In this document: piece after piece, positions 1-20,981 of the stretch
Position numbering within the stretch: the stretch's first letter is position 1
How the letters are laid out: every line of letters starts with the position of its first letter
Assembly: GCA_038046345.1 (NCBI GenBank)
Contig: JBBSWJ010000019.1
Span: forward strand, 51,183 to 72,163
Direction of reading: 5' to 3'
Origin: Nanobdellota archaeon
Lineage (GTDB): Archaea > Nanobdellota > Nanobdellia > SCGC-AAA011-G17 > JACPNG01
Length of the DNA: 20,981 bases
The notes under the pieces: model-generated
Databases searched by the model: none
Seen by the model: only the letters and a program-made list of their open reading frames with translations
What the model was told of the DNA's origin: nothing
Made by a program: the position numbers and the translations under genes

Positions 1-684
1 GGTATCTGATGGATCATAGCGTGGATCTAGTTTGCTAAGCATAGCTCTAGCTTCGTGGTCATTTGGTTTAATTAGTCTAGCATCAGCATACGATAAGTAA
101 GCAGCAGTTCGTGGATCAACAATTAATGGTATACCCAAATTTTTAATAGCAAAAACTACCCCTTTTTTAGCTATTCCTTTAGAATAGTCAGATAGTAAGA
201 CCACGTCATAATAATTTTTATTGGCTATAATTGTGTTTACAATTTTGTTTTTATCATCTACATGAAGCCCCGGCGTTTCTTTATCATGTCTTAATCCTGT
301 TGGCATGTTATTCCTGTTAGTGGCAAAAAAACGGATTTTAGTAGTTGTTTGAGCATTATCTGAAAGTTCTAAACCTGATGTATCAATGCCACCCGGTAGT
401 TTACCTACTAGCGAGGTTATACTTTCCATAAAATTTTCAGCGTGTTCATCATTTCCCAGAGTACCTACAGTTAGTACATGCGCTCCTAAGGCCGCAATGT
501 TAACTGTGCTGTTTCCGGCCCCACCGGGCGTGAATGTTTTGTACTGCTCTAAAAAGACAGGTACTGTAGATTCTGGTGATACTCTTGTGACTTCACCAAA
601 AAAAGATTTATCGAGCATAAAATCACCAACAACCATTACTCTTACTTTAGCAAAACTTTTCGTTGTTAAAACTATATTGTCCAT
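1..684 (-). CDS. rfaE: D-glycero-D-manno-heptose-7-phosphate kinase (HldE/RfaE domain I, PfkB family); partial, runs off the left window edge
   Basis: Hand translation from ATG 684 (in-frame TGA just upstream at 691-693) is open to position 1: MDNIVLTTKSFAKVRVMVVGDFMLDKSFFGEVTRVSPESTVPV...PGGAGNSTVNIAALG...VVLLSDYSKG...IVDP...IKPNDHEA. These match RfaE motifs VGDxMLD, RxSPExxVPV, GGAxN, SDYxKG, VDP, PNxxE. Confidence 0.9.
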   Translation of the reverse strand, partial: MDNIVLTTKSFAKVRVMVVGDFMLDKSFFGEVTRVSPESTVPVFLEQYKTFTPGGAGNSTVNIAALGAHVLTVGTLGNDEHAENFMESITSLVGKLPGGIDTSGLELSDNAQTTTKIRFFATNRNNMPTGLRHDKETPGLHVDDKNKIVNTIIANKNYYDVVLLSDYSKGIAKKGVVFAIKNLGIPLIVDPRTAAYLSYADARLIKPNDHEARAMLSKLDPRYDPSDT

Positions 685-705
685 AGCAGTTCAAATAAAA
701 ATCTT

Positions 706-713
706 GTTTAAAA
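706..713 (-). promoter_or_regulatory. TATA box for rfaE
   Basis: TTTTAAAC on minus strand, 22-29 nt upstream of ATG 684. Confidence 0.5.
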
Positions 714-844
714 TGATTATTGTGATAGAGTTTTCACTAGCTTAATCTTTGATTATATGCAACTATTGTTGAGTAATGAAAAAATAGTAAGATGGATATT
801 AATAGAAGTACTTAGAGAGTATAAAGGATATAAGAGGTATAAAA

Positions 845-982
845 ATGTTTAGACAAATAAAAACAGCATTTAGAAGCGCAGTAAAAGATTTAGTAGCATT
901 TATGCCAGGTTCAATAACTGCGCAAGCACCATGTTTTACAGAAAGTTACCAAGATGTATTACTAAGCCATAGAAATGAGTAG
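845..982 (+). CDS. Putative 45-aa small protein (MFRQIKTAFRSAVKDLVAFMPGSITAQAPCFTESYQDVLLSHRNE)
   Basis: ATG 845 to TAG 982, SD-like AGAGGT at 833-838; fills an otherwise empty gap; no recognisable homology. Confidence 0.3.
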   Translation: MFRQIKTAFRSAVKDLVAFMPGSITAQAPCFTESYQDVLLSHRNE

Positions 983-1043
983 AAACAGAAAGATCTGATT
1001 GATGTCTAAACCTTTAGTTTATATAGTGTAAATACTTAACTTC

Positions 1044-1628
1044 ATGATGACTTTTGTTACAATAGCAAAAAATCTTGTTTTAGGATTAGGAATATTAATT
1101 GTATTTATGCTAGTGTTAGGATACGGATTCAGTGCATTATATCCAAGCCCAGAATATCATAATTATTGCAAAGAAAAAATGAGGGAACCAAAAATTTCTT
1201 ACATCCCAGAATACGCACAACAATGTGACAATGCGTTTAATTTATTACAAAATAAAGTTAATGAATGCAGCTTTAATGAAGGTCTTCCAATATTTGAGTA
1301 CGATCAAAATAATTGCCCAAAAGATGTGAAATGTGATTTTTGTAATTTAGAATATAATCAAGCAAGAGACTCTTACAGCAATGTCGTATTTGTAGCATCA
1401 TTACTTATAGGGGTATTGGTAATTATAATTGGAGTGGTTATTTTTACTATAGAACCAGTTGGAACTGCGCTAATAGCCTCAGGCATAGGTGCAATAATCT
1501 ATGGAACAATCGTTAACTGGAGAAACTTTGGGGATTTATGGAGATTTATATTATTGTTTATTGCTTTAGTATTCTTAATCATTCTAGCAATATTTTTGAA
1601 TAAGAAAAAAGTTTTAAAAAAGAAATAA
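1044..1628 (+). CDS. Hypothetical integral membrane protein with a Cys-rich extracytoplasmic loop
   Basis: One N-terminal TM, a loop with six Cys, then three C-terminal hydrophobic segments and a Lys-rich tail. TTTATATA at 1018-1025 favours ATG 1047 as start. Confidence 0.8.
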   Translation: MMTFVTIAKNLVLGLGILIVFMLVLGYGFSALYPSPEYHNYCKEKMREPKISYIPEYAQQCDNAFNLLQNKVNECSFNEGLPIFEYDQNNCPKDVKCDFCNLEYNQARDSYSNVVFVASLLIGVLVIIIGVVIFTIEPVGTALIASGIGAIIYGTIVNWRNFGDLWRFILLFIALVFLIILAIFLNKKKVLKKK

Positions 1629-1629
1629 A

Positions 1630-2346
1630 TTATTTATTATAAATACTTGGATCTTTAACATTAGCCCAATAAAAAGCAGCTTGTCTTTGACGGCAATTAG
1701 AACAATAACCACAATGAGCTGGTAAATTATTTTTAAAATCGCTACCAGTATAACAACTGTAAGTAAATTCTAAAGGAACTTTTAGTTTTTGAGCTAAACT
1801 AACAATTTCATCTTTATCAAAATCAATTAATGGAGCAATTACTTTATAACCACCATGATGAGTGCACTCTTCTGCAAGATTATTAATGGCGTTAACAAAA
1901 CTTGGAGTAGAATCCTTAAAAGTTATCTGGCCCTCCTTTTTTATGCCGATTATTATGTCGTATCGCTCTTTAGTTTTAATAAATAAAGATTCAGCATGAG
2001 CCAGGGCAGAAATTAAAAATAAAGCATTTCTGCAAGGAACATACCAATTCAGCACATCTTTTTTTTCACGCTTAATATCTTCAAGATCTTTCATGGTAGT
2101 TTCTTGAACTGTTTTATTAGAATTGATCATTGAAGTGCTAATATCATTAAGCCATCTGATATCAATAACTTTAAAAGAAACGTTAAGTTTTTTAGCAATG
2201 GCTTTCATACAAAAAAGCTCTTCACCTAAACATCGTTGTCCATAATCAAAGAATAATAAACTAATTTTTTCATAATTTCTCTTAACATAATAAGCAGCAG
2301 TAACGCTGTCCAATCCGCCGGAAGTTACCACAATTGCATTACTCAT
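1630..2346 (-). CDS. queC: 7-cyano-7-deazaguanine synthase (QueC family)
   Basis: SGGLDS PP-loop, FDYGQR, YVPCRN, and C-terminal Zn motif SCY...CGYCSNC. ATG 2346 (MSNAIVV) preferred over the TTG at 2355. Confidence 0.92.
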   Translation of the reverse strand: MSNAIVVTSGGLDSVTAAYYVKRNYEKISLLFFDYGQRCLGEELFCMKAIAKKLNVSFKVIDIRWLNDISTSMINSNKTVQETTMKDLEDIKREKKDVLNWYVPCRNALFLISALAHAESLFIKTKERYDIIIGIKKEGQITFKDSTPSFVNAINNLAEECTHHGGYKVIAPLIDFDKDEIVSLAQKLKVPLEFTYSCYTGSDFKNNLPAHCGYCSNCRQRQAAFYWANVKDPSIYNK

Positions 2347-2368
2347 TTTATTCAATGATACAAAAATC

Positions 2369-2376
2369 TTATAAAT
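2369..2376. promoter_or_regulatory. Centrally placed TATA element serving divergent queC and aIF5A-like genes
   Basis: TTATAAAT (+) / ATTTATAA (-); 21-28 nt from ATG 2397 (+) and 23-30 nt from ATG 2346 (-). Confidence 0.55.
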
Positions 2377-2396
2377 ATTATCCTGTCCATGATGGC

Positions 2397-2594
2397 ATGG
2401 TTATAGCAAAAGATCTGAAAGAAGGGGATAAAATCACCTATGAAGGAGCTGTATTTGAAATAAAAAAAATACAAATTTCTAAAATAGGGAAGCATGGGAG
2501 ATCTAAATGCAGATTAGAAGTTGTTAACAAAGAAACAAAAGAAGAACTAATATTGATTAAACCATCAGAACAAGAATTTGAAACTGTATCATAA
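2397..2594 (+). CDS. aIF5A/eIF5A-like protein, N-terminal hypusine-loop domain only (65 aa)
   Basis: MVIAKDLKEGDKITYEGAVFEIKKIQISKIGKHGRSKCRLEVV matches the IF5A N-domain with GKHG. Start 2397 chosen from TATA spacing. Stop overlaps the next ATG (TAATG). Confidence 0.8.
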   Translation: MVIAKDLKEGDKITYEGAVFEIKKIQISKIGKHGRSKCRLEVVNKETKEELILIKPSEQEFETVS

Positions 2595-3499
2595 TGATAT
2601 ACATAGTAATTACTAGCTACAATGAACCGCTTGCTACAATAAAAGCAATAGAGTCAGTACTAAAGCAAGAATTTTCTAAAGAGTTTAAGCTAATAATCGC
2701 AGATCCCTTTGAAGACGTGTTATGGGATTTAGAAGAAAAATTTGGAAATAAAATTGAGTATTACCAGGATGAAGGGAAAGGTAAAAGTGTTACACTAAAT
2801 CAGATCATAAAACAGTATTACTCAAAAAATAAAGATGAAATATTTATATTTACAGACGGAGATGTTTATCTAACAGAAGGAAGCATACAGAAAATAATTG
2901 ATGCTTTTGAAGATAAAACTATTGGAGTAGTATGCGGGCAGCCAATTTCTATGAATTCTAAAGATAATATGCTAGGGTATTGGTCTCACTTGTTATTATC
3001 TGAGATGAATAAAACAAGAAAAAAAGCTCATCAAAAGAAAGAATTCTTTGAAGTAAGCGGGTACTTGTTTGCAATGAGAAATGGGGTAATAAATAGTTTT
3101 CCTGTAAATGCTTCTGAAGATAATGTGATACCAGCATTGTTTTGGAGTAAAGGGTATAAAATTGGTTATGCAGAAGAAGCAAAAGTGATGGTACTTAATC
3201 CGCAAAACTTTAAAGACTGGGTAATACAGAAAAAGAGAAATTTGAAAGGGCATATCTCATTAAAGTACGTGAATGCTAAAAACACACCAAGGAAAAATAC
3301 ATTCTTTGGAGAAGCAATTAGGGGTTTAAGATTTGTATTTATTTATCCTAGCAATGTTAAAGAATTCTTTTGGACTTTTGGAGTGTTATATGGAAGGTTA
3401 CACGTATGGGCATTAGCATATTATGAAAGTAAGTTTAAAGAGGATTATAAAGATGGCTGGAGGGAAGAGACTACAGATTCAACAAAACCTCTTGATTAA
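2594..3499 (+). CDS. Glycosyltransferase family 2
   Basis: IVITSYNE start, FTDGD DxD motif, SED...GY...A.V...P and QKKRN (QxxRW-like). Confidence 0.9.
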   Translation: MIYIVITSYNEPLATIKAIESVLKQEFSKEFKLIIADPFEDVLWDLEEKFGNKIEYYQDEGKGKSVTLNQIIKQYYSKNKDEIFIFTDGDVYLTEGSIQKIIDAFEDKTIGVVCGQPISMNSKDNMLGYWSHLLLSEMNKTRKKAHQKKEFFEVSGYLFAMRNGVINSFPVNASEDNVIPALFWSKGYKIGYAEEAKVMVLNPQNFKDWVIQKKRNLKGHISLKYVNAKNTPRKNTFFGEAIRGLRFVFIYPSNVKEFFWTFGVLYGRLHVWALAYYESKFKEDYKDGWREETTDSTKPLD

Positions 3500-4064
3500 T
3501 ATTTTTTAAAGTGTTATTATTGATTTGGATAATCTTAATCCTTTCAGGAAAAGCTTTAGCAATATCCTTAAAACCTTGGTCTAATTTTTTTAGGAAAAGT
3601 TTTTCTTCTGTTGAATATTTTTTTTGATTTCTTTCTTCAGCCCTTTTAATACAACTTTCAAAAGAATCTGTTAATAAAATTGTTTTATCCGGAACATTGC
3701 CTAAAAGTTTTCTTTTTTCCCAAAGTTTTTTAAAATTTGTAATTAAATCACCTTTAAGTTGAACTGCAGTGTATAAGCATGTAGTATCTGCGCCACGATC
3801 TTGCAAAACTATTTTGTTATTTTTTATGCTTGGAGCTACTTTCTCTTGGTGTATTATTGAATCTACTTTTGAAAACGCTTCAAATTCTATCATTGGTTTG
3901 TTGCTTCTAAAAAAAATATCGTTATTTTTTAATGAGTTAATAATTTTTAGTGCTTCACCATCGCATTCGTCATCGAGAATAACCTCAAACTTAGGATTAT
4001 TTTTTAGCTTTCTTAAGAAAAAACTTTTTCCTACGCCTTCAAGCCCTTCAAAGGTTATGTACAT
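3471..4064 (-). CDS. tmk: Thymidylate (dTMP) kinase family protein
   Basis: ITFEGLEGVGKS P-loop at the N-terminus, VLQDRG (DR motif), PDKTILL, lid region CIKRAEER. Confidence 0.8.
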   Translation of the reverse strand: MYITFEGLEGVGKSFFLRKLKNNPKFEVILDDECDGEALKIINSLKNNDIFFRSNKPMIEFEAFSKVDSIIHQEKVAPSIKNNKIVLQDRGADTTCLYTAVQLKGDLITNFKKLWEKRKLLGNVPDKTILLTDSFESCIKRAEERNQKKYSTEEKLFLKKLDQGFKDIAKAFPERIKIIQINNNTLKNINQEVLLNL

Positions 4065-4443
4065 TTTTTAAAACCATCCTTAATTCTTTTATGGAGTGTA
4101 CTAATTTAGCTGATTGGCTGATCATGGGGTTAAGAGTAGTTAATCTTGAATCTGTAACAAGCCCAATACATTTGATGTTTTTACTGAAAGCATAACCAAG
4201 CTCCCAAGCAGTGCCGGAGTCAATATCATTCCCGCTTAATATTGCGATTATCATTTGGCAGGTGTCAATGCCTGCTTTATCTTTTTTGAAAATAATCTTT
4301 TCATCTGTGCCTTTGCTTATTAAACCTGCATCTCTATGCGGGAGAAATGTGTCAAATCCAAGGTCTTTGCATACCCTATTAACCTCTTCTAACAGCGTTC
4401 TTTCAATCTCACTGAATAATGGTCCTGCAATATATACTATCAT
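4048..4443 (-). CDS. Nucleoside 2-deoxyribosyltransferase / N-glycosidase family protein
   Basis: VYIAGPLFS, FLPHRD, IFxxD, DSGTAWELGYA (catalytic Glu), NPMI. Confidence 0.88.
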   Translation of the reverse strand: MIVYIAGPLFSEIERTLLEEVNRVCKDLGFDTFLPHRDAGLISKGTDEKIIFKKDKAGIDTCQMIIAILSGNDIDSGTAWELGYAFSKNIKCIGLVTDSRLTTLNPMISQSAKLVHSIKELRMVLKNVHNL

Positions 4444-4496
4444 TTTGTATGTTTAAATTAGGAAGATTAAAAAAACTTACCATGCCATTTTAAGAA

Positions 4497-5606
4497 ATGG
4501 AAATAAAATGGAATAGAAACTGTAAAGAATATAATGGAGTATATGCGTGTGATATCCTAAAAAGTGAAGGATATAACAGCTGTAATGACTGCGATTTTTA
4601 TGAGCCAAGAGGCAAAAAAATATTTATAATAAAACTAGGCGCATCAGGCGATGTATTAAGAACAACACCAATCTTAAAGGCAATAAAAAAGAAATATGGA
4701 AGCGACTGTCATATCACATGGTTAACAAAAGATTTCAATAGAGAATTATTATACGAGAATGAACTAATTGATGAAGTGATAACATTAAGCGAAGATATAA
4801 TGAGATTAAAATATGAACAATTTGATGTTTTATTCAATTTTGAGATTGATACACCGGCTACACTTATAGCCAGAGAGATAAATGCTGTACAGAAATTTGG
4901 ATACTTTTTTGACAGTGACGGCCATCCATCAGCGTATAACCCTAAAGCAGAATTTTATCTAAACAGAGCATTATCAGACAAGATAAACAAAAGCAACACC
5001 AAGACATATCAAGAGATGATATTTGAAATAGCAGAATTAGATTACAACCAGGAAGATTATATCTTGAACTTAACTGACGATGAGAAAGAATTAAGCGTTA
5101 AACTAAGAGAGCCTTACAAAGGACTACCAATAATTGGAGTTGTAGTCGGAGCAGGATCAAGATGGCCATCTAAACAATGGGACAGAGATAATTTAATCGG
5201 TCTAATCAAAAAACTCCGCGGTGTAATATTATTATTATCCGGACCAAATGAACCTGAAGGGATACAGCAAGAAATAGTAAAGGAACTAAAAAATCATCAA
5301 TTTCCAATAATGATGAATAACCCGCATAATACCCTAAGAGAGTTTATCAGCGCAGTAAACGCATGTGACTTGTTTATTTGCGGAGACAGCTTAGCTTTAC
5401 ATATAGCATTAGCTTTACAAAAAAAAACAGTTGGGCTATTTTTTTGCACTCCAGACTGGGAGGTTGAAGGCTATGGCAGGTTAAAGAAATTAGTAAGCCC
5501 GTTGTTAATGAAGCATTTCTATACCGATGAGAAAGTAAAAGAACTAGGAACAAGTATTACAATAAAAGAAGTTATAGAAAAAGTTAAAGAATTTCAAACT
5601 AATTAG
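4497..5606 (+). CDS. Glycosyltransferase family 9 (heptosyltransferase-like) with N-terminal Cys4 extension
   Basis: IIKLGASGDVLRTTP, GAGSRWPSKQW, ICGDSLALHIALAL; N-terminal C-x8-C-x10-C-x2-C. Confidence 0.9.
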   Translation: MEIKWNRNCKEYNGVYACDILKSEGYNSCNDCDFYEPRGKKIFIIKLGASGDVLRTTPILKAIKKKYGSDCHITWLTKDFNRELLYENELIDEVITLSEDIMRLKYEQFDVLFNFEIDTPATLIAREINAVQKFGYFFDSDGHPSAYNPKAEFYLNRALSDKINKSNTKTYQEMIFEIAELDYNQEDYILNLTDDEKELSVKLREPYKGLPIIGVVVGAGSRWPSKQWDRDNLIGLIKKLRGVILLLSGPNEPEGIQQEIVKELKNHQFPIMMNNPHNTLREFISAVNACDLFICGDSLALHIALALQKKTVGLFFCTPDWEVEGYGRLKKLVSPLLMKHFYTDEKVKELGTSITIKEVIEKVKEFQTN

Positions 5607-5619
5607 AAAAGATGATAAC

Positions 5620-6078
5620 ATGGATATAATTCAATCTATAGGAGTAATAAAAAAAGAAGCAGAGATTTTTATAGCACAAGTTCTTTTAAGACTGCAAGAA
5701 GAAGGAATCAATTTTAGTCATAGCCCAATAGGCCATGTCTGCTATCAAGTAGCTAATGTAAATAGATATAAAGAATTACACCAAGTATTATTAGATGATG
5801 GAAATGAAGTAATATATGATAATATGTTTAAACTTAAAACACCAATAAACTGTAACTCAATATTTGGGGAGTATAATGTTTCATGCTTAGAACTACTAGC
5901 ACCGCGAGGAGAAAAGCTTTCTAGTGAAGGTTTTAGGCGTTTAGAATTTTTAGTATCAGACATTAATCAATTTGCAGAACTTTATCCAGTATTCTCAAAT
6001 ACTGATATATCACCGGGAAGAAGAACATGCAGTGCTGTATTTGATGGGGTTACAGTAAAGGTTGCTGAATACAGTTAG
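5620..6078 (+). CDS. VOC-fold protein, YecM-like
   Basis: GHVCYQV near the N-terminus, ELLAP and EGFRRLEF resemble YecM DHI.LR / ELP.P / EGWEHIE. Confidence 0.6.
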   Translation: MDIIQSIGVIKKEAEIFIAQVLLRLQEEGINFSHSPIGHVCYQVANVNRYKELHQVLLDDGNEVIYDNMFKLKTPINCNSIFGEYNVSCLELLAPRGEKLSSEGFRRLEFLVSDINQFAELYPVFSNTDISPGRRTCSAVFDGVTVKVAEYS

Positions 6079-6091
6079 TGATGATACCAAG

Positions 6092-6124
6092 AGAAAATTA
6101 AGCCCGATATCTAACCTTGTTATA
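6092..6124. repeat. 33-bp direct repeat, copy 1 (orphan copy of the radical SAM 3' end)
   Basis: agaaaattaagcccgatatctaaccttgttata; 30/33 identical to 7547-7579; minus strand reads YNKVRYRA*. Confidence 0.92.
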
Positions 6125-6128
6125 TTGT

Positions 6129-6830
6129 TTACTTGTTATTTTTTTCTAAGATCTTTTTAATCAACATTTTGGCTGCATGAAAATTCTGTTCTCTGTAAGA
6201 GAAAGGTCCAAATATTCCTTTGAAGCTATCATTAAATTGTGGCTTGTTAAGAAAGTCTGATTGTTTTTTTATTGATTCTTTTAGCTTGTTTACATCTCCT
6301 TTTTGCAAATGCTTTTTAAGCCTTCCAATATTGCATGGCATTAATGCAACAATGTCTCTAATATCAGATAGTCTACCGCTATGTAATTTCATAGCAATGA
6401 GGAGTTCTTTCTCCGGAGTTAAAAATTCAAAATTATTTAGTTTTCTTTTTGTAGAATTTCCTTTGATATAATCTAACCCCCATATTGCGTCTGTTGTCCT
6501 AGAAACTAAGCCATTAATCAGCAAATCAATGTCTATAGGAAGATTTTTCATCTTCTTTGTAAACCGTTTAAAATTAGCTCCATAAATTAATTCTACATTT
6601 TTTTCATAGTGTAAGGTGTAACCTTCTTTTTTTAGAAGCTTTTCATATACCATGAGCTCTTCTTCTTTTATTACTATGTCTAAATCAATTGAGAATCTTT
6701 TTTTGTAAGTTGAAACTGCGTAACCGCCCACTACTACAAAGTATAATTTTTTGTCTAAAAGAAGATTAATGATCCTCATAACTTCTTGTTCTCTTTCCAG
6801 CAATCCAATCCGTGAATTAGTTTTATACAT
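6129..6830 (-). CDS. Nucleotidyltransferase (pol-beta superfamily, AbiEii/type IV toxin-like)
   Basis: VVVGGYAV...RFSIDLDIV (GG/A + DxD), IDIDLL, KLHSGRLSDIRD (K...R.xD helix). Confidence 0.8.
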   Translation of the reverse strand: MYKTNSRIGLLEREQEVMRIINLLLDKKLYFVVVGGYAVSTYKKRFSIDLDIVIKEEELMVYEKLLKKEGYTLHYEKNVELIYGANFKRFTKKMKNLPIDIDLLINGLVSRTTDAIWGLDYIKGNSTKRKLNNFEFLTPEKELLIAMKLHSGRLSDIRDIVALMPCNIGRLKKHLQKGDVNKLKESIKKQSDFLNKPQFNDSFKGIFGPFSYREQNFHAAKMLIKKILEKNNK

Positions 6831-7476
6831 TTGTTGATATCTCTGCGTATCTTTCGTTTAATCTTAAATTGTAAATCTTGTTTAATTGCTCTAAGATGTT
6901 TTCTAAATGTAATTCTTTCCCCCAATTAACTAATTCATTTAAGGGCATAACAGGTATACCATTTATTTTTTCTATTTTTAAATTATCTTTCTCTATAACC
7001 CAGACTAATGGTCTTTTGTTATTTTTTTCTCCTTCAGTATAACTAATTCCTTCTTTTTTCAAGGCTTTTTTTAATTTATCTTCATCTTTTTTTTCAACTT
7101 CTAAAAAATAAATTCTATCGTAGAAATCTCCTGTGATAAAACCACCTTTTGTCCATATCGCTGCAGCTGTTCCTTTTACAAATCTTATTCTTAATTTTAA
7201 TATTTTAATTAAATCCCAAAAGTTATTATCTTTTTCAATAACAGAAGTAGCAGTATCTAATTCTTTAAATTTTTTGTAGATTAAATTCTTGTTAATTTTG
7301 ATGATATTTTTATTTCCATTTCTGATTAAATTAATAACTTCGTACTTTTCTAATTCTAATACCCATTTGTAAACTGCAGAATAAGCAAATCCAATCTTAG
7401 AAGCTAAGCTATAAATGCTTTCTCCGTCTTCTGCATTTTTTACTATGCTCATTGTTATTTCATTTACTATTACCAT
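6823..7476 (-). CDS. HTH DNA-binding protein, putative antitoxin (AbiEi-like partner)
   Basis: N-terminal HTH SIYSLASKIGFAYSAVYKWVLELEK plus wing; 8-bp overlap with the NTase gene. Confidence 0.7.
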   Translation of the reverse strand: MVIVNEITMSIVKNAEDGESIYSLASKIGFAYSAVYKWVLELEKYEVINLIRNGNKNIIKINKNLIYKKFKELDTATSVIEKDNNFWDLIKILKLRIRFVKGTAAAIWTKGGFITGDFYDRIYFLEVEKKDEDKLKKALKKEGISYTEGEKNNKRPLVWVIEKDNLKIEKINGIPVMPLNELVNWGKELHLENILEQLNKIYNLRLNERYAEISTNV

Positions 7477-7495
7477 TATCTTTAGAAAGATAATG
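7474..7495. promoter_or_regulatory. 22-bp inverted repeat, putative operator over the HTH gene start
   Basis: CATTATCTTT-ag-AAAGATAATG, perfect 10-bp arms, between the TATA (7498-7505) and ATG 7476. Confidence 0.7.
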
Positions 7496-7546
7496 AATTT
7501 AAATACTTTTCTATTGTTTTTATTCTATGTAGTTAGAAGACTTAAA

Positions 7547-7579
7547 AGAAAATCAAGCCTGATATCTAACCTTGTCATA
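7547..7579. repeat. 33-bp direct repeat, copy 2 (active 3' end of the radical SAM gene)
   Basis: agaaaatcaagcctgatatctaaccttgtcata; minus strand reads YDKVRYQA*. Confidence 0.92.
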
Positions 7580-9100
7580 CCAAGACCTAAATGATAAAGG
7601 CATTCTTCTGAAAATAGGTTTAGCTAAATTTTCCCTAAAAAAATCCATAGACTGAACAACAGTACCAGCAGCATAAGTTGGAGTTAAATGTTTTTCATTA
7701 AAGGTTACAGATGAATCTTTGATTAACCTATTAAGAACAGAAGCAGGGATTAAACCATAACGCATGTCTGTGCATGGCCCACGCATCAGATTAAGGACTA
7801 GGGATAAGTACATATTCTTTTTCTTAAGCTTAATATGCTTCCAACGATCCCAATAGTTCAAATCAGATGCAGTATCCTTACCATCTTTAATAAACCCATC
7901 TTGAATAGCTTTTCGATATAATGGAGTTCCTTCAAAGAATATCAAGTTATTTACAGACAGATAGAAGGGTTTAGGTAATTGTCTGATTAGATTAATAGTA
8001 GCAAGAACATCTTCACGAGTCTCATATGGATTACAGGCAATAATATCATACATGACAGTAAGCTTATCCTTAAATTTGTTAACCGCTATAGCAGACTTAA
8101 TAACCTGAGCAGCTGAAATGAATCTATTATATAATTTAAAGTTTAGCTGATCACTACCTGACTGAATCCCAACAATAATATCTGATAAACCAGCGTCAAC
8201 TAATAAGGAAAGTTTCTCAGAAGAAATAACCTCATTACTAATACTTGCCGGTTCTGTTAAGCACTTCATTCTTAGTCCTACTTTCTCTTTGTATTTCTCA
8301 GAAAACTCTCTTAACCACTCAATTGGTCTGATCAAAAAAGTTTCATCGCGTATGTCAATTACACTAATAGAAGGAAAACGATTCTTTAAATCAACAAATT
8401 CTTCAATAACGTAATCAACAGAATGAGTTCTTAATAAATCAGACTTACCTTTGTAAATTTCTCTAAGAATATTATTCGTACAATAACTGCAAGCCTGGGG
8501 GCAACCGCGCTCAGTTTGGAAAAAAAGCATACCACCAATATGGCGTTCTTCAAAATGGATTAGTTTACTATTTTCTAAAATTAATTGAGAATCAATATCA
8601 AAATCCTGATGTGGAAGCATATCTAGATCATGAATTGGTGGGCGAACATGGTTTTTAGTTTCAGTTTTGTTGGTTCTAACCCATAAGTTAGGAATCTTAG
8701 AAATATCTTGGTTTCTTTCCAATGAATTGGCCAAGTCAACAAAAGCATCTTCAGCTTCTCCCACCGCAATAATATCACAATATTTGAAACAATCTTCTGG
8801 AAAAAAAGTAGGGTGCGGACCGCCCCAAACAACCGGAATATTAAGTTTTTTTCCTAAACTAATTAATTGTTTTGCGCGGTCGTTGGTAGAAGCATAAGCA
8901 TTAATGCCAATAAGTTTACAGTCTGATATTTTAGATTCAACTTGATTTAAAACATCTACAGGATATTTAATGGAGTAGTCTTCCGGTAAAGGAAGGAAAA
9001 TTAATTGGACTTGATGTTCTTTAGACTTAAGGTAAGAAGAAATTGTTCTCAGCCCTTGGTCTGCAGGGAAAGTGCTTGTTGAAAGAAGTGCAATCTTCAT
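7553..9100 (-). CDS. Cobalamin-binding radical SAM protein (class B methyltransferase-like)
   Basis: N-terminal B12-binding Rossmann domain (GINA, VVWGGPHPT, VGEAE), TERGCPQACSYC (CxxxCxxC), DETF, GIQSGS. Confidence 0.92.
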   Translation of the reverse strand: MKIALLSTSTFPADQGLRTISSYLKSKEHQVQLIFLPLPEDYSIKYPVDVLNQVESKISDCKLIGINAYASTNDRAKQLISLGKKLNIPVVWGGPHPTFFPEDCFKYCDIIAVGEAEDAFVDLANSLERNQDISKIPNLWVRTNKTETKNHVRPPIHDLDMLPHQDFDIDSQLILENSKLIHFEERHIGGMLFFQTERGCPQACSYCTNNILREIYKGKSDLLRTHSVDYVIEEFVDLKNRFPSISVIDIRDETFLIRPIEWLREFSEKYKEKVGLRMKCLTEPASISNEVISSEKLSLLVDAGLSDIIVGIQSGSDQLNFKLYNRFISAAQVIKSAIAVNKFKDKLTVMYDIIACNPYETREDVLATINLIRQLPKPFYLSVNNLIFFEGTPLYRKAIQDGFIKDGKDTASDLNYWDRWKHIKLKKKNMYLSLVLNLMRGPCTDMRYGLIPASVLNRLIKDSSVTFNEKHLTPTYAAGTVVQSMDFFRENLAKPIFRRMPLSFRSWYDKVRYQA

Positions 9101-9152
9101 TTTGTTGTTAAAAGAGATTGGTTTAAAATTGTTTCGTACCGATTAACAGCCG

Positions 9153-9737
9153 TTATATTTTAACAGGCTCATCCTGAACATATTTTAATCCTTTTTTTAA
9201 AGCAATTTCTGCATTATGGAGCTCCTTACCAAGATAAGCAGCATGTTGCAAAGAACCAACAAGTTTTTCGCGAATAATAGTATTAAAAATCTCTGTAGAG
9301 CTCTTACCTGTAATGATTGTATCCACAATATTTCTTTCAATACAGTGCCCAGCTTCTATAATCTTATTTTTAGAGTCAATACGAATTAAGAAATAACCTA
9401 ATGGATCCATACGCCATTCTTTTAAATCGTTGTAATGAGCAGTAATTTGTTTTAGTTTATTAGACGAAGATAAGTTCATAGAAACAATTTCTTTATTAGT
9501 GGTAAGATTAATTATCCCGATAGCGTTTACTGGGCAAGATTTAGCAGCAATAATCATTTTTTCTTTTTCAGCTTCATTTGGAATAATATCTAAATGAGAG
9601 ATATCATTATGAGTTTCAGAATTAATCAATTCAGCTTTATTTTCAATTATTTTAAAATTATCCGGGCTCTCAGTGACGCACATGCCAGCACCAATACATT
9701 TACCACGATCAAGTTTGATACGCCATTGTTCACTCAT
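9153..9737 (-). CDS. Ferredoxin (3Fe-4S-type) fused to a DUF4346-like domain
   Basis: N-terminal KCIGAGMC...SCPVNAI; C-terminal DPLGYFLIRID...HAAYLGKEL..AE.AL..G..YVQD. Confidence 0.8.
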   Translation of the reverse strand: MSEQWRIKLDRGKCIGAGMCVTESPDNFKIIENKAELINSETHNDISHLDIIPNEAEKEKMIIAAKSCPVNAIGIINLTTNKEIVSMNLSSSNKLKQITAHYNDLKEWRMDPLGYFLIRIDSKNKIIEAGHCIERNIVDTIITGKSSTEIFNTIIREKLVGSLQHAAYLGKELHNAEIALKKGLKYVQDEPVKI

Positions 9738-10869
9738 TATAAGCTTCCTCCATATAACGTTGAGATATTAAATCCCAATCAAAAGACTTTGCCTTTAGCT
9801 CATTATTACCAGCAAATTTGTCGGCAAGCTCTTTGTTATCAAGAACTTCTAAGATCTTTTGTTTTAAAGTTTTTCTATCGCCATAATCTACGAGAAAACC
9901 GTTTACTCCATCTTTTACTTCATAAGGTACTCCATTGCAAGGTGAGGCAATTATTGGTAATTTAGAAGCCATCGCCTCAAAAATAGTTAATGGGAGACCC
10001 TCCCTGTAGCTTGGCAGGACATAAACATCAGCAGCTTGATACATCTCCTGCCTTTCAGAATAACCGGTTATAGCACCAAGTAAAAACATTCTTGGCTGAT
10101 CTTTAATAATGTTTTTTACATCTTGTTCTTTGCCTTCATCAGGACCAACAAAAACAAAAGAAATATCTTTACGTACATTAACAATTTCAGTACCTACTTC
10201 TGCAAGGACATCAGGGCCTTTAGTTGGATTTAAACGCCCAAAAAATAAAACCATCTTCCCGTTTGGAATGTTATATTTTTTTTTGAAATTGTTATTTTTA
10301 ATCCGTGAAAAAAAAGATTTGTCCATACCGTTAGGGATATTAACTACCTCAGATATTGGCACCCATTTTTTTAATATGGAATATTCCCATGGGGTAATAG
10401 CTACAACTTTGTCAATGAGTCTAAAAGATATGTGGTTGAATATTTTTTCATTTAGAAAGACCAGAATTCTTAATATTTTTCTTCTGTACTTATCTGTCCA
10501 TGGACAATGAGTCGTATGAACATGTCTAGCCCCAGAAATTTTAGCAATAATACCAGCAAATAGAACATATGCATGGCCTGACACATGAGAATGGATTATG
10601 TCAAACTTTTTTTGTTTAATGAATTTTAAGAATATTCCCGGCCAAATAAATGTGCTTAGTGATAAACGGAACCAGTATCTTGATCGATGAACATGGATGT
10701 TATTAATTATTTCTTCTTTTTTTTTAATTCTTTTGTATTTGTCAGAGTCACAACAAAATACATGAACTTCGTGTCCTTGAGCAGCTTGACGTTCTGCAAG
10801 CTCTTGCATAACCATTTCTACACCCCCAAAAGTGGGGGCATAAAACATGTTAACATGTGCGATTCTCAT
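9730..10869 (-). CDS. Glycosyltransferase family 4
   Basis: GGVE, FFGRLNPTKG, YVLPSYREGLPLTIFEAMAS (EX7E). Confidence 0.95.
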   Translation of the reverse strand: MRIAHVNMFYAPTFGGVEMVMQELAERQAAQGHEVHVFCCDSDKYKRIKKKEEIINNIHVHRSRYWFRLSLSTFIWPGIFLKFIKQKKFDIIHSHVSGHAYVLFAGIIAKISGARHVHTTHCPWTDKYRRKILRILVFLNEKIFNHISFRLIDKVVAITPWEYSILKKWVPISEVVNIPNGMDKSFFSRIKNNNFKKKYNIPNGKMVLFFGRLNPTKGPDVLAEVGTEIVNVRKDISFVFVGPDEGKEQDVKNIIKDQPRMFLLGAITGYSERQEMYQAADVYVLPSYREGLPLTIFEAMASKLPIIASPCNGVPYEVKDGVNGFLVDYGDRKTLKQKILEVLDNKELADKFAGNNELKAKSFDWDLISQRYMEEAYNE

Positions 10870-11921
10870 ATTTTACTTAAAACCTCGTCTACAGTGATGG
10901 ATTTCATGCATTCCATGAACCTTTTTCCCTTGAGAGAACAAGTATACTGATGGCAAGTAGTGCATACTTCATTATGAAATATAACGGTGGACTCCTTTGT
11001 TAACGGTTTCCAAACATTTGGCTCGCCTGCACCAAATAAGCTAATTACCTTTTTATTAAACGCAGCAGCAACATGCATAGCGCTAGTATCAACGCTGATT
11101 ACATACGCTGCGTTTTTAATTATAGCAAAAAACTCCTTAAGGCTTGAGCCCGCGAAGTTTTTAGATTGCTTCTTCGTTGTTAGAGCTATGATCTCCTGAT
11201 TATAATTGTGCTGTTCTTTAGACCCAGTGAAGATGACCGGTAAATCTAATTTGTCTGCTAGATCTGCCCAGTTGCGTATTGACCAGTTATGGGATGGATA
11301 GTTAGCAGCTGCGTGAAATACTACATATCTTTTTGGTAAATCGTTTAAAATTGTTTTTTCTACTTTTGGATCTGTATATATTTTTGGAAAAATATCTTTG
11401 GTGGTTATACCTATAGTTTTTATCACATCAAGATTATCTAAAATCTTAAGCTTCCATTTTTTAGTAGGCTTTGTTTTTCTATGCAAGAAAAAACCTTTAC
11501 CTTCCAGTATCCCAGCACGACAAGAGCCAATACGAAATGGAATGTGTTTTGTTAATGTTGAGATTTTAAATGAACCTGGATGGAGTATAATTGCAAGGTC
11601 ATAATTAGGGATTGAGTTTGGTAAATTCTTTGGATTCCATTCAATAATTTTGTTTAAATGAGGGTTATTGTATAAGACATCTTTCATACCAACAGGGACA
11701 GCTATGTCAATTTTTGCTTTAGGGAAATGTTCCTTTAAAGCGCTTATTGTAGGCGTTGAAACAATTAAATCTCCAATATACTTTAGCTCGATTATTAAGA
11801 TACTTTTTGGTTTTAGTTGTGGTTTGAATTTTCTAAAACTAAAGATTTTCCATATGATGTAGTCTAAATACCAGAACACAGTGCGTAGTTTTCTGAGTAG
11901 TTTGAAACGTAATCTTTCCAT
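10866..11921 (-). CDS. Glycosyltransferase family 9 (heptosyltransferase-like)
   Basis: LKYIGDLIVSTP, VFHAAA...NW, SVDTSAMHVAAA, SLFGA; C-terminal C-x2-C-x4-C-x9-C. Confidence 0.93.
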   Translation of the reverse strand: MERLRFKLLRKLRTVFWYLDYIIWKIFSFRKFKPQLKPKSILIIELKYIGDLIVSTPTISALKEHFPKAKIDIAVPVGMKDVLYNNPHLNKIIEWNPKNLPNSIPNYDLAIILHPGSFKISTLTKHIPFRIGSCRAGILEGKGFFLHRKTKPTKKWKLKILDNLDVIKTIGITTKDIFPKIYTDPKVEKTILNDLPKRYVVFHAAANYPSHNWSIRNWADLADKLDLPVIFTGSKEQHNYNQEIIALTTKKQSKNFAGSSLKEFFAIIKNAAYVISVDTSAMHVAAAFNKKVISLFGAGEPNVWKPLTKESTVIFHNEVCTTCHQYTCSLKGKRFMECMKSITVDEVLSKI

Positions 11922-12025
11922 ATTTTTTTGGGATAGTAAAGCTTTAAAAATATATGGTTGGATCAGGTGGTATGAATTATAAACTGTAAGATAACTTTTT
12001 AAATGTCATATTAATTCAAGTTGGC

Positions 12026-12748
12026 ATGTGGAAAAATAAAACTGTATCAGTAGTATTCCCAACTTATAACGAAAAAGAAAGTATAAAGGATGCGATAGAA
12101 GAATTTTTTGCAACTGGTTACGTTGATGAAATAATTGTAATAAATAATAATGCGGCAAAAGGTACTGAAGAAGAAGTAAAAAAGACCAAAGCAAAACACA
12201 TAATAGAAACTACTCAAGGTTATGGGTATTCAATAAGACGTGGATTGAAGGAGGCTAAAGGAGATTATGTGATAGTATCTGAACCAGATGGTACTTTTGT
12301 TGGGAATGATGTTATAAAGTTATTAGCTTATTCAGATGATTTTGATGCGGTGTTCGGAACAAGAACTTCGTCTATACTGATTGGTGATGGGGCTAATATG
12401 GGTTTGTTTTTGAAATATGGAAATTTCTTTGTGGCGAAGTACATGGAACTTCTGTTTAACACACATCAATTAACTGATGCTGGTTGCACAATGCGCTTAA
12501 TTAAAAGGAATAGCCTGAGCAAAATAAATAATTCATTTAGGATTGGTGGAAATTCGTTTGGTCCAGAGATGATGATGTTAATATTTATTCATAAGATAAG
12601 CTCAATTGAAATACCGCTTAATTATCGGGAGAGAGTTGGAGAAAGCAGTGTAACGGGGAGCTTTTGGAAGGCGTTAAAACTTGGTTTTCAGATGATATTC
12701 ATTGTGACTAAGGTTAGATTTCTTAGTTTATTTGGGTTGTATAAATGA
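12026..12748 (+). CDS. GT2, polyprenol-phosphate glycosyltransferase (DPM-synthase-like)
   Basis: VVFPTYNEKE, QGYGYSIRRG, EPDGT, GTR, TDAGC, YRERVGES. Confidence 0.9.
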   Translation: MWKNKTVSVVFPTYNEKESIKDAIEEFFATGYVDEIIVINNNAAKGTEEEVKKTKAKHIIETTQGYGYSIRRGLKEAKGDYVIVSEPDGTFVGNDVIKLLAYSDDFDAVFGTRTSSILIGDGANMGLFLKYGNFFVAKYMELLFNTHQLTDAGCTMRLIKRNSLSKINNSFRIGGNSFGPEMMMLIFIHKISSIEIPLNYRERVGESSVTGSFWKALKLGFQMIFIVTKVRFLSLFGLYK

Positions 12749-12808
12749 TTTTAATTACTGTAAAGATATAACATAACCTTAAACAATAAGTTCCTTTACT
12801 TATTTCTC

Positions 12809-12976
12809 ATGGTTACAAAAAGAACACTGGAACAAGAAGAATTTGTTCAGATGGTTGTAAGAAAAGCAAACAGCCAAGATGAACAAGCAAAACCTCACGA
12901 GCCAATTGTGCAAGATCCTGAAGAAATTGAAAAGATGACAAAGAGATTAACTGATAAGCATGCTGATCAGAAGTAA
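12809..12976 (+). CDS. Hypothetical 55-aa charged protein (MVTKRTLEQEEFVQMVVRKANSQDEQAKPHEPIVQDPEEIEKMTKRLTDKHADQK)
   Basis: ATG 12809 to TAA 12976; TTAAACAA at 12779-12786 has the same TATA spacing as other genes; purine-rich coding strand. Confidence 0.6.
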   Translation: MVTKRTLEQEEFVQMVVRKANSQDEQAKPHEPIVQDPEEIEKMTKRLTDKHADQK

Positions 12977-12979
12977 TTA

Positions 12980-13411
12980 TTATTTTTTTGAAAATAAATA
13001 ATCTTTTATTGTTTTTATAATCCTTGATAATATTGATGGTTGATCCCATGAGAAATCTTCAAAACTTTTATCAACTTCTTCTTCAAGTGTGGTAAACTTG
13101 TTGACAGCTAATGATGGAGCTTCTTTGTTGTTATCCATGGCTCTTATTTTTTTAACGTTTCTAACATAAACTGGCAAAAAAAGAAGCGGATCATAACAGA
13201 TTGTTACATCTCTATCTGGTGTCCTGCTGTCGATATCTTGAAGCATTAAAAATTCATCAAGCACGTGTGGAAAAACCCCGATGCTTAATATTCCATGATC
13301 ATACCTGATGAGATCATCTCCTTCCATTCTAACTGAATCTATTGATAAATAATCTTTAACACCTTTTCCGTTGGTAACATAAAAACCTTTTTTATCATAA
13401 CCAAATTCCAT
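12980..13411 (-). CDS. Hypothetical protein
   Basis: 143-aa ORF, GGGGGA SD-like motif upstream, co-oriented with the 13432 gene. Confidence 0.65.
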   Translation of the reverse strand: MEFGYDKKGFYVTNGKGVKDYLSIDSVRMEGDDLIRYDHGILSIGVFPHVLDEFLMLQDIDSRTPDRDVTICYDPLLFLPVYVRNVKKIRAMDNNKEAPSLAVNKFTTLEEEVDKSFEDFSWDQPSILSRIIKTIKDYLFSKK

Positions 13412-13431
13412 GAAAAATATTTCCCCCGAAT

Positions 13432-13959
13432 CTATTTAGTGGTAACACTATGCTCGCAATGCTCTTTAGCAATTTCTATAAATCTTTTATTAAATATAAT
13501 ATTTCCCCAATTAAACTCTTGACTACTGGCAACTCTGTATACTTCATCAACACCTATAGTTTCAATTGTACGGTCAATACCAACATAAAAAGTAGGTGTT
13601 GTGACAGCTGGGTCGTTTTCTTTTTTTCTGCCCACATTTTCATCCTGTTGGTGGATCATGGCAAATGGGAATGGCCCAGTAATTACTGATCCATCTTCAA
13701 GTCTGACGCATGTAACAAGATATGAATCATTCCACTTATTACCATTTGTGTCATAAGGGTAGACTTCTATTTGCGGAGGTAAATCAAATAAATAGCCTGT
13801 TTGGTTTAAGGGTTCTACTTCGGGAAATCTAAATGAAGGTGCAACTAACTCAAAACTGAGTAATGGTTCAGTTAATTTGCGTGCAGGCTGATCAGCAGTG
13901 TTTGCATTTCCTGCTCTCATAACTAATGCAGTCAAAGCAAGTGTGATAAATCTTTTCAC
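13432..13959 (-). CDS. Hypothetical secreted protein
   Basis: GTG start, signal-peptide-like MKRFITLALTALVMRAGNA; TTTTTTAA at 13982-13989. Confidence 0.65.
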   Translation of the reverse strand: MKRFITLALTALVMRAGNANTADQPARKLTEPLLSFELVAPSFRFPEVEPLNQTGYLFDLPPQIEVYPYDTNGNKWNDSYLVTCVRLEDGSVITGPFPFAMIHQQDENVGRKKENDPAVTTPTFYVGIDRTIETIGVDEVYRVASSQEFNWGNIIFNKRFIEIAKEHCEHSVTTK

Positions 13960-14075
13960 GATATTTTAGAGATTTAAAACCTTAAAAAAGTTACTTTGGA
14001 TAAATATGCCTGTTGTGAACTATATATTCTGATAATAAGAATACACTTTTAAATAAAATAGCTAAGTAAAAGCTT

Positions 14076-16415
14076 ATGGAAAGAAAAGAGCTATATTTAG
14101 TCAGCGGAATTTTATTACTTTTTTTCTTATCATTTTATGCAGCTTTAGTGATCTCACCAACAAGAGCGGTTACAACAAATGCTGATCTGTATAGAATGAC
14201 CGGAGTATGGGATAGCATAATAAAACCAGAACTTGCAAAAGGATCATTCCCGCTGTGGAATCAATATGTTTATTCTGGAACACCATTAATTGCGAATACA
14301 CTAACAGCAGCGTTTCACCCGTTAAGCGCGGTGTATTATATCATACCGTTTAGTTATGCATACATCTTTGTAAAAATATTTTCATTGTTATTTATGAGTG
14401 TTACATTTTATATGTTTTTAAGAGCTATAACACTCAGAAGATTGCCTTCTTTATTCGGAGCAATAGTTGTAGGTTTTGCAGGGATAATCACTATATGGGC
14501 CGGGGTGATATCATTTATGAACTCTTTCATGCTCTTCCCGTTATTGCTGATATTATCTGAGAAACTGATAACAAAAAAAACAATAAACTACGCTGTATGT
14601 ATCGGAGTAATATTAGCAATTGCAATATTGGGCTCTGGACCGCAATTTGTGCTTTATCTAACAATGCTTACCTTGTTCTATATTTTGTTAAGGTGGATAC
14701 AAACAACTAGTATACGATCCAGTGATGTAAAAGGTATAACCTTATCATTAATAATAATAGCAGTTATCACAGTGTCATTAGCTGCAATACAGCTGGTACC
14801 AACAATAGAACTCCTTGATTATTCAATACGTGATCAAGGATTAAGTTATAATGAAGCAACAGTTCATTCCTTACATCCAGCTAATCTGATAAGCTTTGTA
14901 ATACCTGAATTTTATGGTAAAGGAGACTATTACTGGGGTTTTTGGAAAAGCTCAAGTTTCTTTGAAGGGTATATATTTATTGGGGTAACAACATTCTTGC
15001 TAATCTTTTTTGCAATTTTTACTGTAAGAAATAAATTCTTTACAACATTCAGCCTGATGGGCTTGTTTTCAATATTTTTTGCTTTAGGGAGATATAACCC
15101 GCTGTACTACTATATGTGGAAGTACATCCCGTTTCTAGGTGTTATAAGAGCGCCAGGACGTATAATGCTGTTTTTTGTGTTTATAGGCGCAGCAATTGCA
15201 GCGATGGGGCTGGACTCTGTGTATAGTGTTAACAAAGAAAAACTGAAAACTTATTGGAAGATACTAGCCGGGTTTTTATTTTTATTTATATTAATACTGG
15301 CATTTGCTTTATTGTTTAAACCAATAATAATTCAGACTGGCGAGAGGATAGTAAACACTTTATTTATTCAATATTCAGATGCATCTAGGTTTGTGAGGGA
15401 AGGTATAATTTTACCTGCATTGCTTGAAAAAGTGCCAATAGTGTATAATAATCTCATTAAAGGCTTAGTGATATTTATCTTGACAATAAGCGCTATAATC
15501 GTTTCTTTTAAGATGTACCTATCTGAAAAAGTTAGTCTTAAAAAATTTGTAATGATAATAATTTTGATACTACTTTTTGAGCTGCTCTTCTTTTCAGGTA
15601 GAGTGATATCTGCTAAAAACTTTGATGATAAATTTTATACCGACGAGTTAATTGAAACAGTAAAGAATAACAACGGGAATGGCCGGGTTTTAGTATTAAG
15701 GGGATTTGATAGTAAGGATTATCTTCCACAGTATATAGCAGTTTATCATGGAATAGAAAAGGTAGGCGGCTGTGATGCAATATCAATAAAAGAGTATTAC
15801 AAAACATTGTGTATAATTGGAGATTGTGAAGTAAAACCTACAGAGTGCATACCAATTGAAGTGTTAACAAACCCGCAGCTGATTAATAAGTTTAATGTTG
15901 ATTTTGTAATAAGCAACGAAGAATTAGACATTCCATGGCTTGATAGAGTTAACTTGAAGAGACGTGATGCATATATGTATTTTAATCGTAAATCTAATGG
16001 GGCAGCATTCTTTGCAACACATGTACTAAGGACAAATAATCAAACTGAAGTTTTAGAAACATTAAGGGATCCATTTACTTCAGTAGCATCAATTAATCTT
16101 CCTGTTGGGCGTGGTTCTGTAGACTTAATAGAAAAAAAATCAAACAAAATAAGATACAATGTTCGAGGAGAAGGACTCTTAGTATTATCTGAAGTGTGGT
16201 ATCCCGGATGGACAGCAAGATTAAATGATAAACCATTGGAAATACATCGAGTGGATAATACTTTGAAAGGGGTAGTTATAAGCGAGAATGGTGAATTAGT
16301 TCTTGAATATAAACCCAAATCATTCAGAACTGGGTTGTACATAACTCTTATGGCAGTTGTACTTGTTATTGGTTTTTTCTTAACCCAATTTTTGATAAGG
16401 TTGAGTAAAAAATAA
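14076..16415 (+). CDS. YfhO-family multi-pass membrane protein (GT-C-like)
   Basis: FPLWNQYVYSGTPLIAN, LAAIQLVPT, R.PGR, and C-terminal LVLSEVWYPGWTA..N/G motif typical of YfhO. Confidence 0.88.
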   Translation: MERKELYLVSGILLLFFLSFYAALVISPTRAVTTNADLYRMTGVWDSIIKPELAKGSFPLWNQYVYSGTPLIANTLTAAFHPLSAVYYIIPFSYAYIFVKIFSLLFMSVTFYMFLRAITLRRLPSLFGAIVVGFAGIITIWAGVISFMNSFMLFPLLLILSEKLITKKTINYAVCIGVILAIAILGSGPQFVLYLTMLTLFYILLRWIQTTSIRSSDVKGITLSLIIIAVITVSLAAIQLVPTIELLDYSIRDQGLSYNEATVHSLHPANLISFVIPEFYGKGDYYWGFWKSSSFFEGYIFIGVTTFLLIFFAIFTVRNKFFTTFSLMGLFSIFFALGRYNPLYYYMWKYIPFLGVIRAPGRIMLFFVFIGAAIAAMGLDSVYSVNKEKLKTYWKILAGFLFLFILILAFALLFKPIIIQTGERIVNTLFIQYSDASRFVREGIILPALLEKVPIVYNNLIKGLVIFILTISAIIVSFKMYLSEKVSLKKFVMIIILILLFELLFFSGRVISAKNFDDKFYTDELIETVKNNNGNGRVLVLRGFDSKDYLPQYIAVYHGIEKVGGCDAISIKEYYKTLCIIGDCEVKPTECIPIEVLTNPQLINKFNVDFVISNEELDIPWLDRVNLKRRDAYMYFNRKSNGAAFFATHVLRTNNQTEVLETLRDPFTSVASINLPVGRGSVDLIEKKSNKIRYNVRGEGLLVLSEVWYPGWTARLNDKPLEIHRVDNTLKGVVISENGELVLEYKPKSFRTGLYITLMAVVLVIGFFLTQFLIRLSKK

Positions 16416-17877
16416 GCTTGTCGTTGTCTTCAAATGAACGAGTTATAAACAATGTTAATAAGTATATCACCCCAAACATCATTGCTCCGATAATTATCAT
16501 AAAAGTACTGTTAAAGTTAAATCTTGATACTATAACCCATAAAACTGAACTGGCTATTAATAGAGCAATTGATACATTTATCATACATGATGAAAATGGG
16601 TTTACTCTTGTAAAATAAATAGCTTCTGCTAACATTAGGATGCCCATAATAATCAAAGCAATACATGTGCTTATACTTGCGCCGATAATACCATATTTTG
16701 GAATTAGAATTAGATTTAGAAAAAAGTTAATTAAAGCTGCGCTTACATTATTTAAAAAAATTAGTTTTGTATGATGCAGTGCTAAAAGGATATTATTTCC
16801 AGGGATTAACAGGAAATGTATGAAATAACCAATACTTAATATTACTAAAGCTGCTGATCCAAGTGCGTATTCTTTACCGAAAACAACATTTAGAAATTGT
16901 TTAGAAAAAATAATCATCAATAAAAAAAATGCACCATTAACCAATATAATCCATTTTGTTATTGTCTTGTACAAAGAAATAAATTCTTCTTCTTTAAATG
17001 TTTTGAAAGTACTAAGAACTGGCAGAAAAATTGCTGTCAAAGCGTTTGGGAATACCATCAAAACTTGAGCCGTTGGAAGTGCAGCATTATATATGCCAAC
17101 TGTGGATGCATTTTCAAAATAACCAAGCATTAAAGTATCAATCCATAATATAACCAAATATACCATAATGCTAAACATTAAAGGTAATGAGTAAACAAAT
17201 AATGGTTTTGCAGAGTATGATTTATCTGGTTTGGTGTTTATTAAAGAAAAAACTTTTTTTTCTAATAGATAAAATGCAATGATTGTACTGGCTGTAACAC
17301 CCAGGATGTAAGCTAAAACTGCACCAAAAGCGTTAAAGCCAAGGTATAATAATATTATGCTTAATACTAACTTAACGAAGTTTTCAGTGATTGCTTTTGC
17401 AATGGTTTCGTAATAAATTTTTTTAAAACCTAGCAAACTATTGAGAAATATTTTTCTTAATGTGTTAACCGGTGCGAACAATGAAGCAAGTTGTATCAAA
17501 GGGATTAGTCTGGTATCATGAAAAATACCTGTAGAAATTGTTTCAGCAAAAATGAAAGTTAAACTAGAAATTATTAACGAAAAAGAAAAAGTTTTTTTTA
17601 GAGCATGTCTTATCAATGCGCTAATTTTGTCAGGTTGATTTTGTTCGTTAAGCAGCGAAACAAAGCGGATAATACCCATCTCTGTGCCTAATACAGTTAT
17701 GCCACCTAGAATTCCATATATTGCCAGTGTGATTGAGAACAACCCGTAAGCATCGCTCCCTAAGTGAGCCGTAACTATGCGGAACAGATAAGTAAATACC
17801 TTTGAGATCATAACCCCACAAAACGCAATACCAGCTCCTTTAGCTACTGTTTTTAACACTTTTTCTTTTGTTGACAT
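16366..17877 (-). CDS. Oligosaccharide flippase (Wzx/MOP superfamily)
   Basis: About 12-14 TMs; YG.FS, VGIYNAA, LNLILIPKYGIIGASIST. Confidence 0.92.
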   Translation of the reverse strand: MSTKEKVLKTVAKGAGIAFCGVMISKVFTYLFRIVTAHLGSDAYGLFSITLAIYGILGGITVLGTEMGIIRFVSLLNEQNQPDKISALIRHALKKTFSFSLIISSLTFIFAETISTGIFHDTRLIPLIQLASLFAPVNTLRKIFLNSLLGFKKIYYETIAKAITENFVKLVLSIILLYLGFNAFGAVLAYILGVTASTIIAFYLLEKKVFSLINTKPDKSYSAKPLFVYSLPLMFSIMVYLVILWIDTLMLGYFENASTVGIYNAALPTAQVLMVFPNALTAIFLPVLSTFKTFKEEEFISLYKTITKWIILVNGAFFLLMIIFSKQFLNVVFGKEYALGSAALVILSIGYFIHFLLIPGNNILLALHHTKLIFLNNVSAALINFFLNLILIPKYGIIGASISTCIALIIMGILMLAEAIYFTRVNPFSSCMINVSIALLIASSVLWVIVSRFNFNSTFMIIIGAMMFGVIYLLTLFITRSFEDNDKLIFYSTLSKIGLRKNQ

Positions 17878-17911
17878 GATCTTTTTTTGATAACAGGGCT
17901 TATAAATTATT

Positions 17912-17926
17912 GTTTAGCTATGAATT
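17912..17926. repeat. 15-bp direct repeat, copy 1
   Basis: GTTTAGCTATGAATT, identical to 19188-19202 (17/18 if extended by 3 nt). Confidence 0.85.
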
Positions 17927-17994
17927 ATTACCTTAACTGGTGCTAGATTTATGGCATCAACAAGTTTAAATATTTCGGGCGCCTAAGATAATTT

Positions 17995-18153
17995 ATGAAG
18001 ATTATGAATGGTCTTGATAAGAAAATTGGCGATACTTGTTATGTAAAATATAGGGCTAACTTGCCAAAGAAAATAGTCGAGGACTCTAACTTGCTAAGCA
18101 AGGAAGTTAGGATTAAGTTAGAGAATGGTAAGATTGTAATTGAGAAAATATAA
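17995..18153 (+). CDS. AbrB/MazE/SpoVT-like small DNA-binding protein (52 aa)
   Basis: MKIMNGLDKKIGDTCYVKYRANLPKKIVEDSNLLSKEVRIKLENGKIVIEKI matches the AbrB pattern (xLPKxI...L...V.I..E.GKIVI); TTTAAATA at 17965-17972. Below the ORF-track size cutoff. Confidence 0.7.
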   Translation: MKIMNGLDKKIGDTCYVKYRANLPKKIVEDSNLLSKEVRIKLENGKIVIEKI

Positions 18154-18175
18154 TTCAATTCATATTAAATGTTAT

Positions 18176-18352
18176 TTAATGTTTTGCTAACTCTCTAAAT
18201 AAATCTTCATCTTCTTTTAATACTATCACTTTTGCTACTCTAATAAGTTCTAATATCTTCTTATCATTCTTAGAAATTTCATAAACAACTTTTCTGTTTA
18301 TCTTCATATTTCCAGAAATATCTATGTTCTTAATTTTATTACTCTCTCTCAT
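18176..18352 (-). CDS. Putative Doc antitoxin (58 aa)
   Basis: Start ATG 18352 overlaps the doc 3' end and has a GGAGATG SD-like motif upstream. C-terminus EDEDLFRELAKH resembles the acidic 'L..LA' tail of Doc-neutralising antitoxins. Confidence 0.55.
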   Translation of the reverse strand: MRESNKIKNIDISGNMKINRKVVYEISKNDKKILELIRVAKVIVLKEDEDLFRELAKH

Positions 18353-18944
18353 TCTCATCATCTCCCAATGTGACTTTAACGAATCTTTCATTTAAATAGT
18401 TTTTTATTTGGCCTTCTTCTATATAGGTGCAATTATTATCCAACCATCTTTTTATATCTTCAAAACTAACTTTACTCTGATATTTTGCAACTTCAAGCAT
18501 AAAATCAGTTGCTTCTTTATATTGTGTCTTTAAATGACATTTATTTATTAGCATAAATATTTTTGCAATGGCATAAGCAGTCCTTTTGTTGCCGTCTATA
18601 AAAAAATGCCTTTTGGCAAATTCATTAATAGCAAAAGCACCGATGCTTATTGGGTTCTTTGTATTTTTGTTTTGATGATTTAATAATTTATATACGGAAT
18701 TATATATCCCGCTGCTATCCCTTATTCCATTTTCACCGCCGCTTAATTTAATAATTGCATCATGAAGATGAGTTATGGTCTCTTCCATTTGTTTTATAAA
18801 TTCTCTAGAAACTCTACTTCTTGGTCTATTCCAGTAAGGGCTTTTACATTTGGGGCAATATTTTGTTACTCTTGATTTTATTCTTTTCTTCCAAGTATGA
18901 TAACACCTAAAACAGAATAAGTTACTATTATTAGCTATAATCAT
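18339..18944 (-). CDS. Fic/Doc-family toxin with N-terminal Zn ribbon
   Basis: HFFIDGNKRTA (Doc-type HxFxDGNKR); N-terminal CFRC-x15-CPKC followed by KSPYW. Confidence 0.88.
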   Translation of the reverse strand: MIIANNSNLFCFRCYHTWKKRIKSRVTKYCPKCKSPYWNRPRSRVSREFIKQMEETITHLHDAIIKLSGGENGIRDSSGIYNSVYKLLNHQNKNTKNPISIGAFAINEFAKRHFFIDGNKRTAYAIAKIFMLINKCHLKTQYKEATDFMLEVAKYQSKVSFEDIKRWLDNNCTYIEEGQIKNYLNERFVKVTLGDDENERE

Positions 18945-19021
18945 ATATTACTATATATAATAACATGTATAAAAGCTTTTCTGTCGGTAAGCCATAACCA
19001 TATTACTATGTATAATAACAT
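18945..19021. promoter_or_regulatory. Doc promoter: TATA flanked by two 22-bp repeats (operators)
   Basis: atattactatatataataacat (18945-18966) and atattactatgtataataacat (19000-19021), 21/22 identical, each containing TATTA-N7-TAATA; TTTTATAC (-) at 18967-18974. Confidence 0.7.
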
Positions 19022-19187
19022 ATGCATATTCTGCTCGCATAGGTTTACTTTAGATGATGGCTTCTACAGAATGAGGAATAACCCACAAAAGATAACTCTC
19101 TGCTTGAACTTATTTTACAGTGGAGTGTCTTATTACAAGGAGAGTGCAAGAACATCTACAAGCTTTCTATCCTTAGGTAACAATGTA

Positions 19188-19202
19188 GTTTAGCTATGAA
19201 TT
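19188..19202. repeat. 15-bp direct repeat, copy 2
   Basis: GTTTAGCTATGAATT. Confidence 0.85.
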
Positions 19203-19211
19203 GTTTTTTTG

Positions 19212-19227
19212 CGAAAACATTTAAATA
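19212..19227 (+). promoter_or_regulatory. BRE-TATA promoter of the UPF0104 gene
   Basis: CGAAAACA followed by TTTAAATA (19220-19227), upstream of ATG 19252. Confidence 0.6.
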
Positions 19228-19251
19228 ATGATTCCATGATTCTTTTATCTT

Positions 19252-20205
19252 ATGCTTGAAGGAATTAGCGAGTTAATAGAACCATCTTTGGTTTGGTATA
19301 TTGTGTTTGCTACTTTAGTTTATTCTTTAGTAATAGGTTTAGCAACATTAATGTTTCAGATATTATTGTATTATCAGCAGGAAAAATTATCTTTTAAGAT
19401 GGGTTTTACTGTTGTATCATTAAGCCAATTTGTTAATTTTTTAACGCCACTAAAAATAGGCCCAGTAATAGGAAAGCCGATAATAGGAAAGATAACTGCA
19501 AACTTACCATTAAGAAAGACAATATCTGCAACTGCATTTGAGAATTTTTTAGGGATATTAATACAATTGTTGATGTTTCCGATACTGATATTTTATGTAG
19601 GGGATCAGCTGCTGCTTGATGGTGGGTTGTTGTTGTCTAATGCATTAATCAAATGGTTGATAATTTTTACGGTTATACTGCTTGGAGCGTATATTTCGTA
19701 TAGCTATAATTGGTTTATCCCACAACTAATTAAGCTTAAGTTTCTTGTGCCCGTAAGACTTAAAAAATTTGTAAAACGTTTTGGATTTACAGAAGAGGCT
19801 GTAGAAAAAATTTTAAATGATCTTCCAAGTTTTTTTTTAAACAAAAAACTAGTTTTAAAGTTAGTTCTTATAATTGGAATACAAGCATGTATCCTGCCGC
19901 TTACATTTTTGTTAGCTCTGCATTATTTTAATGTGCAAATACCTTACATGCTATTATTTTCAATGTATTGGATTGCGTATATCATCGGTAGGTTGTCAAT
20001 ATTCCCCGGTGGTCTGGGGGTTAAAGATGTAACACTTGGAGGAATGTTGTTAGGGGCGGGTGTAAGCGGGGTAAGTGCAATAAAAATAGTTTTAGTTTAT
20101 AGACTGTTTAATCTTTTTCCGATACTATTGTTAGGCGGAATACCATTTTTAATGTATGGCCGGAATGTGTTTAAGTATAGAAGAATTAAACCACCTGTTT
20201 CTTAG
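19252..20205 (+). CDS. Lysylphosphatidylglycerol-synthase-TM / UPF0104 membrane protein (putative flippase-like)
   Basis: FVNFLTPLKIG, A..FE, and PGGLGVKD...LVYRL motif; multi-TM. Confidence 0.85.
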   Translation: MLEGISELIEPSLVWYIVFATLVYSLVIGLATLMFQILLYYQQEKLSFKMGFTVVSLSQFVNFLTPLKIGPVIGKPIIGKITANLPLRKTISATAFENFLGILIQLLMFPILIFYVGDQLLLDGGLLLSNALIKWLIIFTVILLGAYISYSYNWFIPQLIKLKFLVPVRLKKFVKRFGFTEEAVEKILNDLPSFFLNKKLVLKLVLIIGIQACILPLTFLLALHYFNVQIPYMLLFSMYWIAYIIGRLSIFPGGLGVKDVTLGGMLLGAGVSGVSAIKIVLVYRLFNLFPILLLGGIPFLMYGRNVFKYRRIKPPVS

Positions 20206-20959
20206 CTACTGTTTTCATAAATATTTTTGGGAGCAATACACGAAAAAAATAAATAAATTTACCTTTTATTGGGATGAATGTTTCAAATTTATCTTTATTT
20301 ATAGCTTTTATAATTGCATTTGCAACCTTTTTAGGGTTTAAACCACTCTTTGTCTTTTTGAAAGCTGGAAAGCTGCTATGGTCAAAAAAGTTTGTATTTA
20401 TTCTGCCAGGATAAATAACGTGAACGTTAATGCCTTTAGGTTTAAGCTCGTACCATAAACTCTCTGACATACCAGCAACAGCAAATTTGGAGGCACAGTA
20501 TGCATTAAAATTACCAAAAGCTACTTTTCCAACTATTGAAGAAATGTTTACGATGCTACCACTTTGTTGTTTAATCATGAAAGGTAGAACTTCCTTTGTA
20601 CAGGTAACAACACCATAATAATTAGTGTTTATCTGGTCACGAATCTCATCTATACTAGAATCATGCAATGATTTATACATACCATATCCAGCATTATTTA
20701 TAAGAATATCAACTTTCTTAAATTTAGTAATAACATCTTCAACCATTTTTTTTACTTGAGCTGGATTGCTTACATCACATGCTATACTAATTGATCTCTT
20801 TGACCAGCCAGCAACTTGGGAGGCTGTGCGATCAAGTTTTTCTTTATTTCGTGACACTAAGATACAGACAGCATTTAATTTTGCAAACTCAATTGCGGTG
20901 TCCCTGCCAATACCAGTTGAAGCTCCAGTGATGATAACAACTTTGTCTTTGAAATCCAT
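20186..20959 (-). CDS. Classical short-chain dehydrogenase/reductase
   Basis: TGASTGIG, DILINNAG, NISS, YCASK (YxxxK), PG..NT. Confidence 0.95.
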   Translation of the reverse strand: MDFKDKVVIITGASTGIGRDTAIEFAKLNAVCILVSRNKEKLDRTASQVAGWSKRSISIACDVSNPAQVKKMVEDVITKFKKVDILINNAGYGMYKSLHDSSIDEIRDQINTNYYGVVTCTKEVLPFMIKQQSGSIVNISSIVGKVAFGNFNAYCASKFAVAGMSESLWYELKPKGINVHVIYPGRINTNFFDHSSFPAFKKTKSGLNPKKVANAIIKAINKDKFETFIPIKGKFIYFFRVLLPKIFMKTVAKKQVV

Positions 20960-20981
20960 AAGATGAGTGGATAATAAATAG

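What the first reader, a model, noticed from the sequence alone, without database searches (positions are those of the whole stretch)
2397..2594. Half-length aIF5A: stand-alone hypusine-loop domain coupled to a glycosyltransferase
Seen: a 65-aa ORF with SKIGKHGRSKCR (Lys codon 2490-2492) that ends where the IF5A N-domain ends. Its TAA overlaps the GT2 ATG, so no C-terminal half is hidden in another frame. Established: aIF5A is about 130 aa with an N-terminal SH3-like domain and a C-terminal OB-fold, and the GKHG Lys is (deoxy)hypusinated. Inference: either a minimal aIF5A of a reduced archaeon, or a paralog acting as decoy or substrate for deoxyhypusine synthase or as a ribosome E-site binder.
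Basis: partly seen in the sequence, partly recalled or inferred. Interest (0 to 1): 0.7.

Follow-up and report, generated by a model that had tools for sequence, protein, structure and literature searches.

The report
Stand-alone IF5A lysine-loop domain in QueC module
This 65-residue gene is a real, conserved extra copy of only the lysine-loop half of translation factor aIF5A. In small DPANN archaea it always travels with a QueC-type ligase, a nucleoside-transferase-like enzyme and two glycosyltransferases, which points to an undescribed protein-modification or glycoconjugate system, not a minimal translation factor.

Summary
In detail: window 2397-2594(+) encodes a 65-aa protein ("S") with the SKIGKHGRSKCR loop (Lys32 codon at 2490-2492). 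It ends where IF5A domain I ends, and its TAA overlaps the GT2 ATG.

It is not the cell's aIF5A. The same 821-kb, 97%-complete Woesearchaeota-type genome has a full-length 132-aa aIF5A and a deoxyhypusine synthase elsewhere.

S is a separate paralog family of 62-67 aa:
- It forms one clade apart from full-length N-domains and is under purifying selection (dN/dS 0.04-0.15).
- The AlphaFold model has pLDDT 92 and the eIF5A/EF-P domain-I fold.
- It was found in 18 of 61 related genomes and in a second order.

In all 25 loci examined S lies in one cassette: QueC-like< S> GT2> (dTMP-kinase-like<) NDT-like< GT9>. QueC-like and S share a ~50-nt divergent promoter with one central TATA box. QueC-like and NDT-like occur only where S occurs. 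They do not track tRNA-guanine transglycosylase, and QueD was found in 0 of 61 genomes.

Best reading (about 0.4): S is the protein acceptor or partner of the cassette's enzymes. Its loop lysine would be acylated by the QueC-like ligase, as Cap9 and QatC do to their target proteins. A QueC-like+S complex prediction gave only weak support.

Earlier follow-ups of this scan reported the same module on other genomes. I found no paper describing it.

The parts
2397..2594 (+). S: 65-aa stand-alone IF5A domain-I paralog (stop included)
   Evidence: Translation. IF-5A family matches over the N-domain only. AF2 pLDDT 91.9, with best folds eIF5A/EF-P domain I. Family of 62-67-aa proteins. dN/dS 0.04-0.15.
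2490..2492 (+). Codon of Lys32, the counterpart of the hypusinated lysine
   Evidence: Lys is invariant in the 23 module-linked sequences (A4) and at least 90% conserved in 38 family members (A1).
2347..2396 (.). 50-nt divergent intergenic region with one central TATA box (CTTATAAAT, 2368-2376), about 25 nt from each ATG. Both mRNAs are probably leaderless.
   Evidence: Sequence. The same 49-54-nt spacing with a central TTTATAAA-like box occurs in 17 of 19 loci compared.
1630..2346 (-). QueC-like PP-loop ATPase (238 aa from the ATG at 2346)
   Evidence: PF06508 166 bits. TIGR00364 146.5 bits against a cut-off of 150.3. Best PDB matches are Cap9 9nto, then QueC 2pg3 and 3bl5. Motif analysis. 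Found only in S-bearing genomes.
2594..3499 (+). GT2-family (GT-A) glycosyltransferase, start overlapping the stop of S
   Evidence: PF00535 and PF13641. No hydrophobic segment of transmembrane strength. Directly downstream of S in 25 of 25 loci.
3471..4064 (-). dTMP-kinase-like protein (accessory; present in 4 of the 25 loci)
   Evidence: PF02223 62 bits; TIGR00041 52.9 bits, below its cut-off. Cluster c9.
4048..4443 (-). Nucleoside 2-deoxyribosyltransferase-like (NDT-like) protein with a conserved GTAWE.GYA motif (catalytic-Glu context)
   Evidence: PF05014 80 bits. Alignment. Found only in the same 18 genomes as S.
4497..5606 (+). GT9-family (heptosyltransferase-like) glycosyltransferase with an N-terminal four-Cys extension
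   Evidence: PF01075. N-terminal Cys motif conserved in the Woesearchaeales copies. In S-less relatives the homolog sits directly upstream of GT2 or is fused to it.

Best explanation
S is a dedicated paralog of aIF5A reduced to domain I, the SH3/KOW-like barrel that presents the modifiable lysine on a loop. It works as a component of a five-gene cassette, not as the cell's translation factor.

Most likely mechanism (inferred, not shown):
1. S is the protein acceptor of the cassette's enzymes.
2. The QueC-like PP-loop ATPase adenylates a carboxylate. This could be 7-carboxy-7-deazaguanine taken from the host or environment, or another carboxylated base or sugar.
3. The epsilon-amine of Lys32 of S, free or already deoxyhypusinated by the cell's DHS, attacks in place of ammonia and forms an amide. 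This is what the QueC-family enzymes Cap9 and QatC do to the N-terminal amine of their neighbouring target proteins.
4. The NDT-like transglycosylase and the GT2 and GT9 transferases would then extend or process the adduct.

Shown:
- S is a real, selected, separate family.
- Its fold and its loop lysine are kept.
- It is inherited with QueC-like and NDT-like as one unit.
- QueC-like and S share a promoter.
- The QueC-like gene is uncoupled from the tRNA archaeosine pathway.

Inferred: the direct S to QueC-like enzyme-substrate relation, the site (Lys32) and the chemistry.
For: 1. S is not the sole aIF5A. A full-length aIF5A and a DHS lie elsewhere in the genome.
2. S is a separate family. About 28 clusters of 61-67-aa proteins came up in an exhaustive search. 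S splits from full-length N-domains with SH-like support 0.925. dN/dS is 0.04-0.15.
3. The fold is eIF5A/EF-P domain I (TMq 0.8-0.92). Matches include EF-P domain I alone bound to its modifying enzyme EarP (5wxk) and aIF5A bound to DHS (8put).
4. S28, K32, G34, K37 and R39 are invariant in module-linked copies.
5. The cassette QueC-like< S> GT2> NDT-like< GT9> is present in 25 of 25 loci, including a second order, one member of which is labelled Pacearchaeota.
6. Among 61 related genomes, S, QueC-like and NDT-like occur in the same 18. The only exception is one weak partial QueC hit.
7. Three within-genus contrasts (G016 vs G012/G014, G055 vs G030, G059 vs G038) lose or gain all three genes together. 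At the locus compared between G016 and G012/G014, the S-less form is a GT9-GT2 fusion.
8. The QueC-like and S start codons are 49-54 nt apart around a single TATA box in 17 of 19 loci.
9. The QueC-like gene is not there for tRNA. TGT, QueD, FolE, YhhQ and a QueE above cut-off were not found in this genome. TGT is present in 5 of 18 S-bearing and 9 of 43 S-less genomes. QueD was found in 0 of 61.
10. There is a precedent. QueC-family Cap9 conjugates CDG to the amine of its neighbouring target protein by the QueC mechanism (10.1101/2025.04.06.647259), and QatC acts on QatB (PMC13279940, PMC13329287). Cap9 is the best PDB sequence match of the QueC-like protein.
11. The substrate-pocket motifs of canonical QueC are altered. 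The His of YxQxHxxE is lost. YPDC becomes [FLM]KD[TS] or YPD[TA]. SGGxDS, VPxRN and the Zn site are kept.
12. The complex prediction of QueC-like (A3) with S (A4) gave weak support: score 0.51, best of 3 controls 0.00. The mark was reached by 58 of 80 solved complexes and 2 of 110 mismatched pairs. At 0.60 or under it was reached by only 7 of those 80, and by both mismatches that passed. The runs agree in at least 92% of contacts and the partner's pLDDT is at least 88.
Against: - No direct evidence of any modification. No contacts were returned by the complex prediction, so it is unknown whether Lys32 faces the active site.
- Known QueC-type conjugations target a flexible Gly-rich N-terminus, not a lysine side chain. 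The N-termini of S are variable and not Gly-rich.
- The QueC-like protein is nearly canonical (146.5 bits against a cut-off of 150.3). It could simply make preQ0 for a small-molecule route with the NDT-like enzyme.
- No endogenous source of CDG was found.
- GT2 and GT9 homologs work without S in about two thirds of related genomes, so S is not their general acceptor.
- A few family members have loop insertions or replace His33 or Gly31.
- The exact retention of the aIF5A loop could equally reflect DHS or ribosome recognition.
Confidence: 0.4

Rival explanations
1. S is a non-substrate subunit, a scaffold, activator or specificity adaptor of GT2 and/or the QueC-like enzyme. The cassette would then make a small molecule or a surface glycoconjugate variant, for example a 7-deazapurine or other nucleoside-derived decoration of the heptose-type glycan encoded around it. 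The KOW barrel serves as a binding module and the lysine is not covalently modified.
For: - The S stop overlaps the GT2 start or lies within 35 nt of it in 23 of 25 loci. This is typical of stoichiometric partners.
- The cassette replaces a plain GT9-GT2 pair or fusion at the locus compared between G016 and G012/G014, inside a glycan island with GT4, a second GT9, a B12-radical SAM enzyme and PfkB kinases. This resembles surface-glycan allelic variation.
- PF06508-superfamily enzymes include sugar amidotransferases such as WbpG, and a QueC-like cluster is linked to PfkB-PF05014 proteins (PMC13329287).
Against: - No known glycan or nucleoside pathway uses an IF5A/EF-P domain.
- This reading does not explain why the loop S..GK.G..K.R is the most conserved part of S.
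- The QueC-like protein belongs with canonical QueC, not with the WbpG-type cluster.
Confidence: 0.25
2. One reading: S still acts in the translation world. It would be a second DHS substrate or competitor, or a mini-factor that puts the lysine loop into the ribosomal E site or peptidyl-transferase centre. Its link to the cassette would be only regulatory.
For: - The loop residues that aIF5A uses are kept.
- A DHS is present in the genome.
- Solved DHS-IF5A complexes exist (8put, 8a0e), and the model of S superposes on their IF5A chains.
- From my own knowledge, not tested here: the N-domain of eIF5A suffices as a DHS substrate.
Against: - This reading gives no reason for the all-or-none co-inheritance with QueC-like and NDT-like, or for the shared promoter.
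- The loop of S is relaxed compared with full-length copies. His33 can be L, M, F or Q, Gly31 can be A, and some members have insertions. All 26 full-length copies keep GKHG.
- Domain II is missing.
- Only about 30% of the order carries S.
Confidence: 0.15
3. S is the organism's only, minimal aIF5A, or it is a truncated pseudogene or an assembly artefact.
For: Its length is half that of aIF5A. One S-bearing genome (G032, 89% complete) showed no full-length copy.
Against: - A full-length aIF5A is present in this genome and in 17 of 18 S-bearing genomes.
- The length of 62-67 aa is conserved across two orders.
- dN/dS is far below 1.
- Independent contigs agree.
Confidence: 0.01

Closest known systems
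Archaeal/eukaryotic translation factor a/eIF5A, domain I with the hypusine loop (TIGR00037, PF21485; structures 1bkb, 1iz6, 8put)
   Same: Same fold (TMq about 0.8). Same loop S-K-x-G-K-H-G-x-x-K-x-R with the lysine at the tip. 35% identity to the genome's own aIF5A N-domain. S ends exactly at the domain I/II linker.
   Different: No OB-fold domain II. Scores far below the family cut-offs. A separate clade that coexists with the true aIF5A. The loop is less constrained. It is fixed in a QueC-like/GT2/NDT-like/GT9 cassette, not in a translation context.
QueC-family protein-nucleobase conjugation (deazaguanylation): Cap9 acting on the CD-NTase in type IV CBASS, and QatC acting on QatB
   Same: A QueC-family PP-loop/Zn enzyme is encoded next to a small or partner protein and is not connected to tRNA modification. 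A base-exchange-type enzyme accompanies it (TGT-like Cap10 there, NDT-like here). Cap9 is the best PDB sequence hit of the QueC-like protein.
   Different: Archaeal, and set in a glycan island, not a defence island. There is no CD-NTase, Cap10/TGT or QatA/B/D. The candidate acceptor site is a loop lysine, not a Gly-rich N-terminus. The enzyme is near-canonical QueC, not Cap9- or QatC-like in length. No adduct has been shown.
EF-P with its adjacent modification enzymes (EarP arginine rhamnosylation; EpmA/EpmB beta-lysylation)
   Same: The tip of the same KOW loop is the acceptor. The enzymes are encoded beside the factor. Domain I alone is sufficient for enzyme recognition (5wxk). EpmA-type chemistry is also transfer of an adenylated carboxylate to a lysine amine (the EpmA chemistry is from my own knowledge).
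   Different: The neighbouring transferase is a GT2 (GT-A fold), not EarP (GT-B fold). The ligase is a PP-loop QueC, not a LysRS paralog. The acceptor here is a stand-alone domain that coexists with the full factor.
Canonical QueC in preQ0/archaeosine biosynthesis
   Same: SGGxDS, VPxRN and the C...CxxCxxC Zn motif are kept. TIGR00364 scores 146.5 bits.
   Different: The score is just under the curated cut-off. The His of YxQxHxxE and the Cys of YPDC are lost. No QueD, QueE, FolE, TGT or YhhQ was found in the genome. There is no association with TGT across relatives.

Membership tests
a/eIF5A translation factor (TIGR00037 / NF003076) | Domain I: SH3/KOW-like beta-barrel | tested here: met
   AF2 pLDDT 91.9. 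Foldseek top hits are eIF5A/aIF5A/EF-P domain I, TMq 0.8-0.92.
a/eIF5A translation factor (TIGR00037 / NF003076) | Hypusine-loop motif with the Lys in G-K-H-G | tested here: met
   S28-K-I-G-K32-H-G-R-S-K-C-R39. K32 is invariant in 23 module-linked copies.
a/eIF5A translation factor (TIGR00037 / NF003076) | C-terminal OB-fold domain II, full length about 130 aa | tested here: not met
   65 aa. The match covers model positions 9-68 of 130 only, and the GT2 gene starts at the stop codon.
a/eIF5A translation factor (TIGR00037 / NF003076) | Score above the curated family cut-off; orthologous single copy | tested here: not met
   29-33 bits against cut-offs of 75 and 138. The genome's true aIF5A scores 121 bits on contig C31. 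S is a separate clade.
a/eIF5A translation factor (TIGR00037 / NF003076) | Lys (deoxy)hypusinated by DHS; binds the ribosomal E site | not testable with these tools
   A DHS is present in the genome. Modification and binding need experiments.
Pfam IF5A-like_N (PF21485) / EFP_N (PF08207) domain | Match above the gathering score | tested here: inconclusive
   EFP_N scores 23.2 against 23.0, a bare pass. IF5A-like_N scores 21.2 against 27.1, below. The family profile matches aIF5A structures at E 5e-12. Atlas clusters of 64-65-aa relatives carry these Pfam families in 29-53% of members.
QueC-family protein deazaguanylation systems (Cap9/CD-NTase, QatC/QatB) | QueC-family PP-loop ATPase with a Zn site encoded beside its protein partner | tested here: met
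   PF06508 166 bits. SGGxDS and C..CxxCxxC are conserved. Divergent neighbour of S in 25 of 25 loci.
QueC-family protein deazaguanylation systems (Cap9/CD-NTase, QatC/QatB) | Target protein with a flexible Gly-rich N-terminal tail (M(G/S)G(G/S)GG) as acceptor | tested here: not met
   The N-termini of S are short, variable and not Gly-rich. The motif is as described in 10.1101/2025.04.06.647259.
QueC-family protein deazaguanylation systems (Cap9/CD-NTase, QatC/QatB) | Companion Cap10 (TGT-like) with a CD-NTase, or QatA/B/D | tested here: not met
   No TGT in the genome. PADLOC gives only the generic QueC model (110 bits); QatC scores 19.5 bits; nothing for the other genes.
QueC-family protein deazaguanylation systems (Cap9/CD-NTase, QatC/QatB) | Covalent 7-amido-7-deazaguanine adduct on the partner protein | not testable with these tools
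   Needs mass spectrometry. The complex prediction gave only weak support (0.51 against a best control of 0.00).
EF-P / EarP-type glycosylation of the KOW loop | EarP-family (GT-B fold) rhamnosyltransferase and an Arg at the loop tip | tested here: not met
   The neighbouring transferase is a GT2 (PF00535, GT-A type) and the tip residue is Lys.
Canonical QueC (TIGR00364 equivalog) | Score above the cut-off and the full catalytic signature (YxQxHxxE, VPxRN, YPDC, Zn motif) | tested here: not met
   146.5 bits against 150.3. The His and the YPDC Cys are lost in all 25 orthologs. VPxRN and the Zn motif are kept.

The most novel reading that the evidence does not exclude
The cassette is a lysine-directed nucleobase-protein conjugation system, the first archaeal and the first non-defence case. 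A near-canonical QueC would attach a scavenged 7-carboxy-7-deazaguanine-type base to the hypusine-loop lysine (or to deoxyhypusine) of a dedicated mini-IF5A. The NDT-like transglycosylase and the GT2 and GT9 transferases would then build a (deoxy)ribosyl or glycan extension on it. This would be a new member of the series of exotic modifications carried by the IF5A/EF-P loop.
Probability: 0.2. Interest if true: 0.9.

Novelty: new variant of a known kind. Interest (0 to 1): 0.72.

Why it matters
The IF5A/EF-P loop is known only as the modified tip of a two- or three-domain translation factor. Here that domain alone has been duplicated, kept under selection across two DPANN orders, and tied to a QueC-type ligase that has no tRNA pathway to serve.

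If S is the ligase's acceptor, QueC-type protein conjugation would extend from bacterial anti-phage systems to archaea and to lysine side chains. It would also add a new chemistry to the hypusine loop. If S is instead a scaffold, it reveals an unknown glycoconjugate or nucleoside pathway that varies between close relatives of host-dependent archaea.

Either way the hypothesis can be tested directly with four small soluble proteins.

Tried and rejected
- Word-index homolog search with S found only one near-identical protein. The exhaustive search was needed.
- PF01287 (the eIF-5a OB domain) found nothing in the genome, although a full-length aIF5A exists, so that blank is uninformative.
- The IQ-TREE run timed out, so FastTree was used.
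- Sequencing runs: no RNA holder is listed, so nothing can be said on expression.
- PADLOC gave no defence-system assignment beyond a generic QueC model, a weak QatC tail match and weak kinase hits.
- Genes inserted between S and GT2 in L081 and L086 have no Pfam match.
- A GT2 profile against the PDB gave only generic GT-A N-terminal matches (chondroitin and heparosan synthases, SpsA), which say nothing about the acceptor.
- Literature searches for IF5A with QueC, and for aIF5A with DPANN, returned nothing relevant.
- Only one complex job was available, so S+GT2 and S+DHS were not tested.
- Rejected readings: sole minimal aIF5A, pseudogene, assembly error, and QueC serving archaeosine synthesis.

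Full report
**Observation.** The ORF at 2397-2594(+) gives 65 residues with the loop S-K-I-G-K-H-G-R-S-K-C-R. Lys32 is codon 2490-2492, and the TAA shares a base with the ATG of the next gene, a GT2-family glycosyltransferase. NCBIfam IF-5A models match it at E 2.6e-8 and 7e-7, but only over model positions 9-67 of about 130 and far below their cut-offs. A profile of the family aligns end to end with residues 9-70 and 6-68 of the archaeal IF5A structures 1bkb and 1iz6 at E 5e-12, so the protein is exactly domain I. Contigs from four further public runs of two studies cover the ORF and its stop without indels.

**It is a paralog, not a minimal aIF5A.** The window's genome has 821 kb in 35 contigs and is 97% complete. 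It holds a full-length aIF5A of 132 aa on another contig (121 bits, cut-off 75) and a deoxyhypusine synthase (334 bits). The short protein, called S here, is 35% identical to the N-domain of that aIF5A.

**S is a conserved family of its own.**
- An exhaustive HMMER search returned 35 hits at E below 1e-3. About 28 of them are 61-67 aa long.
- Among 61 genomes of the same order, 18 carry a short copy at 40-57% identity. Seventeen of these also carry a full-length aIF5A. In the eighteenth, G032 (89% complete), none was found.
- A sample of 301 genomes of the class found S in 12, including four from a family of another order.
- Record titles name the organisms as Candidatus Woesearchaeota or Nanoarchaeia MAGs, plus one Pacearchaeota.
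- In a tree of 38 S sequences and 26 full-length N-domains, S separates as one clade with SH-like support 0.925.
- Four close pairs give dN/dS of 0.04-0.15.
- AlphaFold2 on the family alignment gives a five-stranded barrel with mean pLDDT 91.9.
- The best structural matches are eIF5A, aIF5A and EF-P domain I (TMq 0.8-0.92). They include EF-P domain I alone bound to EarP (5wxk) and aIF5A bound to DHS (8put).
- S28, G34, K37 and R39 are invariant in 38 members, and K32 is at least 90% conserved. K32 is invariant in the 23 module-linked copies.
- The loop is looser than in full-length copies. His33 can be L, M, F or Q, Gly31 can be A, and three members have insertions. All 26 full-length sequences keep GKHG.

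**The context is the main result.** I compared 12-kb neighbourhoods of the 18 loci, then of four loci from the other order and three more from named MAGs. All show the same cassette: QueC-like (divergent), S, GT2, NDT-like (PF05014, opposite strand), GT9.
- GT2 follows S on the same strand in 25 of 25 loci. In 23 it overlaps or lies within 35 nt. In two, an unannotatable gene is inserted.
- The QueC-like gene is the divergent upstream neighbour in 25 of 25 loci.
- The NDT-like gene is in 23 of 25 flanks and in all 18 genomes.
- A dTMP-kinase-like gene, as in this window, is an occasional insert.
- The start codons of QueC-like and S are 49-54 nt apart, with a single central TTTATAAA-type box, in 17 of 19 loci. 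In the window this is CTTATAAAT at 2368-2376, about 25 nt from each ATG. That fits two leaderless transcripts from one shared TATA box.

**Co-inheritance.**
- Across the 61 genomes, QueC-like occurs in the same 18 that have S, plus one weak partial hit. NDT-like occurs in exactly those 18.
- GT2 homologs are more widespread (49 of 61). The 18 S-linked ones are the 18 best hits. Copies from other families rank above S-less copies from the window's own family.
- In S-less genomes GT2 sits directly after a GT9 or GT4 gene, or is fused to GT9 in proteins of about 632 aa.
- Three genus-level contrasts (G016 vs G012/G014, G055 vs G030, G059 vs G038; all at least 90% complete) lack S, QueC-like and NDT-like together. 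At the locus compared between G016 and G012/G014, downstream of the radical-SAM and GT4 genes, the S-less form is the plain GT9-GT2 fusion.
- The cassette therefore behaves as one exchangeable unit inside a glycan island.

**The QueC-like gene is not there for archaeosine.**
- The genome shows no TGT, QueD/PTPS, FolE or YhhQ, and no QueE above cut-off.
- QueD was found in 0 of 61 relatives.
- TGT is present in 5 of 18 S-bearing and 9 of 43 S-less genomes, so there is no association.
- The protein is close to canonical QueC (TIGR00364 146.5 bits against a cut-off of 150.3). It keeps SGGxDS, VPxRN and the Zn cysteines.
- All 25 orthologs lack the His of YxQxHxxE and the Cys of YPDC. These two motifs were mapped to the mouth of the substrate pocket by Libby et al. 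2026.
- Its best PDB sequence match is Cap9.

**Mechanism.** QueC-family enzymes have recently been shown to use the QueC adenylation chemistry to attach 7-carboxy-7-deazaguanine to the amine of a neighbouring protein. Cap9 does this to the CD-NTase in type IV CBASS, accompanied by the base-exchange-type enzyme Cap10, and QatC does it to QatB (PMC13329287).

The cassette has the same three roles: a ligase, a base-exchange-type enzyme (NDT-like, with GTAWE.GYA conserved) and a small partner protein. That partner's most conserved feature is the lysine which, across the whole IF5A/EF-P superfamily, is the site of side-chain extension by enzymes encoded nearby. I therefore favour S as the acceptor, with Lys32 (possibly after deoxyhypusination) acylated by the QueC-like enzyme and the adduct further processed. 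My confidence is about 0.4.

A prediction of the QueC-like+S complex gave weak support only. The score was 0.51 and the best of 3 controls was 0.00. The mark was reached by 58 of 80 solved complexes and 2 of 110 mismatches. At 0.60 or under it was reached by only 7 of those 80, and by both passing mismatches. The runs agree in at least 92% of contacts and the partner's pLDDT is at least 88. No contacts were reported.

Points against this reading:
- There is no precedent for a lysine acceptor.
- No CDG source was found.
- The enzyme is nearly canonical.
- GT2 and GT9 function without S in other genomes.

**Rivals.**
- S as a non-covalent subunit of a glycoconjugate or nucleoside pathway (0.25).
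- S as a DHS substrate or decoy, or a ribosome binder (0.15).
- Sole aIF5A, pseudogene or artefact (0.01; refuted for this genome).

**Novelty.** I found no paper that links IF5A with QueC or describes a stand-alone archaeal domain I. The 2026 survey of the QueC family does not mention glycosyltransferase, IF5A or DPANN contexts. Earlier follow-ups of this scan reported the same module on other genomes. I reached it independently before reading them, and I tested one of their leads, the single-TATA geometry. My TGT and QueD surveys argue against one earlier reading, that the module is a scavenging route for the tRNA base.

Noticed in passing
P0023 (90 aa): A predicted protein joins the first ~50 residues of a QueC-like protein (SGGLDS) to the C-terminal half of an S-family protein. 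The two genes are divergent neighbours, so this is probably an assembly or gene-call chimera across the shared promoter, not a true fusion.
   Followed up: no
L043, L046, L049 (G021, G042, G016): In S-less relatives the GT9 and GT2 homologs are fused into one protein of about 632 aa. This indicates that the two transferases act together.
   Followed up: partly
G032 (L037/L076): This is the one S-bearing genome (89% complete, 70 contigs) in which no full-length aIF5A was found, either with S or with TIGR00037. The gene probably lies in the unassembled part, but it is worth checking.
   Followed up: partly
The protein-atlas search, rank 3: A cluster of 69-aa IF5A-like_N proteins has half of its taxon-labelled members from Uroviricota. 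There are also bacterial clusters of about 71-aa stand-alone EF-P KOW domains. Stand-alone domain-I proteins may therefore be more widespread. The scores are below 0.9, so these are leads only.
   Followed up: no
window 4497-4620 (N-terminus of the GT9 gene): A four-Cys extension of about 40 aa (C-x8-C-x10-C-x2-C in the window's copy; the first spacing varies by a few residues between copies) is conserved in the S-linked GT9 of Woesearchaeales and in two of the seven S-less copies compared. It is absent from the other five S-less copies and from the copies of the other order (f44/Pacearchaeota-type), several of which are longer overall.
   Followed up: partly
window 1-684(-), 7553-11921(-): The surrounding island encodes a PfkB (RfaE-like) kinase, a B12-binding radical SAM enzyme, a ferredoxin-DUF4346 fusion, a GT4 and a second GT9. 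This core glycan cluster is shared with S-less relatives.
   Followed up: partly
window 2415 and 2439: One independent run carries C>G and T>A here. Both changes are non-synonymous (L7V and Y15N) and give the 97%-identical strain variant P0002.
   Followed up: yes

Follow-up and report, generated by a model that had tools for sequence, protein, structure and literature searches.

The locus analysed here raises the question of how a two-gene cassette that encodes no recombinase came to lie between two copies of the end of a neighbouring gene, which itself is whole. This touches on a long-standing question, namely how toxin-antitoxin and other small defence cassettes spread without recombinases. 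The window, that is, the whole stretch of 20,981 nucleotides that was analysed, corresponds to positions 51183–72163 of contig C19 in a draft genome of a Nanobdellota archaeon (821 kb, 35 contigs, 97% complete), in which archaeal SSU and LSU rRNA genes are also found. The region is a surface-glycan region, as indicated by the neighbouring glycosyltransferases, a QueC-type module and a polysaccharide flippase. The target gene (7553..9100, minus strand), recognized from its reading frame, family matches and orthologues, encodes an intact B12-binding radical SAM enzyme of 515 residues. On the far side of the cassette, family matching identified a convergent YecM/VOC-like gene (5620..6078, plus strand, with its stop codon at 6076–6078), which is accessory, being present in 0 of 40 relatives. 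At related loci, the usual neighbours facing the radical SAM gene are QueC, GT2 or GT9 genes and not YecM. The explanation that we consider likely is that a self-contained toxin-antitoxin-like cassette, now occupying about 6125 to 7543, was acquired horizontally and came to lie at the 3′ end of the radical SAM gene through insertion with long target duplication.

The first piece of evidence is the repeat itself. The original prediction had described direct repeats of 33 nt at 6092–6124 and 7547–7579, identical at 30 of 33 positions and differing only by transitions. The repeat alignment agreed with this description and extended it to 36 nt (6089–6124 and 7544–7579, 32/36 identical), with abrupt borders of similarity on both sides and four differences, at 6091, 6099, 6105 and 6121, all of them transitions. 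The resident copy (7544..7579, minus strand), assigned from this alignment and from the conservation of the orthologues' C-termini, comprises the last eight radical SAM codons, the TGA stop (7553–7555) and nine T-rich nucleotides. The minus-strand reading of both copies reproduced what had been predicted: the resident copy encodes the true radical SAM C-terminus, YDKVRYQA, and the orphan copy (6089..6124, minus strand), defined by the repeat alignment, encodes YNKVRYRA followed by a stop. The orphan begins 4 nt beyond the stop codon of the nucleotidyltransferase (NTase) gene (6129–6131), and its own stop lies 19 nt from that of YecM. The same distance, close to the 20 bp anticipated in the prediction, separates the radical SAM stop from the convergent YecM stop when one repeat and the cargo are taken out.

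A chance origin of the repeat is excluded, since the two 700-nt flanks of the window cassette match each other with a BLAST E value of 4e-9, and none of 700 control segments of 1.34 kb, taken at random from the host genome, had flanking direct repeats at E < 1e-5. No third copy exists in the 821-kb genome, even with nine mismatches allowed. The tail WYDKVRY[KR][AV]-stop is conserved in about 65 radical SAM orthologues from genomes and metagenomes, and thus the repeat is host sequence and the resident copy is the native gene end. In the orphan copy, the invariant Asp of this tail is replaced by Asn. When a donor for the orphan copy was sought, every available orthologue proved too distant, with at least 6 differences in 27 positions, compared with 3 in 27 between the two copies themselves.

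One detail at the edges of the repeat deserves separate mention. A 9-mer, ATACCAAGA, is found just outside the 36-nt repeats at 6084..6092, and its second copy, at 7577..7585, corresponds, on the minus strand, to the S-W-Y codons in the tail of the radical SAM gene. Simple duplication does not account for this outer 9-bp repeat, which counts against the explanation that we prefer. It could be imagined that the 9 bp are a target duplication and that the inner repeats are terminal repeats borne by an element. This arrangement was rejected, because the inner repeat encodes the tail conserved in the orthologues, and no counterpart of the outer 9-mer exists at the 10 other repeat-flanked loci described below.

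Only two minus-strand genes lie between the repeats, at 6823–7476 and 6129–6830, with an overlap of 8 nt. Neither gave a match to any recombinase family, so that reading frames and family searches concur with the predicted absence of such an enzyme, and no transposase or integrase lies beside the insert. The upstream gene (6823..7476) encodes, according to family and fold searches, a winged-helix protein of 217 residues, with the winged helix-turn-helix (wHTH) in residues 1–80, which is a putative autorepressor or antitoxin. The downstream gene (6129..6830) encodes a MenT/AbiEii-like nucleotidyltransferase of 233 residues, a putative toxin assigned from motifs, predicted fold and profiles. The HTH gene is placed directly upstream of the NTase gene in 45 of 45 loci, typically with an overlap of 8, 4 or 1 nt, and the two proteins co-vary in identity. 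The control region contains a perfect 9+9 palindrome (ATTATCTTT-AG-AAAGATAAT, 7475..7494), a putative operator by its conservation in the subfamily, which reaches into the HTH start codon, covering its first two bases, and a TATA-box-like element (7498..7505, minus strand) about 25 nt upstream of the ATG, which is kept across cassettes and is suggestive of a leaderless-type archaeal promoter. Subfamily 1 keeps this palindrome, and subfamily 2 has a different one at the same place. The cassettes resemble one another from about 45 nt ahead of the ATG down to the NTase stop codon and no further, which indicates that the mobile unit consists of a promoter and two genes without terminal repeats. 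In an alignment of 14 cassettes, the sequence beyond the NTase stop shows neither conservation nor an inverted repeat.

The toxin-like fold and motifs of the NTase are supported by a structural model and by its sequence. The AF2 model (pLDDT 91.3) retrieved as top Foldseek matches the Mycobacterium tuberculosis toxins MenT1 (8an4, E 2.9e-7), MenT3/TglT and MenT4, with TM values of 0.40–0.55, and JHP933 was also among the nearest solved folds. In motif I (GG...R-x-S/T-x-D-x-D), G35, G36, R45, S47, D49 and D51 are invariant among 31 family members, in which D102, K148, R153, D156, R158 and D159 (the latter five forming a K...R...D-x-R-D motif) are invariant or nearly so; in our own reading, D102 and the K148–D159 stretch would correspond to MenT motifs II–IV. 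The invariant S47, within R-F-S-x-D-x-D, occupies the same position as MenT3 S78 and MenT1 T39, the auto-phosphorylated Ser/Thr residues beside the catalytic Asp (PMC11375011). In profile searches, the window NTase scored 27.6 bits against PF14907, under the cut-off of 31.2, had no match to PF08843 at E ≤ 0.01, and matched the PADLOC AbiEii model (7.6e-5) over residues 8–60 only. At the level of the family, 19 of the 31 members match PF08843 AbiEii (best 3.5e-7), and the family profile finds MenT1 in the PDB with an E value of 0.0014.

As for the partner, its residues 1–80 align to wHTH domains of the MarR/ArsR type (Z 10.7, rmsd 2.0 over 74 residues), and fold searches with the protein were taken up by matches to this N-terminal wHTH. 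The C-terminal domain belongs to no recognized family, be it AbiEi, MenA or other, and none of 30 members of the partner family matched the AbiEi Pfam families at E ≤ 0.1; this result, like the scores of the window NTase below the Pfam thresholds, counts against the preferred explanation. Atlas neighbours with AbiEi_4 appeared only at 0.90–0.92, in 11–19% of cluster members, which is to be taken as a lead only. From the whole we infer an autorepressed toxin-antitoxin or abortive-infection module of the AbiE/MenT kind, with a new kind of partner, for which toxicity, neutralization and defence are suggested by family resemblance.

Several observations bear on a foreign origin. The GC content of the cargo is 27.6%, compared with a genome mean of 34.0 ± 2.4%, and falls within the lowest 0.2% of 1.4-kb windows. 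The NTase is present in 31 of 240 genomes of the order. Within the family a single genome out of 16 has it, and a sample of 401 genomes spread over the class contains 21 that do. Its best public homologues, which carry names such as Woesearchaeota, Pacearchaeota or Nanoarchaeota, are 79% identical, one in a different order reaches 73%, and the sole homologue from the same family stands at 63%. In turn, no radical SAM orthologue exceeds 69% protein identity in the 40 nearest genomes and a metagenome scan. That the NTase retains 73–79% identity elsewhere while the radical SAM gene reaches at most 69% anywhere is a pattern which, at the sequence level, points to horizontal spread of the cassette. 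A collection of viral contigs searched with two peptide patterns contained no relatives of the cassette.

The original prediction had singled out the presence of the pair at this locus in all relatives as an argument against insertion. What was found is that none of the about 85 related radical SAM loci (12 in genomes and 74 in metagenomes) has the HTH–NTase pair downstream. The proposal that an AbiE/MenT-like, foreign cargo without a recombinase of its own was inserted with duplication of the gene end, leaving the gene whole, was supported. Since the search turned up no genome or contig near enough for the empty allele to be visible, we infer the insertion at the window locus rather than see it.

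Further evidence came from the related cassettes. It had been suggested that the same pair should be looked for at other gene 3′ ends, and flanking repeats were indeed detected at 11 of 45 cassette loci, among them the ends of peroxiredoxin, SecDF and GH3 genes. All these repeats are direct, 21–79 nt long and 89–97% identical, each is a different local sequence, and at 7 of the 11 loci they lie over the end or the start of a gene; no detectable flanking repeat exists at the remaining three quarters of the 45 loci, which counts against the preferred explanation. The 3′ ends concerned are those of the peroxiredoxin gene (at the second cassette of the same genome, on contig C30), the SecDF and GH3 genes and a 108-aa ORF, and the other targets include the first 22 codons of a NUDIX gene, promoter DNA and DNA just after a tRNA-Thr gene. 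At two loci the duplicated host segment includes the NTase stop codon itself, showing that the right-hand junction can fall within the last cargo codons. No recombinase recurs near the cassettes, the 126 nearest neighbour ORFs representing 118 Pfam families. These varied targets and the lack of a recurrent recombinase indicate that the cassette lands at many unrelated sites without a dedicated enzyme of its own.

Related genomes were also compared at one landing site. In genome G027, the 3′ end of a gene of the PD-(D/E)XK nuclease family is present three times, bracketing a bona fide AbiEii cassette and then an HTH–NTase cassette, whereas its congener G048 has the same gene end twice, bracketing HEPN/MNT and HicB-like genes. 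The downstream flank common to both genomes starts exactly at the last copy of the gene end. At one landing site, then, the HTH–NTase cassette is present in one species and absent from another, and different toxin cassettes pile up. For this sister cassette (L156), the congener thus has the target and the downstream flank, other cassettes at the site and no HTH–NTase pair. The search for empty sites at sister loci also covered G222, for which tRNA matches alone were obtained at the genus level, and the pair G038 and G166, in which the gene end is conserved and the downstream content differs.

The same kind of bracket is found around other toxins. A genome-wide search for direct repeats 0.3–6 kb apart, combined with Pfam scans, revealed, besides the two NTase pairs, three more repeat-flanked toxin cassettes in this genome: a HicAB pair placed between two copies of a 91-nt segment of a Tyr/Trp-tRNA synthetase gene, a Fic gene bracketed by a 49-nt repeat, and a Fic/Doc module, located in the window at 17912–19202, bracketed by a perfect 15-mer. 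The insertion route is, therefore, not specific to one cargo, and this argues against the NTase or the HTH protein acting as a recombinase.

These results allow the competing explanations to be weighed. The original prediction appealed to attB-type site-specific integration, and this part of it did not stand, because the repeats of related cassettes are unrelated in sequence, span 21–79 nt and are accompanied by no recurrent integrase. A related possibility is that the repeats are attL and attR of a site-specific integrative element, whose integrase acts in trans or was lost, the pair being the surviving cargo. Integrative elements classically target tRNA genes and the 3′ ends of genes, and three or four related cassettes do adjoin tRNA genes. 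However, the repeats differ wholly in sequence and length from locus to locus and closely border the two-gene unit, the 126 neighbours contain no recurrent integrase family, the cassettes have no common ends beyond the roughly 45 nt of promoter, and unrelated toxin cassettes in the same genome are bracketed alike, all of which makes this explanation unlikely. Insertion with long target duplication thus appears, from the sequences compared, to be a better fit than att-site integration. Models based on an integron attC site, a retro-copy or a transposon were rejected as well, given that the cassette has its own promoter, that conserved ends or inverted repeats are absent and that repeat length varies; for an integron gene cassette in particular, the 3′ end has no imperfect inverted repeat of the attC type, and the brackets are copies of host genes.

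Two further explanations dispense with insertion. The pair might be old at the site and the repeat might have arisen separately, for instance by local duplication during a block inversion that brought YecM to the side of the radical SAM gene, and would then be no mark of mobility. The region has been rearranged in this lineage, as the usual QueC, GT2 or GT9 neighbours of the radical SAM gene in relatives attest, yet the borders of the repeat and the cassette coincide within 4 nt on one side, the bracket recurs at the 10 other, unrelated loci of the family, and the cassette is an outlier in GC content, so we regard this reading as quite improbable. Finally, two strain variants of the gene end could have been stitched around a foreign contig during assembly, since the genome is a metagenome-assembled draft in 35 contigs. 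This seems very improbable indeed, as the copies differ at four positions within a contig of the 76-kb class, assemblies made independently in other studies show the same pattern, and the reading frames and the promoter are intact.

Taking insertion with long target duplication as the preferred reading, the event would leave 36 target bases (eight codons, the stop and the T-rich tail) on both sides of the cassette. The upstream copy would keep the radical SAM gene and its terminator whole, and the downstream copy would be a functionless orphan, which maintains the former distance to YecM and probably serves as the terminator of the cassette. As the cassette encodes no recombinase, host functions would presumably carry out the insertion, and two routes can be conceived. 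In the first, a widely staggered break would be repaired around the incoming DNA, producing identical copies that diverge later. In the second, a cassette that had looped out together with a short stretch from the gene end of a relative would pop in by a single crossover, and the copies would be unlike from the start. The seven coding repeat pairs contain 25 differences, of which 13 are synonymous, compared with 6.6 expected by random change (p ~0.004), an excess that leans towards single-crossover entry. When constraint on the functional copy is considered, however, the expectation rises to about 37% synonymous, giving a rough p of ~0.09, and the signal comes mainly from two loci, so that both routes fit. 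Once established, the winged-helix protein may, as its family suggests, bind the palindrome between the TATA box and its own ATG and repress the operon. The NTase, in the manner of the MenT/AbiEii toxins, would add nucleotides to tRNA 3′ ends and stall translation, and the partner would restrain it, possibly through induced auto-phosphorylation of S47.

A more general proposal can be put forward only tentatively, as we hold it to be possible but on the doubtful side: that toxin-antitoxin cassettes in these small genomes are recombinase-free units which carry a short piece of the adjoining host gene as an "address label", loop out imprecisely and re-enter relatives by a single crossover. This would explain the long, variable and slightly diverged repeats, the synonymous excess and the pile-up of cassettes at one gene end and, if true, it would define a distinct class of mobile element relying wholly on host homologous recombination. 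Judged from sequence comparison, the window locus appears as a clear case, from an archaeon and with a toxin-antitoxin cargo, of insertion with long target duplication, backed by family-wide statistics: an insertion scar is found at a quarter of the loci of an archaeal cassette family compared with 0 of 700 controls, and a single 0.8-Mb genome contains four or five such scars around unrelated toxins. A little-studied mode of insertion would in this way be extended beyond restriction-modification genes and beyond bacteria, with a cargo that need not cut DNA. Testable predictions follow regarding circles, empty alleles and the allele from which the orphan copy originated. The analysis also marks out an archaeal branch of MenT/AbiEii-like toxins whose partner protein is of a new kind.

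Insertion with long target duplication was described for restriction-modification units (Nobusato et al. 2000, Gene 259:99; Furuta, Abe and Kobayashi 2010, PMC2853133). Those units lack genes for mobility. Their repeats measure tens of bases, vary from one event to another, occur nowhere else in the genome and in many cases cover a start or stop codon (Nobusato 2000; PMC2853133); the insertion was tentatively tied to DNA breakage by the cargo (Nobusato 2000; PMC2853133). The cassettes described here resemble them in being small units without transposase or integrase, flanked by genome-unique direct repeats whose length varies from event to event and which often span a gene start or stop. They differ in that the cargo is a toxin-antitoxin-like pair without a DNA-cutting enzyme, so that double-strand breaks made by the cargo cannot play here the role that was proposed, in that the hosts are DPANN archaea, and in that, alone among the defining traits examined, an empty allele was not found for the window locus. 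In the library searched, no paper was found that applies this mode of insertion to toxin-antitoxin cassettes. A second parallel is the laboratory pop-in, that is, the Campbell-type single crossover of circular DNA, in which the insert likewise ends up between two direct copies of the homology and host recombination suffices, although the homology here would be only 21–79 nt and a natural circular intermediate is hypothetical; the 13 synonymous changes among 25 differences between repeat copies lend it indirect support. As regards the cargo, the window NTase is shorter (233 aa) than those of AbiE and MenAT and comes under PF14907/DUF6036 and not PF08843, and its partner has a wHTH but a C-terminal domain outside AbiEi, MenA and other families. 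The module shares with the AbiE and MenAT systems of the DUF1814 superfamily (PMC7450476, PMC10435456, PMC11375011) the order of regulator followed by NTase, the overlapping genes and the inverted repeat at the promoter, and the NTase shares with the MenT toxins a fold nearest to MenT1, MenT3 and MenT4, the GG...R-x-S/T-x-D-x-D motif with its phospho-acceptor position and the K...R...D-x-RD motif.

The HTH-nucleotidyltransferase cassette at the 3' end of the radical SAM gene has company within the same window, where a perfect 15-mer, for which no second copy would be expected by chance, occurs at 17912-17926 and again at 19188-19202. The interval that this pair delimits (17912-19202) holds a Zn-ribbon Fic/Doc gene on the minus strand (18339-18944) together with two small ORFs, and it is a second toxin module bracketed by repeats. 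Other toxin genes elsewhere in this 821-kb draft genome are bracketed as well. On contig C30, a second pair of the HTH-NTase type, 32% identical (L174:1682-3474; also L002), lies between 36-nt repeats matching at 33/36 positions, in which the 3'-terminal codons of a gene for peroxiredoxin are copied. This second pair is adjoined by a wHTH-Fic gene. On contig C27, a HicB/HicA pair (L172:938-1828) is enclosed by a 91-nt repeat (99%), derived from the interior of a class I Tyr/Trp-tRNA synthetase gene, with the right side of the bracket continuing into N bases. Finally, the gene for a 313-residue Fic protein on contig C17 (L171:1148-2324) is flanked by a 49-nt repeat, located immediately upstream of the start of the following gene.

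In two other genomes, the 3' end of a gene encoding a 326-residue protein of the PD-(D/E)XK nuclease family is a recurrent landing site. Three copies of this gene end were found in one species and two in its congener (L156, G027 contig C30:700-7400; L187, G048 contig C3:1-8500), and the cassettes that they bracket comprise AbiEii, HTH-NTase, HEPN/MNT and HicB-like types. Copy 1 and copy 2 differ by six synonymous and two conservative changes.

Comparison of the gene order in window 1630-6078 with that of related loci (L044, L046, L047, L059, L067 and L095) showed that many relatives carry, after the radical SAM gene, a block in convergent orientation made up of QueC, GT2, nucleoside deoxyribosyltransferase-like and GT9 genes. 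Here the block is flipped with respect to the radical SAM gene, which GT9 and YecM face, and therefore one rearrangement breakpoint coincides with the cassette site. A search of 40 related genomes did not recover the YecM/VOC-like gene (5620-6078) that adjoins the orphan repeat, and this gene is thus itself accessory.

Two related NTase genes, at L121 (G213 contig C43) and at G047 contig C17:59339-59761, are disrupted: an in-frame TAA interrupts one, whereas the other is truncated and contains both TGA and TAA stops. Both represent the module in decay. For an NTase homologue with 74% identity (P0031), listed on 25 contigs, the bin is named as Parcubacteria (bacterial CPR), which represents either a mis-binned archaeal contig or carriage across domains. 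Two members of the closest subfamily (the cassettes L111:4375-5952 and L145) have an NTase frame that extends downstream into a shared sequence that opens a type I HsdM methylase gene, and at these loci the HTH-NTase pair travels beside a restriction-modification system.
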